Shown here: positions 1-64,000 of the stretch, in pieces
Numbering within the stretch: the first letter of the stretch is position 1
How the letters are laid out: each line of letters starts with the position of its first letter
Assembly (NCBI GenBank): GCA_041484665.1
Contig: JBGPIA010000003.1
Location: forward strand, 224,001-288,000
DNA from: Candidatus Krumholzibacteriia bacterium
GTDB lineage: Bacteria; Krumholzibacteriota; Krumholzibacteriia; JAJRXK01
Reading direction: 5' to 3'
Length of the DNA: 64,000 nucleotides
The notes under the pieces: generated by a model
What the model was told of the DNA's origin: nothing
Database searches by the model: none
What the model saw: only the letters and a program-made list of their open reading frames with translations
Position numbers and translations under genes: made by a program

Positions 1-311
1 GAGCGCGCGAAGCCCTGGGCGGCCGGCGTGGGTCTGCCCTGCGCGTCGAACGCGGCCGCGACCGCAGGCCCGAGCTTCAGCTCGCGGCGCTCGCGTTGCG
101 CGAGGGCCACGTCGCGCACCAGCACGGCCAGGCGGCGCGGCGTGGCGAACTCCTGCGTGCCGTCGCGGCGGTACTCCACCGCGTTCTCGTCCAGCACACC
201 GAGCAGGTTCTCACGCAGCCGGGCCACCGCGGCAGGGATGTACCCGGCCGGGATCTCCTCGCTGCCGATCTCGAGCAGCAGGTCGGCGGAGGCCGGCTCA
301 GGACGCGACAT
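1..311 (-). CDS. glyS: Glycine--tRNA ligase beta subunit, N-terminal part (runs off the window start)
   Basis: Manual translation from ATG at 311 gives [24 protein letters not shown]...[11 protein letters not shown]...GP, the typical GlyS N-terminus. It overlaps the end of glyQ. Not in the ORF track because it is truncated. Confidence 0.93.
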
Positions 312-1206
312 GGCCGCCTCCGTGCGCGTCGCGTCCCTTGGCCAGCAGCGGAAAGCCCATGGCCTCGCGCTTGGCCACGTAGGCCTTGGCCGCCATCTTG
401 GCCAGCCGCCGCACGCGGGCGATGTACCCCGTGCGCTCGGTAACGCTGATGGCGCCGCGTGCCTCGAGCACGTTGAACAGGTGGCTGCATTTGGTCACGG
501 CATCGTACCCGGGGAAGACCAACCCGCGCTCCAGCAGCTCCTGGGCCTCCTGCTCCCGCTCATCGAACCAGCGGAAGTAGCGCTCGACCCCCGCCGCTTT
601 GAAGTTGAATTCGCTGTACTCGCGCTCGAACTGGCCGTTGACCTCGCCCCAGGTCATCCCACCACCCCAGGCGAGGTCCAGGACGTGGTCGACGCGCTGC
701 AGGAACATCGCCAGGCGCAGCAGTCCATAGGTGAGCTCGGCACTCACCACGTCCAGCTCCAGCCCCCCGACTTGCTGGAAGTAGGTGAACTGCGTGACCT
801 CCATCCCGTCCATCCACACTTCCCAGCCCAGTCCCGCGGCGCCCAGCGTGGGCGACTCCCAGTCGTCCTCCACGAAGCGTACGTCGTGGTCCGCGGGGTC
901 GAAGCCGATGGCCTCCAGGCTGCGCAGGTAGAGGTCCTGCACGTTCTCGGGGGCCGGCTTCAGGACTACCTGGTACTGGAGGAACTGGTGCACGCGATTG
1001 GGGTTCTCTCCGTACCGTCCATCCTTGGGCCGCTTGCTCGGCTCTACGTAGGCCACCTTCCATGGCTCCGGCCCCAGGCAGCGCAGAAACGTGTTGGGAT
1101 TGAACGTGCCCGCCCCGACCTCGGAATTGTACGGTTGGGCGATCACGCACCCCTGCTCCATCCAGAAGCCCTGGAGCTTGTAGATCATCTCCTGTTCGCT
1201 GATCAT
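298..1206 (-). CDS. glyQ: Glycine--tRNA ligase alpha subunit
   Basis: Motifs [61 protein letters not shown]. Start is ATG 1206 or 1212. Confidence 0.97.
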
Positions 1207-1233
1207 CGCCATTCCTGTTCGCTGATCATCGCC
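1190..1233. repeat. Perfect 21-bp tandem duplication spanning the glyQ start codon
   Basis: tcctgttcgctgatcatcgcc occurs at 1190-1210 and 1213-1233. Confidence 0.95.
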
Positions 1234-1294
1234 GTTTCGGCTCGCTGCACATCGAAGGACCCGCCCACCCGTGATCGGCGCGGCTGCCCGCTCT

Positions 1295-2080
1295 TCATCT
1301 CCGCACATCGTCCGTCCAGACCAACGCGCGCGGCAGCCGGTAGCTGGGCAGATGGAAGGTCATGTGGTCGTGGAGCAGCCGGCCCACGGCGCGCCGCGCA
1401 CGCGCGTCCAGCTCCGGCAGCGGCCCCGCCTCCAGGCACGTCGCCACCGCCTCCAGATCGCGCAAACCCTCGCGATCGATCCACCGCGCGGGCGCCTGGC
1501 TGCACCTCTCGCAGGTCAGACTGCCGTCCTGCGGCCGGTACCCGGCGCGCGCCGCTTGGCGCAGGGGTGCACCACACTCCCCGCAGGCGATCGCGTCCAG
1601 CCCCAGCCCAAAGCTCTGCAGCAGCGCAGCCTCCAGGCCGAAGAACAGGGCCCACGTCGGCGCGGGTCCCGCCTCGTGCCAGCGGTCCAGGAAGCGGCTG
1701 TAGATGCGCGCGATCTCGGGAAGCGGCTCGCGCTCCGGCAGCAGACGCTGCGCCAGCTCCAGCGCGGCGAGCAGATGGAAAAGCTTATCGAGGCCTCCCG
1801 CCCCGGTCAAGGCGGCCCTGTGCAGCGTGGCGTCCGCCAGGATCCACAGCTCGCGGTCGGCGCGCGGATAGAAGACCAGCTGCAGCTCGTTGCCCGGCTC
1901 GAGCAGGTGCGCGAGGCGGTGCCCGGGCGCGCGCACGCCCTTGGCCACCAGCTTCACGTGGCCGTGCGCTGCGGTCAGCGCGCTCACGATGCGGCTGGTC
2001 TCGCTCAGCTTGATGCTGCCGAGCACGACCGCCTCGTCCGCCACGGGCCCCCGGCGCAGCGTCGCTCCCATGGCGCTCAA
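1295..2080 (-). CDS. recO: DNA repair protein RecO
   Basis: N-terminal '[17 protein letters not shown]...[11 protein letters not shown]' OB-fold, Zn finger CGECG...CERC, and position upstream of glyQ. Start uncertain (2080 or 2071). Confidence 0.92.
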
Positions 2081-2730
2081 GGGGCCGCGCGCAGCCGCGA
2101 CACCGCCTCCCCCAACCGATCGCGCCCGGCGTCGGAGACCACGGCGCCCCCGGACATCACCAGCTTGAGCCCGTCCTCGGCGGTGAGCGCAAGCTCGACG
2201 ATGTCCGCGCGGGGGAGGATCAGCAGGAACCCGGTCGTGGGATTGGGCGTGGTGGGCAGGAACACGTTCACGAAGGCCTCGCTGCGCGCCCCCTGCAGCT
2301 CGTTGGTCACGAAGCCCACCGAGTAGAGTCCGGGGCGCGGATACTCGAACAGCACCACCTTGCGGAATGCCGACCGCTTCTCCGCCAGCAGGAGGGTCGA
2401 GAGCTCCCGGATGGAGACGTAGATCGCCTTGATCAGGGGGATGCGCGACACCAGCCGGTCGAAGGCCGCGATGGCGGCGCGGCCCAGCCCCTTGCTGGCC
2501 AGGTAGCCCACGAGCATCACGAGCAGGACGGCGGCCAGCAGTCCGATCCCCGTGAAGCCCGACTCCGGAATGCGCGAGCCGAGCCGCGGGACGCTCTTGA
2601 GCAACGGCCGCAGCCAGCCGTCAATGGCGCGCAGCACTGTCAGGAACACCCACCCGGTGATGGCCGCCGGCGCCAGAACCAGCATTCCCGTCAGCAGCGA
2701 GCGCCGCAGCGACGCCCGGGTGGGCCTCAC
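2077..2730 (-). CDS. DUF502 family membrane protein
   Basis: Two TM helices, 'RIPLIKAIY', 'VLFEYPRPG', 'VFLPTTPNPTTGFL'. Confidence 0.9.
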   Translation of the reverse strand: MRPTRASLRRSLLTGMLVLAPAAITGWVFLTVLRAIDGWLRPLLKSVPRLGSRIPESGFTGIGLLAAVLLVMLVGYLASKGLGRAAIAAFDRLVSRIPLIKAIYVSIRELSTLLLAEKRSAFRKVVLFEYPRPGLYSVGFVTNELQGARSEAFVNVFLPTTPNPTTGFLLILPRADIVELALTAEDGLKLVMSGGAVVSDAGRDRLGEAVSRLRAAP

Positions 2731-4046
2731 GACGCCTCCTCCAGCTGACCCATGGCGGTCCCCTTCTGTGGCTGGCGCAGCTCGGATTGAGCGTGGAGCG
2801 TGACCTGGCGGATGCGCTGGCGGTCGACCCGATCGATGGTGAAGCGCAGGTCACCGAACTCGATCTGCTCGCCGCGGGCCGGGACCTTGCCCGCCAGCGC
2901 ATAGAGCAATCCCGCCAGCGTGTCGCTCTCCTGCGTGGGAAGCGAGAGCCCCAGCGACTCGTTGAGATCGTCCAGATCGATGCGCGGGTCGATCACGGCG
3001 CGGTGGGCGTCCACCAGGCGGATGAGCTCGCCCTCCGTATCGAACTCGTCCTGGATCTCGCCCACGATCTCCTCGAGGATGTCCTCGAGCGTCACGATGC
3101 CGGCCGTGCCGCCGTACTCGTCCACCACGACGGCCAGGTGGACGCGCCGGTCGCGGAACTCGTGGAGCGCCTCGCCGATCTTCTTGCTCTCAGGCAGGAA
3201 GTGGACGGGACGCAGCAGTTGGCGCACGGTGGGCGACTCGCCCCGCGCCTGCGCCCACAGCAGCTCCTTGGTGTGCAGGATCCCCAGAATACGGTCCTGG
3301 CTCCCCTCCCACACCGGCAGGCGCGTGAAGCGCTCGCTGGAGGCGAGCTGGATGGCCTCCGCCAACGGCGTGTCCACGTCCAGCCCCACCATGTCGATGC
3401 GCGGGACCATGATCTCGCGCAGCTCGGTGTCGCGCAGCTCGAAGATGCCGCGCACCCAATCGCGCTCCTGCGGGCGCAAGCCAGGCGTAGCGTCCTCCTC
3501 CTCGAGGATCTCGAGGATCTCGCGGCCAGAGAACGGCGGCGAGATATCCACAGCCCAGACACGGGGCGCTAGGCGCGAGAGCGCGCCCTCCAGCGAAAGC
3601 GTCAGCGGCCGCAGCAGCACGAACAGCGGTAGCGCCAGCCCGGTGCCCCAGCGCGTGACTTCGAGAGGCCGCGCCAGTGCCAGGGAGCGCAGCGCGATGG
3701 ATCCGACCAGGACGGCCGCCAGGAAGACCGCCCAGGCCAGGAACCAACCCGCCAGGCCCGCGGGCCGGATCACCCGCGCGCAGCCCGCAGCATACGCGGC
3801 GGCCGCCCACAGCAACGCGAGCATGCAAGCGCAGGACAACGTGAGGAGCACGGCGCGCGGGTGCGAGCGCAGCCGCCCCCACGGCTTCCAGTGCGCGTGC
3901 TCGGGGAGCAGGCCTTCGCGCTGCATGCGCAGGTAGGTGGTCAACGCCGCGATCATGCCCGAGAGCACGATGCACAGCAGCAGGCCCGTCACCAGCGCCG
4001 CGATCACCCACGCCAAGGCCGCCGTCTCGCCCTGCGCGCCATTCAC
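2727..4046 (-). CDS. Hemolysin/CNNM-CorC family protein (TM region, 2x CBS, CorC_HlyC)
   Basis: 'REIMVPRIDM', 'FTRLPV', 'AVVVDEYGGTAGIVTLEDILEEIVGEIQDEFD', 'DTLAGL'. Confidence 0.92.
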   Translation of the reverse strand: MNGAQGETAALAWVIAALVTGLLLCIVLSGMIAALTTYLRMQREGLLPEHAHWKPWGRLRSHPRAVLLTLSCACMLALLWAAAAYAAGCARVIRPAGLAGWFLAWAVFLAAVLVGSIALRSLALARPLEVTRWGTGLALPLFVLLRPLTLSLEGALSRLAPRVWAVDISPPFSGREILEILEEEDATPGLRPQERDWVRGIFELRDTELREIMVPRIDMVGLDVDTPLAEAIQLASSERFTRLPVWEGSQDRILGILHTKELLWAQARGESPTVRQLLRPVHFLPESKKIGEALHEFRDRRVHLAVVVDEYGGTAGIVTLEDILEEIVGEIQDEFDTEGELIRLVDAHRAVIDPRIDLDDLNESLGLSLPTQESDTLAGLLYALAGKVPARGEQIEFGDLRFTIDRVDRQRIRQVTLHAQSELRQPQKGTAMGQLEEAS

Positions 4047-4047
4047 G

Positions 4048-4575
4048 TCAGCTCACCGCCTTCCGCGTCCGCCGCGCTGGCCGCGGGACCCGGGCCAGCA
4101 ACGCGCGCTGCCGCGCCTCCATCCGCGCCGCCTCGCGATTCTCGCGGTGGTCGAAGCCCAGCACGTGGAGCAGTCCGTGGGCCACCATCAATAGCAGGTC
4201 CTCCTCGGAGTCGGGGGTGCCGGGATTGCGCCGCCGCACGGTGTCGAGGCTGATCAGCACCTGCCCCACGAGCACCGGCGACATGGCGGCCGGCTTGGGA
4301 TCGCAGAACGCGCGCGCGCGCGCCCGACCCGCCAGCAGCGCGGCGCGCCGGCGCTCGTGGCCGCTCAAGTAGGAGAACGACAGCACGTCGGTCGCAGCGT
4401 CCTTGCCGCGGTAGGCGTGGTTGAGGGCGCGCAGCCGTCCGTCGGTGGTCAAGACGACCTCCAGCACGCCGTCGCGCGGTCCGGCGCAGGCCACCAGGCG
4501 CCGCGCGCGGCGACGCCACTCAGGCCCCGGGCGCCAAGCCCGCGCCCTTGCGTCGAGCACGAGCTCGAGCGTCAA
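4048..4575 (-). CDS. ybeY: rRNA maturation endoribonuclease YbeY
   Basis: 'LNHAYRGKDAATDVLSF' and 'HGLLHVLGFDH' metal motif; phoH-HD-ybeY context. Confidence 0.95.
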   Translation of the reverse strand: MTLELVLDARARAWRPGPEWRRRARRLVACAGPRDGVLEVVLTTDGRLRALNHAYRGKDAATDVLSFSYLSGHERRRAALLAGRARARAFCDPKPAAMSPVLVGQVLISLDTVRRRNPGTPDSEEDLLLMVAHGLLHVLGFDHRENREAARMEARQRALLARVPRPARRTRKAVS

Positions 4576-6829
4576 GTCCCTCCTGCTCCTTCTGGTCCTC
4601 GTGGGCCGACTGCCCGGGGTAGGCGACCCGCTCGTGATGGATGCTGACGAGGATCGGGATGAAGGCCTCGCGCACCTTGGCGAGATCCGCCAGCGTAAGC
4701 CCGCACTCGTCGAGCTCGCCCTCGGCCATCCTGCGCTCGAACACCTTGCGCGTCATCTCCCGGATACGGCTGGGCGTGGGGCGGCGCAAGGACCGCGTGG
4801 CCGCCTCGACGCCGTCCGCCAGCATCACGATCGCAGTCTCGCGGCAGCGGGGCCGCGGCCCGGGATAGCGGAAATCGTCCACGCTCACGGCCCCGCCGTC
4901 GTCGCGCTCGAGCGCCTTCTGGTAGAAATACTGCATGACGGTGGTCCCGTGGTGCTCCGGAATGAAATCGGTCACCGTGGCGGGCAGCCCCCACTGCCGT
5001 CCCAGCTCGACGCCGTCGCGCACGTGCGCCGCAATGACCATGGCGCTCATGGAGGGTGTCAGGTCGTCGTGGACGTTCTCCCCCGACTGGTTCTCCACGT
5101 AGTAGCGAGGCTTGAGCATCTTGCCGATGTCGTGGTAGCTGGCCCCCACGCGCGCCATCAGGCTGTTGGCGCCGATGGCGTGGGCCCCCGCCTCGGCGAG
5201 CTGGCCCACCACCTGGCTGTGGTGGAACGTGCCCGGCGACTCCAGCGCCATGCGCCGCATGAGCGGATGGTTGAGGTCGCTGAGCTCCAGCAGCGTCAGG
5301 TCGGTCGTCGCGCCGAACAGCGCCTCGAACATGGGGAGCAGGAACAGGGCGAGCACCGCGCTGGCGAAGGCGCCGATGGCGCCCAGGGCGATCTCGCGGC
5401 CGAGATCTGCGGATCCGCTGGAGAGCGCCAGCGCGGTCACGGCCGCAGCCGAGGTTACCGACACCACCGCCATGGACTTGTAGAACTGGTTGCGGTGGCG
5501 CACCCGCCGGATCGAGCGCACTGCGGCCACGGCGATCGCAACCCAGACCACGGCCATGGGCGCCGGCGCAGCGGCCGCGACCGCCAGCAGCAGGATCCCC
5601 GCCAACGCCACGCGCAGACCGTTGCCTTCCCCCAGCAGCACCGTGCCCAGCATGGCGGGCAAGGCGATCGGCACCGCGACTGGCGAGAGTCCGGGCCGCG
5701 CAACGACCAGCGAAGCCAGGCAGAGGAACAGGCCCAGCAGCGAGGACATGAGCAGGCTCGCACGCGCGCTCACCAGGTTGCGGCGCTCCGCCCGGGCGGC
5801 CAGGTGCAGCAGACCGCCCATGACGATGAGCACCTGCAGCGCGCGCCCCGCCAACAGCCGTACGCGCAGTCGCCCGCCGACGGCCGCCGCCCGGCGCGCC
5901 AGCTCCTCCTCCAGCGCGTCCAGCAGCCGCCGGTGATCGAGTGTCACGTGGGATCCGGCCCGCAGGATCAGTTCTCCGCGCGCGTAGGCGCGGTCCTCCA
6001 CCACGTCGGCCGCCCCCGCGCGCCGGCGCACCTCCGTCGCCTCGTCGTCGTAGCTGAGGTTTGCAGACAGCAGCAGCCCGAGCGTGCGGGCGAGCGCCGT
6101 CGCCTCTGCCGGCTCGAGCCCGCCGCGCGCCAGCGCGGCCGCGCGGTCGCGCAGGTGATCGCTGGAGACCAGGGCGTCAAGGGGCCGGGCGATCTCGGCT
6201 CCACTCCCCGGCTCGATCACGCGCACGGACGTATACGACCCCGACGGGAGCAGGTCGGCGATGCCGCCCCCGATGATCGCATCGGCCAGCTCCTGGGTCG
6301 CGCGCCGCAGCGCCTCGCCGCGCGTCGGATCGACGAAGGAGACCGCGTCGGGAGCTAGCACGCGCGCCACGCGCCGCGTGAGCAGCGACGCGCGCTCGGG
6401 CACCGCCAGGTCGCCGCGGGTGGAGGCGTCGCGGGACTGCTCGACCAGCTCCGCGACGCGCCGGCGCAACTGCGCGTTGGCTCCGGGGATGGCACGGTAG
6501 ACCGGCTCCACGCCGGCCGCTGCCTGGCGTCGCGCCGCCTCCAGCTCGCGCTGCGGCCGCGGCCCGTAGAACGTGAACGGCGCCCGCAGGTCCTCGTCGG
6601 CGACGGCACCCACCTCGAGGTCGTAGGCCTGGGTGATCGGGCTGGGAGGGAACAGCAGCAAGTGCAGGACGGCCACCGCGGCCGGCGGCAGGAGTGCAAT
6701 GCACAGGCGCACCGCGCGCCCGGGCCACCTCCCGCCCGGGGGCGGAGACGGCGCGCCGCGCGCGGCGGCCTCGGGCGAGGACACGCCCATCCCCCTCCGC
6801 GCGCCCAACAGCCCTAGGAGGGATCTCAT
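4520..6829 (-). CDS. 7TM-HD phosphohydrolase (PgpH/YqfF-like, putative cyclic-di-AMP phosphodiesterase)
   Basis: Extracellular domain, multiple TM helices, then 'SPGTFHHS', 'YHDIGK', 'HHGT', 'FRYPGPRP', 'MLADGVEAATRS'. Confidence 0.9.
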   Translation of the reverse strand: MRSLLGLLGARRGMGVSSPEAAARGAPSPPPGGRWPGRAVRLCIALLPPAAVAVLHLLLFPPSPITQAYDLEVGAVADEDLRAPFTFYGPRPQRELEAARRQAAAGVEPVYRAIPGANAQLRRRVAELVEQSRDASTRGDLAVPERASLLTRRVARVLAPDAVSFVDPTRGEALRRATQELADAIIGGGIADLLPSGSYTSVRVIEPGSGAEIARPLDALVSSDHLRDRAAALARGGLEPAEATALARTLGLLLSANLSYDDEATEVRRRAGAADVVEDRAYARGELILRAGSHVTLDHRRLLDALEEELARRAAAVGGRLRVRLLAGRALQVLIVMGGLLHLAARAERRNLVSARASLLMSSLLGLFLCLASLVVARPGLSPVAVPIALPAMLGTVLLGEGNGLRVALAGILLLAVAAAAPAPMAVVWVAIAVAAVRSIRRVRHRNQFYKSMAVVSVTSAAAVTALALSSGSADLGREIALGAIGAFASAVLALFLLPMFEALFGATTDLTLLELSDLNHPLMRRMALESPGTFHHSQVVGQLAEAGAHAIGANSLMARVGASYHDIGKMLKPRYYVENQSGENVHDDLTPSMSAMVIAAHVRDGVELGRQWGLPATVTDFIPEHHGTTVMQYFYQKALERDDGGAVSVDDFRYPGPRPRCRETAIVMLADGVEAATRSLRRPTPSRIREMTRKVFERRMAEGELDECGLTLADLAKVREAFIPILVSIHHERVAYPGQSAHEDQKEQEGLDARARARRKGAGLAPGA

Positions 6830-7797
6830 GATTGGGCCTTGCTCTGCCCTGTCTCTTCCTGGCCGTTGAACGCGGCAACGATGCGGCGGACCAGCGGGTG
6901 GCGCACGACGTCGGACTCGTTCAGCTCGATGAACGCGACGCCGTCGACTCCATGGAGGATCTTACGGACGAGGATGAGGCCGCTGGCGGCGGGGTTCTGC
7001 AAGTCGATCTGCGTGATGTCCCCTGTGACGATGGCGCGCGTTCCCTCGCCGAAGCGCGTCAGGAACATCTTCATCTGGCCCAGGGTCGTGTTCTGCCCCT
7101 CGTCGAGGATCACGAACGCGCGGTTCAGCGTACGACCGCGCATGTAGGCAAGCGGCGCCACTTCGATCGTCCCCGTCGAGAGAAGGCGGGCGAGGCGCTG
7201 GGCGCCGAGGCACTCGGTCAGCGCGTCGTAGAGCGGTCTCAGGTAGGGGTCCACCTTCTCCTGGAGGTCGCCCGGGAGGAAGCCGAGCTGCTCGCCGGCC
7301 TCGACCGCGGGCCGCGCCAGCAGGATCCGGTCGACCTCGCGCCGCTCCAACGCCTTCACCGCCATCACGACGGCGAGGTAGGTCTTGCCCGTACCGGCTG
7401 GGCCGACCGCGAACACTACGTCGTGTTGGCGCATCGCCTCGACGTAGACGGCCTGGCCGGCTGTGCGGGGATGGATCGCCACCTGCCGGGTGGCGGTCAA
7501 CGCCAGCGGCTCCTCGGCGGGATCCGCAGTGCTGGACTCCGCGCCGCGCAGGATGCGCTCGATGCTGCTCGGGTCGACCGGCCGTCCGCGCCGCGCCCAC
7601 TCGATCAGCAGGCCGACGGCCCGGGTCATGGAGTCGACGTGCTCGGCGTCGCCCTCCAGGATTAGCTCGTCGCCGCGCACGACCAGTGTCCCGGGGAAAT
7701 GATCCTCGAGCCGGCGGAGATTGGCGTCGTGGTGGCCCAGGAAGGTCAGCAGGTCCAGCCCCTGCAAGGAGATGGTCGTGCGTTTGTCGTTGTTCAT
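6826..7797 (-). CDS. phoH: PhoH family ATPase
   Basis: 'GPAGTGKTYLA', 'RPAVEAGEQLGFLPGDLQEKVDPYLRPLYD', 'APLAYMRGRTL', 'DEGQN', 'GDITQID'. Start taken at ATG 7797. Confidence 0.95.
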   Translation of the reverse strand: MNNDKRTTISLQGLDLLTFLGHHDANLRRLEDHFPGTLVVRGDELILEGDAEHVDSMTRAVGLLIEWARRGRPVDPSSIERILRGAESSTADPAEEPLALTATRQVAIHPRTAGQAVYVEAMRQHDVVFAVGPAGTGKTYLAVVMAVKALERREVDRILLARPAVEAGEQLGFLPGDLQEKVDPYLRPLYDALTECLGAQRLARLLSTGTIEVAPLAYMRGRTLNRAFVILDEGQNTTLGQMKMFLTRFGEGTRAIVTGDITQIDLQNPAASGLILVRKILHGVDGVAFIELNESDVVRHPLVRRIVAAFNGQEETGQSKAQS

Positions 7798-7891
7798 GGA
7801 GCGGCGGCGAAGGAAGAGCCGACCGGGAGGCAAGACCGGCGGATCAGGCGCATCCGACGCCTCGGGCGGTACCGAGCGGTTCCACGGCCAG

Positions 7892-7921
7892 AATCTAGCG
7901 CAGTCCCCAGCGCCCCGGCAA
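7892..7921 (-). promoter_or_regulatory. Putative sigma70 promoter of the phoH operon
   Basis: TTGCCG-N18-TAGATT on the minus strand, about 95 nt upstream of the phoH start. Confidence 0.45.
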
Positions 7922-8101
7922 GGCGCCCTCCTGCCCCGCACCGGCCGGGGTGCTTTGGCCAGGCGGTCCTGCGTCCCGGGCCCGCCGCGCACGTCCGTCA
8001 CTTGATCGTCGGGCGCCCGCCCGGGAGACCGGCGGCGCGCCCCCGCCCGGCGGAAGCGCGTCATCCTGGCCGCGGCGGGCCTGGTCCACCGACCCAGGGG
8101 G

Positions 8102-8839
8102 CTAGCGGCCTCCGACGCGCTCGGAGCCGCCGGAACCCTCCCGCGGAATCGTCAGCACCCAACCCGGCATGATCAAGTTGGGGTCCTTGATGCGGTCCCG
8201 GTTGGCCTCGAACAGCTTGGGCCACATCGAGCGCTGATCGAAGACCTCCCAGTAGCCGGCGATGCGCGAAAGGAACTCGCCCTGGGACACCGTCCAGCTG
8301 TGGGGCCAATCGCGCGGAATGGTGAGCACCCAACCTGGGTGGATCACGTTGGGGTTGTGGATCTTGTCGCGGTTGGCGCGGTACAGTCGCGGCCACTTGA
8401 GCTTGTCGGCGTAGATCTCCTCGTTGGCCGCAATCCTGGCCAGGAACTCGCCTTCCTTCACCGTCCAGGACTTCGGGAGGTTCTCGAAGTAGGTGACCTC
8501 CGCCTGGAGCTTGTCAGACTCACCCTTGGCGGCCGTGGTGCGGCTCTCCAGGTCGTGCACCTCGGCCTGCACGCTCGCAACCTGGGCCGCGTTCTTCTCG
8601 GCTTCGGTCCGCGCGCTGGCGGTCGCCGCCTGGAGCCGGTTGAGCTCCGCGTCGAGCGCAGCGCAATAACTCTGGTATTTGTCCTTCTTGAGCCGGGCGA
8701 CTTCGTCGGCGTTGTAGTACTCGCCCTTGCCCACGTCGACGTTGCGCGTGACCTTCGAGGAGCATCCCCCAAGCAGCAGCGCCGCGGCGAAGGCGGTCGC
8801 GCCCGGGCAGCGCACCAAGAAGAGCCTTCTGGATCGCAT
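8102..8839 (-). CDS. Lipoprotein with coiled coil and two C-terminal LysM domains
   Basis: Lipobox LLGGC, heptad-rich middle region, two repeats of 'WTVxxGEFLxRIA...WPxLxxANRDxIxxPNxIxPGWVLTIPR'. Confidence 0.9.
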   Translation of the reverse strand: MRSRRLFLVRCPGATAFAAALLLGGCSSKVTRNVDVGKGEYYNADEVARLKKDKYQSYCAALDAELNRLQAATASARTEAEKNAAQVASVQAEVHDLESRTTAAKGESDKLQAEVTYFENLPKSWTVKEGEFLARIAANEEIYADKLKWPRLYRANRDKIHNPNVIHPGWVLTIPRDWPHSWTVSQGEFLSRIAGYWEVFDQRSMWPKLFEANRDRIKDPNLIMPGWVLTIPREGSGGSERVGGR

Positions 8840-8864
8840 GGTCGCTCCTTCCTTCCGGCCAGTC

Positions 8865-9143
8865 CTACCGGCCGCTGCCCTTCTTGAGCTCCTCCAGCTT
8901 GGCCTGCAGCTCCTTCGGATCGGGAAGGGCCGCCACCTGGCGCGTGAGCTCGGTCTTCTTCTGCTCGGCGGCGCTCAGCTCGGTCTTGCTGCCCTGCGCC
9001 TTCGCGGTCGCCGTCTGCACGTCGGCGCGCGCCGTTTCGATCTTGCTGGGGTCGGTGGAGCACGGCGCGTTCTTGCTGCAGCCGGCCGCCAGCAGGGCGC
9101 CCAGCAGCATCGACGCCACGCACCACTTCCTCACATTGCCCAT
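8865..9143 (-). CDS. Small coiled-coil lipoprotein
   Basis: MGNVRKW... with lipobox LAAGC; RBS ggaggtg upstream; A/K/E-rich helical body. Confidence 0.8.
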   Translation of the reverse strand: MGNVRKWCVASMLLGALLAAGCSKNAPCSTDPSKIETARADVQTATAKAQGSKTELSAAEQKKTELTRQVAALPDPKELQAKLEELKKGSGR

Positions 9144-9234
9144 CGCCAACACCTCCGTCGAGACCTCCACCACACAAAGCACCCACCCGCGCGGTCTGCC
9201 CACCGCGTGGGAGCAGCGCTCGTAGCGCGAGGCC

Positions 9235-9263
9235 AGTCTAGGATCGGCCCCCGGGGGTGTCAA
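9235..9263 (-). promoter_or_regulatory. Sigma70 promoter for the lipoprotein/LysM pair
   Basis: TTGACA-N17-TAGACT. Confidence 0.75.
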
Positions 9264-9441
9264 GCGAAGGTGGGCACAAGACCGCGTGGCGGGCCCAGTT
9301 GCGCGATCGGACGCCGCGCGGCGGGCGCGCAGCTGCCCCTGGGCGGCCAGGCGCGCGGCAGCCCGCAAGCCTTCGGGTGACGCACGTCCAGCGGGCGATC
9401 CCCCGCAGAGCGCCGTCGGGTCTTCCGTCCGCCCGAGGGAC

Positions 9442-11217
9442 TCAGGCCTCCGGGCGCGGCGGCCGGATCACCAGTGCCAGCTCATCGAGCTGGCGTTGGG
9501 TCAGGGGCGACGGAGCCCCGTCCAGCGGGTTGGTCGCGCGCTGGGTCTTGGGGAAGGCGATGACTTCGCGGATGCTCGCGCCCCCGACCAGCAGGGTGAC
9601 CAACCGGTCCAGGCCCAGCGCGATCCCACCGTGGGGCGGCGCCCCATATTCCAGCGCGCGCAGGAACCAACCGAATTTGCCCTCCGCCTCCTGCGGGCTC
9701 ATGCCGCAGGTGGCGAAGACCCGCTCCTGGATCTCGCGGCGATGGATGCGGATGCTGCCCGAGCCCAGCTCCACGCCGTTGCACACCAGGTCGTACAGCT
9801 GCGCGTAGACCCGCCCGGGATCCGACTCGAGGTGGGGCAGGTCCTCCGCCCGCGGCATGGTGAACATGTGGTGCATCGCCGCCCAGCCGCCGGTCTCGGA
9901 ATCGCGCTCGAAGAGCGGGAAGCGGCGGATCCATGCGAAGTGGAAGCTGCCCGCTGCTGTGTGCCCTTGGCGGCGCGCGATGGCCAACCGCAGCTGGCCC
10001 AGCGCGAGGTTGGCAGCCATGCGTTGGTCGGCCACGAGCAGCAGCAGATCCCCGTCGCGCGCGCCGGCGGCGTCGACCAGGGCGCGCAGCGCGTCCTTTG
10101 TGAAGAACTTCTGGCAGCTGCCACTGATCCCGTCGTGGGCCACCTTGAGCCAGACCAGCCCCTTGGCGCCCGCCGCCTTCGCGACGTCCTCGAGTTCGGA
10201 GATGTCCTTGCGCGAGAGCGACGCCAGCCCGTCGGCCACGACGCCCTTGACCACGCCACCGGACGCGAGCACCGAACGGAACACGCCGAACTCGCCGGCC
10301 GAGGCTTGCTCGGACAGGTCGAGCAACGGCAGACCGAAGCGCAGATCGGGCTTGTCCGAGCCGTAGGCGTCCATGGCATCGTCGTAGGTGATGCGCGGGA
10401 ACGGCGCGCTGGGGTCGATGCCGATCGTGCGCTGCAGCACGGCGGTCACCAGGCCCTCGACCAGCGCGAAGACGTCCTCCTCGTCGACGAAGCTCATCTC
10501 CAGGTCGATCTGCGTGTGCTCGGGCTGGCGGTCGGCGCGCAGGTCCTCGTCGCGCAGGCAGCGCGCGAGCTGGTAGTAGCGGTCGACGCCCGCGATCATG
10601 AGCGTCTGTTTGTAGAGTTGCGGGCTCTGCGGCAGCGCGTAGAACGAGCCGTGGTGGATCCGGCTGGGCACGACGTAGTCGCGGGCGCCCTCCGGTGTGG
10701 TCCGGATGAGCAGCGGCGTCTCCACCTCGAGGAAGTTGCTCTCCGAGAGGTAATCGCGCACCGCCTGGATGGTCTCGTGCCGCAAGCGCAGGTTGCGCTG
10801 CATGCGCGGCGAGCGCAGGTGCAGGTAGCGGAACCGCAGCCGCAGCTCCTCGTTGGCCTTGTCGGCCTCGTCGATCTGAAAGGGCAGTGCAGCGCAGCGC
10901 GAGAGCACGTGCAGCTCGCTGGCCTCCACCTCGATGGCGCCCGTGGCGAGGTTGGGATTGACCATATCCGGCGGGCGTGCGCGCACGACGCCGATGACCG
11001 CGACCACGTCCTCGGGCCGCAGCGTCTGGGCGGTCTCCACCAGCTCCGGCCTTTCCCCGAAGACAACCTGGGTCGTGCCGTAGCGATCGCGCAGGTCGAC
11101 GAACACCAGCCCGCCGTGGTCGCGGCGCGCGTCGACCCAGCCGTTGAGGATCACGCTATCGCCGACGCGGGCCAGTCCCAGGTCCCCGCAGGTGTCGGTG
11201 CGCTTGAGCCCCTTCAT
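9442..11217 (-). CDS. aspS: Aspartate--tRNA ligase (possibly non-discriminating)
   Basis: '[17 protein letters not shown]', 'TPEGARDY', '[12 protein letters not shown]', '[12 protein letters not shown]', '[14 protein letters not shown]'. The His in RRDHG is typical of non-discriminating AspRS. Confidence 0.97.
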
Positions 11218-11690
11218 ACACTCTCCCCGGAGTCGCCGCCGCCCAGCTGGATGCCGTCGGCGTCCCTCGGGGCCGCCCTCGAATGTCCGTCCCCGCCCGC
11301 GCCGCGCGCCGACCGCAAGGCGAGGTAATAGATGCCGGCCGCAGTCACGCCCAGCGCGATGCCGATCACGTCGGCGACCCAGTCGCGGGCGGAGCACTCG
11401 CGCCCCGGGATGAGCCGCTGCCAAGACTCGTCGGCGGCCCCCAACCCAGCGCCCATCAACGTGGACAAGGTGAGCGCACGCGGCGGGCGCACCCGCACGC
11501 CCAGGAGCCAGCGACAGGTGAGGAAGCCCATCACCGAGTACTCGGAGGCGTGCGCGATCTTGTCCTGAACGGAAAAGCCGACCAAGGCGAGGGTCGGTCC
11601 CGGGATCGACGAGACTGCCAGAATGGCCGCGATCCACACGACCAGCGGCAGCCAATACTGTATGCTGGGGTCCGGGTCCCGGGTTGTCAA
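11214..11690 (-). CDS. VanZ family membrane protein
   Basis: 'DKIAHASEY', '[11 protein letters not shown]', 'DWVAD'. Confidence 0.88.
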
Positions 11691-11769
11691 TGCGTGGTCC
11701 CTTTCCGGTTGCGGCCGGGCGCGTGAGCGTTGCGCGCCAGGGCGGCGGCGCGCGGCGCACGGCGCGGCG

Positions 11770-12633
11770 TCATGGGTGCAGGCTGGGCAGGATCACGTCG
11801 GGCGCGAAACCTTCGATCCCCAGGGCTTGCAGGGCCTCGATCACCATGGCCACCCGTTGGTTGTGAGGGTCGAAACGAAACCGGTCGAGGTTGAGCGCCG
11901 CGTCGCGGGCTACGCGCCGCGCTTTCGCCGGAAGAGAGGCGCACGCGACCAAAGCGAAGTCGTTGCCCGCCTCCCCCGCTGCAATCGACTCGAAGCGCGC
12001 CGGGTCGAGCAGGCCGGCCGCCGCCGCTGCGCGCACGTCCGCCTCCGCGGCAACCGCCACGTCGTAGGCCCCATGGATCAAGGCGTGAATCGCCTCGCTA
12101 TGGTCGTATGGGTTGGCTGCGTACGCCACCAGGCCGAAGTCCTCGGGCAGCCGGAAGCCGCGCTTCAGGAAGTAGGCGCGCGCCCCCTCTCCGCCCGCCC
12201 AGGTCAGGCGATCGCCGAGAATCACCCGTGGCGAGGGGACGGTGTTCCACGGGCGGTCGCGCGGAAAGATTACGAACGGCCGGCAGCTCGCCCCCGACGG
12301 ACGACAGCGGTTGGCCCACGCCAGCACCTCCGCCGAGGGCCAGGCGGAGACGAGCTGCGTCGGCAAAAGCGCCAGGTCGTACGCCTCGGGATGGGAGCGC
12401 AGCTGCTCGTCGGAGGTCACCTCGACGCCCACCACACGGCGCAGGGCGCTCCCCAGGTACTCTGCAAGCGGGGCGACCGCGCGAGCGGTGCGCTCCTGGC
12501 CAGGGCCGACGAGCACACCCAGCCGCAGAGTGCCCGAGGGCGGCGCCGCAGCGATGGGCAGCAGCGTCGACACGGCCGTCCCCACCACCAGGGCGGCGAT
12601 CACCCAGGTCGCCTTCCCGCTCCACTCCCTCAT
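11770..12633 (-). CDS. Phosphate/phosphite/phosphonate-type (PhnD-like) substrate-binding protein
   Basis: Signal peptide, 'PLAEYLGSAL', 'HSEAIHALIHGAYDVAV'. Start ATG 12633 overlaps the upstream stop. Confidence 0.6.
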   Translation of the reverse strand: MREWSGKATWVIAALVVGTAVSTLLPIAAAPPSGTLRLGVLVGPGQERTARAVAPLAEYLGSALRRVVGVEVTSDEQLRSHPEAYDLALLPTQLVSAWPSAEVLAWANRCRPSGASCRPFVIFPRDRPWNTVPSPRVILGDRLTWAGGEGARAYFLKRGFRLPEDFGLVAYAANPYDHSEAIHALIHGAYDVAVAAEADVRAAAAAGLLDPARFESIAAGEAGNDFALVACASLPAKARRVARDAALNLDRFRFDPHNQRVAMVIEALQALGIEGFAPDVILPSLHP

Positions 12634-13358
12634 GGCCGCTGCCGCGGGGCGTCGCTGCGCCCTGGCTCCCCGGGTCCGCGCGCCAGTTCCAGCGGCACGG
12701 GGGTGGAGGTCGCCCCCAGCGCGGGATCGGCCGCCAGCGTGACCTCCACCTCGACGGGTAACAGCAGCACGTCGGGATCTGGCTTGAGCAGCGCGCAGAG
12801 TCGGCGCACCGGGCGGCGGCGCCGTACCACCTCCAGCGGCACAGTGTCCACGTGGTCGAGCGCGAGCACGATCGGCTCGGGGCCGCACACCTGCACTTCG
12901 GCGGGCACGATCTCCGGAGCGCCCGGCAGCCCATTGGAGGGCGGCGGCTGGCCTTCGACCGCAACGCGCACGGGCAGCGTGCGGCACAGGCGGCGGTAGA
13001 GCTCGACGCGCAGCGACACGGGCGGGACGATCTCCAGGGGCTGGCCCGTCACCTGCGCGTCGAGCGCCGAGATCACATGGCGGTACGCGCCAGCGCGCGT
13101 GCCCGCCAGATCCACGCGAACGTAGCCGCGCTCGCGCAGCGCCAGGTCCTCGACCAAGAGCTGGAGCCGGCTGCCGCGGACGCGCACGCCGACGCGCCGG
13201 GGGAAGTCCCGCTGGTGGAACGCGAGGGAGTCGGGGAGCCCGACCATGCGCACGGGGAGCTGCAGCACCTCGTCGACCTGGCGATGACTGGCCACGTGCA
13301 CCCAGAGCACGAGCGCCACGAGCAGGCAGACGAGCTTGACGCCCAGGTTGTTCAGCAC
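12630..13358 (-). CDS. YbbR/CdaR-like protein
   Basis: 'NNLGVKLVCLLVALVLWVHV' N-terminal anchor followed by YbbR-like beta repeats ('VRVRGS', 'PAEVQVCGP'). Start approximate. Confidence 0.8.
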   Translation of the reverse strand: MLNNLGVKLVCLLVALVLWVHVASHRQVDEVLQLPVRMVGLPDSLAFHQRDFPRRVGVRVRGSRLQLLVEDLALRERGYVRVDLAGTRAGAYRHVISALDAQVTGQPLEIVPPVSLRVELYRRLCRTLPVRVAVEGQPPPSNGLPGAPEIVPAEVQVCGPEPIVLALDHVDTVPLEVVRRRRPVRRLCALLKPDPDVLLLPVEVEVTLAADPALGATSTPVPLELARGPGEPGRSDAPRQRP

Positions 13359-13398
13359 GCTCTCGCTCCAGATCGGCGACCGCTGCGGCGGGTCCGGG

Positions 13399-14679
13399 TC
13401 AGGGCACGACCAGCCGCTGCCCCACGCGCAGCTGCGTCGTGCGCAGGTCGTTCGCGCTGCGCAGCGCAGTGACCGAGGTGTGGTAGGTGCGTGCCAGCGT
13501 CCACAGCGTCTCGCCGCTGCGCACCGTGTGCGTCTGCGCGGCCAGCGCGCGCACCGGCGTCTTCTTCTCACCGTACTGCTGGAGGTACTGCGCGACGGCG
13601 TGGGCGAGGGCCGCCCCCATCTCGCTCTGCCCCTGGGCGCTCCGCAGGTGGCGCGCCTCCTGCGGATTGCTCAAGAACCCCGCCTCGACCAAGATGGACG
13701 GCATTGCGAGCGTGCGCAGTACCGCGAAGCTAGCTTGCTTCACCGAGCGGCCGGCGACGTGTCCCTCACGCTCGATCTCGCCGAGGGCCAGCCCGGCCAG
13801 CAGCTCGCTGTTGCGCAGGATGGCAGATCCCCGCAGGTCCATCAGGATCGACATCAGGTCTGAGTCGTTGGACTGCCCCTCGTCGATCCCGACGAGCATC
13901 GCCGCGTTCTCGCGGTCGGCCAGCTCCGAGGCCGCCTGGTCGGTCGCGCCGCGCGGGCTGAGGAAGAACACCTCCGCGCCCTGCGCCCGCCGGGACTGGG
14001 CGCTGTTGGCGTGGATGCACACGAACAGGTCGCCGCGGCTTCGCCGCGCGATGGCGACGCGCTCGCCCAGTGCGACGAAGCGGTCATCGCCGCGGGTGAG
14101 CACCACGCGCAGGCCATCGTAGAGCGCCAGCGAAGCGGCCGCCTGCTTGGCGATCCCCAACGCCACGTCCTTCTCGATCGCAATCCCGCACCCTCGCGTG
14201 CCCGGATCCCTGCCCCCGTGGCCAGCGTCGATCACGACCACGTAGGCCTCCCCCTGCTCCCGCGGCGCGAGCGGGTCGGCCGCCTGGGGGACCGGCTGCA
14301 GGACGTCCACCACCACGCGGAATGGATGGTCCGGCCCGGCCGGTAGGGCGAAGGCGCGGTACTCGTGCCGGGCCGTCAGGTCCAGCACGACTTGCGCGCG
14401 CGCGGGGAGGTTGTTCAGCCGGATGCGGCGGATCCGCCCGTCGCCGAGCTGACGGGGTGCCTCCGGCTGCAGGTCACAGCCGAGCACCTCGATGATGAGG
14501 CGCTCGGGATTGCCCGCGGCACGGACTTCGTAGCCGGCGGAGACGTTGAGGTCGATTACGACGCGCGTGCGCTCGGGGTCGCTGTGGTGGCGCACGCCGA
14601 GCACACGCGCGGCCTGACCCGAGGCGGAGGAGGCCCCGGCCGCGACGAGCGCGAGAGCTGTCAGGAGTCGACCGATCAT
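13399..14679 (-). CDS. N-acetylmuramoyl-L-alanine amidase (AMIN + Amidase_3 + LysM)
   Basis: 'VVIDAGHGGRDPG', 'EKDVAL', 'CIHANS', 'SILVEAGFLSN', and C-terminal LysM 'HTVRSGETLWTLA'. Confidence 0.95.
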   Translation of the reverse strand: MIGRLLTALALVAAGASSASGQAARVLGVRHHSDPERTRVVIDLNVSAGYEVRAAGNPERLIIEVLGCDLQPEAPRQLGDGRIRRIRLNNLPARAQVVLDLTARHEYRAFALPAGPDHPFRVVVDVLQPVPQAADPLAPREQGEAYVVVIDAGHGGRDPGTRGCGIAIEKDVALGIAKQAAASLALYDGLRVVLTRGDDRFVALGERVAIARRSRGDLFVCIHANSAQSRRAQGAEVFFLSPRGATDQAASELADRENAAMLVGIDEGQSNDSDLMSILMDLRGSAILRNSELLAGLALGEIEREGHVAGRSVKQASFAVLRTLAMPSILVEAGFLSNPQEARHLRSAQGQSEMGAALAHAVAQYLQQYGEKKTPVRALAAQTHTVRSGETLWTLARTYHTSVTALRSANDLRTTQLRVGQRLVVP

Positions 14680-14708
14680 GTCCAGACCCGCGGATTGGGG
14701 ACGGCCGC

Positions 14709-14737
14709 AGGCTAGGAGCGGTCCCGCGCCCTGTCAA
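14709..14737 (-). promoter_or_regulatory. Sigma70 promoter of the amidase operon
   Basis: TTGACA-N17-TAGCCT, 30 nt before the ATG. Confidence 0.72.
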
Positions 14738-14801
14738 CGGGCGCAAGCGCGCGGGGGAGAACGGGGGGGCGCGGAGCGGTGCGCCGGCTTGGACTGTGCG
14801 C

Positions 14802-15719
14802 CTATCCCTCGGGCACGATGAAGGCCCAGGGGTTCGCCGACTCGCCGTTGCGCAGGATCTCGTAGTGGAGGTGCGGCGCCGTGCTGCGCCCGCTGCTGCC
14901 GACCTTGCCCAGCAAGTCGCCGCGGCGCACCGTATCGCCCTTCTTCACCGTCATGCCGCTGAGATGCCCGTAGCGCGAAGTCAGCCCGTTGCCGTGATCG
15001 ACCTCCACGACCCAGCCCAGCGTGCCGTACCAGGCCGCGCGGGTGACGCGACCGTTGGCCGTAGCGTAGACACTAGTGCCAAAGGGCGCGGAGAAGTCGA
15101 TCCCGGCGTGGAAGGCTGGCTGCCCGGTGAAGGGGTCGATGCGTCGCCCGAAGCCGCTGGTGAGGAAGCCGCGGGTGACGGGCCGGATGCTGGGCGTGCA
15201 GTCGCGCAGGTACTGGCTCTCCTGCAGCGCGAACAGCACCTTCTCGAAGCCCTGGCTCTGCAACTGCGCCTGCCGGATCAGCTTGTCGGTCTCATCCTGC
15301 AGGCTGATCAGGCGGTCCCGGGTCAGTGGACTGAGCGTGGCCAGCGCGGAGTCCGGCCCGGCCTGGTATCCACCGACACCAACCTGCACGAGGGTGGAGT
15401 CCAGGGGCGGTAGTCCAGCGACCATGTTCGCCCGGTCGAGGAGCTCGAAGTTGCGACCCATCTGAGTCTGGAACTGCGAGACCTTGGTCTCGAGCTGACC
15501 CACCTTGGCCTGGAGCGCCTGGTTCTGCCGCAGCAGCTGCTGGGTCTCGTAGAGATTGATCCCATGCCGGACGAACCCCAGGCTGAACAGCGAGAGGACC
15601 AGCCCCACCAGCCCGGCGACGCCGCCGGCCACTCCCACCATGCGCTTGCTGACGTGCAGAGTGCGCACACCGCCGTGCCGGGAGGGCACGTACAGGAAGG
15701 TCCAGTGGCCGCGTTTCAC
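14802..15719 (-). CDS. M23 family metallo-endopeptidase
   Basis: TM helix, coiled coil, 'PSIRPV', 'HAGIDF', 'YGHLS', 'STAPHLHYE'. Start taken at GTG 15719. Confidence 0.93.
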   Translation of the reverse strand: MKRGHWTFLYVPSRHGGVRTLHVSKRMVGVAGGVAGLVGLVLSLFSLGFVRHGINLYETQQLLRQNQALQAKVGQLETKVSQFQTQMGRNFELLDRANMVAGLPPLDSTLVQVGVGGYQAGPDSALATLSPLTRDRLISLQDETDKLIRQAQLQSQGFEKVLFALQESQYLRDCTPSIRPVTRGFLTSGFGRRIDPFTGQPAFHAGIDFSAPFGTSVYATANGRVTRAAWYGTLGWVVEVDHGNGLTSRYGHLSGMTVKKGDTVRRGDLLGKVGSSGRSTAPHLHYEILRNGESANPWAFIVPEG

Positions 15720-15844
15720 GTGTCCAGACCCCAGTCCTGGATTGAAGGCCGACGTCGAAGCCGCGGTCCGGGGGCGACCGTTCCAGCGCCGCGCGGGGGG
15801 CGCCGCCGCGATCGCTTTGGGGTGGGGCACCCAAGCGGTCCCGG

Positions 15845-15873
15845 ACGCTAGGCCATGCCCGCAAGGGTGTCAA
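15845..15873 (-). promoter_or_regulatory. Sigma70 promoter of the M23 peptidase
   Basis: TTGACA-N17-TAGCGT. Confidence 0.68.
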
Positions 15874-15942
15874 GCCCGCGATGGCCCCGCGCACCAGGAG
15901 GTCAGCAAGAGGCGTTCCACGGACGGTGATCGTGTAAGTGAC

Positions 15943-15969
15943 GGGCCCGTGGGGGGTTCCCACGGGCCC
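15943..15969. terminator. GC-rich hairpin downstream of the sigma factor gene (possible terminator)
   Basis: 11-bp perfect stem gggcccgtggg/cccacgggccc; no clear U-tract. Confidence 0.4.
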
Positions 15970-16105
15970 CGACCGGGTTCGCCTCGTTGGGCGAGGCAAT
16001 TCCACAACCACGTGCGCCGACCCTGCAGCTCTTGCCGGGTCGCGGGGGCCACGCCCGGCCCAGCTCGCCAGGCGGTGCCGGCGGACAGAGGCCTGCCCCC
16101 GGGGC

Positions 16106-16978
16106 TCAGGCCTCGTCGTAGTGATCGCGCAGGAGTGCGATCTCCGTGTGGGCCCGCAACCGTGCGAGCGCCCGCTCCTTGAGCTGGCGGATCCGCTCGC
16201 GGGTCAAGCCCAGACGGATGCCGATCTCCTCCAACGTCAGCGGCTCCAGCCGCCCCATGCCGAAGTACAGGCGGAGGATCTCCGCCTCCCGGCCCGGGAG
16301 CCGGTCGAGCACGCGCTCGATGTCCTCCCGTCGGGTGCGCTCCAGGACAGGGTTCTCCGGGCCGCGCTGCGGATCGTCCTGCAGCGTGTCCAGGATCGAG
16401 CGTCCGTCCTCGTCCGGGAGCAGGTCGTCGAGGTGGATCTCAGGCTGCCCGACCTGGAGGGCCTCCCGCACCTCCGCGAGCGGGATCCCGGCGGCGCGGG
16501 AGATCTCCGCGGGGGACGGTTGGGTCCCGCCGCTCTGCTGAAGGCGATTGCGGGTACGGAAGACCTTGGTGAGGACCGCGCTGCGGTTCTGCGGGAGCCG
16601 CACGGTGCGCGACTGGTCCGCGATGGCCTGCAGGATGGCCTGGCGGATCCACCAGACTGCGTAGCTGATGAACTTGAAGCCGCGCTGCTCATCGAAGCGG
16701 CGGCCGGCCTTCATCAGCCCGATGTTGCCCTCGTTGATCAGGTCCTGCAGGCTGAGGCCCTGCCCGATGTAGTGCTTGGCGACCGTCACGACGAACCGGA
16801 GGTTCGCACGCACGAGATCGTGGAGCGCCTCGTCGTCGCCCTGGCGGATGCGTTGGGCGAGCAGAACCTCCTGCTCGCGCTTCAGGAGTGGATACCGCCC
16901 GATCTCCCGGAGATAGCTCTCGAGGCTGCGTTCATGACGGCCTTCCAGAAGCTCCCGGCGACGGATCATGGCCAGCAT
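16106..16978 (-). CDS. RNA polymerase sigma-70 factor, RpoD/SigA family, short form lacking region 1.1
   Basis: 'YLREIGRYPLL', 'ANLRFVVTVAK', 'DLINEGNIGLM', 'FKFISYAVWWIRQ', 'TLEEIG...LTRERIRQ'. Confidence 0.93.
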   Translation of the reverse strand: MLAMIRRRELLEGRHERSLESYLREIGRYPLLKREQEVLLAQRIRQGDDEALHDLVRANLRFVVTVAKHYIGQGLSLQDLINEGNIGLMKAGRRFDEQRGFKFISYAVWWIRQAILQAIADQSRTVRLPQNRSAVLTKVFRTRNRLQQSGGTQPSPAEISRAAGIPLAEVREALQVGQPEIHLDDLLPDEDGRSILDTLQDDPQRGPENPVLERTRREDIERVLDRLPGREAEILRLYFGMGRLEPLTLEEIGIRLGLTRERIRQLKERALARLRAHTEIALLRDHYDEA

Positions 16979-17173
16979 TCCTTCTTTGGGGTCGAGATCC
17001 CGGCTACCGGCTAGCCGGTTGGGAAGTTCACCATCACCTCCTTCGCGCGGCGCGTGGCGCTGGGTGCGCCGCGTCCGCTGCAGTTGCCGCGGCGCGTTGG
17101 CGAGCGCGCCGCGTGGCTGCGGGAATCTGCGTTCGCCGTGCCGCGGGCGTCGCGCGACGCCGCAGCCGGCCGC

Positions 17174-18781
17174 TCAGTGCGCCGACTCGTCCTTGCGACC
17201 CTGTCCAGGGTCGACCGTCACGTAGCTCGTCAAGTCACCGCGGCGGATCATGAGCGTCACGGGATCGTGTGCGTCCCGCAAGCGATCCACCGCCGCGAGA
17301 TACTCGTCGATCCCAGCGATCTCCATGTCGCCGATCTCCACGATCACATCGCCCGGCCGCAGCCGCGCGGCGTCGGCGGGGCTGCCGGGCCCCACGTCGG
17401 TGACGAGCGCGCCGGTGCTCTGCTTGATGTCGAACCGCTCCTTGAGCTCCTGCACGCGGGGGCTGTGGGGGTCGTTCAGGCCGTGTACGGCCATCCCCAG
17501 CCAGCGCTCCGCGGCCGGCACGGGCAGATTCGCCGCTGCCGCCGCGAGCTGCTCCTCTGGATACTCGATCAGCGTGACGTCGATCTGGCGCTCCTTGGCC
17601 TCGCGCAGGATCTTCAGCGCGGCCTTCGATCCCACATCGGCATCGGCCACGCGGAATTGGAGGTCGCGGCTGCTGCCCACGGGGATCCCGTTGAACTGCA
17701 GGATGAGGTCCCCCTCCTTGAGCCCGGCGGTCGCAGCCGGCGTGTCGGGCGCCACCTCCTGGACCAGGACGCCGTGCGCGCGGTCGATCTTGTAGGTGCG
17801 GGCCAGCTCGGGCGTGAGGTTGGTCATGACCACGCCCAGGTAGCCGCGCACGACGTGGCCGTGCTGCACCAGGTCGCGGTAGACGCGGCTGGCAAGGTTG
17901 ATGGGGATGGCGAAGCCGATCCCCTGGGCTGAGGCGTTGATAGCCGTGTTGACTCCCACGACCTCGCCGCGGATGTTGAGCAACGGACCCCCGCTGTTGC
18001 CGGGATTGATCGCGGCATCGGTCTGCAGGAAGTCCTGGTAGCGCGGGGCCGCGCCCTGGATGGGCAGGTCGAAGCGGCCCTTGGCGCTCAGCACGCCGAC
18101 GGTAAGGCTCCCCTCCAGGCGGCCCAGCGGATTGCCGATAGCGATGGCCCAGTCGCCGACCTCCATCTTCTCGCTGTCGCCGAACTTCAGGAACGGAAGC
18201 CCCTTGCCCGACTCGATCTTGACGACCGCGACATCGGTGCTGGGGTCCTGGCCCACCACGCGAGCCTTGAAGTACTCCTCGTTGCCCGGGAGCTTGACCT
18301 CGATCTCGTCCACGTCGGCCACGACGTGGTTATTGGTCAGGACGTATCCGTCGGCGCTCACCAGGAAGCCGCTACCCGCCCCGGGCAGGTCGAACTCGCG
18401 CTCCATGAACTCCCGGTCACGCGGGAAGAACTGCCGGAACATCTCCTCCAGCGGATTCTCCTGGAGCATCTCGCCGTGCGTGGCGGTTTTGCGCGTGCGG
18501 ATCGCCACCACCGCGGGCATCACGGCGTCGGCGACCTTCGCGAATGGGCTGTGGAGTTCGGCATCGGCCAGCGCGGCGTAACGGCCTGCCGACGATTGCG
18601 CGGCGGCTCGGCCGGCGCCCACAGCCAACAGCGCGCACGCGACCGCGATCAGGGCCACGCCCCGGGAAACGCCGCAACCGCACCCAGCGAGGATTCTCGC
18701 GCGGAAGCGACACAGCGGGGCGCCTACCGCAGGTGCACCGCGACGCAATGAAGAGACACATGCACGACGCCCGTGGTCCAT
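17174..18781 (-). CDS. degP: HtrA/DegP (Do) serine protease with two PDZ domains
   Basis: 'GSGFLV', 'TNNHV', 'QTDAAINPGNSGGPL'; RBS ggagggag before ATG 18781. Confidence 0.93.
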   Translation of the reverse strand: MDHGRRACVSSLRRGAPAVGAPLCRFRARILAGCGCGVSRGVALIAVACALLAVGAGRAAAQSSAGRYAALADAELHSPFAKVADAVMPAVVAIRTRKTATHGEMLQENPLEEMFRQFFPRDREFMEREFDLPGAGSGFLVSADGYVLTNNHVVADVDEIEVKLPGNEEYFKARVVGQDPSTDVAVVKIESGKGLPFLKFGDSEKMEVGDWAIAIGNPLGRLEGSLTVGVLSAKGRFDLPIQGAAPRYQDFLQTDAAINPGNSGGPLLNIRGEVVGVNTAINASAQGIGFAIPINLASRVYRDLVQHGHVVRGYLGVVMTNLTPELARTYKIDRAHGVLVQEVAPDTPAATAGLKEGDLILQFNGIPVGSSRDLQFRVADADVGSKAALKILREAKERQIDVTLIEYPEEQLAAAAANLPVPAAERWLGMAVHGLNDPHSPRVQELKERFDIKQSTGALVTDVGPGSPADAARLRPGDVIVEIGDMEIAGIDEYLAAVDRLRDAHDPVTLMIRRGDLTSYVTVDPGQGRKDESAH

Positions 18782-18892
18782 GCTCTCCCTCCGCTCGCAC
18801 CGGTGGCGCAAACGGTTGGCGGCGTCGTGTCGCGATCGTCCCGCGCGGCGGGAAGGGGTGGGACCCTTCGGCGAGAAGCACCGCGCGTTATT

Positions 18893-18921
18893 AGTGTAAC
18901 CCGATGTGGTGGAAGCGTCAA
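18893..18921 (-). promoter_or_regulatory. Sigma70 promoter of degP
   Basis: TTGACG-N17-TACACT. Confidence 0.7.
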
Positions 18922-19253
18922 CGCTCCGGCCGCTGCGGCCCGTTGCCGGTCTCCCCGGCGCGGCGGCGGATGTCCCGGATCTCGTCATCCTTGGCCTCCC
19001 GCTCCGCCTCAAGGGCCTTCAGGCGCTCGACGAGGCGCTGCACGGTGGGATCGGTGGCCACGAGCTCTCCTTCTCCGGCGCGGACCAGGCGGTAGACCTC
19101 CCGCCCCAGGTCCTCGTAGTGGTGTTGGAGATCCCGCGCGATCGTAAAGCGGTCGTAGCGCTTGACGCCGACACGCGCCATCTCCTCGGTGCGCTCCGCG
19201 GCGAGCGTGTACAGCTCGAAAAAGGTCGATTTGACGTCGTTCCACCGCGACAC
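18918..19253 (-). CDS. Hypothetical coiled-coil protein
   Basis: Protein-like composition (SRWNDVKSTFFELYTLAAERTEEM...); RBS aaggaggg upstream of GTG 19253. Confidence 0.7.
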   Translation of the reverse strand: MSRWNDVKSTFFELYTLAAERTEEMARVGVKRYDRFTIARDLQHHYEDLGREVYRLVRAGEGELVATDPTVQRLVERLKALEAEREAKDDEIRDIRRRAGETGNGPQRPER

Positions 19254-19390
19254 GGGGATCCACCCTCCTTGCGCCACCCGCGCCCCATCCGGCCCGGGTC
19301 CGAGCGTGGCGCGCCTGGGACCTTTGGGCTACCCTGGCCGGGGCCTCCCCGGCCCGCCGCCACCCGAGTCCGAACAGGATATTCCACCCG

Positions 19391-20188
19391 ATGGACGGCG
19401 CCGTCTACTTCGTCAGCGACACCCACTTCGGCTCGGGCTCGCAGCAGGCGCAGGCCGACCGACGCCGACGTTTCCTGGCCTGGCTGGACAGCCTGACCGA
19501 CGCCAGCCACCTCTACCTGCTCGGCGACCTCTTCGACTTCTGGCTGGACTATCCAAACTTCATGCCGAAGACGCACCTGGAAGTGCTCGACGGCCTGCGG
19601 CGCCTGCGGGACCGTGGCGTCGAGCTGGCCTTCGTGGGCGGCAACCACGACATGTGGTGCGCAAGGTACCTGCAGGCGACCCTTGGCGTGCGCTCGCTGT
19701 TGCCCAACAGCGTAGCGGAGCACCAGGGGGTGCGGGTGCGGATGAACCATGGGGACGGGCTGTTGACGGGCGATCTTGCCTACAAGGCCTTCCGGGCCGC
19801 GGTCCGCAACCCTGCCACCGTGCTGCTGGCGCGCGCCCTGCACCCCGAGCTGGTGCACTGGATGGCCGCGCGCCTCTCCCACGCCTCGCGCCGGAAGAAG
19901 CGCCACGGCGTGGCGCAGCTGCGGCTCGCCGTCGACCGTTACGGGCACCAGCATGACCACAGCGACGTCGACTACTTGGCGGTGGGCCACCTGCACGTGC
20001 CGCTGTCCATCCCGTTCGCGGGCTGGACCTTCGTCTGCCTGGGGGACTGGGTGGAGCACCACACCGCCGGCCGATTGGTCGGAGGTGCGCTCACCGTGGG
20101 ACCGGTGGGAGAGGACCCGGCCGAGGCCGCACGGGCCGCCGCCCTGTCCGCGCGCTCCGCGCTGCAGCCGCGCCCCGAGCGCGGCTGA
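19391..20188 (+). CDS. lpxH: UDP-2,3-diacylglucosamine diphosphatase (LpxH-like metallophosphoesterase)
   Basis: 'SDTH', 'LGDLFDFW', 'GNHD', 'HGD', 'GHLH', 'LGDW'. Confidence 0.85.
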   Translation: MDGAVYFVSDTHFGSGSQQAQADRRRRFLAWLDSLTDASHLYLLGDLFDFWLDYPNFMPKTHLEVLDGLRRLRDRGVELAFVGGNHDMWCARYLQATLGVRSLLPNSVAEHQGVRVRMNHGDGLLTGDLAYKAFRAAVRNPATVLLARALHPELVHWMAARLSHASRRKKRHGVAQLRLAVDRYGHQHDHSDVDYLAVGHLHVPLSIPFAGWTFVCLGDWVEHHTAGRLVGGALTVGPVGEDPAEAARAAALSARSALQPRPERG

Positions 20189-20258
20189 GACCGTCCGCGG
20201 GCGCCCGGCGAAACGGGACGCCCGTGGTCGTCCGGCGCGTCACGCAGGCAGCGGCCGA

Positions 20259-21254
20259 CTAGCGCAACGCCGCGCCCGCGGCTGCGGGTTGCGGCAGGAA
20301 CGCCATCCGCACCGAGAAGCGATGCGTGTCCTGGAAGTCGTTCTTGTTGACCAGGTACGCGTAGTCGACGTCGAAGATGCCGCGGTGGAAGCCGGCGCCA
20401 AACGTGGCCCCCAACGTGTCGTAGGCGAATCGGTTGCCGGCGCGCAGCGCGAACGCCTCGTGCAGGCGCAGCTCGGCGCCGGCGTGCAGGCGGGCGTTGC
20501 CGTCGTTGGGGACGACGACCTCGCCGGCCAGGGTCAGGCGCCGCAGGAACGCGGGTGCGCTGGACTGTCCCGCGTAGCTGGCTCCCAGACGCAGCGTGAC
20601 GGGCAGATCGAACTCCTCCTGATTCAGCTTCATCTTGCGCCCGTAGTTCTGCAGGCAGGCGGCGAGCGTCAGTCCAGGGATCTGCGAGCGGTGGGAGATC
20701 CCTAGGTCGACAGCCACGCCCGATCCGTCATACACGTCGATGCGCTGGTAGAGGAACTTCCCGACGATCCCCACCGAGACATCCTTGAAATCGTAGGCGT
20801 AGCCCAGCCCCACGGCGATATCGTAGGGGCGGAAGCTGCCACGCTGCACGCCGACCGGCTCCTCGTCGTAGCGCGGGATGAAGTCGCTGTAGAAACCGCT
20901 GAAGGAGAGGCCCAGCGCGCCGGCGGGAGTATTGTGGCTGACGGCGAAGCTCTCCTGGCGGAAGTCCTGGAAGTACTCCAGGTGCTGGAGCGACACCTGC
21001 GTGCCCTTGGCGTTGACCAGGTTGGCGGGATTCCAGTACGCGGCCGTGGCGTCGGTGGCGCCCGCGACGCCGGTGTCGCCCATGGCGCCAGCGCGGGCGC
21101 CCATGCCCAGCCGCAGCGAGAGCAGGCCGGCGCTGCCCGGGTCGCCGGCCAAAGCGGACACGGGCGGCAGCACCAGCGCGGCGGCCGCAGCCAGCGCCAG
21201 CGCGGTCAACGCGGCACGCGCGCGCCATGGATGGTGGAACCTGCCTGCACTCAT
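20259..21254 (-). CDS. PorV/PorQ family outer-membrane beta-barrel
   Basis: Signal peptide, 'LRLGMGARAGAMG', 'AAYWNPANL', amphipathic strands, 'DYAY...THRFS' near the C-terminus. Confidence 0.85.
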   Translation of the reverse strand: MSAGRFHHPWRARAALTALALAAAAALVLPPVSALAGDPGSAGLLSLRLGMGARAGAMGDTGVAGATDATAAYWNPANLVNAKGTQVSLQHLEYFQDFRQESFAVSHNTPAGALGLSFSGFYSDFIPRYDEEPVGVQRGSFRPYDIAVGLGYAYDFKDVSVGIVGKFLYQRIDVYDGSGVAVDLGISHRSQIPGLTLAACLQNYGRKMKLNQEEFDLPVTLRLGASYAGQSSAPAFLRRLTLAGEVVVPNDGNARLHAGAELRLHEAFALRAGNRFAYDTLGATFGAGFHRGIFDVDYAYLVNKNDFQDTHRFSVRMAFLPQPAAAGAALR

Positions 21255-21301
21255 CGCGTGACTCCTCCGCGGTCGCCGGGAAGGCGCTCCGCTCGTCCTG
21301 G

Positions 21302-21331
21302 AGTATACCGGCCGCACGATGGCGGCATCAA
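21302..21331 (-). promoter_or_regulatory. Sigma70 promoter of the PorV-like gene
   Basis: TTGATG-N18-TATACT. Confidence 0.6.
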
Positions 21332-21352
21332 TCGAGCTCTCCCGCTCGTCTC

Positions 21353-24300
21353 TCAACGCGCTACCGCAAACGTCGCCACCGCCGCGTCGCCGTTGACGCG
21401 CAGGCGGCAGACGTAGTACCCGCTCGCCAGCCCCGCCACCGAGATCGGCTCGTCGTAGAGCGCCGGTGCGACGATCTCGACCCTCGGCAGGGCGCGCACC
21501 TGCTGGCCCTCGAGGTTGTACACAGCTCCCTCCACGCGCCCAGGGCGCAGGATCTCCGCGCGCACGCGGACCGTGGGTCCCGTTACCGGATTCGGATAGA
21601 CCGCCAGCGTCTTGCCCTGGATCGACGCCCCGCCGCTGGGCGCGGCCGCGTCGGTGCTCAGGCGCTGCACGCCGCTGTTCCAGGCATCCCCTCGGCCTTG
21701 CGGCCAAGGCGCGAAGGTGTCGGCGGGTACGTCGAGAGCGTAGACGCGCAGCTCCCCCTCGCGCCGCGTGACGACCGCGGTCTGCGCCGGAATCGTCTGG
21801 ATGAGCGCGTCGAATGCGCCGGCTGCCACCAGCTCCAGCGATCCGTCGCCGTCGAGGTCGGCGACGGCCGGCGCGCCGGCGGGCTCCGCGGGACCGGCGA
21901 ACGGCCAGCCGGGCAGGGCCTGTACTTGCCGCTGATCGACGGCGTGGAGGCGTCCCACCGGGTCCTGCCAGAGGAGCTCGGCCTGGCCGTCTGAGTCGAG
22001 ATCGACCATCAGGGGAGCCACCAGCGCCGGTGCGCCGGCCGGGTGCCCTCCGGCGTAGGCCGGCCGATAGGGGCCGCCCGTGCGCACGCGCAGCGCGCGG
22101 TCCAGGGGCAGCAGCGCGCTGCCGGTAGCGTAGGCGATCACCGGCTCGCCCGCAGCCCGCAGCGGACCAGCGGCGAGCCCCGACCAGGGCGACGGCTGCG
22201 GATCCCCGGCGACCGGCGCCGGTGAGGCCGCGGCGCCGCTGACGGCCGGCGGGGCCGCACGGATCGCCGTGAGCGCGGCGCCAAGCAGGAGTCCCATCCG
22301 TTGTGCGCGCCCCAGCGAATCGACCCACGCGACGTCGACGTCGTCAGAGGAGGGAGCGAAGCGGGAGGCCAGCATTGGCACTGCGGCGATGCGGCCCGTT
22401 ACCGGCACCGTGCCCAGCAAGCCCAGCCCGAGCTCGGCGGTCACGATCTGATCCTGCGCGGCGCCCCGCAGCCCGAACGCGAACGTCACGGCCGCGCCCT
22501 GCGGGCCGCGCGGCACGACGAGCAGCTCAGAGGCCGGCGTGCCGGACAGGAGCGGCGTGACTGCCTGCACCGCAGGGCCCGGTGGGCCCCCGCTGCATGC
22601 GTCCAGACCGGACAGGAAGAACGTGACGAGCTGCGTCTCGCCGGCCGCGGAGACGCTGAGCTGGACGATCTCGATCGGCGAGCGCGGCCCGGCCGAGGCG
22701 AACGCGCCGCACAAGGGACGCAGCACCGGCGCCCCCACGAAGGTGCTCGCACCGGCGGGAATGAGCACCCCCCACGTGGCGGGATTCGCATCGCCGTCCT
22801 GGAACTCTGCGCCGGTGCTGCCGACGAACGCGTAGACGCCGTCCGCGCTGGCCAACACCACTTCGAGCACGCCGTCGCCGTCCAGGTCTCCCACGGCCGG
22901 AGGCCCTAGCCATTGCGGCGGCCCGTTGGGCCCGCGCGCCAGCGCCAGCACGCCGGTGGTCGACGGATCGTGGTCGCCATCGACCCAGTCGCCCAGATCC
23001 GCGGTGAATACATACACGGCGCCGCTGTCGCCGGCTGCGATGATCTGCATGCCGGGCGCATCGTTGGGCAGCAGGTCGGCCACCCGCAGGTCGAAGCGGG
23101 GCGCGCGGCGGGGCAGCCGCCGCCGGGACCGCTCGTGCACGCGCGGTGGGGCCGCTCCAGCGCGGCTGAGCCCAAGGGTCATGGTACCGTCGTAGACGAT
23201 GGCCTGCAGCTGGCCCGAGCTGAGGACGGAGTCGAGGGCGACGCGACTGATCTGGGAGAATGCGATGCCGGTCGGCGCGCCGTCGGCGGTGTCCGTGGCG
23301 GGCAGCGTGTCGGGGCCGAAGCGGCTGGCGCCCTCGCCGCGGAACGCGTCACCGTCCCAGCCGAGGAAATAGACCGACGGCTTGGCAGAATCGAGATCCT
23401 GGATGCCGTCGGCCTCCTCTAGGTCGACCCCCTTGTGGGCGGGGTCGGCGTTGATCCGGTTGCTGCCCGTGCGAACGGCGTCCTCGATCACGCGCTCGTC
23501 GACGTGCCAGACGTAGAGCCCGCTGCCCCGTCCGCGCCGGTATCGTGGGCCGTCGAGCCACTCGCTCATGGCGAAGTCCCACTCGGCGCCCTCGGTGTTC
23601 TCCCAGGTGTCCACGCCGGGCGTGAACGGCGACGTGGGAAAGCCGTTGGTGCTGTCGCTACCCGCATCGTAGTAATCAGGGAAACCGTCGTGGTTGAGAT
23701 CGCCGGGAAAGGTGAAGCGCAGATTTCCGTCCGGGTCCTGCAGCCGGTACTCGGCCAGCCAGTATTCCCGACTGTTGATGGGCACCTTGAGAAGCAGCGT
23801 GTCGGCGATGGTCGTGGCCGTGGCCCCCAGCCTCAATTGCAGGGTCTCGCCCAGGGCGGGCACCGCCTCCACGGGTTCGGCCCAGCCCATCAGCGCGCGG
23901 TTCATGGCCGAAGGCTCGGCCGGGATCAGCCCGATCCCCGCGAACAGGCCGTAGCTCATCAGGTCGAATTGGCCGGCGCCCTGGCTATCGGGCGATCCAG
24001 CCGGCGTGAAGTCGGCCAGGTTGAGCATCCCCAGCCGTAAACCGAACTCGAAGCAGTAGACGCCGAGGGTGCCGAAGAAGCCGTCGGAGAGCCCGGGCAC
24101 GGGATCCTGACTCTCGCTCTCGGGCAGCACGAGCACGTGCTCTACGTCGACGCCGTCACCGGTCGGCAGGCGCGCGTCGGGCAGCGCTCCCGCCTGGAAG
24201 GCGGCCTTATAATCGCGGGCGTCGAGATAGTTGCTGAAGATCTGCGCCGGGCTGTCCTGGAGGATGTCGGTCTCCTGCCCCGCTCCGGCGTGGATCAGCA

Positions 24301-25003
24301 CCAGCGTGTCGTAGCGGCTGAAGTCGACCTGCGGGTCGATGGCGGCGATCGCGTCGCGCGCCATCTCCACCACGTGCACGCTGGAGGTGTCGTCGTCGCC
24401 GTAGTAGCCCATGGGCCTCGGCAGATTCACGAGCGAGCCCAGCACGTTCCAGCGCATGTGGAATCGGCCGCGGCTCACCGTCGCGAGGTAGTCGCGCACT
24501 CGCTGCATCTGCACGTCGAAATAGGCCGAGTCATGCGCGGTGAACTCGTAGACGGCCCGGCCCTGGAAGGCGAAGAGCGGCCCCAGGTAGTGGCCGTGTC
24601 GCGTCTGGGGTGGCCAGCCCGGGAACTCCGCCAGGTTGCGCCCCCACAGCAGGCTGTCGCTGAAGTCGCAGCCCACGACCAGCAGGCGCAGCGAGTCGGG
24701 GCCCGCGCGGCGCTGCAAGGCCGTACGCTGCGAGAGTGTCAGCTGCCTGGGGAGCAGCCGGCGACCGCACTGCAGCAGCAGCCGGGCGCGCTGCGGGAGG
24801 AGCTCCCCGTGCGGGCGCGGCGGCGCTGACGCTGCACCGCCGGCGCGCGGGAGCACGGCGACCGCAGCCGCGACTGCCACGGCCACGGCAGCGGCTGCCA
24901 CCACGGCGAGCGAGCGCCCGGCGGCGATGGCGCTCGCATCGCGCTTGCGTCGCGGTGGCGTGCGCGGTGGCGTGTGCGGCTCTGGAATGCGCGGTTCGGG
25001 CAC
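21353..25003 (-). CDS. Large secreted protein: immune-inhibitor-A (M6)-like domain with degenerate Zn motif, FG-GAP repeats, C-terminal T9SS-like sorting domain
   Basis: 'LIHAGAGQE', 'FDLMSYG', 'EYWLAEYR', 'GLYVWHVDE', 'VDLEEADG'; repeated 'GDLDGDG'; C-terminal 'VYPNP...VYNLEG...LASGYY'. Start uncertain; GTG 25003 chosen because it follows a promoter. Confidence 0.82.
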   Translation of the reverse strand: MPEPRIPEPHTPPRTPPRRKRDASAIAAGRSLAVVAAAAVAVAVAAAVAVLPRAGGAASAPPRPHGELLPQRARLLLQCGRRLLPRQLTLSQRTALQRRAGPDSLRLLVVGCDFSDSLLWGRNLAEFPGWPPQTRHGHYLGPLFAFQGRAVYEFTAHDSAYFDVQMQRVRDYLATVSRGRFHMRWNVLGSLVNLPRPMGYYGDDDTSSVHVVEMARDAIAAIDPQVDFSRYDTLVLIHAGAGQETDILQDSPAQIFSNYLDARDYKAAFQAGALPDARLPTGDGVDVEHVLVLPESESQDPVPGLSDGFFGTLGVYCFEFGLRLGMLNLADFTPAGSPDSQGAGQFDLMSYGLFAGIGLIPAEPSAMNRALMGWAEPVEAVPALGETLQLRLGATATTIADTLLLKVPINSREYWLAEYRLQDPDGNLRFTFPGDLNHDGFPDYYDAGSDSTNGFPTSPFTPGVDTWENTEGAEWDFAMSEWLDGPRYRRGRGSGLYVWHVDERVIEDAVRTGSNRINADPAHKGVDLEEADGIQDLDSAKPSVYFLGWDGDAFRGEGASRFGPDTLPATDTADGAPTGIAFSQISRVALDSVLSSGQLQAIVYDGTMTLGLSRAGAAPPRVHERSRRRLPRRAPRFDLRVADLLPNDAPGMQIIAAGDSGAVYVFTADLGDWVDGDHDPSTTGVLALARGPNGPPQWLGPPAVGDLDGDGVLEVVLASADGVYAFVGSTGAEFQDGDANPATWGVLIPAGASTFVGAPVLRPLCGAFASAGPRSPIEIVQLSVSAAGETQLVTFFLSGLDACSGGPPGPAVQAVTPLLSGTPASELLVVPRGPQGAAVTFAFGLRGAAQDQIVTAELGLGLLGTVPVTGRIAAVPMLASRFAPSSDDVDVAWVDSLGRAQRMGLLLGAALTAIRAAPPAVSGAAASPAPVAGDPQPSPWSGLAAGPLRAAGEPVIAYATGSALLPLDRALRVRTGGPYRPAYAGGHPAGAPALVAPLMVDLDSDGQAELLWQDPVGRLHAVDQRQVQALPGWPFAGPAEPAGAPAVADLDGDGSLELVAAGAFDALIQTIPAQTAVVTRREGELRVYALDVPADTFAPWPQGRGDAWNSGVQRLSTDAAAPSGGASIQGKTLAVYPNPVTGPTVRVRAEILRPGRVEGAVYNLEGQQVRALPRVEIVAPALYDEPISVAGLASGYYVCRLRVNGDAAVATFAVAR

Positions 25004-25012
25004 GAGGCGGGC

Positions 25013-25042
25013 AGTATAGGGAGAGGACACAGAGGGGGTCAA
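25013..25042 (-). promoter_or_regulatory. Sigma70 promoter (near-leaderless) of the M6-like gene
   Basis: TTGACC-N18-TATACT, ending about 10 nt before GTG 25003. Confidence 0.62.
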
Positions 25043-25413
25043 CCGCGCGGCCCGCGGGCGCTGCGAACGCTGCACACGCGGCCGGCGTGCCCGGCGTGGC
25101 GCGCGCGGCGTGCGCTGCCGGCGGACGGCACTGGCCACCCAGCCCAAGACGCGAGCGCGGCGCTCCGGATTGCGGACGCGCCGCGCGCGCAAGAATCGGG
25201 AAGAGGAACGTCGGGCCCTCCATCGTCGCCCCTGATCGACATTTCCGGCCCTTCGTTCCTCTTCCACCATCGAGGGTCCCCCGCGGCCCGCCCCTCTCCC
25301 CTCCTCCCGCGCTCGGCTGCCAACCATCGCAGGACGGGGACCGGGGTGCGAAGCCCCTGCCCCTTCCACAGGGAAGGGGTCGGAGGGCCCTGTTCAAACC
25401 GTTCGGGTCTCTT

Positions 25414-27234
25414 CTACGAGCGACCTCCGCGCGGTGCTCCACGCTCAGCGGAGCTGCGTCCTGCGCCGCCATCGCGGCCGCCGCGATCCGCGGCTCCGTG
25501 GCGGGAGTCTCCACCGCCGCGGGGCGACGGAGCCTGGCGCGGCGCTGGCGCCGACCGCGGCGGAGGAGCCTGGGGAGCCGGCGCGCTCGACCGGGGCGGC
25601 GGAGCCACCTCCGGCGGGGGCGCCTGGCGCGGCGGCGGCGCGACTTGCTCACTGCGGCTGGGTCGCGGCGCCGGCGGGCCGGGCTCTGTACTCGCACCTC
25701 GCCCGCTGTCGTCCTGATCGCCTCGCGAGCGTGCGCCGGGCGCGGTCCCGTCGCGCGGCGGCGAAACGACCTTCCGCGGTGGACCGCCGCGGTCAGGCCC
25801 GCGCTCGCTGTTACGGATGACCGGGCGCGTCCAGCGGCGCGCGCCGGTGTCACGGCTCTCGCCCGAGCGCGGTTGCGGCGCGACCCGCGTCTCGCCGCCC
25901 GAGCGGTCCGTGCCGTCGTCTCCGTGGGCCGGCGACGGCAGGCTGCGAACGCTGCGCTCGCGGCGCACCACGGCGTCGGTGCGGACGCCGCCCCCGGTCT
26001 CGCGCGGCACCAGCGCCGTCGAGCGGTGCGGCGCCGGCAGCGGCGCTGTACGCTCCCGGTCCGGCAGTCGGCCGAGGCCGCGATCGGCGGGCGCGGTCAT
26101 GCGACCGCCGCCCCCGGCGCTTGCAACGCGCGCGCGCGCGATGCTGGGAGGCTCGCCGCCGCGGATGGCCTGCCTGCCGAAGCGCCGCTCGCTCGCCGGT
26201 CCGTCGACCGCGTACAGCGGCGCCGTCACCGCGGCGCCGTGCCGGTAGCGGACGAGGTAGTCACCGCGGTAGTACGGGCTATCGTTCCACGACCAGAGCG
26301 GGTAGGAGCGCACGTAGACGCCGCTCCCCGGCCAGCGGTAGCACACCGGGTAGTACCAGAAGTAGTACGGCCGGCACCCCACCAGATCCCAGTAGTAGAA
26401 CGGAGGATCGTAGAAGAGCGGGTAGTAGCCGTACCGTCCCCACCAGCCCGAGTACCAGCCCCAGTCGTAGTGAACCGACACCTGCGTGCAGGTGTCCACG
26501 TACGGGTGGACGGTGCGCCCGTCGTCACCGTGGCACTGGGAGCAAGCGTAGCGCGGGTAGTCGACCCGGCTGTCGACATACACGTGACTCCAGTCGGTAA
26601 CGATATAGTCGACGTCCTGCTCGAGGCCGGTGATGGCATAGTTCACGTCGTTCACGGCCAGGAACGGGTCCCCCGCGACTTTGTGTCGGTAGTGCTCCTG
26701 CTCATCGGGATCGAACGCGAAGTCGATCGCGAGGTTGCGCAGGTCGAATGGATAGCGGCTGGCGAGCGCCTCGACGTACTCGACACCCTTGCTGAGGCTG
26801 GCGTGCAGGCGATGCGTGGCGCCCGCGGGCGGCAGCGTGTAGGCGTGTCCGCCGTACACGAAGCCGTCGTTGTAGCGGGTGGCCGGCCAGAGCACCTCGG
26901 CCACGCCGTCTGCGTCAATGCGGTAGACGACGACGTAGGCGTCGGCATTGGTGCGGAAGTGGAAGCCAATGGCCTCCCCGCGCTGGTAGACTTCGTCCTC
27001 ACCCTTGTCGTGCCAGACCTGGATGCGCAGATCCCGGTCCGCGCCCGCCTCTGCCGTGCTCGCCTCGGCCTTGCTGGCCGCCGCCTTTGCGGTGTCCTGG
27101 TCGGCCGCGCGATCCTCCCCCTGCACCCAGAGGGCAGCCAGGTCCACGCGCGCAGTGTCCGCCCACGCGAGGGCCGGGACAAACGGGAGGACGGCGAGGA
27201 GGACGCCGATCGAAACGTGTAGCTTCGCGCTCAT
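25414..27234 (-). CDS. Secreted DUF4384-like protein with CxxCH motif, Trp/Tyr-rich segment and Pro/Arg-rich disordered tail
   Basis: Signal peptide; 'IQVWHDK...YQRGEAI.F.FRTNADAYVVVYRIDADG...LWP'; ACSQCHG; YDWGWYSGWW...; low-complexity C-terminus. Confidence 0.75.
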   Translation of the reverse strand: MSAKLHVSIGVLLAVLPFVPALAWADTARVDLAALWVQGEDRAADQDTAKAAASKAEASTAEAGADRDLRIQVWHDKGEDEVYQRGEAIGFHFRTNADAYVVVYRIDADGVAEVLWPATRYNDGFVYGGHAYTLPPAGATHRLHASLSKGVEYVEALASRYPFDLRNLAIDFAFDPDEQEHYRHKVAGDPFLAVNDVNYAITGLEQDVDYIVTDWSHVYVDSRVDYPRYACSQCHGDDGRTVHPYVDTCTQVSVHYDWGWYSGWWGRYGYYPLFYDPPFYYWDLVGCRPYYFWYYPVCYRWPGSGVYVRSYPLWSWNDSPYYRGDYLVRYRHGAAVTAPLYAVDGPASERRFGRQAIRGGEPPSIARARVASAGGGGRMTAPADRGLGRLPDRERTAPLPAPHRSTALVPRETGGGVRTDAVVRRERSVRSLPSPAHGDDGTDRSGGETRVAPQPRSGESRDTGARRWTRPVIRNSERGPDRGGPPRKVVSPPRDGTAPGARSRGDQDDSGRGASTEPGPPAPRPSRSEQVAPPPRQAPPPEVAPPPRSSAPAPQAPPPRSAPAPRQAPSPRGGGDSRHGAADRGGRDGGAGRSSAERGAPRGGRS

Positions 27235-28196
27235 CGCGACCCCTCCTCGGGTGTCGGCACGACCTTGCCTCCGCTTGGGACGGACAGCTCGATCAGGCCA
27301 GGCACCGGTTGATACGCCCAGTAGACGCCGACGTAGTCGGGAGTCCGCTCCACGACGGTGATCTTGGCGTAGTTGTGGTCTCCGGACAGAGCCGGGGATT
27401 GGAAGATCTTGATCGCGTACGTGTGGTCCACGACCGCTTCGACTTTGCCGGCGATGGACCAGCCGCTCGTGGGCGCCAGGCTCAGGTCGTCGAAGGAGGC
27501 CAGGCCGAAGTCCTGGATCTGCACGCGATCGGGATTTGCGTAAAAGTAGCCGACCCGCTGAGCGCCGACCAACTCGGAGCCGAACCACAGGTCGGTGCTC
27601 GACAGCGAGTAGAGCTGCGCCTGATCCGACAGGCTGCTGAAGTCGTAGCCTGAGAACTGCGCGTTCTGGAGGGACAGGGCCTGGTCGTAGAGCTTGAGCG
27701 CGCTCTGCACCTGCTCGGGGCGCGGCGTGTCCACGACGTAGTCCAAGCTCAGGCCGCTCTCGTTGTTGGTGTGGTCGAACGCGCTCACGGCGTAGTAGTA
27801 GTCCACCCCGTTGGTCAGCCCGGTGTCCGCGTACTCGACGAAATCATCGCCGGGCGCGCTGGTCGCGCCAGGCTGCAGGTGATCGATGGCCGTGATCTCG
27901 GCGATCATCGTGAATTTGCTGCTGCCGTCGGTGTTGCTGAAGATCCGGTAGCCAGCGAGGTCCGGCTCGCGGTCGGGGATCCAGCGCAAGTAGATCGCAT
28001 GGTCGCCTGTAATGCTGTGCACGCCGCCAGGTATGGCCGGTGGCGTCGCGTCCACGAAACCCTTCTCGTGATCGTTGCAGCCACCCAGGGTCGCGATCGC
28101 CAGCGCCCCGAGCGCGGCGGCGAGCGTCCGTGACCCGGCTGAGACTTTGAGCGTGGCTCTTCGCGAGCCAAAGACACTGCTGCTGTGCCTACGCAT
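27231..28196 (-). CDS. Lipoprotein with fibronectin type III domain
   Basis: Lipobox LGGC; 'PPAIP', 'LRW...EPDLAGYRIF', 'YADTGLTNGVDYYYAVSAFD...NES'; RBS gggaggagg. Confidence 0.85.
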   Translation of the reverse strand: MRRHSSSVFGSRRATLKVSAGSRTLAAALGALAIATLGGCNDHEKGFVDATPPAIPGGVHSITGDHAIYLRWIPDREPDLAGYRIFSNTDGSSKFTMIAEITAIDHLQPGATSAPGDDFVEYADTGLTNGVDYYYAVSAFDHTNNESGLSLDYVVDTPRPEQVQSALKLYDQALSLQNAQFSGYDFSSLSDQAQLYSLSSTDLWFGSELVGAQRVGYFYANPDRVQIQDFGLASFDDLSLAPTSGWSIAGKVEAVVDHTYAIKIFQSPALSGDHNYAKITVVERTPDYVGVYWAYQPVPGLIELSVPSGGKVVPTPEEGSR

Positions 28197-28256
28197 CGTG
28201 GACCTCCTCCCTGCAGGTCTCGTGACCTTCGGCCGACCACCCTGCTGGTGCACAAG

Positions 28257-28271
28257 GCACCGCCCGTGCCA
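28257..28271 (-). promoter_or_regulatory. Sigma54 (-24/-12) promoter of the Fn3-lipoprotein/DUF4384 operon
   Basis: TGGCACGGGCGGTGC (GG-N10-GC), 60 nt upstream of the ATG; IHF-like TTTCAACGAGTTG at 28333-28345. Confidence 0.65.
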
Positions 28272-28550
28272 GGCTGCGCCGCGCGGGAGACGGGGCGGGG
28301 CACCCTGGGTGCCAGACCCCCCACGCGATCCCCAACTCGTTGAAAAGAAGCGAATTGCCAGCACGCGGGGACTGGTGCTGGTGGCGGCGGCGCTGCGGCC
28401 GGGGCCCGGCTGTACGCGCCCCGCAGCCCCGTACGTGCCCCGCGGGGGACAGCCCCCTGTCCTCTGGCTGGGACAGCCGGGAGCGCGAGCCTGCGCAACC
28501 ATGGCCGGGGCGGCGGGGCGCTTCGGTGGTAGCGGTGCGCGGCCGGCCGC

Positions 28551-28584
28551 AGAAGCAAAGGGCCGCCCCGGAGGAGGCGGCCCT
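28551..28584 (-). terminator. Intrinsic terminator closing the putative ncRNA
   Basis: Minus-strand stem agggccgcctc-ctcc-ggggcggccct (11 bp, one G.U pair) followed by TTGCTTCT. Confidence 0.72.
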
Positions 28585-28935
28585 CGCACAAATGAGAGAG
28601 GGTGCGCAGTACCGGGAACCGCCCCAGTCGTGCCGCTCCTGGATCTCGCCATTCCAAGAGGGCGAAAGCGGCTCCTATGTTGGTGTCAGCGCACCCTTCT
28701 CGCCTGATGCGGAGGATTTCGAAGGATGGTCAGGAACGGATGCCTTCCTTCACTCCACCGCGCTCAACCCTGTGACCCCACCTCACAAGACAAGCGTGGT
28801 AGACCCAACTTGGAAGGGTCTCCTCATACAGCCGGTTAACCGAGAGGAGCCGCTCCCTTCCATCCTTCGAAACTCTCGAGCCCTCACGGGCTGCTTTGGA
28901 CGACCGGACCACGACTGCCAGTAGTGCCCGGCGCT
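28552..28935 (-). ncRNA. Putative novel ~380-nt structured sigma54-dependent non-coding RNA
   Basis: Lies between a -24/-12 promoter and a terminator; no credible ORF; multiple helices (28717-28729/28860-28872; 28599-28607/28689-28697; 28625-28632/28910-28917; 28820-28825/28844-28849; 28632-28637/28667-28672). Confidence 0.62.
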
Positions 28936-28945
28936 GGATCTCCAG

Positions 28946-28961
28946 TGCAGCCAACGTGCCA
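28946..28961 (-). promoter_or_regulatory. Sigma54 (-24/-12) promoter
   Basis: TGGCACGTTGGCTGCA versus consensus TGGCACG-N4-TTGCW (one mismatch); predicted +1 near 28935. Confidence 0.8.
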
Positions 28962-29062
28962 GGGAGGTCGTCCGCTAGCAGGTTCGTAAGTGCAATATGT
29001 TTCAACAAGTTCTGGAGGCGGACGCCGACCGGCGATCGTCTGCCGACGGGCGCCCCGGAGCG

Positions 29063-29152
29063 CTAGCAAACACCTTGATAGGGCGCTCATCGGGGGAACC
29101 AGGCAGCCCCTTGCTGCGGAAGGGGTTATCGGCCTAGCAAATGATTTGATAG
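29063..29152. promoter_or_regulatory. Pair of near-palindromic enhancer-like sites CTAGCAAA-N4-TTGATAG
   Basis: ctagcaaa-cacc-ttgatag (29063-29081) and ctagcaaa-tgat-ttgatag (29134-29152), 71 bp apart, about 140 and 210 bp upstream of the sigma54 start. Confidence 0.72.
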
Positions 29153-29164
29153 CGGGCGGTCGTG

Positions 29165-32100
29165 CTATGCCGGCGCGTGTAGACCGTAAAGCTTGATCTT
29201 CTGGAGCAGCGTGGGATAGCTGATGCACAGCCTTCGCGAGACCTCAGCGCGGTTCCAGCCGGTGATGGCGAGGGCCTCCGCCAGGACTCTACGTTCCAGT
29301 TCGGCCACCTGAGCGCGCAGCGGCAAGGGCCCGCCGGCTTCGCTGGACGCGCCGTCCTCCGCCTCGCTGCCGAGCGCGTCCTCGCGCAGCCGCGGCGGGA
29401 GGTGCACCATGCGCAGCTGCAGCTCGCCCGCGGCCAGGATCACCGTGCGCCTGATCGCCTTCTCCAGCTCACGCACATTGCCGGGCCACGCGTACGCGCG
29501 CAGGCACTCGGCGAAGCTGCGCGTCATCGTCGGCAGCGGGCGGCCGAGCTCGGCGCAGGTCTGCGCGATGAAGTGCTCGGCCAAGAGCAGCACGTCCTCC
29601 GGACGCTCGCGCAGTGGCGGCACGTGCACTGGGAAATCGAGCATGCGGTAGTACAGGTCCTCCAGGAATTCGTCGCGCTCGACCATCGCGCGGAGGTCCT
29701 GCTTGCTCGCGCACAGGATCCGCACGTCGACGGCCCGCTCGACCGTGCCACCGACCGGCCGCACCAGCTTGGTGTCGAGGAAGTGGAGGAGCTTGGCCTG
29801 CATCGGCAGGCTCATCTTTCCCACCTCGTCGAGGAACAGCGTACCGCGCTCGGTGCCCACGATCAGGCCCGGTTTGTCCCTGTCCGCTCCAGTGAACGCA
29901 CCGCGCACGTAGCCGAAGAGCTCGCTTTCCAGCAGCGTGTCCGGGATCGCTGCGCAGTTGACCGTGAGGAACGTGCGGTCGCGGCGCGCGCTGAGCTCGT
30001 GTACGGCGCGGGCGAACAGGCCCTTGCCGGTGCCCGTCTCGCCGGTGAACAGCACGGTGTACGGCGAGTCGGCCACCTTTGCGCAGAGCTCGAGAACTTC
30101 GAGGATCTTGTCGCTGTGGGTGAGGATGTCCTTGAAGGCCTCTTCGGAGCGGGGAGACGGCGCCGACGCCGCGGGAGCGTCCAGGGCCGTAGCGGTGTCC
30201 AGCAGCGCGGGCCGCAGCAGATTCACGTAGGTCGAGGCCACGGCCAGCGCCTCGGAGCTCAGCGGCTGCGGCTCCCCGGTGCGCTCAAAGTAGACGATCC
30301 CGCGCAGGCCTTCCCCGGCGCGCAGCGGGAAGGCCACGGCCACCGAGACCTCGCCGATGTCCACGCCCAGAGCCTCACGCCACGCGGGCTCTGCCTGCGG
30401 GCGCGTCCAGACGCGCGGCCCGTCACACGCCGCGCAGCTGGGGAGCTGGGACAGCACGTGGGCCGCGGTGCGCCGCGCGCGGGCGCGGGCCATGCGCGAC
30501 GCAGCCACCAGCTGCACGCGTCCTCCGGGTCCGCGCAGTGCCACCAGGCCGCGCTCGCCGCCCATACGCTCCATGACCGCCGAGAGCATGGCCGAGGCGC
30601 TCTGGGCCAGCCCTTCGCCTCCCTGCAGCAGCGGATCGCCCAGGTTGGCCAGCTCCTGGTAACGGGTAGTGGCGACGCGTGCATGGGAGGACATGGCCGC
30701 CTCGATGCGAGCGCGCAGCTCCTCGATGTCACCGGTGACGCCCTCGACGCCCAGGCAGCTCATGCGCTCCACCTCGAACAACGCGAGCAGCGCCTCGTCG
30801 TGGTTTCCCAGCTCGAGCTCCACGCGAGCCAGCGCGAGCTGCAACCGGCACGGCGCAGTGTCGGCGTCGGCGGCCGCCAGATCGACCGCTTCGCGCAACA
30901 ACCCGCGCGCCGCGAGCAGCTGCGTCCGCCCGCCGTGCTGCACGTGGAGATCCGCCAGCAACTCCAGCGTCACGCCGATCTCGACCGGCAGCCGGTAGGC
31001 GCGGAAGCGGTTGAGGGCCTCTTGCAGAGCGGAGCCCGCCTCCTCCACGCGCCCGCAGGCCAGCAGCGCCTGGCCGCGCACACGCTCGAGAAACCCCAGC
31101 TCGTACTGCTCGCCGCAACCGCGGCCCACCGCGGTTCCTGCGGCGGCCAACTGGGTGGCGGCCAGGGCATCGCCGCGCTGCAGGGCCAGTTGCGCCTGGC
31201 GCCGCAACACCTCGGCCAGCACGTCGTTTCCGCCGGAGATCTCGCGCGCGCGGGTCTCGGCGATGCCATAGTTGAGCTCCGCCTCGTCGAAGCGGCCCCG
31301 GGCCGCCATCAGATCGCCGAGGAACTCATCGGCCAGGGCGGTCTCGCGCAGCGAGCCATTACGCTCGGCGAGAACGCGCGCTTCGAGCAGATTGCGCTCC
31401 GCGTCGGCGAACTTGCCTTCCTCGATCTGGAGCTGCGCGTGGAGCAGGCGCAGCTTGGTGATCAGCCCCTGGTCGCCCAGGCTGCGCGCCATCTCACTGC
31501 CGCGCAGCACGCAAGCCAGCGCGTCGGCGCGCCGGCCCATCTTGCGGTAGAGCACCGCCTTGTTGAGGTGCAACGCGCCCAGCTCGTGCGCGGAGCCTAC
31601 CGCGCGCATCAGCTCCTCGGCCCGGTCGAAGAGCTGGATCGCGCGCGACCAGCGGCAGGCGTTCTTGGCCAGCAGCGCGAGGTTGCTCAACACCTGGGCC
31701 TGGCCGGTCACGTGCTCGATGCGCCGGTAGGTGGCCAGCGCGTCCTGGTAGAACTCCTCCGCCTTCTCGGCCCGGCCCAGGCGGAACCAGCAGCCCCCGA
31801 GAATGGTCTGGGCGTTGCCCACCTCGACGTGCGCATCGGTCGTCGCGAGTGTGGCGAACGCGTCGCGCGCAAGCTCGGCGGCTTCCTCGTAACGCGCCAT
31901 GCGGTAGAGCAGCAGGGCGCGACGCACCTGGACGGGGGCCTGCAGCTGTGGCGTGGAGCCGGCCAGCAGGTCCGCCGCAGCGTCGAGCTGCGCCGCGCAT
32001 TCCTCGAGGCGGCCCTGCTGCAGCAGGCAGTCAGCGAGCTTGCGGTGGAGCACGGCAAGGGGCTCCACGCTGATGCCAGCCGGTCCGGATTCCGGCACGA

Positions 32101-32269
32101 GGCCGCGCAGCGCAGCGCGGTAGTACTCGATCGCAGAGGAGTAAGCGGCAGCGCGATAGTGGAGGTCCCCGACCTCTTCCAGTCGGGGCGCACCGGAACC
32201 CTCGGGCTTACGCCTCGGCGTCTCCGGAGAGGACCACGGCCTCTCGTCTCCGTCACGGAACTCGTCCAT
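29165..32269 (-). CDS. Sigma54 enhancer-binding protein with N-terminal TPR array, GAF-like domain, AAA+ domain and Fis-type HTH
   Basis: About 550 aa of TPR-like helical repeats; GAF-like 'AFPLRAGEGLRGIVYFE'; 'GETGTGKG', 'ESELFGYVRGAFTGA', 'LFLDEVG', 'WPGNVRELE'; 'WNRAEVSRRLCISYPTL'. No receiver domain. Start taken at ATG 32269. Confidence 0.93.
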   Translation of the reverse strand: MDEFRDGDERPWSSPETPRRKPEGSGAPRLEEVGDLHYRAAAYSSAIEYYRAALRGLVPESGPAGISVEPLAVLHRKLADCLLQQGRLEECAAQLDAAADLLAGSTPQLQAPVQVRRALLLYRMARYEEAAELARDAFATLATTDAHVEVGNAQTILGGCWFRLGRAEKAEEFYQDALATYRRIEHVTGQAQVLSNLALLAKNACRWSRAIQLFDRAEELMRAVGSAHELGALHLNKAVLYRKMGRRADALACVLRGSEMARSLGDQGLITKLRLLHAQLQIEEGKFADAERNLLEARVLAERNGSLRETALADEFLGDLMAARGRFDEAELNYGIAETRAREISGGNDVLAEVLRRQAQLALQRGDALAATQLAAAGTAVGRGCGEQYELGFLERVRGQALLACGRVEEAGSALQEALNRFRAYRLPVEIGVTLELLADLHVQHGGRTQLLAARGLLREAVDLAAADADTAPCRLQLALARVELELGNHDEALLALFEVERMSCLGVEGVTGDIEELRARIEAAMSSHARVATTRYQELANLGDPLLQGGEGLAQSASAMLSAVMERMGGERGLVALRGPGGRVQLVAASRMARARARRTAAHVLSQLPSCAACDGPRVWTRPQAEPAWREALGVDIGEVSVAVAFPLRAGEGLRGIVYFERTGEPQPLSSEALAVASTYVNLLRPALLDTATALDAPAASAPSPRSEEAFKDILTHSDKILEVLELCAKVADSPYTVLFTGETGTGKGLFARAVHELSARRDRTFLTVNCAAIPDTLLESELFGYVRGAFTGADRDKPGLIVGTERGTLFLDEVGKMSLPMQAKLLHFLDTKLVRPVGGTVERAVDVRILCASKQDLRAMVERDEFLEDLYYRMLDFPVHVPPLRERPEDVLLLAEHFIAQTCAELGRPLPTMTRSFAECLRAYAWPGNVRELEKAIRRTVILAAGELQLRMVHLPPRLREDALGSEAEDGASSEAGGPLPLRAQVAELERRVLAEALAITGWNRAEVSRRLCISYPTLLQKIKLYGLHAPA

Positions 32270-32382
32270 CAGGCATCCCTTGGGCGAGAAGTTCTGACAA
32301 GGTTGCCGACATCGACCGGCTCGATCGTGCGCTGTGGCCGCGCAGCCCCCCACGACTGCGGGGAGCGCGAGGCCCCTTCCTC

Positions 32383-32727
32383 CTATCGGACGAGCAGCAA
32401 GGTGAAGCCGCGCTCGTACAGGAATCCCATCAGGCGGATGATCCGCGAGGGCGGCGGAAGCATCGCCGCGGTGGCGCGCACCGTCGGGCCCCTCACGTTG
32501 TTGCCACCCAGGATGTCATCGGGATCGCCATCCAGGCTCGAGCCGGGCCCAGGCCCGCCGGGATCCCCACCGGCCGGAGGCGTCCAGGAAGACAGGGTCG
32601 CGGTAGCGCCCGAGCCGGTACTGGGCGGGCGCACGCCCACCGACTTGGCCAGCGCAGCAGGCTGAGCCCACAGGCTCACGACGACCGCGAACGCCACGGC
32701 AAGGAGCAACGCGTGGCTGGTCTTCAT
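32383..32727 (-). CDS. Small secreted peptide/proprotein (114 aa) with GDPDD core
   Basis: RBS gaggag; Sec signal MKTSHALLLAVAFAVVVSLWAQPAALA; G/P/D-rich middle 'GGDPGGPGPGSSLDGDPDDILGG'; amphipathic basic C-terminus. Confidence 0.75.
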   Translation of the reverse strand: MKTSHALLLAVAFAVVVSLWAQPAALAKSVGVRPPSTGSGATATLSSWTPPAGGDPGGPGPGSSLDGDPDDILGGNNVRGPTVRATAAMLPPPSRIIRLMGFLYERGFTLLLVR

Positions 32728-32846
32728 CGTGATCCATCTCCTCAATCTCGGGTGGTTCCGGACCCGCGCGGGGACGCGCCCCGGATCCGTGGACCCGGAA
32801 CCGCTGGGTAGACCGTCCCCCGGGTGGGACGGTGGCTACGCCTAAA

Positions 32847-32876
32847 ACGATACGAACCCCACCCCTCCGCTGTCAA
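32847..32876 (-). promoter_or_regulatory. Sigma70 promoter of the peptide-bEBP pair
   Basis: TTGACA-N18-TATCGT. Confidence 0.6.
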
Positions 32877-32955
32877 ACCCCAGCAATCGGCCGGATGTCT
32901 CGTGCGGCCGGCCCGGCGCGGCCCGCCAGGGCGGGGTCCGCCCCGGGCGGGGCGT

Positions 32956-34332
32956 CTAGCCCCCTTCGGAGGAGGTCCGCAACCCGTACTTCTGGATCTT
33001 CTTGTAGAGATTGCTGCGCTGCATCTGGATCTCGTCGGCCGTCCGGCTCACGTTGTAACCGAACTCGCGCAGCTTCTGCTGTAGGTAGGCGGCCTCGCTG
33101 GCCGCCTTGAATTCCTGGAAGGTCGGAGCAGCCAGGAACTCGGCCGCTCCGCGGTCGGCCTCGCGCCCTCCCAGCGCTGCTGGGAGATCGGACGCCGCGA
33201 TGGTGTCCGCAGCCACCACGATCGCCAGCCGCTCCGCCAGGTTGCGCAGCTCCCGGACGTTGCCCGGCCACGCGTAGCGGGCCAGGCGCTCGATCACGCC
33301 CGGGCCGATCTGCTTGGGCGGCTGCTTCATCTCGCGGGCAACCGCGTCGAGGAAGTGGGCGAACAGCGGCTCGATGTCGTCGACGCGCTCGCGCAGCGGC
33401 GGCAGGTGGATCTGGATCACGTTGAGGCGGAAGTAGAGGTCCTGGCGAAAGGCAAGGTTGGCGTCCTGCAGATCGCGATTGGTGGCGGCGATTACCCGCA
33501 CGTCCACGCTGACCTGGTCCTGCCCACCGACCCGCTCGAAGCGGCCGTCCTCCAGCGCCCGGAGCACCTTGGCCTGGGCCGCCACGCTCATGTCCCCGAC
33601 CTCGTCCAGGAAGAGGGTGCCACCATGGGCCCGCTCGAACTTGCCGCGGCGGCGCGCCAGCGCTCCCGTGAACGCGCCGCGCTCGTGGCCGAACAGCTCG
33701 CTCTCGATCAGCTCGTCGGGAATCGCCGCGCAGTTCACCTCCACGAAGGGCTGGTCGGCGCGCCGGCTGTGGGCGTGGATCGCCCGCGCCACCACCTCCT
33801 TGCCCGTGCCGTTCTCGCCGGTGATCAGCACCCGCGCCGGGGTGGGCGCCACCTTCTCCGCCAGCTCCCGGATGCGCCCGATGGCCGCGCTGCGGCCGAT
33901 CAGCTCGCCGCGCCGGCCGGTCTCCTCCGCCAGCTCGCGGTTGACGGTGCGCAAGCGTCCGTGCTCCACGGCGTTCTGGAGACGGACGAGCAGCTCCTCC
34001 TTCTTGAACGGCTTCTCGAGGAAGTCGTAGGCACCGCGCTTGATCGCCTCGACGGCGTTGGCCACGGCGTCGTGGCCGGAGATGACCACGGTGGGCACTT
34101 CGAGGCCCTCGGCCTTCAGGCCGGCCATGACCTCGAACCCGTCCATGCCGGGCATCTTGACGTCCAGCAGCAACGCGTCGATGCCGCCGCGCCGCAGCTG
34201 TTCGAGGGCGCTGGGCCCGTCCACCGCGTCGGCGACCTCGTAGCCCTCGTAACGCAGGATCGCGCCGACGCTCTGGCGGATCGCCGCCTCGTCGTCGGCG
34301 ATGAGCACGCGTGCCCGGGCCACGGCCGTCAC
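32956..34332 (-). CDS. NtrC/NtrX-family sigma54 response regulator (REC-AAA-HTH)
   Basis: 'LIADDE', 'LLDVKMPGMDG', 'DFLEKP', 'GENGTGKE', 'ESELFGHERGAFTGA'. Confidence 0.95.
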   Translation of the reverse strand: MTAVARARVLIADDEAAIRQSVGAILRYEGYEVADAVDGPSALEQLRRGGIDALLLDVKMPGMDGFEVMAGLKAEGLEVPTVVISGHDAVANAVEAIKRGAYDFLEKPFKKEELLVRLQNAVEHGRLRTVNRELAEETGRRGELIGRSAAIGRIRELAEKVAPTPARVLITGENGTGKEVVARAIHAHSRRADQPFVEVNCAAIPDELIESELFGHERGAFTGALARRRGKFERAHGGTLFLDEVGDMSVAAQAKVLRALEDGRFERVGGQDQVSVDVRVIAATNRDLQDANLAFRQDLYFRLNVIQIHLPPLRERVDDIEPLFAHFLDAVAREMKQPPKQIGPGVIERLARYAWPGNVRELRNLAERLAIVVAADTIAASDLPAALGGREADRGAAEFLAAPTFQEFKAASEAAYLQQKLREFGYNVSRTADEIQMQRSNLYKKIQKYGLRTSSEGG

Positions 34333-34357
34333 GAGCCGCCCGCTCCGCCGCGCGGTG

Positions 34358-34858
34358 TCACAGCAGAAAGTCCTCCATGCTCGCCGGCGAAGGCATTGGC
34401 TGCGCCGGCGACAGCTGGGACGGCGTCATGGGCGGCGCCTTGGGCGGGCCGGGCGCCTCCCCCGCGCGCTGCGGCGGAAGGCCCAGCGGCGGAAGGCCCA
34501 GTGAGTGACGCAGCACGAAGACGAGCTCGGCCGCCGGTCCGCCCGCTGCAGGAGCGGCCCAGCGGTAGAAACGGTGGCGGCCCCTGGCCTCGACGCTGAC
34601 CAGACCGGCATCGCGCAGGACGGCGAGGTGGTGCGACGCGCGGGGCTGGCCCAGTCGCAGCCGGGCGCAGATCTCGTGGACCGCCATCGGCTCGCGCAAT
34701 AACGACAGGATGCGCAAGCGTACGGGATCGGCGGCCGCGGACAGCTGCTCCAACAGCCGGCGCTCGTCGGGCGAGAGCGGCGCAGCTATACTTGGGTCCG
34801 CCTGGAGCTGACCCGACTCGGCCTGCGCGAGCGCCAGAGGTTCCGTTTGCGTCTGCAT
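34358..34858 (-). CDS. ArsR/SmtB family transcriptional regulator
   Basis: 'AADPVRLRILSLL', 'LGQPRASHHLAVLRDAGLV', 'RGRHRFY'. Start taken at ATG 34858. Confidence 0.85.
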   Translation of the reverse strand: MQTQTEPLALAQAESGQLQADPSIAAPLSPDERRLLEQLSAAADPVRLRILSLLREPMAVHEICARLRLGQPRASHHLAVLRDAGLVSVEARGRHRFYRWAAPAAGGPAAELVFVLRHSLGLPPLGLPPQRAGEAPGPPKAPPMTPSQLSPAQPMPSPASMEDFLL

Positions 34859-35010
34859 GACCTGCCGATGCACTCTGATGCTCACTGGGGTTCGCGGCGC
34901 CACATGCGCAAGACCGAGCGCAGGCAGCGCGCCCCACGTTCGCGCAGCGCGCCTTTGCATGTCAAGCGCCGCCGGATCCGGCGCCGGCCCGGCCGGCCCC
35001 CACGACAACG

Positions 35011-36069
35011 ATGTCCGTACGCACCCTGCACGATCATTCACCCGCCGAGCTGGAGCAGCTCGTGCGCGGCCTCGGCGAGCCATCCTATCGCGGGCGGCAG
35101 CTGGCGCGCGGGTTGTTCGCTCGCGCGGTCGCCGACCTGGCCGAGCTCACCGACCTGCCCGTGGCTCTGCGATCGGAGCTGGCCAGCCGCCACGGGCTCA
35201 CCATCCTGCGCGCAGCGGAGCGCCAGCATGCCGCCGACGGCTCGGTGAAGTATCTGTTCGAGCTGCACGACGGCGCCCGGATCGAGGCGGTGGCGATCGC
35301 GCGCGATGCAGGCGAGCAGACCCTGTGCCTCTCCAGCCAGGTCGGCTGCCGCATGGCCTGCGTGTTCTGCGCCACGGCGCGCATGGGCCTGCTGCGCAAT
35401 CTGGCCGCCGGGGAAATCGTGGCCCAGGTGCTCGAGCTGCGGCGCCGCCACCCCACCGACCGGCATCCCAACCTGGTGTTCATGGGCATGGGTGAGCCCT
35501 TGGACAACTTCGATGAGCTGGCCCGCGCGCTGGCCATCCTCACCGATCCCGGCGCCGTCGGGCTGGGGGCGCGCCACATCACCGTGAGCACGTCGGGTGT
35601 GGTCGCTGGAATCCGCCGGCTGCAGGAGCTGGGTAAGCCCTACGGGCTGGCGATCTCGGTGACGACCGCGCACCCGGGCGAGCGTCGCAACCTGATGCCC
35701 GTGGCCGGCGCGGTCTCGCTGGAAGAGCTGCTGGCCGCCGGCGCGGCCTACGGCCGGGCGACGCGGCGCAAGGTCACGTTGGAATGCGCCCTCATCGCTG
35801 GGGTCAATGACCGTGAGGAGGACGCGCGGAGGCTGCTGCGTCTGGCCAGCAGCGGCCCATTCAAGGTCAACCTCATCCCGCTCAATCCCATCGAGGGCTA
35901 CGCGGGCGGTCGCCCACAGCCGGCCGCCGTCGACCGCTTCGTGCGGCTCTTCTGGGACGCCGGAATCGTCGCAACGGTGCGCGAAAGCGCCGGGCGCGAG
36001 GTGGGTGCGGCCTGCGGCCAACTGGTGCAACGGCGCACGCGCCGGGGCGCTCCGCCCGCCACCACCTGA
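35011..36069 (+). CDS. rlmN: 23S rRNA/tRNA m2A methyltransferase RlmN (radical SAM)
   Basis: 'CLSSQVGCRMACVFC', 'FMGMGEPL', 'ITVSTSG', 'AACGQL'. Confidence 0.95.
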   Translation: MSVRTLHDHSPAELEQLVRGLGEPSYRGRQLARGLFARAVADLAELTDLPVALRSELASRHGLTILRAAERQHAADGSVKYLFELHDGARIEAVAIARDAGEQTLCLSSQVGCRMACVFCATARMGLLRNLAAGEIVAQVLELRRRHPTDRHPNLVFMGMGEPLDNFDELARALAILTDPGAVGLGARHITVSTSGVVAGIRRLQELGKPYGLAISVTTAHPGERRNLMPVAGAVSLEELLAAGAAYGRATRRKVTLECALIAGVNDREEDARRLLRLASSGPFKVNLIPLNPIEGYAGGRPQPAAVDRFVRLFWDAGIVATVRESAGREVGAACGQLVQRRTRRGAPPATT

Positions 36070-36103
36070 CCCGCTCACCCGCGCGGGTGCGCTTGCGGCG
36101 GCT

Positions 36104-37123
36104 CTACTTGAGCAACAGCATGGAGCCAACGCGGCATTCGCCGCCGGCCCAGACGCGGAAGAGATAGCGGCCCGAGGCCACCGGCTGTCCGCGCGCATCG
36201 GTGCCGTCCCAGCGCGCGGCGATCTGCGGTGCCGCCGGCATCGGCGGCAGACGCATGACCAGGCGCCCGCGCAGATCCAGCACCTCGATCTGCACGCTCG
36301 TGCTGGTGGTGACCAGATCGTCGCGCAGCTGGGCGCGGATCGTCGTGCTCGGATTGAACGGATTGGGAAAGTTGGCGACCCACTGGATGCGCGGCGCCGC
36401 CTGGAAGCGGCCCAGCAGCACGTCCGCCATGAACGCGCGCAAGCCGGCGACGCCGGCCGGAGCGGGCAGATCGGGATTCTCGATGGTTCCGCTGTAGGTC
36501 GCCAGCGGGCCACCGAACAGCGCCCGAAAGTCCTCGGCGAAGACCTCGGCCGGCCGGTCGCGGTGGATGGCCCGCTCGTTGTAGCGGGTGCCATCGGTCA
36601 GTCCGCGCAGCGCGAGGTAGCGATCCCATCCGGCCTCGCCCGGCGCCGGCAGGCGCACGTGCTGCACCACGTGCCCCAGCTCGTGGACGACGGTGTACGC
36701 CGCGACCCGCGGAGAGATCTCGCCCACCGCCGCGGCGAGGAAGATCTCGTGGCCCGCCGTGAAGCTCGCGCCCTGCAGCTGCGGGAGCCCCGGCAGGCAG
36801 TAGATCGTAACGGCCAGATCGGGTCCTGGAAGTTCGGCCACTTCGGCGAGCGCCGCCGCGACCAGCTCCGCGGTGAAGGGGTGGAAGGTGCCGTCCCACG
36901 CGGGATTGGTGATGGCGGCCGCGCTCGGATCGACGACCACGCCCAGCGGCTGCCCCGCGTCGCTGATGAAGCGAAGAGCGCCGGGCGCGTCGGCGGGAGC
37001 GCCGTGCCCGCTGACCCACTCCGCGCTGCGGACGTCGACTTGAACCGATGCCCGCGCGGTCGAAGGTGCCGCGGAGCACAGCAGGGCGCAAGCGAGCAGT
37101 ACGGGTGTGATGACGGTGCGCAC
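36104..37123 (-). CDS. Secreted zincin-like metallopeptidase with C-terminal FlgD-Ig/T9SS-like domain
   Basis: Signal peptide; HELGH plus downstream 'EVFAEDF'; C-terminal 'NFPNPFNPSTTI...WDGTDARGQPVASGRYL'. Confidence 0.8.
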   Translation of the reverse strand: MRTVITPVLLACALLCSAAPSTARASVQVDVRSAEWVSGHGAPADAPGALRFISDAGQPLGVVVDPSAAAITNPAWDGTFHPFTAELVAAALAEVAELPGPDLAVTIYCLPGLPQLQGASFTAGHEIFLAAAVGEISPRVAAYTVVHELGHVVQHVRLPAPGEAGWDRYLALRGLTDGTRYNERAIHRDRPAEVFAEDFRALFGGPLATYSGTIENPDLPAPAGVAGLRAFMADVLLGRFQAAPRIQWVANFPNPFNPSTTIRAQLRDDLVTTSTSVQIEVLDLRGRLVMRLPPMPAAPQIAARWDGTDARGQPVASGRYLFRVWAGGECRVGSMLLLK

Positions 37124-37290
37124 GCGGCGGCCCCAGCAGGCGTCTGTCCCCCTCCATGAGGATAGCAGAGGCGCAGGCCGTGGCGGAAGCGGCTCGTTGC
37201 CAGGCGGCGGGCGGATCAGGAACGCGCCAGCGGCGGATCAACCGCGAGCGCCCGAACAGGGCAGCCCGCGGAGCGGCGCGCCACGACGGG

Positions 37291-39063
37291 TCATCCTGCA
37301 GACGCGGCGGGCTCAGGAGAGGAAGCGGCCACGCTGGCCAGAGGGCGCAGCAGTCGGCGAGCCCCCGCGCGGGTGGCGAGCACGGCCCCGAAGCCGATGC
37401 AGATCAGGAGCAGCTTGAGCGCCGCATCGACCAGCTGGAGCAGCGCTGCCGTCCCCGCCAACGCGGGGGCGGCCGAGAGGGCCACCGCCAGGAGTCCGGG
37501 AATCTCCGCCAGGGCCAGGCCGGTGAGCGCGGCCCGCAGCGGCGCCGGCGCGGGTCCGCCGCGCGCGACGCGCAGCAGCCGCGTCCCGAGCACCTGGCAG
37601 GTGACGAAGTACGCCGTCAGCAGCAGCGCCGCGTACCCAAGCGCGAGCACGACCACGATCGGGATCCCGATCACGGTGATCGCGAGCGCGACCGTGGCGA
37701 CGGCGAACGCCAAGAGGCCGATCAGGAACCACAGCGCACCCTTGAGCACGGCAGCGAGCGCGCTCTGCCGCAGCCGCTCGGCCATCACGGTCATGCGGTC
37801 GCCCATCAGCCCGGCCCCCAGGAACAGCAGCAGGACGACGAGTACGATCCGCACCGCGTAGGCGGCGAAGGCCCAGCGTGGGGACGCGCCTCCACCCAGC
37901 CCCGCCAGTCCCAGCGCCGGCCAGCGGTGTCCGATGTCGTAGATCGCACCGTGGATCGCCGGCTGACCGCTGGTGATCATGGCGCCCCCGACGTGGATGG
38001 CGTCCTTGCCGATCGAGGCGCCGTCTTCCAACACGAGATCGCCGAACACGACGACCGCGTTCCCCAGGATCTCGCCCTCGACGTGCAGGTCGCCTCCGAC
38101 GACGACCACGTCACCTTGCACAATCTCGTTGGCGGCGACGGTGAATCCGTCGTGGACCTTGACGACCGGGCCGGTGATCACCTTGCGCTTGGGCTCGGGA
38201 AGCCCTTTGAGCAGGTCACCGAGCCGGGGGAACCCTCTGAACACCGGCCCCCGCGGAGCCGGAGGATGCACGGCATGGTCCCGGTGCACCGCCGCGCTGT
38301 CGGCAAGTGCGGCGTTGAGCTCCTGTTGCACTGCCTGGAAGCCCTCTTTGATGCTCTGCCGGAGCTCCTGGGGGATTGCGATCACGACCCGGTCGCCGGT
38401 GCGCCGGTCGCCCAACCGGATGCGCTCCGGCCCGACCTCCACGTCGAGGTCGCCCAGCCGCTCGCCGAGCTGGTCGAGCCCCTTCTGCAAGCCTCCCAGG
38501 CTCTGGTTGAGCTGCCGCGACAGCTCCTCCCAATCCACATTCTCGCCGCCGCGCTGCAGATCGTGGGCGAGGCGCTCCAGCTCGCGCCGCGACGTCGCCG
38601 AGTCTGCCTCGCCGTCGCCGCGCGCGCGGCGGAGCTCCCGGATCTGTCCCAGCAGCCGCGCGCGAGCGGCCAGCAGGCTGTCGCGCGCCGCCTGCCGGTG
38701 CGCCCGGGCGATGCGCATCTGGGTCTCGAAGAGCTGTTGATAGAGCCGCTCGGTCGCGGTGGTGCTCGCGGACGGCTCCGCGGCCGGCGCGATCGCAGAG
38801 TCGGGCTCGGCAGGAGTGGTCACCGCGGGGGCGGCGGGCGGAGCCGCAGGCGGCGCGTCGGCAGGGACGGCCGAACTGGCGAACGCCGTGCTGCCGGCGA
38901 CAGCGGCCATCAGCGCAGCGCCGATCCAGGGAACGAGGGCGACGCTCGCGTTCATCGTCGTGAGCGTCAGAGCGGCCGCCAGCGCGCGTGCGGCGCTCGG
39001 CCGGCCTGCCGTCGTTCGCGGCGCGTGGATGCGCAAGTGTCGCAGTGCGGAGGGATCACACAT
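37291..39063 (-). CDS. Membrane protein with coiled coil, bactofilin-like beta-helix repeats and multi-TM C-terminus
   Basis: 'GDVVVVGGDLHVEGEILGNAVVVFGDLVL' repeats followed by several TM helices including 'ITVIGIP'. Start approximate; overlaps the anti-sigma stop. Confidence 0.75.
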   Translation of the reverse strand: MCDPSALRHLRIHAPRTTAGRPSAARALAAALTLTTMNASVALVPWIGAALMAAVAGSTAFASSAVPADAPPAAPPAAPAVTTPAEPDSAIAPAAEPSASTTATERLYQQLFETQMRIARAHRQAARDSLLAARARLLGQIRELRRARGDGEADSATSRRELERLAHDLQRGGENVDWEELSRQLNQSLGGLQKGLDQLGERLGDLDVEVGPERIRLGDRRTGDRVVIAIPQELRQSIKEGFQAVQQELNAALADSAAVHRDHAVHPPAPRGPVFRGFPRLGDLLKGLPEPKRKVITGPVVKVHDGFTVAANEIVQGDVVVVGGDLHVEGEILGNAVVVFGDLVLEDGASIGKDAIHVGGAMITSGQPAIHGAIYDIGHRWPALGLAGLGGGASPRWAFAAYAVRIVLVVLLLFLGAGLMGDRMTVMAERLRQSALAAVLKGALWFLIGLLAFAVATVALAITVIGIPIVVVLALGYAALLLTAYFVTCQVLGTRLLRVARGGPAPAPLRAALTGLALAEIPGLLAVALSAAPALAGTAALLQLVDAALKLLLICIGFGAVLATRAGARRLLRPLASVAASSPEPAASAG

Positions 39064-39709
39064 GGGATCTGCCGGGATCCTCGCGACGCCGCAGGCCGAC
39101 GACGGCCAGGACCACCAGCAGGGCCACCACGAGCCCGACGGCAAGGGTCGTCCCCGCGCTCCCCAGCGTCGCGTGCACCGCAGAGATCGCGCCGAGGCCA
39201 ATCTCGTAGATGCGCTGGAGCGCGGTTAAGAGCGCCGCGAGCACGGGAACATCGTGCGTGCGCGCCGCCAGGTCCGCCAGAGCGTTTCCCACGACCGCGG
39301 CCGCCGTCCGGGCACCCCGGGCGAGCAGACTATGGCTCACCAGCAGGAAGAGCCCGTAGGCCGCGCCAGCGGCGACCGCCCAGCCGCGCAGCGGCGCGAG
39401 CCGGCGCGCCACCGAGGGTGCAGGCGACCCGATCTGCAGCACCGGGGCCGGGCGCTGTGGCAGCGATCGGTAGTAATCGTACGGGACGCGGGTGAGCACC
39501 GCGCGGTCGAGCGCCGCCGGAGGCTCCGCTCGCGGGAGCGCGTCCAGCTGGCCGAACAGGGTCCGGTACCCGTCCAGCTCCGCGCGCAGCGCTGGATCCC
39601 GCTCGGCCTGCAGGAAGAGCTCGACCGCGGCCCGGCGCGGCAGCGTGCCGTCCAGGTAGGCCTGCAGACGCTCGTCACGCGCTCGCGGCTGTCCGGTCTC
39701 GTCGCTCAT
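39056..39709 (-). CDS. Anti-sigma factor (RsiW-like, membrane-anchored)
   Basis: 'LQAYLDGTL' N-terminal anti-sigma helix, TM segments, downstream of the ECF sigma; RBS ggaaggag. Confidence 0.78.
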   Translation of the reverse strand: MSDETGQPRARDERLQAYLDGTLPRRAAVELFLQAERDPALRAELDGYRTLFGQLDALPRAEPPAALDRAVLTRVPYDYYRSLPQRPAPVLQIGSPAPSVARRLAPLRGWAVAAGAAYGLFLLVSHSLLARGARTAAAVVGNALADLAARTHDVPVLAALLTALQRIYEIGLGAISAVHATLGSAGTTLAVGLVVALLVVLAVVGLRRREDPGRSHV

Positions 39710-39996
39710 GCCCAAGGCTCCTTCCGCGGCCGCCGGCCGCGCCCCCTCGAGATTCTACTGCCACTCGCGGGACGCGGCGACTCCCAGTCCCAGGCCGGCG
39801 GGGCGGCGGCCCAAGACGTCCAAGCTGCGGCCCGCGGCTGACTGCGCGGCCCGCAGCGTCCGATTTGTGGGAAGCGGCCCGACCACGAGGCCACAGGCCA
39901 GGCGACCGTGGCCGCTCCCCCCACGGCGGATGGAACATCCCCCGACGTTTTTTTCCCATCCACCGTGCCTCACCCGGGGGCTGGCGTGCCGCCCCC

Positions 39997-40587
39997 TCAG
40001 TCCTTGAGATACGACTCGAACCCGGCGTGCCGGCGCAGCAGCTTCTCCTTCATCATTGCCCGGGCGCGATGGATGCGCGCCTTCACGGTGCCCAGCGGCA
40101 GGTCCATGAGCTCGGCGATCTCTTCGTAGGCCAGGTGCTCCTGGTGCCGCAGCACGATCATCGACCGGTAGTGCGGCGGCAGCTCGTCGGTGATCGCCAG
40201 CAGCACCTTGGAGATCTCGTCGGCCTGCACCGTGTCCTCGGGCGTGGGCGCCTCGTCCTTGAGCTGGCGCTCGATCTCCTCCCCCTTGTACTCGACCGGC
40301 TCGTCGAGCCGCAGGAGCTTCACGCGGTTCTTCCGGATGAAGTCGATGCATTGGTTCGCCGCGATCTTGAACAGCCAGCTGCGGAATGCGTACTGCTCAT
40401 CGTAACGATCGAGCATGGAGAAGACCTTGATGAAGACGTCCTGGGCGACATCCTGGGCATCCTCGCGGTTGCGCAGCATCCGCACGCAGAGGTTGTACAC
40501 CGCACTGCGGTAGCGCCGCAGGAGCTCGGCGAAGGCCTCCTCCTCGCCCGCCCGCGCGCGCGCGATGACCAGGCTGTCGCTCTGCAC
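39997..40587 (-). CDS. ECF sigma factor (SigW/RpoE-like)
   Basis: 'AFAELLRRY', 'DAQDVAQDVF', 'FRSWLFKIAAN', 'YEEIAELMDLPLGTVKARIHRAR'. Confidence 0.95.
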   Translation of the reverse strand: MQSDSLVIARARAGEEEAFAELLRRYRSAVYNLCVRMLRNREDAQDVAQDVFIKVFSMLDRYDEQYAFRSWLFKIAANQCIDFIRKNRVKLLRLDEPVEYKGEEIERQLKDEAPTPEDTVQADEISKVLLAITDELPPHYRSMIVLRHQEHLAYEEIAELMDLPLGTVKARIHRARAMMKEKLLRRHAGFESYLKD

Positions 40588-40683
40588 CTTGGCCCTCCAT
40601 CCCGGGCGAGCCTTCCCACGCCCGGGGCGGTTCCGCCCGGGCCAAAGCCGCTGCGGTCCGGAGGTCCACGTGCCAACCGGACC

Positions 40684-40710
40684 TACGCCCGTGCCGCGCC
40701 GCAGGTTTCA
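40684..40710 (-). promoter_or_regulatory. ECF (SigW-type) autoregulatory promoter
   Basis: TGAAAC-N17-CGTA about 100 nt upstream of the ECF sigma gene. Confidence 0.6.
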
Positions 40711-40769
40711 CCGAATCAGGACGGCCGCAGCAGGCTGCCCGGTCCGGATGGTAACCGAAGGCATCCTAA

Positions 40770-42178
<1,409 letters not shown>

Positions 42179-42179
<1 letters not shown>

Positions 42180-42544
42180 TGTACCTGCGCGCAAAGGTGG
42201 GCAAGGAAGACATCGGGACCGGCGCGCGCCGCACGCTGTGGCTGCTGGCCGCGGCGACGGTGGTCTACGGGCTGGTGCTGGGCGAAGGCGGCGTGGTGCG
42301 CATCCGCCGCCTGGAGCGGGAGAACGCGCGCCTGGCGCAGGACATCGCCGCGCTGCACCAGCAGCAGGCGCAGCTGCAGGGTGAGGCGTCCGATCTCGCG
42401 CTGCCGGGGAGCTTCGCGCTCGAGAAGGTGGCGCGCGAGCGCTACGGACTGACCCGGGACGGTGAGCGGGTGCTCCACGTCCTGGGCGCCGAGGCGCCGC
42501 CGGCGGCCCCCGGCGCCACGAGCGCGCCGCTGCCCGCCCCTTGA
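42179..42544 (+). CDS. ftsB: Septum formation initiator FtsB/DivIC
   Basis: TM helix plus coiled coil, 'LEKVARERYGL...GE'; conserved position after eno. Confidence 0.85.
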
Positions 42545-42569
42545 CAGGTCGGACGGGCGTCTCTAGCTT
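42541..42569 (+). promoter_or_regulatory. Sigma70 promoter of the tRNA gene
   Basis: TTGACA-N17-TAGCTT, 15 nt before the tRNA. Confidence 0.78.
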
Positions 42570-42584
42570 CTGCGGCGTACTTGA

Positions 42585-44296
<1,712 letters not shown>

Positions 44297-44384
44297 AGCC
44301 TACGCTGCGGATCGACCTCCAGCGCGCCGGGCGGCAGGAGCGCCCGCTCCCCCGCCCGGCGCAACGCCAACGCGGAGGCCATCC

Positions 44385-47300
44385 ATGGCCGCACCATCCC
44401 AGCGATTCCTGAGCGACGCCTATCGCCAGACCGGCACCCCGTACGCCGGCTTCGACAGCCTGATGCCCCACCGCGCCCACGACATCCTGGTGGTCGCCAG
44501 CGATTACGACGCCTTCGTGATCGAGGAGGGTGGGCGGCTCACGGAACTCATCCTCGGCGAGTTCGTGAGCCTCAACCTCCACACCGCGCCCAGCATCACG
44601 CGCGTGGCTACCGCCGAGCAGGCCCTCGAGCTGCTGCACCAGCGCCGGTTCGATCTGGTGCTGACCATGCTGTGGGCGGGCGAAGTGGACGCCTTCACCT
44701 TCGGCCGGCGTGTGAAGTCCATCGACCCGCGCGTGCCGGTGGTGGTGCTCGCCTTCGACACCCGCGAGCTGGCCCGGCTGCAGCCGGTCTCGCCCCGCGA
44801 CGGCGTCGACGAGACGTTCATCTGGTGGGGTGACGCCCGCCTGTTCATGGCGATCCTGAAGCTGTTCGAAGACCGCTGGAATGCCGACCACGACGCGCGC
44901 GTGGCCAGCGTGCGAACCATCCTCTTGATCGAGGACTCGGTGCGCTTCACCTCGCTGTACCTGCCGCTCTTGTACACCGAGCTGATGGACCAGACGCAGT
45001 CGCTCATGGACGAGGGGGTCAACGTCACCCACCGCGTGCTGCGCATGCGGGCGCGGCCCAAGATCCTGCTGGCGCGCAGCTACGAGCAAGCGGTCGAGCT
45101 GTACGCCCGCTACCGCCCTTACATGCTGGGCGTGATCTGCGACCTGTCCTTCCCGCGCGAGGGCAAGGTCGATCCCGGCGCGGGCGCCACGTTCGTGCGC
45201 CGCGTCAAGGAGGACGACCCCACCTTGCCCGTGCTGCTGCAATCCTCCGAGGACCGGGCAGCGCAGCTGGCGGAGCAGCTGGGGGCCTCGTTCATCCACA
45301 AGCGCTCGCGCAGCCTTCTGGCCGACCTGCGGCGTTTCATCCAGGGGCGGCTGGGTTTCGGCGATTTCGTCTTCCTGCTGCCCGACGGCGCGACCGGGGT
45401 GGAGGGAGCGACCGAAGTGGACCGCGCGAGCGATCTGCGGTCGATGGAGGAGACCCTGGCGCGGGTGCCGGACGCTTCGCTCCTGTGGCACGCGAATCGG
45501 AACGACTTCTCCAACTGGCTGCGTGCGCGCACCGAATTCGAGCTCGCCGCGCGCCTGCGCCCGCGCCGCGTGAGCGAGTTCAGTTCCATCGGCGACCTGC
45601 GCGCCTACCTGATCCGCACCTTGAGCGCCCACCGGGCCGAGACGCGCCGCGGCGTGGTGGCGGACTACTCGCCACGGCAGTTCGACGCCGGCAGTGCGTT
45701 CGTGCGCATCGGGCGGGGCTCGCTGGGGGGCAAGGGGCGCGGTCTGGCCTTCGCCAACCACCTGCTGCTGCGCAGCGGCATCGCTGAGCTGTTCGATGGC
45801 GTGCGCATCGCCGTTCCGCCCACCGCAGTGATCGGGACCGACGTCTTCGACGCCCTGCTGGACGACGTCCGGCTGCGCGAGATCGCCTACGGTTCCGCCC
45901 TCGACGAGGAGATCACCCGCGCGTTCCTCGCCGCGCGGCTGCCCGAAGACGTGCGCGAGGACCTGGCCACCTTCCTCGAGCGCGTGACGTATCCGCTGGC
46001 CGTGCGATCCTCGAGCCTGCTGGAGGACTCGCAGCTGCAACCCTTCGCCGGCATCTACCGCACCTACATGCTGCCCAACAACCACCCGCGCCGGGAGGTG
46101 CGGCTGCGCCAGCTCGAGCGCGCCGTGAAGCTCGTCTACGCCTCCACCTTCTCGCTGGCCTCGCGCGCCTACATCGAGTCCACGCCCTACCGCATGGAGG
46201 ACGAGAAGATGGCGGTGGTGCTCCAGCAGCTGGTCGGCTCCGCCTACGGGACGCGCTTCTATCCCACGCTGTCGGGTGTCATCCGCTCGTACAATTTCTA
46301 CCCCATCGCGCCCTTACGCGCAGAGGACGGCATCGCCGTGCTCGCGCTGGGCTTCGGGCGGCAGGTGGTGCTGGGCTTCGACGCACTGCGCTTCTCGCCG
46401 GTCCACCCGCACCACTTCGCGCAGTTCGCCACCGTGGCCGACACGGTGCGCAACTCGCAGCACCATTTCTTCGCGCTGGACCTCTCTCATCCCGACGCGA
46501 TGTCAGATGTGGCCGAGGACTCCAACATGTTGCGGCTGGGGCTGCCGGCGGCGCTGGCCGACGGCACCATGACCTGGCTGGCATCCACCTACTCGCCACA
46601 GAACGACTGCGTCTACGACGGGCTGCGCGAGGATGGGACGCCACTGGTCACCTTCTCCCCCATCCTGAAGTCGGAGGCATATCCCCTGGCAGAGATCCTG
46701 CGCACGCTCGAGGCGCTCGCCCGCGACGGCCTGGGCGCGCCCGTCGAGATCGAGTTCGCCATGGACCTGACGCGCCAGCCTGCCTTCTTCGGCTTCCTGC
46801 AGACGCGCCGCATGGTGATCGGGCGGGAGCCCGATGAGGCGCCCCTGGAGGAGGACGCGCTGCGCAGGCCGGTGTGCTTGAGCCTGAGCGCGCTGGGCAA
46901 TGGCACGCTGCCCAACATCCACGATATCGTGTACGTGCGGCCGGAGCAGTTCGACCCGTCGCGCACGCCGCAGATCGCCGGCGAGGTAGGCCGGATCAAC
47001 GCGCAGTTGCGGGCGGAGAAGCGCCCCTACGTGCTCATCGGACCCGGACGCTGGGGCTCGGCCGATCCGTGGCTGGGGATTCCCGTGGGCTGGGAGCAGA
47101 TTTCGGGCGCCCGTACCATCGTCGAGGCGGCGCTGCCCGACTTCAAAGTGGCGCCGTCGCAAGGCACGCATTTCCTGCAGAACCTCACTAGCCTGGGCGT
47201 GGGCTACTTCACCGTGGATGCCGCGACCGGAGATGGTATGGTGGACTGGCCATGGCTGGCGGCGCAGCCGGAGATCACGGCCACGGAGTATGTCCGCCAC

Positions 47301-47471
47301 ATTCGGACGGAGCGCGCCCTGAAGGTGAGGATCGAGGGACAGACGGGGCGCGGGATCATCCTGCCACCCACGGAACCGGCGGAGTCCCGGCCACAGTCCG
47401 AACACCCCGCGCACCTGCCTGAGCCGGAGCAGCCGCAGCGCGGGGAGCCGCGGGAGCGCGCGGAGCCCTGA
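44385..47471 (+). CDS. Receiver-like domains fused to a PEP/pyruvate-binding (PPDK_N ATP-grasp) domain
   Basis: 'GSLGGKGRGLAF', 'PLAVRSSSLLEDS...FAGIY', 'EKMAVVLQ', 'VEIEFA', 'IGPGRWGS', 'SQGTHF'; N-terminal REC-like folds. Confidence 0.85.
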   Translation: MAAPSQRFLSDAYRQTGTPYAGFDSLMPHRAHDILVVASDYDAFVIEEGGRLTELILGEFVSLNLHTAPSITRVATAEQALELLHQRRFDLVLTMLWAGEVDAFTFGRRVKSIDPRVPVVVLAFDTRELARLQPVSPRDGVDETFIWWGDARLFMAILKLFEDRWNADHDARVASVRTILLIEDSVRFTSLYLPLLYTELMDQTQSLMDEGVNVTHRVLRMRARPKILLARSYEQAVELYARYRPYMLGVICDLSFPREGKVDPGAGATFVRRVKEDDPTLPVLLQSSEDRAAQLAEQLGASFIHKRSRSLLADLRRFIQGRLGFGDFVFLLPDGATGVEGATEVDRASDLRSMEETLARVPDASLLWHANRNDFSNWLRARTEFELAARLRPRRVSEFSSIGDLRAYLIRTLSAHRAETRRGVVADYSPRQFDAGSAFVRIGRGSLGGKGRGLAFANHLLLRSGIAELFDGVRIAVPPTAVIGTDVFDALLDDVRLREIAYGSALDEEITRAFLAARLPEDVREDLATFLERVTYPLAVRSSSLLEDSQLQPFAGIYRTYMLPNNHPRREVRLRQLERAVKLVYASTFSLASRAYIESTPYRMEDEKMAVVLQQLVGSAYGTRFYPTLSGVIRSYNFYPIAPLRAEDGIAVLALGFGRQVVLGFDALRFSPVHPHHFAQFATVADTVRNSQHHFFALDLSHPDAMSDVAEDSNMLRLGLPAALADGTMTWLASTYSPQNDCVYDGLREDGTPLVTFSPILKSEAYPLAEILRTLEALARDGLGAPVEIEFAMDLTRQPAFFGFLQTRRMVIGREPDEAPLEEDALRRPVCLSLSALGNGTLPNIHDIVYVRPEQFDPSRTPQIAGEVGRINAQLRAEKRPYVLIGPGRWGSADPWLGIPVGWEQISGARTIVEAALPDFKVAPSQGTHFLQNLTSLGVGYFTVDAATGDGMVDWPWLAAQPEITATEYVRHIRTERALKVRIEGQTGRGIILPPTEPAESRPQSEHPAHLPEPEQPQRGEPRERAEP

Positions 47472-47524
47472 CCACCCCGCGCACGGCACGGCGGCCGCGG
47501 AGCACCGATCGCCCGGCGCATGAG

Positions 47525-49330
47525 GTGGCATCCGCGGAGCACCGACCATCCAGCGCAGAGCATACGTACCAAGAAGGAGGGCGGGACGTGAAGCACATCG
47601 ATCTGGATCTCACGATCTCCTTCGCGCGCCAGGAGATCGCCGGCACGGCGGTCCACCACCTGCGGGGCAAGGCGTCGGCGCCGCGCCGGCTGGCCCTGGA
47701 CACGCGCGAGCTCGCCATCGCCCGCGTGCGGGCGGGGGCGGGCGCCAAGCTCGTGGAGGTGCCCTTCGCATTCCTGCCGGAGGTGCGCTTCGAGGGCCGC
47801 AAGTTGCAGATCGACCTGCCGCGGGGCGCCGACCGCGTGGAGGTCACCTACCGCACCGCGCCCTCGGCGTCGGGCCTGCAGTGGCTGGCACCGTCGCAGA
47901 CGGCTGGGCGCCGCCAGCCCTTCCTGTACTCGCAGTCGCAGGCGATCCACGCGCGTTCGTGGGTGCCCTGCATCGACGAGCCGCACGTGCGCACGACCTT
48001 TTCCGCCGTGGTGCGCGTGGAGGAGAGGCTGCGCGCGGTGATGGGCGCCGAGGATCGCAGCCGCGCCGACGAAGCGGGCGTCTACCGGTTCCACATGCCG
48101 CAGCCCATTCCGAGCTACCTGCTCGCACTGGGAGTGGGCGACCTGGCATTCCGCTCCATCGGCGCTCGCTCGGGAGTCTGGGCCGAGCCCGCGGTCGTGG
48201 ACAAGGCCGCCCACGAGTTCGCCGACACGGAGAAGATGATGGAGGCCGCCGAGCGGCTGTACGGCCCCTACCGCTGGGGGCGCTATGACATCCTGGTGCT
48301 GCCGCCGGCGTTCCCCATGGGAGGCATGGAGAATCCGCGGCTCACCTTCGCCACGCCAACCGTGATCGCCGGGGACCGGTCGCTGGTGGCGCTGGTGGCC
48401 CACGAGCTTTCGCACTCCTGGAGCGGCAATCTCGCGACCAACGCCACCTGGAACGACTTCTGGCTCAACGAGGGCTTCACGGTGTACTTCGAGCGCCGCA
48501 TCCAGGAGGCGCTGTACGGCCGCGCGCGCGCCGAGATGGAGGCTGCGTTGGGGCGGCAGCGGCTGGAGGCGACCGTCGCCGAGCTGGGCCCGCGCAGCCG
48601 CGACACCTGGCTCTATATGGATCTGTTGGGGCGCGATCCCGACGACGGCGTCACCGACGTGCCCTACGAGAAGGGATACCTGTTCCTGCGGCTGCTGGAA
48701 GAGACCTTCGGCCGCAAGGCGTTCGACACCTTCCTGCGCCGCCACTTCGATGAGCACGCGTTCCAGTCGCTGACCAGCGCGCAGTTCCTGTCGTACCTGG
48801 ACGCGCACCTGTTGTCGAAGGACCGGGCACGGGCAGCGGCGGTGCGCGTGCACGAGTGGGTGTACGGACCGGGCATTCCGGACAACGCACCGCAGGCGCG
48901 CAGCGATGCCTTCGCGCGCGTGGAGCGGACGGCCACCACGTGGCTGGAGGGTGCTGCGGCGCTGAGCGCGGAGGCGACACGGGGCTGGACCGCCCACGAG
49001 TGGATCCATTTCCTGCGCCAGATGCCCCCCGACCTGCCGGCAGAGCGGATGTCTCAATTGGACGAGACCTTCGCGCTGACCCGCAGCGGAAACAGCGAGA
49101 TCCTGTGCGAGTGGCTCAAGCTCGCCGTCGCGACGGGCTACTCAAGAGCCCGCGGACGGCTGGAGGATTTCCTGCTGGAGGTCGGCCGGCGTAAGTTCCT
49201 CAAGCCGCTCTACCAGGAGCTGGCGCGGACCGAGGCGGGCAAGGCGGAGGCGAAGCGCATCTACGCCAAGGCCCGGCCCGGCTATCACGCGATCTCGCGA
49301 GCGACGATCGACGAGATGCTGGGCGCCTGA
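47525..49330 (+). CDS. M1 family aminopeptidase (leukotriene A4 hydrolase-like)
   Basis: 'GGMEN', 'HELSH' plus 'WLNEGFT', 'YEKG', C-terminal 'GRRKF'. Confidence 0.95.
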   Translation: MASAEHRPSSAEHTYQEGGRDVKHIDLDLTISFARQEIAGTAVHHLRGKASAPRRLALDTRELAIARVRAGAGAKLVEVPFAFLPEVRFEGRKLQIDLPRGADRVEVTYRTAPSASGLQWLAPSQTAGRRQPFLYSQSQAIHARSWVPCIDEPHVRTTFSAVVRVEERLRAVMGAEDRSRADEAGVYRFHMPQPIPSYLLALGVGDLAFRSIGARSGVWAEPAVVDKAAHEFADTEKMMEAAERLYGPYRWGRYDILVLPPAFPMGGMENPRLTFATPTVIAGDRSLVALVAHELSHSWSGNLATNATWNDFWLNEGFTVYFERRIQEALYGRARAEMEAALGRQRLEATVAELGPRSRDTWLYMDLLGRDPDDGVTDVPYEKGYLFLRLLEETFGRKAFDTFLRRHFDEHAFQSLTSAQFLSYLDAHLLSKDRARAAAVRVHEWVYGPGIPDNAPQARSDAFARVERTATTWLEGAAALSAEATRGWTAHEWIHFLRQMPPDLPAERMSQLDETFALTRSGNSEILCEWLKLAVATGYSRARGRLEDFLLEVGRRKFLKPLYQELARTEAGKAEAKRIYAKARPGYHAISRATIDEMLGA

Positions 49331-49354
49331 GCCAGAGCCGCTGGGGGTCCGGGT

Positions 49355-49423
49355 GAGCCCCGCTGGGCGCCCGCGCCAGTCGTGCCGGGCGCCCGGGCGA
49401 GCCCCGCTGGGCGCCCGCGCCAG
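49355..49423. repeat. Two perfect 25-bp direct repeats upstream of ispG
   Basis: gagccccgctgggcgcccgcgccag at 49355-49379 and 49399-49423. Confidence 0.92.
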
Positions 49424-49431
49424 AGGAGGAC

Positions 49432-50688
49432 GTGTTGAGCTCCGGTTCCGCCGTCAAGCGCAGGCAGACCCCGACGGTCTGGGTTGCCGGCATCCCGGTC
49501 GGGTCGTGCCATCCGATCGTGGTGCAGAGCATGACCAACACCGACACCGCAGACGCCGCGGCGACCGCCGCGCAGGTGGTGGAGCTGGCGCGAGCGGGCA
49601 GCGAGCTGGTGCGCATCACGGTGAACACTGAGGCGGCCGCGGCCCAGGTCGCCGAGATCCGCAAGCGTATCGAGGACGTGGGCGTGCGCGTTCCGCTCCT
49701 GGGCGATTTCCACTACAACGGCCACACGCTGCTGCGCCAGTTCCCGGAGTGCGCGCGGGCGCTGGACAAGTACCGCATCAACCCCGGCAACGTCGGGACA
49801 CGGCGCACCTACGTCGACAACTTCGTGACGCTGATCGAGATCGCCAAGGACTACGGCCAGCCCGTGCGCATCGGCGTCAACTGGGGCTCGCTGGACCAGC
49901 AGCTCCTGACGCGCCTGATGGATGAGAACGCGCAGCGGGCAGACCCCCTGGACGCGCGCGCGGTCACCATGGAGGCGATCGTGCAGAGCGCCCTGCGCAG
50001 CGCCGAGGCGGCCGAGAAGCTGGGCCTGGCCCACGACCGGATCATCCTCAGCGCGAAGGTCAGTGGCGTGCAGGACCTGATCGAGGTCTACCGCATGCTC
50101 GCCGCGCGCTGTGACTACCCGCTGCATCTCGGATTGACCGAGGCCGGCATGGGGATCAAGGGCACCGTGGCCAGCACGGCAGGGATCGCGGTGCTGCTGG
50201 AGCAAGGCATCGGTGACACGATCCGCGTGAGCCTGACGCCGGCACCCGGCGGCGACCGCACCGAGGAGGTGCGCATCTGTCAGCAGATCCTGCAGTCAAT
50301 GGGCCTGCGCAGCTTCGTGCCGCAGGTCACGGCCTGTCCCGGCTGCGGGCGCACGACGTCCACATTCTTCCAGGAGCTGGCCGAGCAGATCCAGACCTAC
50401 CTGCGCTGGCGCATGCCCGAGTGGAAGGCGCACTACGAGGGCGTCGAGGAGCTGCACGTGGCCGTGATGGGCTGCGTCGTCAATGGCCCCGGCGAGAGCA
50501 AGCACGCCGACGTGGGCATCTCGCTGCCCGGCACGGGGGAGGATCCGCGCGCGCCGGTGTTCGCGGACGGGCAGCTGCGCACCACGCTGAAAGGCCCCAC
50601 GCTGGTCGAGGACTTCACGAAGATCCTCGAGGAGTACGTGGCCGCGCACTACGGCAAGCGCGACGCCGCGGCGAAGAAAGCCTCGTAG
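49432..50688 (+). CDS. ispG: (E)-4-hydroxy-3-methylbut-2-enyl diphosphate synthase
   Basis: 'VQSMTNTDT', 'RINPGN', 'RIGVNWGSL', 'LHLGLTEAG', 'CPGCGRT', '[10 protein letters not shown]'. Confidence 0.97.
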
Positions 50689-50799
50689 CGCCGCTCCTCG
50701 CGCGATCGGCAGGTCGGGGTGGGCACCGCTACTCCAATGTCGCCGCTTGGACAAGTCACGAAGTGACACGGTGATACGTGCTGTCCTTGAGGACCGACA

Positions 50800-52374
50800 T
50801 CAGGACGGGCGCTCGCAGACGACCTCGCCGCCAACCACGGTCAGCCGCGTCCGAACCGATCGCCAGGCCTCGGGATCCTCGATCCCCGGATCGTCGAGCG
50901 CAGTGAGATCGGCGAGCTTCCCCGGCGTGATCGAGCCCAACTCGCGCTCGCGGCGCGATCCACACGCCGCCCACAGCGTGTAGCCTAGCATCGCCTCCGT
51001 CGCGGTCAGGGCCTCCTGCGGGTGCCACGGCGCTGCCGCTGGATCGCGGCCGGCGCGCCGCTGGATCGCGCAGTGCACACCCGCGCACGGGTCCAGAGAC
51101 GCGACGGGCGCGTCGCTGCCAAGTCCAATCTGAACACCAGCTTGCAGCAACGATCGGAAGGGATACGCAAAGCGTGCTGCCTCTCCCCACGCCGGCAGCA
51201 GCGGGATGTCATCGCTCAGGTGGACGGGCTGCATCGCGCAGTAAATGCCCAGCCGCGCGATCTCCTGCTGCTGCGCCGGCCGCACGCACTGCGCGTGCTC
51301 GATCCGGTCCAGCAGATCGGTGCGCCCGTGGAGTCGGCGAGCAGCGGCGACCGCACGGCACACCAGCGCGACCGTGGCGTCGCCGATGGCGTGCACCGTG
51401 CCGGCGATCCGGGCGCGCCCCGCGCTTGCGAGAATCCCAGTGAGCTCCTCTTCGGTGCGCAGCAGGCGGCCCCGCGAGCCATCCGGGTAGGTGTCCTGCA
51501 TCCACGCCGACCGCGAGCCGAGCGAGCCGTCCATGAAGACCTTGACGCCACCCAGCCGGATCCAGGGGTCGTCGCCAGCATAGCTTGCCTCGCCGCGCTC
51601 GATGCGCGGGCCCAGATCCGACAACGGCGTGTGGAAGCAGACGCGCATGCGCAGCTCGCCACGGTCGCGCAGGCGCTCGTAGGTGCGCAGCGCCGCGTCG
51701 ACCTCCATGCTGTGGAAGCCCGTGAGGCCGAGTCCGTGGGCGTAGGCGATGGCGTCGTGCACCCAGCGGTCGGCCACCTCCGGCGGCTCGGGGGGACGCG
51801 CACTCCAGATCAGCTCCCAGGCGGTCTCGTAGAGCAGGCCGTCGGGCGCGCCGTCCGGCCGGTGGCCAATCTCGCCTCCGGGGGGCACCGCTGCTTCGGA
51901 CAGCACCCCCGCCGCTTCGAGCGCGCGAGTGTTGCACCACATGGTGTGGAAATCGCGACTCTCCAACGCCACGGGGTGATCGGGAAAGACCTCGTCGAGC
52001 AAGCGGCGGTCGGGGCGTCGTGGTCCGGCCAGCAGCGCGGGATCCCAGCCACCACCGCCGACCCACGTCTGCTGCGCGGGCATCCGCTCGCGGTAGGCAA
52101 GCAGCAGCGCGCGGATCGCGGGCAGATTGCAGGCGCCGCCAAGATCGACGCCGGCGCGCCGGCGCGCGAGCTCGTAGAAGTGGGTGTGGGTGTCGGTGAG
52201 GCCCGGCAGCAGCAGACAGCCACGCAGGTCGATGGACAACGCGCTGGGGGCGGCGGGGCGCAGCTCGGTCAGCCCCCCCACCGCCGCGATGCGGCTGTCA
52301 CGCACCAGCACGGCATCGCCGCGCACGGCCGGGTCCATGGTCAGCACGCGCCCGCCGTGCAGCAGCAGCTCCAT
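50800..52374 (-). CDS. Amidohydrolase_3 (YtcJ-like) metal-dependent hydrolase
   Basis: 'PGLTDTHTH', 'KVFMDGSLGSR', 'HAIGD', 'RIEHAQ', 'GSDAP', 'GSITPGKLAD'. Confidence 0.93.
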   Translation of the reverse strand: MELLLHGGRVLTMDPAVRGDAVLVRDSRIAAVGGLTELRPAAPSALSIDLRGCLLLPGLTDTHTHFYELARRRAGVDLGGACNLPAIRALLLAYRERMPAQQTWVGGGGWDPALLAGPRRPDRRLLDEVFPDHPVALESRDFHTMWCNTRALEAAGVLSEAAVPPGGEIGHRPDGAPDGLLYETAWELIWSARPPEPPEVADRWVHDAIAYAHGLGLTGFHSMEVDAALRTYERLRDRGELRMRVCFHTPLSDLGPRIERGEASYAGDDPWIRLGGVKVFMDGSLGSRSAWMQDTYPDGSRGRLLRTEEELTGILASAGRARIAGTVHAIGDATVALVCRAVAAARRLHGRTDLLDRIEHAQCVRPAQQQEIARLGIYCAMQPVHLSDDIPLLPAWGEAARFAYPFRSLLQAGVQIGLGSDAPVASLDPCAGVHCAIQRRAGRDPAAAPWHPQEALTATEAMLGYTLWAACGSRRERELGSITPGKLADLTALDDPGIEDPEAWRSVRTRLTVVGGEVVCERPS

Positions 52375-52387
52375 CAATCGCCCCCCC

Positions 52388-52936
52388 TCAGTGCAGCCGA
52401 CCCTTCTGGACGTTGCGCATCAGCGAGTGGAGCTCGCGGCGGTCGGCCGCGCGGACATCGTAACGCCGGATCACGTCGGCGCGCAGGAACAGGAAGCAGA
52501 ACAGGGCCGTCCAGATGGGCTCCAGCGGTGCACCGGTCCACGGCACCGGGCCCAGCAGATGCGCGTAGCTGAGCAGTCCGCCGGCGGCCTCGGCCCCAAT
52601 AAAGCCCAGGCACAACCAGCGGCCGACCGGACGGCGCAGCAGCGCGCCCGCCACGGCGGCGGCCGCGAGCATGATGCGCGCCGCCGGGACTGCGACCGCC
52701 GGTAGGCTGGGCTTGCCGGGCGCCGCCAGGGCCCGCCAGAGGCTCCCGCCCGACAGCGCGGCCACCGCCAGCGCGTCGACCAAAAGCAGGATCAACAGCA
52801 GCCGGATCGCGAGCGGCAGGTAGGGGCGCTCGCTCAGCTGCGCCTGGTCGCGACGTTCGCGCTCGCAGTACGCGCAGCCGTGCTCGGTAGCGGGGATCAC
52901 CCGGCCACAGACTTCGCACTTGGTGATGTTCACCAT
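52388..52936 (-). CDS. Hypothetical membrane protein with N-terminal zinc ribbon
   Basis: CEVC...CAYC followed by about four hydrophobic helices. Confidence 0.7.
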   Translation of the reverse strand: MVNITKCEVCGRVIPATEHGCAYCERERRDQAQLSERPYLPLAIRLLLILLLVDALAVAALSGGSLWRALAAPGKPSLPAVAVPAARIMLAAAAVAGALLRRPVGRWLCLGFIGAEAAGGLLSYAHLLGPVPWTGAPLEPIWTALFCFLFLRADVIRRYDVRAADRRELHSLMRNVQKGRLH

Positions 52937-53246
52937 GACGGCACCGGGCGCAGGCCCAAGCGAGCAGGAGAAGGCGCCACCCCCAGGTCGTGTTGCCTAT
53001 GATGAAAATAGCACGCTGCCACGGCAACCGAAATAGCGTGGCGCCCTGCGCTCCGCGCCAGCGCAATCGGTGCGCGCCTCTGCTGCGCGGGTACGCTGCC
53101 ATGCTGCCGCGCAACTGCGGCCCTTGTCTGCGGTTGTGCCGCCGACCGCGGCCAGGTAGGCTTGCCTGCCGCACGCCGTCCCCCTGCCGCCGCGCCGGGT
53201 GGCGAGCTTGGTGCCGCTGTCCTGCAGCCGCGGAGCCGTCCCCCCG

Positions 53247-55058
53247 ATGCCCCAGGTTGAGATCTTCGGTGATCTGCGCTCGTTCCTCGACGCACTGCGC
53301 CAGGACGGCGACCTGATGGAAATCGATGCCGAGGTCGACGCGCATCTGGAGGCGGCCGAGATCCACCGCCGCGTGATCGCGGCCGCGGGCCCCGCCCTGC
53401 TGTTCCGGCGCGTGCGCGGCGCGTCGACGCCGGTGGTGACGAATCTGTTCGGAACGGCCCGGCGTGTGGAGCGCGCGTTCGGCACGCGGCCGCGGCAGCT
53501 CGTGGAGGCGATTGCGGCGCTGCCGCGCGAGCTGATGCCGCCCAGCCTCGGCACGCTGTGGCGGCGACGCAAGCTGGCCGTGCCGCTGCTGGGCCTGGGT
53601 ACGCGCCGTGCCAGCGGCGCGCCCGTGCTGCAGCGCACGCAGCGCCCGCCGCGGCTGGACCAGTTGCCGGTGCTCACCACCTGGCCACAAGACGGGGGTC
53701 CGTTCCTCACGCTTCCGCTGGTCTACACCGAGCACCCCGATGGCCTTGGGCACAACCTGGGCATCTACCGCATGCAGCGCTACGACGCGACCACCTGCGG
53801 CATGCACTGGCAGATCGGCAAGGGCGGCGGATTCCACTATGCGGTCGCCGAAGAGCGCGGGCGGGCGTTGCCGGTGAACGTGTTCCTGGGCGGGCCGCCG
53901 GCGCTGCTGTTGGCGGCGATCGCGCCGCTGCCCGAGAACGTCCCGGAGCTGATGCTCGCGGCGCTGGTGCTGGGACAGAAGGTGAGGCTGGCGGCGAACC
54001 CGCATGGCCCACTGCCGCTGGCCGCCGATGCCGAGCTAGTGCTAGTCGGCCGCGTTCCGCCGCGCGAGCGCCGGCCGGAAGGTCCCTTCGGCGATCACTA
54101 CGGCTACTACTCGCTGCGCCACGACTATCCGGTCTTCCACTGCGATGCACTGCTGGCGCGCCGCGACGCGATCTTCCCGGCGACGGTGGTGGGCAAGCCA
54201 CGGCAGGAGGACTTCTTCCTGGGTGACTTCCTGCAGGAGCTGTTGGCGCCCGTCTTCCCGCTGGTGATGCCTGCGGTGACCGACCTGTGGAGCTACGGCG
54301 AGACCGGTTACCACTCACTGGCGGCGGCGGTGGTGCGCCAGCGCTACAAGCGCGAGGCGATGGCCGCAGCCTTCCGGATCTTGGGCGAGGGGCAGCTGTC
54401 GTTGACCAAGTTCCTTCTGGTGCTGGATGCGCCGCGTGACCTGCGAGACTTCCGCGGGACGCTGGCGCAGGTGCTGGAGCGGGCGGACTTCCACAGCGAT
54501 CTGTACGTCTTCGGGAATCTGTCGATGGATACGCTGGACTACACCGGCCCTGCGGTGAACGAAGGCAGCAAGGGCGTATTGCTGGGCGTAGGGCCGCCGG
54601 TGCGGACTCTGCCGGCGGAGTTCCGCGGCGAGCCGCCCTCGGAGGTGCGCCGGATACGGGTGTTCTGCCCGGGGTGTCTGGTGATCGAGGCGGCTCCTTA
54701 CGCGCAGGACCGCGCCGCTGCCGCGCGGCTTCCGCAGCATCCGGCGTTCGCCGACTGGCCTCTGCTGGTGCTGGCAGACGACGCGGAACAGACCGCGCGC
54801 AGCCCGATCAATTTCCTGTGGACGACATTCACGCGCTTCGAGCCCGCGGCCGACATCCATGGCGCGCAGGTTGAGTTGCAGCGGCTGCACCCCTCATTCA
54901 CCCCGCCGGTGTTGATCGACGCGCGAAGGAAGCCGGGGCTCCCCGAGGAGCTGTTCTGCGACGAGCAGACCGCGGCGCAGGTCACGCGGCGCTGGGCGGA
55001 GTACTTCCCGCTCGGCAAGGTCGAGATGGGAGATAGCGGGCGGGGCCACCTGGTCTGA
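53247..55058 (+). CDS. ubiD: UbiD family prFMN-dependent decarboxylase (probably menaquinone/futalosine pathway)
   Basis: 'DLRSFL', 'GPALLF', 'NLGIYRMQ', 'EGPFGDHYGYY', 'DTLDY'. Confidence 0.9.
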   Translation: MPQVEIFGDLRSFLDALRQDGDLMEIDAEVDAHLEAAEIHRRVIAAAGPALLFRRVRGASTPVVTNLFGTARRVERAFGTRPRQLVEAIAALPRELMPPSLGTLWRRRKLAVPLLGLGTRRASGAPVLQRTQRPPRLDQLPVLTTWPQDGGPFLTLPLVYTEHPDGLGHNLGIYRMQRYDATTCGMHWQIGKGGGFHYAVAEERGRALPVNVFLGGPPALLLAAIAPLPENVPELMLAALVLGQKVRLAANPHGPLPLAADAELVLVGRVPPRERRPEGPFGDHYGYYSLRHDYPVFHCDALLARRDAIFPATVVGKPRQEDFFLGDFLQELLAPVFPLVMPAVTDLWSYGETGYHSLAAAVVRQRYKREAMAAAFRILGEGQLSLTKFLLVLDAPRDLRDFRGTLAQVLERADFHSDLYVFGNLSMDTLDYTGPAVNEGSKGVLLGVGPPVRTLPAEFRGEPPSEVRRIRVFCPGCLVIEAAPYAQDRAAAARLPQHPAFADWPLLVLADDAEQTARSPINFLWTTFTRFEPAADIHGAQVELQRLHPSFTPPVLIDARRKPGLPEELFCDEQTAAQVTRRWAEYFPLGKVEMGDSGRGHLV

Positions 55059-55061
55059 CGC

Positions 55062-56066
55062 TCACCCGATCAGGCGTGCGACGGCGGCCGGATCCGCATT
55101 CCCGCCGCTCAGCACTACGCCCACCCGCTTTCCCGCCACGTCCACCTTCCCCGCCATCACCCCGGCCAGCGCTACGGCGCCGCTGGGCTCCACTACCTGC
55201 TTCATGCGCACCCAGAGCCAGCGCAGGGCCAGGACGATCTCCTCCTCGGAGACGGTGACGATGTCGTGCACGCGTTCGCGCATCACGGCAAAGTTGCGCT
55301 CGCCGACGAAGCGGGTGCGCAGACCGTCGGCGATGGTGTCGGGTACGTGATCGAGCGTGACGATCCGGCCGTCACGCAACGAGCGGGCCGCATCGTCGGC
55401 GATGGCCGGCTCGACGCCGATCACGCGCGGCCGGGACCGCGTGTCCTTGAGCCCGGCCGCGAGCGCCGTGCCCGCCAAGAGCCCCCCACCGCCCACGGGC
55501 GCGAGTAGCAGATCGAGCGGCTCGATCTCCTGCATCAGCTCCAGCGCTGCCGTGCCCTGGCCCGCGATCACGTGGTCGTGGTCGTAGGGCGGGATGACGG
55601 CCAGATCGCGCTGCGCGGCGATGCGCCTGCCCACATTCTCGCGCTCGGCGGCCGGGCAGCAGACGAGCTCGGCGCCGTAGCCGAGCACTGCTGCTCGCTT
55701 GATGGGCAGCGCGGAGTCGGGCATCACCACTGTCGTGCGCACGCCCAACAGCCGCCCGGCCAGCGCCACCGCCGCGGCGTGGTTGCCCGAAGACCAGGTC
55801 AGGACGCCGCGGGCACGCTCCTCGCTCGAGAGGCGCGACAGGGCGTGATAGGCGCCGCGGAACTTGAATGCGCCCACCCGTTGCAGGTGCTCGGCCTTGC
55901 AGAAGACCTGCGCGCCGACGGCGCGATCGAGCTCGCGCGAGGTGAGAACTGGGGTTCGATTGGCCGCGCCCTTCAGGATAGCAGCGGCATCGAGGACAGC
56001 CTGGGGCTGCAGGGCGGACGTCAAGCCGGCCTCGCTGGCGTTGCGCTGCGCATCCGTGGCCGTCAC
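55062..56066 (-). CDS. PLP-dependent threonine/serine dehydratase family protein
   Basis: 'KAEHLQRVGAFKFRGA', 'SSGNHA', 'GQGT', 'VGGGGL', 'EPSGA', 'SGGN'. Confidence 0.92.
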   Translation of the reverse strand: MTATDAQRNASEAGLTSALQPQAVLDAAAILKGAANRTPVLTSRELDRAVGAQVFCKAEHLQRVGAFKFRGAYHALSRLSSEERARGVLTWSSGNHAAAVALAGRLLGVRTTVVMPDSALPIKRAAVLGYGAELVCCPAAERENVGRRIAAQRDLAVIPPYDHDHVIAGQGTAALELMQEIEPLDLLLAPVGGGGLLAGTALAAGLKDTRSRPRVIGVEPAIADDAARSLRDGRIVTLDHVPDTIADGLRTRFVGERNFAVMRERVHDIVTVSEEEIVLALRWLWVRMKQVVEPSGAVALAGVMAGKVDVAGKRVGVVLSGGNADPAAVARLIG

Positions 56067-56082
56067 GCCCTCCTGCGGCAGC

Positions 56083-56859
56083 TCAGTGCTTCTCGCGCGC
56101 CGGGGTGAAGAGCGAAGGCGGACCCTTCGGCATGCCGGAGTCCAGATGGATCTTCTCGGGGTTGATGACCGCGGCGATCTGCGGGGCAGCCATCGGGCGG
56201 ATGTCTCCAGCTCGCATGCAGGTCAGGTAGCCGGTGCTGGGAGGATCCCAGCTGCCGTGGTCGATCGCCCCCAGGCCAATCGTCACGTCGGTGGCGTCTT
56301 TGACCCAGACGATGGCCTTGTACTTCGCGAGAATGATCTCGTCCCCGTGCTTGCAGTCCTCACCCAGTCCAACGCGCCAGCTGTCCTCGCTGGCCACGTT
56401 GAGTCCGTCCGCTTTGCGCTCCAACACCGCGATGCGCTTGTCGAGGAGTACGCGCGCCTCCCAGCCCGTCAGGCCACCCTCGGCGTTGCGCGCGACGACG
56501 TAGAACTCGAATGGAGTGTTGGGCTCGACGGAGAGCGAGCGATCCTTGCTCACCAGGTCGAAGATGATCGCCATCGATGCCGCGGGCTTCGCCGCCGCGG
56601 CGCCCTCGGCGGTGTCCGAGACGGCGGATGCGGCAGCCGCCGCCGGCGCGGCCGGCGTCGCCGTTGCCGCGGTGGCCGCCGCAGGCGGGGTCGTGAGGGG
56701 AGCCTGGGATGCCGCGGGGGCCGGCTGCCCGACATCGGCCGCGACCCCCGCCGCGGCAACGACGGCCACGAGCAACGCGCCGGCCGCGCACGCGGCCGCT
56801 CGCCTCGCAGGGCTCGTCAACGCAGCGCGGACAGCCAGCTGGGAAGGGAAAGCAAGCAT
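56083..56859 (-). CDS. Hypothetical secreted protein (Ala/Pro linker plus beta-sandwich-like domain)
   Basis: Hydrophobic signal, low-complexity linker, globular domain with two Cys. Start approximate. Confidence 0.65.
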   Translation of the reverse strand: MLAFPSQLAVRAALTSPARRAAACAAGALLVAVVAAAGVAADVGQPAPAASQAPLTTPPAAATAATATPAAPAAAAASAVSDTAEGAAAAKPAASMAIIFDLVSKDRSLSVEPNTPFEFYVVARNAEGGLTGWEARVLLDKRIAVLERKADGLNVASEDSWRVGLGEDCKHGDEIILAKYKAIVWVKDATDVTIGLGAIDHGSWDPPSTGYLTCMRAGDIRPMAAPQIAAVINPEKIHLDSGMPKGPPSLFTPAREKH

Positions 56860-56900
56860 GGGAAACCTCGTTTGGACGCTTCGGGCGCCAGGGCGCCTGA

Positions 56901-58079
56901 TCAGAGTACTCTGCCCTGCCGGGCTGCGGCCAGCACCTGGGCGAGCGGCAGGCCGTGGGCGCGGGCGAGCGCGGCGCAGTCCTCGTACTCGGGATGGAGG
57001 CGGTCGGTTCCGTCGAAGACCGTCCGCATGGCGTCGACTTGACCCCACGCGGTCTCGACCCGCACGCGCTCGCGCAGCAGCGCAACGCGGCGCTCCCGCC
57101 GCACGCGGCAGCCCAGGGAGCTGGAGTGCAGGAAGAGCTCGCGCAGCATCTGCTCCTCGCTCTGCGGCGGGGCGAGCACACGGATCAGCGTCGCCGGCCG
57201 GTTCTTCTTCATCTGCGCCGGAGCGAAGACGACGTCCAGGGCGCCCGCGGTCAGCAGACGCTCCTGCAGGAACCCCAGCTCCTCGCCCGCCATATCATCC
57301 ACGTGGCACTCCAGCTCGAGTACCAGCTGCTCCTCCCATGCGCCTGGCGCCGGGGCGGGCGTCTCGAGCGCAGTCCCGTAGACCGCTCGCAGGCAGTTGG
57401 GCATGGGCAGATCCCAGCTGCCCGCTCCCCAGCCCACCCGCTCCACCTCCAAGAGCGGCTGCGGGCCGAAGCGCTCGGCGCAGACGGCCAAGATCGCCGC
57501 TCCTGTGGGCGTGCAGAGCTCCCGCTCGACATCACCCGCGTAGCTGGGGATCCCGCGCAACAGCAGGCTGGTGGCCGGGCCCGGGATCGGGATCACGCCG
57601 TGCGCGGCGCGCGTCGTCCCGTGGCCCGTGCGCACCGCCGAGGCACAGACGTGGTCGGCCTCCAGCATCTCCAGCAGCAGGGCAGCGCTGACCACATCCA
57701 CGATCGAATCGACAGCGCCCACCTCGTGGAAATGGACCCGCTCCACGGTCGTGCCATGGACCTGCGCCTCGGCCTCGGCCAGCCTGCGGAAGATCCGCTC
57801 CGCCCGCGTCTCGACGGCGGAATCGAGCTCGGCCCGCCGGACGATCTCCATCACCTGGGCCAGGCCGCGATGGGCGTGCTGGGGCGGATAGAGGACCTCG
57901 GCGTAGAGGGCTGCGATGCCGTTCTTGAGGACGGGGGCCACGCGCACCTCGAACTCCCCCAGGGGCAACCGAGCGATCTGCGCCCGCCACGCCCGCTCGT
58001 CGACGCCCAGGTGCAGCAGCGCGGCCAGGAACATGTTCCCGCTGATGCCGCTGTAGCAGTCCAGGTAGAGCGCTTTCAC
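56901..58079 (-). CDS. larC: Nickel-pincer cofactor nickel insertase LarC
   Basis: 'YLDCYSGISGNMFL', 'VHFHEVGAVDSIVD', 'TPTGAA', 'MKKNRP', 'PEYED'. Confidence 0.95.
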   Translation of the reverse strand: MKALYLDCYSGISGNMFLAALLHLGVDERAWRAQIARLPLGEFEVRVAPVLKNGIAALYAEVLYPPQHAHRGLAQVMEIVRRAELDSAVETRAERIFRRLAEAEAQVHGTTVERVHFHEVGAVDSIVDVVSAALLLEMLEADHVCASAVRTGHGTTRAAHGVIPIPGPATSLLLRGIPSYAGDVERELCTPTGAAILAVCAERFGPQPLLEVERVGWGAGSWDLPMPNCLRAVYGTALETPAPAPGAWEEQLVLELECHVDDMAGEELGFLQERLLTAGALDVVFAPAQMKKNRPATLIRVLAPPQSEEQMLRELFLHSSSLGCRVRRERRVALLRERVRVETAWGQVDAMRTVFDGTDRLHPEYEDCAALARAHGLPLAQVLAAARQGRVL

Positions 58080-58831
58080 CCGTCACCGCCCTGCGCGCAC
58101 CCGTGTTCGGCGGACCCACCACGGGACGTCCCCTCGGGCTCGCCGGCGCGCGCGAGAGCGGCCGCGCGCACCTGCAGCATCTTGGCGGCGCACACGGCCG
58201 CCCCGAAGCCATTGTCGATGTTGACGACGCTGATCCCGGGCGCGCAGCTGGAGAGCATGGCCAGCAGCGGCGCCAGGCCTTGCAGGTGCGCCCCGTAACC
58301 GATGCTGGTGGGCACGGCGATCACCGGCCCGCGGGCGAGGCCGGCGACGACCGACGGCAAGGCCCCTTCCATTCCCGCGATGCAGATGAGCACATCGGCC
58401 GCGGCCAGCCGCTCGCGGTGCGCCAGCAGGCGGTCGACGCCGGCCACGCCGACGTCGGCGAGCAGCTCGGGAGAAGCGCCCAGGAAGCGGGCCGTCACCA
58501 GGGCCTCGGCCGCGACCGGTTGATCGCTCGTGCCCGCGCAGATCACGAGCAGGTCGCCCGCCAGCGGCGCGCAGCCCTGTGGCGGGTCGCCGACCGCAAG
58601 CACCAGGGTGCGCGCCACCGGGTCGTGCGCGAGCTGCGGGAGCTCGGCAGTCAGCAGCCGCGCTTGGTCCTCGCGCACCCGCGTCGCCAGTCCCGGCAGG
58701 CCGCGCTGGCGCCAGGCCCGGAAAATCTGCAGCAGCTGCTCTGGCGTCTTGCCGAAGGCCAGGGCCGCTTCCGGAATGCCCGTACGCGCGGCGCGCGCGA
58801 GATCGAGGCGGATCACGGCTGGATCCTCCAT
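58076..58831 (-). CDS. larB: Nickel-pincer cofactor biosynthesis carboxylase/hydrolase LarB
   Basis: 'CAGTSD', 'DVGVAG', 'AGMEGALPS', 'PTSIGYG', 'VVNIDNGFGAA'. Confidence 0.95.
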   Translation of the reverse strand: MEDPAVIRLDLARAARTGIPEAALAFGKTPEQLLQIFRAWRQRGLPGLATRVREDQARLLTAELPQLAHDPVARTLVLAVGDPPQGCAPLAGDLLVICAGTSDQPVAAEALVTARFLGASPELLADVGVAGVDRLLAHRERLAAADVLICIAGMEGALPSVVAGLARGPVIAVPTSIGYGAHLQGLAPLLAMLSSCAPGISVVNIDNGFGAAVCAAKMLQVRAAALARAGEPEGTSRGGSAEHGCAQGGDG

Positions 58832-59829
58832 CAGAGGCCGCCTTCCGCGGCGCGCGAGGGGCGCGGCGCGCCGGTGTCGGCCTGGGCGGCGGGCGCGGCC
58901 TGGGCGTTGGGAGCGGTGTGGGCGCCATGATCGTCGCGGGCGGTGGGTGCGCCCGGCGCGCCGGCCGGGTCGGACGCGCCGCGCCGTTTCGGGTCGAGCG
59001 CCTCGTGCATGCTCCCGCTGCGCAGGCCCAGCACGTCGACGGTAGTGTAGGTGAAGCCGATGCGACGCAGCTCGGCGGCGACGTCGTGGGCGTCGCGCGC
59101 CAGGAACCGTGGCAGCTCCGCGAGCGGCAGCTCGAGGCGGGCGATGGCCTCGTGGTGTCGCACGCGGCAGGCCCGGTAGCCCCGGGCGTGGAGCACGCGT
59201 TCGGCGGCCTCTACCTGCGCCAGACGCTCGCGCGTCACGCGCGTCCCAAACGGCAGCCGCGACGACAGGCACGGTGCCGATGGCTTGTCCACCAGCTCCG
59301 CCGGTAGCTGCAGCCCGGCTGCCGCTGCGCGCACCTGCGCTTTGCGCCAGTGGAGATCCAGGTACGGGCTGCGCACAGCCAGGTCGTGCGCAGCGCGCTG
59401 GCCGGGACGGTGCCCTTCGAGGTCGTCGCGGTGCGTGCCCTCCACCAGCGTGGCAAGGGCGAAGTCCAGCGGCAGCGCGCCGCGCACCCGGTCGAACAGC
59501 TCGGTCTTGCAGAAGAAGCAGCGCTGGGTGGAGTTGGCGGCATAGTCCGCAGAGTCGAGCTCGAAGGTCGCGACCTCCCGGTGCACGAGCCCCAGCCATT
59601 GGCAGAGCTGGGCGGCCTTGCTGCGCTCGGCGGCGGGCAGGCTGGCGGACACACCGGTGACGGCCATGGAGCGCTCACCGTGCGTGCGCTGCGCCGCGGC
59701 GGCCAGCACGGCGCTGTCCACTCCGCCCGAGAGGCACACCACGACCCGTGGATGCTCGCCCAGCCAGGCGCTCAGCTCGCGGAGCAAGGGCGTGGCGTGG
59801 TCGTCTGCGTGGGGGGGCTGCGTCGTCAC
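58831..59829 (-). CDS. larE: ATP-dependent sulfur transferase LarE
   Basis: PP-loop 'SGGVDS', 'RCFFCK', 'HRPG', 'KPSAPCLSSR'. Confidence 0.95.
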   Translation of the reverse strand: MTTQPPHADDHATPLLRELSAWLGEHPRVVVCLSGGVDSAVLAAAAQRTHGERSMAVTGVSASLPAAERSKAAQLCQWLGLVHREVATFELDSADYAANSTQRCFFCKTELFDRVRGALPLDFALATLVEGTHRDDLEGHRPGQRAAHDLAVRSPYLDLHWRKAQVRAAAAGLQLPAELVDKPSAPCLSSRLPFGTRVTRERLAQVEAAERVLHARGYRACRVRHHEAIARLELPLAELPRFLARDAHDVAAELRRIGFTYTTVDVLGLRSGSMHEALDPKRRGASDPAGAPGAPTARDDHGAHTAPNAQAAPAAQADTGAPRPSRAAEGGL

Positions 59830-59951
59830 GGGCAGTGGGCTCCGGGGAGGCCTGGGCGGCGGCGCTTGGCGGGGGCAGTGCCGGCCGCGCGCAAGTGCAG
59901 ACAGTCTAGCGGGATTCGCAACGCCGACAAGGCGTGATAGGCTGCCGAATC

Positions 59952-61730
59952 ATGCCGCGCCCCGCCTCGTGGCTGCCACCCCTGGCCCTGGTCGCCTTGT
60001 CCTTCGCGCTCTACGCCAACGCGATGCCGGCCGCGTTCCAGTTCGACGACACGACGTCGATCGTGGACAACCCCGCGATCGCGGCGCTGGATCCCCGCGC
60101 GTGGTGGAGCTTCTGGCCGGGACGGATCCTCGCCTACGGAAGCTTCGCCCTAGACCGCCGCGTACACGGGCTGACGCCCACCGGCTTCCACGTGACCAAT
60201 GTTCTGGTGCACGCGGCGGCGAGTCTCGCCGCGTACTGGCTGCTGGTGCAGTTGGCCGCGCAGGCCACCCCTCGGGTCGGGGCGCGCTGGGCGGCTTTGG
60301 CCGGCGCCGCCGTCTTTGCCGCGCACCCGCTGCAGACGCAGGCTGTCACCTACGTCGCGCAGCGCTGCGCATCGTTGTGCGCTGCTCTGTACCTGGCCAC
60401 GGTGTCCGTCTGGCTTTACGGTCAGCTTCCGGCGCGGCGCGGGCGGGCGCGCTGGACGCTGCCCGTGGCGCTGTTGCTCGGGCTCGCCACCAACTTCACC
60501 AAGGAGCTGGCGATCACGCTCCCGCTGGCCGTGTTGCTGGTGGACCGCGTGGCGTTCGCCGGCGAGCGCGGGACGCTGCGGCGAGTCGCGCCGCTCTTGC
60601 CGCTCTGCGCGGTCGTGCCGCTGGTCGCCGCGGTGGGCCACCGCTTCGGCGTGGCGGGCGGCGGGCTCTCGGGCGAGACCACGCTGGTGTCCCGTGGGAC
60701 GTATGCCCTCACGCAAATCGATGTCGTGGCGCGGTATCTACGGCTGCTGGTGCTGCCGCTGGGTCAGAATGTCGACCACGATATCGCATGGCGCCATGCG
60801 ATTGGCGAGGGCTCGCCGCCGCTGCTGCTGCTCGTGCTGTTACACGCGGCGGTGCTGGCCGCGGCGATTGCGGCCTGGCGTCGCGGGGCGCGGCTGTGGG
60901 CGATGGGTCCCTTGTGGTTCTCGCTGACGCTGCTGCCCGAGTCCAGCGTCTTCCCGATCCGCGACGCGATGTTCGAGCACCGTCTGTACCTGCCGATGCT
61001 GGGGCCGGCGCTGCTGGCCGGGCTGTCGCTGGAGCGGCTGGCGCGCTGGCGCCGGCCCGCCGGTGTGGCGGCGCTGGCCGGCGTGATCCTCCTCCTGGGC
61101 GGGCTGACCGTGGCGCGCAACCGCGTCTGGCGCACGCCGGAGACGCTGTGGCGCGACGCGGTCGCGAAGTCGCCCGGCAAGGCGCGCCCGTGGCTGGGGC
61201 TGGGCGCCGCGCTCGGGCGCGCCGGCGCCACGGGGGAGGCCTCGCGCTGCCTGGAGCGCGCGCTGGCGCTGCGCCCTGACTACGAAGAGGCCTGGACCAA
61301 CCTCGGCAACGTTCGATTACGCGCGGGCGACCTGCCGGCGGCGATCACAGCGTACCATCGCGCCATCGAGGTGAAGCGCGACCACGTCGCGGCGTGGTAC
61401 AACCTCGGGGTGGCGCTGGATCGCGCTGCGGACCTGGAGGGCGCGGCGCAGGCCTACAGCCAGGCGCTGCGGCTGCGCACGGATGACGCCGCTTCGCTCA
61501 ACGGCCTGGCGGGCGTTCGCCTCAAGCAGGGTCGCGCCGAGGAGGCGCTGCCCTTGGCGCGCCACGCGGCTGCCCTCGGCGGCGCCGCGCCGCGCCTGTT
61601 GCAGGAGATCGAGCGCGCGCTGGCCAGCGGCCTGCCTTCCGCGCAGCGATTGCAGTCCCCGCAATCCCAGCAGCCCCCACAGTCCCCCCCGCTCCGCAAG
61701 CCCCCATCCCCGGAGCCGCGATCACCATGA
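59952..61730 (+). CDS. TMTC-like GT-C membrane glycosyltransferase with C-terminal TPRs
   Basis: 'FQFDD', 'FHVTNVLVH', 'HPLQTQAV', 'KE', 'EHRLYLP', 'RNRVW', then TPR repeats. Confidence 0.85.
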   Translation: MPRPASWLPPLALVALSFALYANAMPAAFQFDDTTSIVDNPAIAALDPRAWWSFWPGRILAYGSFALDRRVHGLTPTGFHVTNVLVHAAASLAAYWLLVQLAAQATPRVGARWAALAGAAVFAAHPLQTQAVTYVAQRCASLCAALYLATVSVWLYGQLPARRGRARWTLPVALLLGLATNFTKELAITLPLAVLLVDRVAFAGERGTLRRVAPLLPLCAVVPLVAAVGHRFGVAGGGLSGETTLVSRGTYALTQIDVVARYLRLLVLPLGQNVDHDIAWRHAIGEGSPPLLLLVLLHAAVLAAAIAAWRRGARLWAMGPLWFSLTLLPESSVFPIRDAMFEHRLYLPMLGPALLAGLSLERLARWRRPAGVAALAGVILLLGGLTVARNRVWRTPETLWRDAVAKSPGKARPWLGLGAALGRAGATGEASRCLERALALRPDYEEAWTNLGNVRLRAGDLPAAITAYHRAIEVKRDHVAAWYNLGVALDRAADLEGAAQAYSQALRLRTDDAASLNGLAGVRLKQGRAEEALPLARHAAALGGAAPRLLQEIERALASGLPSAQRLQSPQSQQPPQSPPLRKPPSPEPRSP

Positions 61731-62938
61731 GCCAGCCCCCTGCGCACGCGCGCGACGAACTCGCCCACAGCCTGCTCGATCACCTGGAGTGCTCGGCGAC
61801 GGGCGAGACGTTCCCCGCCGATGGCCTGCGCAACCTCTCGCCCGCGGGGGAACCGCTTTTGCCCCGCTACCGCCTGGGACCGCATGTCCCGCGGCCGCCC
61901 CATCGCGGACCGGGCGGGATGTGGCGCTACGCGGCGCTGCTGCCGCACCGCGGGACGGTCGTGACCCTGGGTGAAGGCTGGACGCCGCTGTTGCCGGCGC
62001 CGCGGCTGGGCGCGCAGCTCGGACTGCCCTTGCTCTGGGTGAAGGACGAGTCGCAGAACCCCACCGCGTCGTTCAAAGCGCGAGGCATCGCTACGGCGGT
62101 GACGATGGCCAAGGCGCTCGGCGTCATCCGGCTGGCGATCCCCACGGCGGGCCACGCAGGAGGGGCGCTGGCCGCCTACGGCGCGCGTGCGGGGATTGCG
62201 GTGGAAGTGTTCATGCCGCGCGACACGCCCGAGGCGTTCCAGCTGGAGGCGCGTCTGCACGGAGCACAGGTCCACCTCGTGGACGGTCTGATCTCCGAGT
62301 GCGGAAAGCTGGTGGCGGCCGGGGCGGCGCAGGGGAGGTGGTTCGACTGCAGTACGTTCAAGGAGCCCTACCGCGTCGAGGGCAAGAAGACCATGGGCTA
62401 CGAGCTTTGGGAGCAGATGGGGGGCCAGCTGCCCGACGCGATCCTGTATCCGACTGGCGGAGGGACGGGGCTGATCGGCATGTGGAAGGCCTTCGAGGAG
62501 TTGGCTCAGCTTGGCTGGCACACGGGACAGCGCCCGCGCATGGTGGCGGTCCAGGTTGCCGGCTGCGCGCCCGTGGTGCGGGCCTTCCAGGAGGGTGCTG
62601 CCCGCACCCGCTTCTGGGACGAGGCCACGACATTGGCCTACGGCCTGCGCGTGCCAAAGCCCCTGGCCGATGCGCTGATCCTGCGGGCGCTGCGCGAGAG
62701 CGCCGGCACCGCTGTGGCCGTTGCCGAGCTGGAGATGCTCGCCGGCATGCATGAACTCGCTGCGAGCGAGGGGATCTCCAGCGGGCCCGAGACCGGGGCG
62801 GTGGTCGCCGCCGCGGCGCAGCTCGCGCGCGCGGGGTGGCTCACGCCGCAACAAACCGTGGTGCTCTTCAACACCGGCTCGCAGACGAAGTACCCCGATG
62901 CGGCTCGCGCCGCGCTACAACGGGCGCACGCGCCGTGA
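61727..62938 (+). CDS. thrC: Threonine synthase-like PLP enzyme
   Basis: 'MWRY', 'TLGEGWTPL', 'KDESQNPTASFKARG', 'YRVEGKKTMGYE', 'FNTG'. Confidence 0.88.
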   Translation: MSQPPAHARDELAHSLLDHLECSATGETFPADGLRNLSPAGEPLLPRYRLGPHVPRPPHRGPGGMWRYAALLPHRGTVVTLGEGWTPLLPAPRLGAQLGLPLLWVKDESQNPTASFKARGIATAVTMAKALGVIRLAIPTAGHAGGALAAYGARAGIAVEVFMPRDTPEAFQLEARLHGAQVHLVDGLISECGKLVAAGAAQGRWFDCSTFKEPYRVEGKKTMGYELWEQMGGQLPDAILYPTGGGTGLIGMWKAFEELAQLGWHTGQRPRMVAVQVAGCAPVVRAFQEGAARTRFWDEATTLAYGLRVPKPLADALILRALRESAGTAVAVAELEMLAGMHELAASEGISSGPETGAVVAAAAQLARAGWLTPQQTVVLFNTGSQTKYPDAARAALQRAHAP

Positions 62939-62981
62939 TCGTCAAGCGCGACGGACGGCCGCACCGCGGGCGGGCGCCGCA

Positions 62982-63713
62982 TCAGCGCGCAGCGACGTCG
63001 GCGGGCTCCATGCGGATGACGATGACCGAGATGTTGTCGTTGCCGCCGAAATCGTTGGCCATCTGCACGAGCTCGTTCACCAGCACGTCGGGGCGTCGGA
63101 TGCTCGACACGGCCTCAAGGATCTGCTCCTCGCGCACCATGTCCGAGAGCCCATCGCTGCACAACAGCAACGCGTCGCCGGGGGCCAGATCCATCTCCAG
63201 CAGATCGATCTCGACCTGCTCGCGCACGCCGACGCCGCGCGTGAGGACATTGCGGTAGGGATGCTGGCTGGCTTCGTCCTCGGTCAGCTTGCCCTGGTCG
63301 ATCATGTCCTGCACGAAGCGATGGTCGGCGGTCAGCCTGCGGGCGATGCCGCCGCGTGCCATGTACGCGCGGCTGTCGCCCACGTGGGCGAGCCCGAGGT
63401 GCTTGCCCACGATGGAGGCTGCCGTGCAGGTCGTCCCCATGCGCGCGAGCGCATCCGTACGCGAGCCCAGGCGGAAGATGCGCTCGTTGATCGTGCGCAG
63501 CACCGCGACGAGCTCCTGCGCGGACAGCCCGCTCTCGGTCGAGAGGGCCGCCCGCGCCAGCTCGCCGGTGACGATCTGGCTCGCCACCTTGCCCCCCCGG
63601 CTTCCACCCATCCCATCGGCGACCGCGTACAGCCCGTAGCGGTGCAGCAGCAGGATGCTGTCCTCGTTGGACTGGCGCGCCTGACCGATGTCGGTGGCGC
63701 CGGCGACGTTCAT
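62982..63713 (-). CDS. PP2C/Stp1 family Ser/Thr protein phosphatase
   Basis: 'TDIG..RQSNED', 'VADGMGG', 'MGTT', 'HVGDSRAY', 'LLCSDGL', 'GGNDN'. Confidence 0.95.
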   Translation of the reverse strand: MNVAGATDIGQARQSNEDSILLLHRYGLYAVADGMGGSRGGKVASQIVTGELARAALSTESGLSAQELVAVLRTINERIFRLGSRTDALARMGTTCTAASIVGKHLGLAHVGDSRAYMARGGIARRLTADHRFVQDMIDQGKLTEDEASQHPYRNVLTRGVGVREQVEIDLLEMDLAPGDALLLCSDGLSDMVREEQILEAVSSIRRPDVLVNELVQMANDFGGNDNISVIVIRMEPADVAAR

Positions 63714-63916
63714 GACGCGAAGAGCTCGCCTTGGGACCCGGCGCGATAGACCGCCCGCATCGCTCCCGCGACGTCCTCCATCTTCACACTCACCGGGCGC
63801 CCGCTGCGCCGCAGCTCGTCGATCATGGTCTGATAGGAGGGGCCAGCCTTGCGCAACAGCCACCGGCCGTCCCGCGGGGATTCCTGGAGATGACGGTAGA
63901 GCACATCCAGTTCCAT
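63710..63916 (-). CDS. Small hypothetical protein
   Basis: Strong RBS aaggaggagg before ATG 63916; its stop overlaps the phosphatase ATG (ATGA). Confidence 0.65.
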   Translation of the reverse strand: MELDVLYRHLQESPRDGRWLLRKAGPSYQTMIDELRRSGRPVSVKMEDVAGAMRAVYRAGSQGELFAS

Positions 63917-64000
63917 GGAGCCTCCTCCTTGCTCCATCGACCCTGTCCTGGCGGGTGGGTCCAGGGTGCTCGGTTGGGGCGGACCCTTGCGGGGGGGCCC

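Follow-up and report, generated by a model that had tools for sequence, protein, structure and literature searches.

The window, that is, the whole 64,000-nucleotide stretch of DNA that was analysed, belongs to the lineage Ca. Krumholzibacteriota and carries on its minus strand a gene for a small, putatively secreted protein, a gene for a sigma54 activator, a pair of enhancer sites, an IHF-like site, a sigma54 promoter and a structured RNA. A sequence-only reading had listed these elements and had taken the host to be probably diderm; all of them are present where it had placed them, and the diderm envelope is supported by 12 Omp85 matches in the window's genome.

The two genes are preceded by a sigma70-type promoter (32847..32876, minus strand; one found in the promoter scan against 0.4 expected), and a TTGAC-type hexamer lies 96-188 nt 5' of the propeptide gene in all 18 loci inspected. 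The propeptide gene (32383..32727, minus strand), separated from the activator gene by 113 bp, encodes 114 residues with a predicted signal peptide (residues 1-27), low-complexity linkers, a conserved motif and a C-terminal hydrophobic helix. The Sec signal peptide first proposed for it agrees with a hydrophobic N-terminus ending in ALA, as judged by eye and by a hydropathy heuristic; by the same heuristic the upstream ORF has a signal-peptide-like N-terminus in 119 of 121 loci, and in 118 of the 121 it is a signal-peptide protein with the motif GD[PA]D[DE]xxxG. This motif of about 10 residues is conserved (identity within families 0.59-0.92, versus 0.06-0.38 in its flanks) while the rest of the propeptide sequence has diverged, and identical motif peptides are encoded by differing codons. 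As far as sequence comparison tells, the motif is under protein-level selection. In the window it reads GDPDDILGGN (residues 67-76; 32500..32529, minus strand) and is the predicted ligand; the forms GDPDDAITGN and GDADDYANGR, present in 10 genomes each, are common to several genera. In Bacillus, RRNPP peptides are diverse at the level of strains; the present motif changes more slowly, across genera, which is counted against peptide signalling. Propeptides of the family measure 91-120 aa, with 12 of 117 no longer than 100 aa, and 115 of 117 retain the hydrophobic helix, which could tether them to the membrane. The propeptide matches no Pfam or NCBIfam family, genome G000 holds no other significant copy of the motif, and neither a processing protease nor a dedicated importer is linked to the locus.

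The activator gene (29165..32269, minus strand) encodes 1034 residues that form a TPR solenoid (26-504), a GAF-like domain (552-697), an AAA+ domain (716-969) and an HTH domain (988-1027). The domain search agrees with the initial description of an enhancer-binding protein that has a TPR array and an intact GAFTGA loop and lacks a receiver: Pfam recognises TPR, Sigma54_activat, AAA lid and HTH_8 domains, and no receiver domain was found. The GAFTGA loop, the Walker motifs and the C-terminal HTH are those of a sigma54 enhancer-binding protein, and so are the predicted enhancer sites about 100-200 bp upstream of the -24/-12 element and the presence of RpoN in the genome. The GAF domain that had been assigned to the sensor is not called by Pfam, but a GAF-like alpha/beta domain stands at 552-697 in the AlphaFold model, and JGI annotates relatives of the activator as 'GAF, ATPase, Fis'. 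The LuxO model gives 232 bits against a cut-off of 800. The TPR part alone, of about 480 aa, has its best bacterial fold match in MalT DT3, which senses a sugar (Z 26.3, rmsd 4.0, 356 aligned), followed by Rap-peptide (Z 24.6, rmsd 4.2, 339 aligned), NprR-NprX (Z 22.7, rmsd 5.7, 341 aligned) and AimR (Z 21.5, rmsd 4.5, 333 aligned), a likeness that does not discriminate. RRNPP structures show no sequence match to the activator; Foldseek returns AAA+ matches only for the full model and mainly generic eukaryotic solenoids for the TPR alone. Conserved residues of the TPR groove include N236, K243, R308, E315, D349, E353, R356, R357 and E390.

The two palindromic 19-mers noticed earlier (site 1, 29134..29152; site 2, 29063..29081; both minus strand) match the family consensus CTATAAA-N5-TTTATAG, site 1 with the second-best matrix score in the whole genome. 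Both sites score above 6 in 88 of 112 loci, versus 4 of 448 coding controls, and their spacing is 63-66 in 57 of these 88 loci and 71 here. The IHF-like site is present (29000..29012, minus strand), although its match is modest: at most one mismatch to the IHF consensus occurs in 35 of 112 loci, versus about 8 in shuffles. The sigma54 -24/-12 promoter (28946..28961, minus strand) is conserved, scoring at least 17.5 in 109 of 116 loci versus 31 of 464 coding controls.

The structured non-coding RNA of about 385 nt (28551..28935, minus strand, with the start placed from the promoter) had been seen as some 380 nt of helix-rich sequence without a credible ORF, and comparison upholds this. The 396 nt from 28940 fold with z = -6.7, none of 100 shuffles being equally stable, compensatory changes affect 37 of 79 and 26 of 29 predicted pairs, and no small ORF is conserved across loci. 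Its terminal hairpin is present (28551..28585, minus strand), although the tail of the proposed terminator is a short U-rich tract that was missed by the terminator scan. Rfam, applied to the window region and 11 related loci, returned nothing except one below-threshold miRNA match, and blastn and nhmmer found no further copies in G000. Three loops stand out on the minus strand: a conserved ACCGGC loop (28831..28836), also found in Eisenbacteria-type RNAs; a predicted apical loop, AGGUGGGGU (28775..28783), on a covarying stem, whose GUGGGG is found in 109 of 112 loci, at a distance of 100-330 nt from the promoter, versus 38 of 1276 control windows; and a GGCGAG apical loop (28643..28653), complementary to the activator's translation-start site. 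The G-loop 11-mer has no universal perfect complement, and its pairing to the start region of the activator does not exceed that of shuffles. Beyond the RNA lie a second sigma54 promoter (28256..28271, minus strand; a site scoring at least 18.5 in 97 of 113 loci) and the gene that it serves, encoding a 321-aa lipoprotein-like protein of no known family (27231..28196, minus strand). This neighbour is usual but not obligatory, with a homologue in 94 of 113 loci; family f6 and most of f3 do without it yet keep the RNA.

The predicted target of the GGCGAG loop is the sequence CUCGCC (32288-32283) beside the Shine-Dalgarno sequence, in the translation-start region of the activator gene (32276..32291, minus strand). 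Among the 70 group-A loci, which comprise three families with the GGCGAG loop in the sigma54 RNA, 66 have CUCGCC at -14 to -21 from the activator start, against a background of 43 in 2768 crude gene starts; in 50 of the 66 the site lies within a hairpin loop, in 64 of 66 the Shine-Dalgarno sequence is paired, and the loop-site duplex reaches -12.4 kcal/mol versus -7.9 for shuffles. The site is absent from all 9 scored loci without the hairpin; another 17 loci, including many from the loop-less group, have no assignable start codon. The paralogue L079 has neither the site nor a convincing promoter or G-loop. In Eisenbacteria-type start regions it is the spacer between Shine-Dalgarno and AUG that is complementary to an ACCGGCC loop, in 9 of 9. 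The complementarity between RNA and mRNA spans only 6-7 nt, and extending it brings no gain over controls: the cognate arm does better than the shuffled one in 28 of 68. Site and loop have been lost in about four events only, on a tree whose key nodes have a support of 0.73-0.74. In group B a separate sigma70 RNA carries the hairpin, which persists even though 16 of 24 loci lack the CUCGCC site, so it would have other targets too. The 21 extra CUCGCC-SD-AUG matches were set aside as mostly coding coincidences; for the C-rich loop of the second RNA, the 21 extra complements show no shared target and lie mostly in coding sequence. The complementarity of GGCGAG and CUCGCC predicts a Qrr-like feedback on the activator message. 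The LuxO/Qrr-like output proposed at first is thereby extended, because the ribosome-binding region of the activator message itself contains a complement of an RNA loop.

The activator's TPR region is found in 199 of 208 genomes of the phylum and in 124 of the 125 high-quality ones, mostly as a single copy, and the activator tree follows families; a search of viral contigs gave no match. Relatives occur in Ca. Eisenbacteria, where the loci retain propeptide, enhancer pair, promoter and RNA. The survey of homologues suggested by the sequence-only reading thus found the adjacent signal-peptide ORF, the downstream sigma54 promoter and the structured RNA kept across the phylum and a sister lineage. 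Of the 19 groove residues, 10-15 are retained in distant full-length relatives, several of which are named Eisenbacteria. A separate paralogue subfamily of 825-860 aa keeps the C-terminal groove residues and lacks the RNA module; a propeptide gene with a GDP motif precedes it in 21 of 22 loci. The paralogues L035 and L079 each have their own propeptide, and family f2 holds up to three extra peptide-receptor pairs per genome with distinct motifs; such pairs have been duplicated repeatedly.

This is a conserved gene circuit of two groups of uncultured double-membrane bacteria that has apparently not been described before; its small secreted protein would probably act as a signal for a transcription activator, which switches on a folded RNA. 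The proposed model starts from a sigma70 operon, whose arrangement is shown by conservation and which encodes a propeptide of Sec type together with a cytoplasmic activator of TPR-GAF-AAA+ architecture. The propeptide would be exported and cut, and the acidic GD[PA]D[DE]xxxG piece thus freed would be re-imported via an Opp/Dpp-type transporter; family-5 solute-binding proteins occur in all 81 of 81 genomes, and this route is fairly likely when set against sensing of the unexported precursor. The freed piece would then bind the TPR groove and switch the activator. Co-folding of the TPR with peptide fragments, the check suggested at the outset, came out as a weak pass, TPR 24-535 with propeptide 54-88 scoring 0.53 versus 0.02 for the best control, with runs that share at least 69% of contacts and a partner pLDDT of about 50. 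The mark is reached by 116 of 157 solved pairs and 2 of 215 mismatched pairs, but values at or below 0.60 comprise only 18 of the 157 solved pairs and both mismatches, and resemblance to solved RRNPP complexes could add to the score. Binding is thus weakly supported in silico; that the motif peptide binds the groove and switches the activator is considered quite probable. The activator, probably together with IHF, would bind the enhancer pair and open the sigma54 promoter of a multi-loop RNA that is probably Hfq-independent, Hfq not having been found in G000 (94% complete). That activator and enhancer pair drive this promoter is very probable and has strong support from conservation. One RNA loop would pair with the hairpin at the activator's own translation start, and the effect would most likely be repression, as of luxO by Qrr. 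This can be proposed with good confidence; other loops would act on further targets. The one-component peptide-signalling circuit as a whole is somewhat favoured. By a narrower margin, the locus may represent a new diderm class of peptide signalling, core in Krumholzibacteriota and present in Eisenbacteria, in which TPR-gated sigma54 activators directly read a processed acidic peptide, in several channels, and an Hfq-independent multi-loop RNA controls its own activator by loop-loop pairing, with different loops in each lineage.

It could also be argued that the system monitors export or the envelope from within the cell, the TPR binding the motif on the unexported precursor or on a membrane-tethered form and the RNA tuning envelope-protein synthesis, with no signal between cells. 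A core, mostly single-copy activator whose tree follows families, slow motif change across genera, the retained hydrophobic helix and a lipoprotein-like neighbour with its own sigma54 promoter would suit such a monitor. It is nevertheless unlikely, since the repeated duplications, with up to three extra f2 pairs of distinct motifs, fit several channels better, and the available text on PatX (PMC12756182) offers a diderm precedent in which a propeptide is exported, cleaved in the periplasm and acts on a regulator in the cytoplasm. Still less probable is a MalT-like receptor whose TPR/GAF part senses a metabolite or another protein, the co-transcribed propeptide acting outside the cytoplasm on a different partner. 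MalT DT3 as best bacterial fold match, the GAF-like domain and the weak co-fold pass speak for it; however, the propeptide has accompanied the receptor in independent duplications and also in the RNA-less subfamily (21 of 22 loci), and the L146 relative, which has no propeptide-type ORF, and the distant TPR activator G000:C4, which keeps only 4 of 19 groove residues, also argue against it. Finally, it is very improbable that the structured region is a lipoprotein leader acting in cis, a sponge for CsrA or a missing housekeeping RNA: the lipoprotein gene is next in 94 of 113 loci but is served by a separate promoter, and f6 and most of f3 retain the RNA without it; CsrA was found in G000 but in only 78 of 121 genomes, not in several with full RNA, and GGA triplets are almost all paired, unlike the many loop GGA motifs of sponges of the CsrB/RsmZ type; and Rfam finds no 6S RNA in G000 (RF00013, a model that also misses 9 of 14 control genomes), but the branched fold differs from the single 6S rod with its central bubble, and SRP, RNase P and tmRNA genes are located elsewhere.

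In its workings the peptide-signalling circuit resembles an RRNPP input coupled to a LuxO/Qrr output, but it belongs to neither family. As far as the available portions of the sources describe them, RRNPP systems (Rap/Phr, NprR/NprX, PlcR/PapR; PMC10075063) share a Sec-type propeptide gene directly beside the gene of a cytoplasmic TPR receptor, and their criteria are a propeptide of 10-100 aa and a receptor of 250-500 aa. The present pair has the TPRs, a similar TPR fold, gene adjacency and joint duplication; it differs in a propeptide of 91-120 aa (114 here), a 1034-aa receptor with GAF, AAA+ and C-terminal Fis-type HTH that acts via sigma54, diderm hosts, a core chromosomal locus and the lack of a sequence match to RRNPP structures. 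Arbitrium (AimR/AimP/aimX; 10.1101/2023.04.27.537455; PMC6458997), in what its sources make available, has a TPR receptor, a secreted peptide and an adjacent output gene, proposed in many phages to be a non-coding RNA; in contrast, it is phage-borne, its receptor is not a sigma54 activator, and instead of a covarying multi-loop RNA it yields an antisense RNA or a small ORF. Nla19(PxrR)/Pxr of myxobacteria likewise has a stem-loop RNA with a sigma54 promoter directly 3' of a sigma54 activator gene, but the accessible part of PMC5568312 gives it a response-regulator input, a 108-nt RNA and no peptide. In LuxO/Qrr (available text of PMC13501541, PMC2632942) a sigma54 activator makes a regulatory RNA that feeds back on the activator message, as is predicted here, whereas LuxO takes its input from membrane kinases through a receiver domain and depends on Hfq. 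The present activator has no receiver, and its RNA is larger, without an Rfam match, and not of the Hfq-dependent Qrr family.

The agr system combines a cyclic peptide, the membrane kinase AgrC, the regulator AgrA, a monoderm host and C-rich loops. Its quorum-sensing effector RNAIII, according to the available text of PMC2837412, is also a structured RNA; it pairs loop to loop and occludes Shine-Dalgarno sequences. The loops are G-rich here, in contrast to those of RNAIII. HetR of cyanobacteria is not known to be a TPR protein or a sigma54 activator. PatX/HetR, in the accessible part of PMC12756182, shares a diderm Sec-signal propeptide with a short embedded motif, periplasmic cleavage and a cytoplasmic regulator; its motif is another one and no RNA output is described there. 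The sequence-only reading knew of no described system with this combination and had missed these close precedents for parts of the logic (AimR/AimP/aimX, agr/RNAIII, Nla19/Pxr, PatX/HetR); a literature search, largely without subscription papers and supplements, found neither a TPR sigma54 activator with a propeptide nor this RNA.

The available text of PMC10075063 presents peptide receptors of the cytoplasmic TPR kind as a trait of Firmicutes, and the published RRNPP detector would miss the propeptide-activator pair on size alone. If the proposed circuit is true, a conserved sigma54-wired version in uncultured diderms would give enhancer-binding proteins a type of input that is new for them, and would bring a new family of structured RNAs with a regulatory role. 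Coordinates are assigned to every part, from the candidate ligand and the groove residues to the enhancer consensus, the promoter, and the RNA seed with its target, and the circuit is therefore testable in E. coli without culturing the host; it could also yield an orthogonal peptide-inducible switch. The in-frame TAG flagged in some homologues is the genuine end of the gene in three cases and an internal stop in one, and recoding is not claimed. Propeptide look-alikes in the Atlas, with scores of 0.87-0.88, provide a lead only.

All the elements listed by the sequence-only reading were found on the minus strand of the window, where a propeptide gene (32383..32727), the gene of a 1034-aa TPR-GAF σ54 activator (29165..32269) and a structured RNA (28551..28935) follow one another. 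The module is real and phylum-wide, and it is apparently undescribed, with three unnamed parts; the literature search found no description of a system made of a TPR σ54 activator, a propeptide and an RNA. The TPR region of the activator is present, mostly in single copy, in 199 of 208 Krumholzibacteriota genomes and in 124 of the 125 high-quality ones. A search of the source genome (G000, in which the window is C3:224001-288000) revealed RpoN and also 12 Omp85 matches. The loci analysed were L001-L120, a part of the matches picked for family spread and flank length, together with L126, L131 and L146. A protein tree of 43 loci and five Eisenbacteria proteins mostly agrees with the genome families (f1-f9). 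Full-length relatives (26-33% identity) are named Ca. Eisenbacteria wherever a name is given, and metagenome loci of this type, retrieved using one such relative as query, have the same order of propeptide, activator, enhancer pair, σ54 promoter, structured RNA and, often, a lipoprotein gene.

As that reading had anticipated, homologues keep both a signal-peptide-like ORF upstream of the activator (119 of the 121 loci whose activator is full-length and whose upstream flank reaches 520 nt or more; L131 is a near-duplicate of L013) and, downstream, a strong -24/-12 match (109 of the 116 loci offering 700 nt or more of flank there vs 31/464 controls) and a folded RNA. The propeptides (91-120 aa) carry the motif GD[PA]D[DE]xxxG in 118 of the 121 loci; the misses for propeptide or motif are L112, L003, with the motif in a different frame, and L146, a weak Thermoanaerobaculia relative with neither propeptide nor convincing promoter. 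Within families, ten-residue identity is 0.59-0.92 at the motif vs 0.06-0.38 in the windows beside it; for each of two motifs, the identical peptide is encoded by differing codons in 10/10 genomes. A hydrophobic helix lies C-terminal of the motif in most families and N-terminal of it in f4, f7 and f9. Among L003, L112 and L126, two propeptide genes look frameshifted and one activator contains an internal TAG, the result of either assembly errors or decay.

The AlphaFold model of the activator (pLDDT 90.5) places TPR helices at 26-504 and a GAF-like domain at 552-697; the AAA+ domain is intact, and none of the 25 NCBIfam models listed reaches its cut-off. Near-invariant polar residues sit on alternating TPR helices in 109 activator proteins. 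The closest folds to the TPR-only model (pLDDT 95.3) are APPBP2, an APC/C subunit, MalT DT3, Rap, NprR and AimR. The ligand of MalT is a sugar, and this modelled likeness indicates a peptide-binding type of fold and says nothing on function. The proposed binding of the peptide to the TPR domain gained weak support from a single co-folding job (0.53, against 0.02 for the highest-scoring of three controls); contact agreement was at least 69%, with a partner pLDDT of about 50. In the calibration, passes scoring no higher than 0.60 came from 18 of the 157 solved pairs and from both of the mismatches, out of 215, that passed. Peptide-receptor coupling and the RNA feedback described below are well-founded predictions. 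Our best reading, which we consider fairly probable, is that an RRNPP-like input would be coupled to a LuxO/Qrr-like output with feedback. Its main rival keeps identical parts and has the unexported precursor sensed inside one cell, which we regard as unlikely. Family-5 peptide-binding proteins, found in 81/81 genomes, are compatible with peptide import and no proof of it.

For the transcription arm of the proposed RRNPP-like/LuxO-like circuit, conservation provides strong support, with scoring based on σ54 and IHF consensus motifs. Paired copies of an enhancer consensus, CTATAAA-N5-TTTATAG, occur in 88 of the 112 loci with a passable promoter vs 4/448 controls, and a GUGGGG loop in the RNA (G-loop) in 109 of them vs 38/1276. 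The 396 nt 3' of the promoter fold at -210.8 kcal/mol (z = -6.7; -1.7 to -8.5 for the RNA from ten homologues), match no Rfam family, and no small ORF common to families was found in the RNA region; the sole Rfam match within the window is a tRNA-Met (42585-42661). Covariation is present in the stems beneath the GUGGGG and GGCGAG loops. The RNA is modular in make-up. It measures about 320-385 nt in f1-f3, and in f4, f7, f9 and two f8 loci (22 loci, among them L019, L023 and L025) the GGCGAG hairpin resides in a separate RNA of ~100 nt with a σ70-type promoter, 250-460 nt past the σ54 promoter. This second RNA bears GGCGAG and C-rich, anti-Shine-Dalgarno-like loops, both almost invariant; the C-rich 14-mer occurs in 31/43 f4 and 7/8 f7 genomes, and the C-rich loop, by eye, partly complements the G-loop of the σ54 RNA. 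No GGCGAG hairpin was found nearby in f5, f6 and the remaining f8 loci. In L026 and L097 no σ54 promoter was found within 520 nt downstream of the activator, and L026 appears to hold inserted coding-like sequence there. In L167, behind a partial activator and a σ54-like promoter, the place of the RNA is taken by a protein that looks secreted and has Asp/Gly-rich repeats.

The GGCGAG loop is predicted to pair with CTCGCC, a sequence that 67 of 118 loci carry in the gap separating the propeptide and activator genes (2.9 expected). In f1-f3, 66 of 70 loci have it 14-21 nt upstream of the activator start codon, where it mostly forms the predicted loop of a hairpin hiding the Shine-Dalgarno; among 2768 crude gene starts of G000, it is present at only 43. 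The four exceptions in f1-f3 are L077 and L113 (single-mismatch variants), L017 and L079, a paralogue in which a convincing promoter and a G-loop are also lacking. TCGCC occurs in 8 of 24 loci with the hairpin in the second RNA and in 0/9 without the hairpin, the activator start having been left unassigned in 17 loci during this count. In our own reading of the tree, absences of site or hairpin would represent about four independent losses, not dozens. Thirteen folded Eisenbacteria-type RNAs contain no GGCGAG hairpin; there, the SD-AUG spacer is complementary to an ACCGGCC loop in 9/9 closely related start regions, and since pairing at this spacer would block the ribosome, the feedback is read as negative. 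Against feedback, loop-to-start pairing spans just 6-7 nt, extended pairing is unsupported, and a complementarity search turned up no target for the G-loop.

Subfamily B activators (L270-L302, 825-860 aa), found with the query used only in f2, occur in 40/53 f2 genomes in up to three copies. In the three proteins checked, the N-terminal groove residues are gone and N236, K243, R308, E315, D349, E353, R356, R357 and E390 are retained. Of the 22 loci with sufficient flank, 21 have a GDP-motif signal-peptide ORF upstream of the activator, and a downstream σ54 promoter is present in only 7/27; therefore, peptide and TPR travel together independently of the RNA. GAFTGA loops are often deviant in this subfamily, and no fixed RNA lies downstream.

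The components of agr and the diversity of Bacillus peptides served as background for comparison with known systems. The Krumholzibacteriota pair falls outside the size criteria of RRNPP systems, and the circuit does not fit the defining features of LuxO/Qrr, so that it is assigned to neither family. Precedents for parts of the circuit logic exist in arbitrium (PMC6458997 among its papers), Nla19/Pxr, agr/RNAIII (PMC2837412) and PatX/HetR.

Before a second σ54 promoter lie an inverted repeat (28447-28462) and an IHF-like site (28333-28345), which suggest that a different activator binds an enhancer here, the NtrX-like regulator encoded at 32956-34332 being one candidate; GTCCCC/GGGAC elements like those of the repeat recur in homologues. 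In G000, csrA lies within what is, judging by the translations, probably a flagellar gene cluster (G000:C2:62000-74000). It was found in 78/121 genomes and in none of the searched f5, f7 and f8 genomes (for background on CsrA, see PMC13443453). A 2.6-kb contig (G000:C54:1-2570), either mis-binned or a paralogue, holds an Eisenbacteria-type copy with activator 3' end, enhancer, promoter, lipoprotein and an RNA with a 5' G-loop hairpin. Outside the window, G000:C4:35350-40527 (minus strand) is a second module of similar logic. Its 1356-aa TPR σ54 activator, keeping only 4/19 TPR groove residues, precedes a 122-aa signal-peptide-like ORF; next come an enhancer-like pair and a -24/-12 promoter, then some 200 nt closed by a terminator hairpin.

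What the first reader, a model, noticed from the sequence alone, without database searches (positions are those of the whole stretch)
28552..28935. Putative novel ~380-nt structured ncRNA with long-range or pseudoknot pairing
Seen: a perfect 13-bp inverted repeat (28717-28729/28860-28872) encloses further stems (ctcctc/gaggag, tgtga/tcaca, accgcgct/agcgtggt). A 9-bp helix (28599-28607/28689-28697) encloses gccgct/agcggc and tcgcc/ggcga. The 5' end (28910-28932) is complementary to 28611-28632, including a perfect 8-bp cagtcgtg/cacgactg. That pairing crosses the 9-bp helix, so it is either a pseudoknot or an alternative fold. Most wobble pairs are G.U on the minus strand, matching promoter and terminator orientation (one stem favours plus). 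The region looks less GC-skewed than the flanking CDS. It lacks hallmark sequences of RNase P, tmRNA or SRP. Several ANGGA/AGGA motifs make a CsrA/RsmA-sponge role one possibility (inference).
Basis: partly seen in the sequence, partly recalled or inferred. Interest (0 to 1): 0.85.

Follow-up and report, generated by a model that had tools for sequence, protein, structure and literature searches.

The report
Sigma-54 small RNA with two targets
The folded stretch is a real, uncatalogued regulatory RNA gene of an uncultured bacterial lineage, whose exposed loops match the messengers of its own neighbouring activator and of an envelope quality-control protease, so it probably works by base-pairing rather than as a protein sponge or pseudoknotted machine.

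Summary
Real ncRNA, minus strand, about 28935 to 28553, with its own sigma-54 promoter and terminator hairpin. Stems confirmed; fold z -6.4; no Rfam hit; helices covary (21 of 29 pairs). It follows a single-copy TPR sigma-54 activator gene, and variants occur in all nine Krumholzibacteriota families sampled. The pseudoknot is not conserved and the CsrA-sponge idea fails. Instead, short invariant single-stranded seeds have complementary sites in two mRNAs. (1) Loop GGCGAG matches a site directly before the activator's Shine-Dalgarno sequence in 52 of 52 orthologues of the two nearest families (background 2.2%). (2) The htrA/degP leader, 10 kb away in this window: in the sister family the RNA's 5' seed and the leader's first bases change together (one column G-C 16, A-U 15 of 31). 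Best reading: a multi-seed base-pairing sRNA feeding back on its activator, like Qrr-luxO, and controlling htrA. Pairing is computational; the sign of each effect is open. The scan noted similar cassettes, and htrA pairing, before on other genomes; the activator site did not come up in my look-ups.

The parts
28553..28935 (-). The sRNA gene (about 383 nt): 5' hairpin, long branched domain II, long domain III, terminator
   Evidence: fold z -6.39; homologues and covariation; start inferred 12 nt after the -12 GC, not mapped
28946..28961 (-). Sigma-54 promoter (-24 GG / -12 GC) with an AT-rich, IHF-like tract upstream (consensus and IHF label recalled)
   Evidence: a matching element about 110-132 nt before the core motif in 30 of 30 genome homologues (one with GA for GC) and in 13 of 13 metagenome loci
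28898..28906 (-). 5' seed of this family (CGGUCGUCC), complementary to 18841-18833 of the htrA leader
   Evidence: UCGUCC invariant in 9 of 9 family sequences aligned; 9-bp match here, 12-16 bp in 5 of the other 9 family genomes
28717..28872 (-). Domain II: outer 13-bp stem, side hairpin (ACCGGC at 28836-28831, dispensable in some genera) and long arm
28775..28783 (-). Loop B, AGGUGGGGU; its GUGGGG core is the one motif kept in every family
   Evidence: invariant columns in 40 sequences; divergent families
28644..28652 (-). Loop C, AUGGCGAGA, on a covarying stem; seed for the activator mRNA
28553..28586 (-). GC-rich 3' hairpin, likely intrinsic terminator
   Evidence: fold; U-tailed equivalents in homologues; not called by the scan here
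29165..32269 (-). TPR + AAA+ + Fis-HTH sigma-54 activator, 1034 aa; presumed activator and predicted target of the RNA
   Evidence: Pfam; no named equivalog reaches its cut-off among the 25 shown; orthologue in 143 of 151 class genomes
32272..32307 (-). Hairpin over the activator's ribosome-binding site; its loop holds UCUCGCC (32289-32283), the complement of loop C, directly 5' of the SD
   Evidence: covariation of the hairpin in the sister family
32383..32727 (-). Small exported protein (114 aa) with an acidic GDPDD-like motif, directly upstream of the activator
   Evidence: similar ORF in 17 of 21 loci; no Pfam or NCBIfam match; signal peptide judged by eye
18833..18921 (-). htrA sigma-70-type promoter (18921-18893) and 5' leader with three matching sites: 18876-18870 (loop C), 18864-18857 (loop B, in a hairpin loop), 18841-18833 (5' seed)
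17174..18781 (-). htrA/degP-type protease gene (trypsin + 2 PDZ), predicted second target
   Evidence: Pfam; orthologues about 10 kb from the RNA in many relatives
28458..28475 (.). TGTCC..GGACA palindrome downstream of the RNA, candidate activator-binding site
   Evidence: similar palindromes seen by eye in homologues; not tested
27231..28271 (-). Downstream lipoprotein-like gene with its own sigma-54 promoter (28271-28256), so the RNA is not merely its leader

Best explanation
A stand-alone, sigma-54-transcribed, trans-acting small RNA built from long stems that each hold up a short seed. Shown from sequence: promoter, fold, covariation, fixed position behind the activator gene, conserved complementary sites. 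Inferred: (1) the neighbouring TPR activator, possibly sensing the small exported protein, switches the RNA on; (2) loop C (GGCGAG) kisses the exposed loop of the hairpin over the activator's own ribosome-binding site, a feedback loop that I judge more likely repressive (about 55:45) because the site abuts the SD and binding there alone does not free it; (3) the 5' seed, loop B and here also loop C dock on the first 55 nt of the htrA mRNA, far from its SD, most likely changing mRNA stability (5'-end protection, about 55%; promoted decay otherwise). The confidence figure is for 'base-pairing sRNA with these two mRNAs as targets', not for the signs.
For: Activator site: TCGCC directly 5' of the SD in 52 of 52 orthologues of families f1+f2 and 6 of 7 in f3, absent from the one paralogue tested; 2.2% of 3970 genes of this genome have it there, and 61 leaders of the downstream gene show no such site; duplex stronger than shuffles in 10/10, 42/42, 6/7, scrambled seed 0/10, 3/42, 0/7; site unpaired 0.81 in f2, 0.59 in f1; it is missing in f5 (0/7), f6 (0/5) and f8 (0/8), whose sigma-54 RNA lacks loop C. 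htrA: in f2 cognate seed-leader helices score 11.2 against 7.75 for non-cognate pairs, 0 of 10000 permutations, 34 genomes; 401 of 496 cells paired against 332 permuted, with both-side changes such as G-C 16/A-U 15 and C-G 28/U-A 3 in 31 of 34 genomes anchored; a loop-B site (YCCCAY) in 29 of 34 f2 and 7 of 10 f1 leaders, mean unpaired 0.83 and 0.69. A second sigma-54 RNA in this genome repeats the loop-C seed three times. Precedents: Qrr repression of luxO (PMC3262071, passages), RNAIII loop-loop contacts (PMC2837412, abstract), RoxS and FasX binding extreme 5' ends (PMC5419742, passages).
Against: No binding or regulation was measured. The loop C/activator match is invariant on both sides, so it shows no compensatory change, and kin are not independent. 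Loop B pairing to the activator site is not significant against shuffles (3 of 42 f2, 0 of 10 f1). In this window's own family the htrA cognate test fails (9.3 vs 9.5; 7063 of 10000 permutations) and 4 of 10 genomes give only 5-7 bp. In this genome alone the activator site ranks 69 of 3968 by seed energy and the loose triple pattern occurs 4 times against 7 and 1 for controls. Control words for the loop-B site are also common in the C-rich leaders (16-22 of 34). Families f4, f7, f9 and part of f8 keep loop C on a separate transcript but mostly lack the activator site (5/17, 1/4, 0/1, 0/8). No common htrA seed was found in 13 genomes of f3, f5, f6, f8. Hfq was not found, nor RNase J above cut-off.
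Confidence: 0.78

Rival explanations
1. Same pairing, opposite logic: the RNA activates translation of its activator by opening the SD hairpin with two loops (anti-antisense), giving a positive-feedback, switch-like circuit. This is a variant inside the best explanation; the figure is its share of all outcomes.
For: The SD is hidden by default (unpaired 0.25 in f2, 0.28 in f1) in a covarying hairpin. In f2 a CC[AG]C word complementary to loop B lies on the anti-SD strand in 39 of 42 (CC[CT]C control 1 of 42), and forcing both sites single-stranded raises SD accessibility to 0.74.
Against: The second site is the anti-SD itself, so opening follows trivially; loop-B pairing there is not significant; f1, including this genome, lacks the CC[AG]C word (0 of 10) and site C alone leaves the SD closed (0.23).
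Confidence: 0.3
2. The loops are protein-binding sites and the RNA titrates an unknown RNA-binding protein that also recognises its mRNA targets (CrcZ/GlmY-like decoy).
For: A second sigma-54 RNA reiterates the loop-C motif 3-4 times, as sponges do; five RRM-1 proteins and one cold-shock protein are encoded.
Against: A decoy should carry the same motif as the mRNAs, not its reverse complement; the mRNA sites are complements and one covaries with the RNA.
Confidence: 0.1
3. The RNA is a sponge for C-rich small RNAs (RosA-like), for example the CCCCUCC-loop RNA encoded next door in other families.
For: GGUGGGG can pair with the CCCCUCC loop (6 G-C, one U.U) of the adjacent sigma-70 unit in f4/f7/f8 and of the f3 RNA; precedent PMC8216469 (passages).
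Against: No such partner found in this genome: the one exact match lies antisense in a coding region; mRNA sites explain the seeds with covariation.
Confidence: 0.06
4. CsrA/RsmA sponge or pseudoknotted structural RNA.
For: csrA is present; 4 ANGGA words; an 8-bp 5'-3' match; the spacing between two domain-II loops is nearly constant, 53-58 nt in 29 of 30.
Against: 0 of 9 GGA unpaired here and 0-3 in 43 homologues; long-range match not conserved; csrA lies beside fliW; modules are lost, swapped or split between families.
Confidence: 0.04

Closest known systems
Qrr1-5 sRNAs / LuxO (Vibrio)
   Same: sRNA switched on by an activator whose translation it feeds back on; distinct pairing regions for distinct targets (PMC3262071, passages). 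That LuxO is a sigma-54 activator is in the NCBIfam name.
   Different: Qrrs are short, Hfq-dependent and multi-copy (recalled); this RNA is ~380 nt, single copy, uses stem-held loop seeds, no Hfq found, no Rfam match; the activator has TPR repeats, not a receiver domain.
RNAIII (Staphylococcus aureus agr) and VR-RNA
   Same: Long multi-hairpin effector RNA of a peptide-linked signalling locus that contacts mRNAs through several regions, including loop-loop pairs (PMC2837412, abstract).
   Different: RNAIII uses C-rich loops on SD sequences (recalled) and a two-component system; here G-rich seeds meet C-rich sites beside or far from the SD, under sigma-54, in a two-membrane lineage. No sequence relation.
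RoxS-yflS and FasX-ska (5'-end protection)
   Same: [quoted passage not shown]
   Different: RoxS blocks RNase J1; no RNase J above cut-off here, an RNase E/G is present. Polarity of the seed is reversed (G-rich on the sRNA).
CbrB-CrcZ, GlrR-GlmY (sigma-54 sRNAs)
   Same: Sigma-54 sRNA; CrcZ lies right behind its activator gene and is of similar length (recalled); GlmY as decoy (PMC4152352, search listing only).
   Different: Both are protein decoys; this RNA carries complements of mRNA sites and matches neither Rfam model.

Membership tests
Any Rfam 15 family | Covariance-model score above gathering threshold | tested here: not met
   also 0 hits in 10 loci holding homologues from other families and the second RNA
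CsrB/RsmY/RsmZ | Many GGA motifs in hairpin loops | tested here: not met
   0 of 9 unpaired here, 0-3 in 43 homologues
CsrB/RsmY/RsmZ | CsrA encoded in the genome | tested here: met
   one copy, in flgL-fliW-csrA context
RNase P / tmRNA / 6S | Model match; housekeeping copy not elsewhere | tested here: not met
   RNase P and tmRNA found on other contigs; the 6S model finds nothing in this 94% complete genome, nor here
Qrr sRNAs | Sequence/structure family and Hfq dependence | tested here: not met
   no Rfam hit; Hfq not found
Qrr-like logic | Sigma-54 promoter next to an enhancer-binding protein gene | tested here: met
Qrr-like logic | Complementarity to the activator's translation initiation region | tested here: met
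   52 of 52; shuffles
Qrr-like logic | Repression of the activator's translation | not testable with these tools
   accessibility modelling does not fix the sign
Trans-acting base-pairing sRNA (kind) | Independent transcript with promoter and terminator | tested here: inconclusive
   signals conserved; three metatranscriptome contigs lie only inside the gene, a weak hint; ends not mapped
Trans-acting base-pairing sRNA (kind) | Seed-target pairing kept by compensatory change | tested here: met
   met for htrA in sister family f2; not met within f1; not assessable for the invariant loop C
Cis-acting leader / riboswitch of the downstream gene | Downstream gene depends on read-through | tested here: not met
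   own sigma-54 promoter before the gene; RNA stays with the activator where the downstream gene differs
Small protein-coding gene | Conserved reading frame | tested here: not met
   overlapping ORFs have no Pfam match; homologues align with frame-breaking gaps and stem covariation
RRNPP peptide-receptor systems | TPR domain binds the re-imported peptide of the adjacent gene | not tested
   only adjacency and motif conservation seen

The most novel reading that the evidence does not exclude
A phylum-wide, Hfq-free signalling circuit in a two-membrane bacterium: exported peptide -> TPR sigma-54 activator -> modular sRNA that clamps two loops onto the hairpin hiding its activator's ribosome-binding site and opens it (RNA-made positive feedback, a bistable switch), while docking up to three seeds on the htrA leader to raise the protease that could itself process or clear the peptide. 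Seeds and target sites are swapped between families, and a second sigma-54 RNA with repeated loop C tunes the same node.
Probability: 0.22. Interest if true: 0.9.

Novelty: new variant of a known kind. Interest (0 to 1): 0.76.

Why it matters
sRNA targets in uncultured phyla are almost never predictable from sequence. Here an uncatalogued family gives two testable targets, one backed by intermolecular covariation and one by 52-of-52 conservation, in a lineage where Hfq was not found. It links a near-universal TPR sigma-54 activator and its small exported partner to envelope proteolysis, and shows an sRNA evolving by gain, loss and splitting of seed modules. Three short RNAs in a tube can test it.

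Tried and rejected
RRM-1 mRNA leaders as class-wide loop-B targets: 4 of 5 leaders in this genome carry a 9-nt complement, but they are near-identical paralogues, and 0 of 28 leaders from 10 other genomes and 0 of 21 from the nine family genomes have it within 130 nt of the start; at most a lineage-specific target. Internal pseudoknots from the 5' segment to loops B and C: the 5' segment pairs locally and its free part matches htrA instead. tRNA 3'-end binding: the U before GGCGAG is not conserved and no consistent match among 48 ARAGORN genes. Genome-wide enrichment of seed complements near starts: none (home-made gene calls), and GGCGAG/GTGGGG hairpin loops are no commoner than control words. 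Repeated loop-C pattern across the class: one search used too short a spacing; one search found it only in this genome of 201. SD accessibility of htrA does not change when the sites are freed (0.27 to 0.28 in 10 f1; 0.31 to 0.30 in 22 of 34 f2, 12 without a start call). One search counted a mis-registered hairpin (46.5% paired); one search is the corrected register, chosen after seeing the alignment. One model hit in family f5 was a coding-region false positive. Metatranscriptome contigs cannot give strand, ends or level, and uncovered flanks prove nothing. No complex prediction was run for peptide and activator. Literature: searches returned nothing describing this RNA or cassette; the library lacks most subscription papers and I read no supplements, where large motif catalogues could list it.

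Full report
Observation. The minus strand folds at -205 kcal/mol, z -6.39, the plus strand at z -5.61. Rfam has no match over the element. The genome's RNase P and tmRNA are on other contigs; no 6S was found.

Gene anatomy. A -24/-12 sigma-54 element (consensus recalled) lies at 28961-28946 and puts the start near 28935. The RNA sits between a TPR + AAA+ + HTH sigma-54 activator gene (29165-32269) and a lipoprotein-like gene with its own sigma-54 element, so it is a separate unit. Named relatives are Ca. Krumholzibacteriota. Three metatranscriptome runs from three studies each hold one contig 95-97% alike that lies wholly inside the RNA (28702-28924, 28732-28922, 28724-28882). These are contigs, 17 of 83 pieces were shown, and this is only a weak hint of expression.

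Conservation. BLAST found it in 8 of 9 genomes of the same family. A covariance model of domain II found 9 of 9 in f1 and 40 of 43 in f2, nearly always one copy, and only 3 weak hits in 98 genomes of seven other families (55 of 61 f2). A metagenome pattern scan gave 120 loci, 13 of them true homologues, all 13 with the promoter. Covariation is strong: 34 of 72 predicted pairs in 9 f1 sequences; 21 of 29 pairs and 180 cells in 40 sequences, 0 of 500 shuffles, well above slid controls. The activator gene lies upstream in 38 of the 39 loci long enough to test, the other ending before it.

Divergent families. Looking by synteny, 25 of 39 loci fetched upstream of the lipoprotein gene had the activator, and all 25 plus one contig-end locus held a GTGGGG word behind a sigma-54-like element. 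Of 20 regions fetched behind the activator, 17 showed promoter and loop, including 10 of 11 in f6 and 4 of 4 in f3; two could not be read and one window was misplaced. The RNA is modular. Loop B (GUGGGG core) is universal. The ACCGG hairpin is replaced in some genera. Loop C (GGCGAG) is part of the RNA in f1-f3, stands on a separate unit behind a sigma-70-like promoter in f4, f7, f9 and some f8, and is missing at the locus in f5, f6 and most f8 (promoters read by eye).

Target 1, the activator's own mRNA. The activator is a single-copy orthologue in 143 of 151 class genomes; I read 101 of these start regions plus one paralogue. TCGCC, the complement of loop C, lies 13-20 nt before the start, directly 5' of the SD, in 10 of 10 f1 and 42 of 42 f2 genomes (CTCGCC in 51 of 52) and 6 of 7 f3, while flanks vary. 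It is absent from the paralogue and from f5 (0/7), f6 (0/5), f8 (0/8), f9 (0/1); f4 has it further upstream in 5 of 17, f7 in 1 of 4. Background is 2.2% of 3970 genes, and 61 leaders of the downstream gene show no conserved site. Against composition shuffles loop C pairs significantly in 10/10, 42/42 and 6/7; a scrambled seed does not. The site is the loop of a hairpin that hides the SD, and the hairpin covaries in 38 f2 sequences (78.5% paired, 37 both-side cells, 0 of 500, register chosen). In the window the site is 32289-32283. A CC[AG]C word matching loop B lies next to it in 39 of 42 f2, 13 of 17 f4, 6 of 7 f5, 4 of 5 f6 and 0 of 10 f1, but loop B pairing is not significant against shuffles, so that contact is unproven.

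Target 2, htrA. The gene is in this window (18781-17174). Of 45 leaders examined in f1 and f2, 44 gave a sigma-70-type promoter. In f2 the RNA's 5' loop pairs with the first ~15 nt of the leader, up to 19 bp: cognate score 11.2, non-cognate 7.75, control window 5.7, 0 of 10000 permutations. Column by column in 31 of 34 genomes, pairs switch together, for example G-C 16 / A-U 15 with no mismatch. Permutations ignore kinship, so the counts overstate independence. In f1 the test fails (7063 of 10000), because the seed is invariant and 4 of 10 genomes match poorly; 6 of 10, including this one, have a 9-16 bp helix with the segment around UCGUCC. In this genome the first 55 nt carry three sites: loop C (18876-18870), loop B (18864-18857, unpaired 0.98) and the 5' seed (18841-18833). 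Taken alone that triple is not rare; the support is comparative. No shared seed emerged in 13 genomes of f3, f5, f6 and f8, though a loop-B site is present in 3 of 3 f3 leaders.

Mechanism. Shown: a sigma-54 RNA gene with covarying stems, and conserved complementary sites in two mRNAs. Inferred: activation by the adjacent protein; loop-loop docking; feedback. For the activator I favour repression slightly: the site touches the SD, and freeing site C alone leaves the SD closed (0.28 to 0.23 in f1, 0.25 to 0.13 in f2). Activation stays live because the SD is hidden by default and opens to 0.74 in f2 when both sites are occupied. For htrA the sites are about 100 nt from the SD and do not change its accessibility, which points to stability control; RoxS and FasX act this way, and the authors note that RppH or RNase E could be blocked likewise (PMC5419742, passages). 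This genome has RNase E/G, no RNase J above cut-off and no Hfq hit.

Wider locus. A small exported-looking protein with an acidic GDPDD-like motif precedes the activator in 17 of 21 loci; binding to the TPR domain was not tested. A second sigma-54 RNA of about 405 nt on contig C1 (z -5.0) ends in three hairpins with the loop-C seed and has a homologue in G002.

Comparison and novelty. It works like Qrr-luxO feedback (PMC3262071, passages) with RNAIII-like multi-domain contacts (PMC2837412, abstract and outline), but is a member of no Rfam family. RosA (PMC8216469, passages) and FopS/RbpB (PMC11697453, passages) were read as rivals and fit less well; CrcZ is recalled, GlmY seen in a search listing only. 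Five paper searches found no description; the library is partial and no supplements were read. The scan's earlier, unchecked notes describe peptide + TPR activator + RNA cassettes in other genomes and htrA pairing in one; a sequence look-up found no look-alike and a word look-up for feedback pairing in this lineage found nothing. Verdict: a real, uncatalogued sRNA family, a new variant of a known kind, with two specific and cheaply testable targets. Interest 0.76.

Noticed in passing
G000:C1:318855-319285 (-), L242:2356-2786: Second sigma-54 RNA of about 405 nt with three UUGGCGAGAG hairpin loops, convergent with another sigma-54 activator gene; homologue with covarying stems in G002 (L245).
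   Followed up: partly
window 32383-32727 (-): Small exported-looking protein with an acidic GDPDD-like motif, conserved upstream of the TPR activator in 17 of 21 loci; possible peptide signal.
   Followed up: partly
L255-L258 (G000 C1, C23, C12, C18): Four RRM-1 genes share a long structured leader that hides the SD and has no Rfam match; it carries a 9-nt complement of loop B. RRM leaders in relatives have other conserved-looking hairpins.
   Followed up: partly
L215, L216, L218, L220-L224, L202, L203, L436, L437: In families f4, f7, f9 and some f8 a separate ~115-nt RNA behind a sigma-70-like promoter carries loop C plus an invariant GGACAUCCCCUCCG loop (anti-SD-like); its targets are unknown.
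   Followed up: no
window 28458-28475 and 28256-28314: TGTCC..GGACA palindrome and two sigma-54-like elements before the lipoprotein gene; candidate enhancer shared by both promoters.
   Followed up: no
window 21353-28196 (-): Downstream run of a lipoprotein-like gene, a DUF4384 protein and a large FG-GAP repeat protein; the first gene is found in 134 of 151 class genomes and has no family name.
   Followed up: no
window 32956-34332 (-): A second, NtrC-type sigma-54 activator lies directly upstream of the peptide gene.
   Followed up: no
L420-L428 (family f6): The f6 RNA has its own conserved loops (for example CUUGAUGCUGAGAUGUG before the terminator) and the activator's SD-hairpin loop shows CCCCAC, the complement of loop B, in 4 of 5.
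   Followed up: partly
G139:C1:2052853-2053734: One genome has a paralogue of the activator whose start region lacks the loop-C site.
   Followed up: no
window 42585-42658 (+): tRNA-Met(cat) gene, the only Rfam hit in the window.
   Followed up: no
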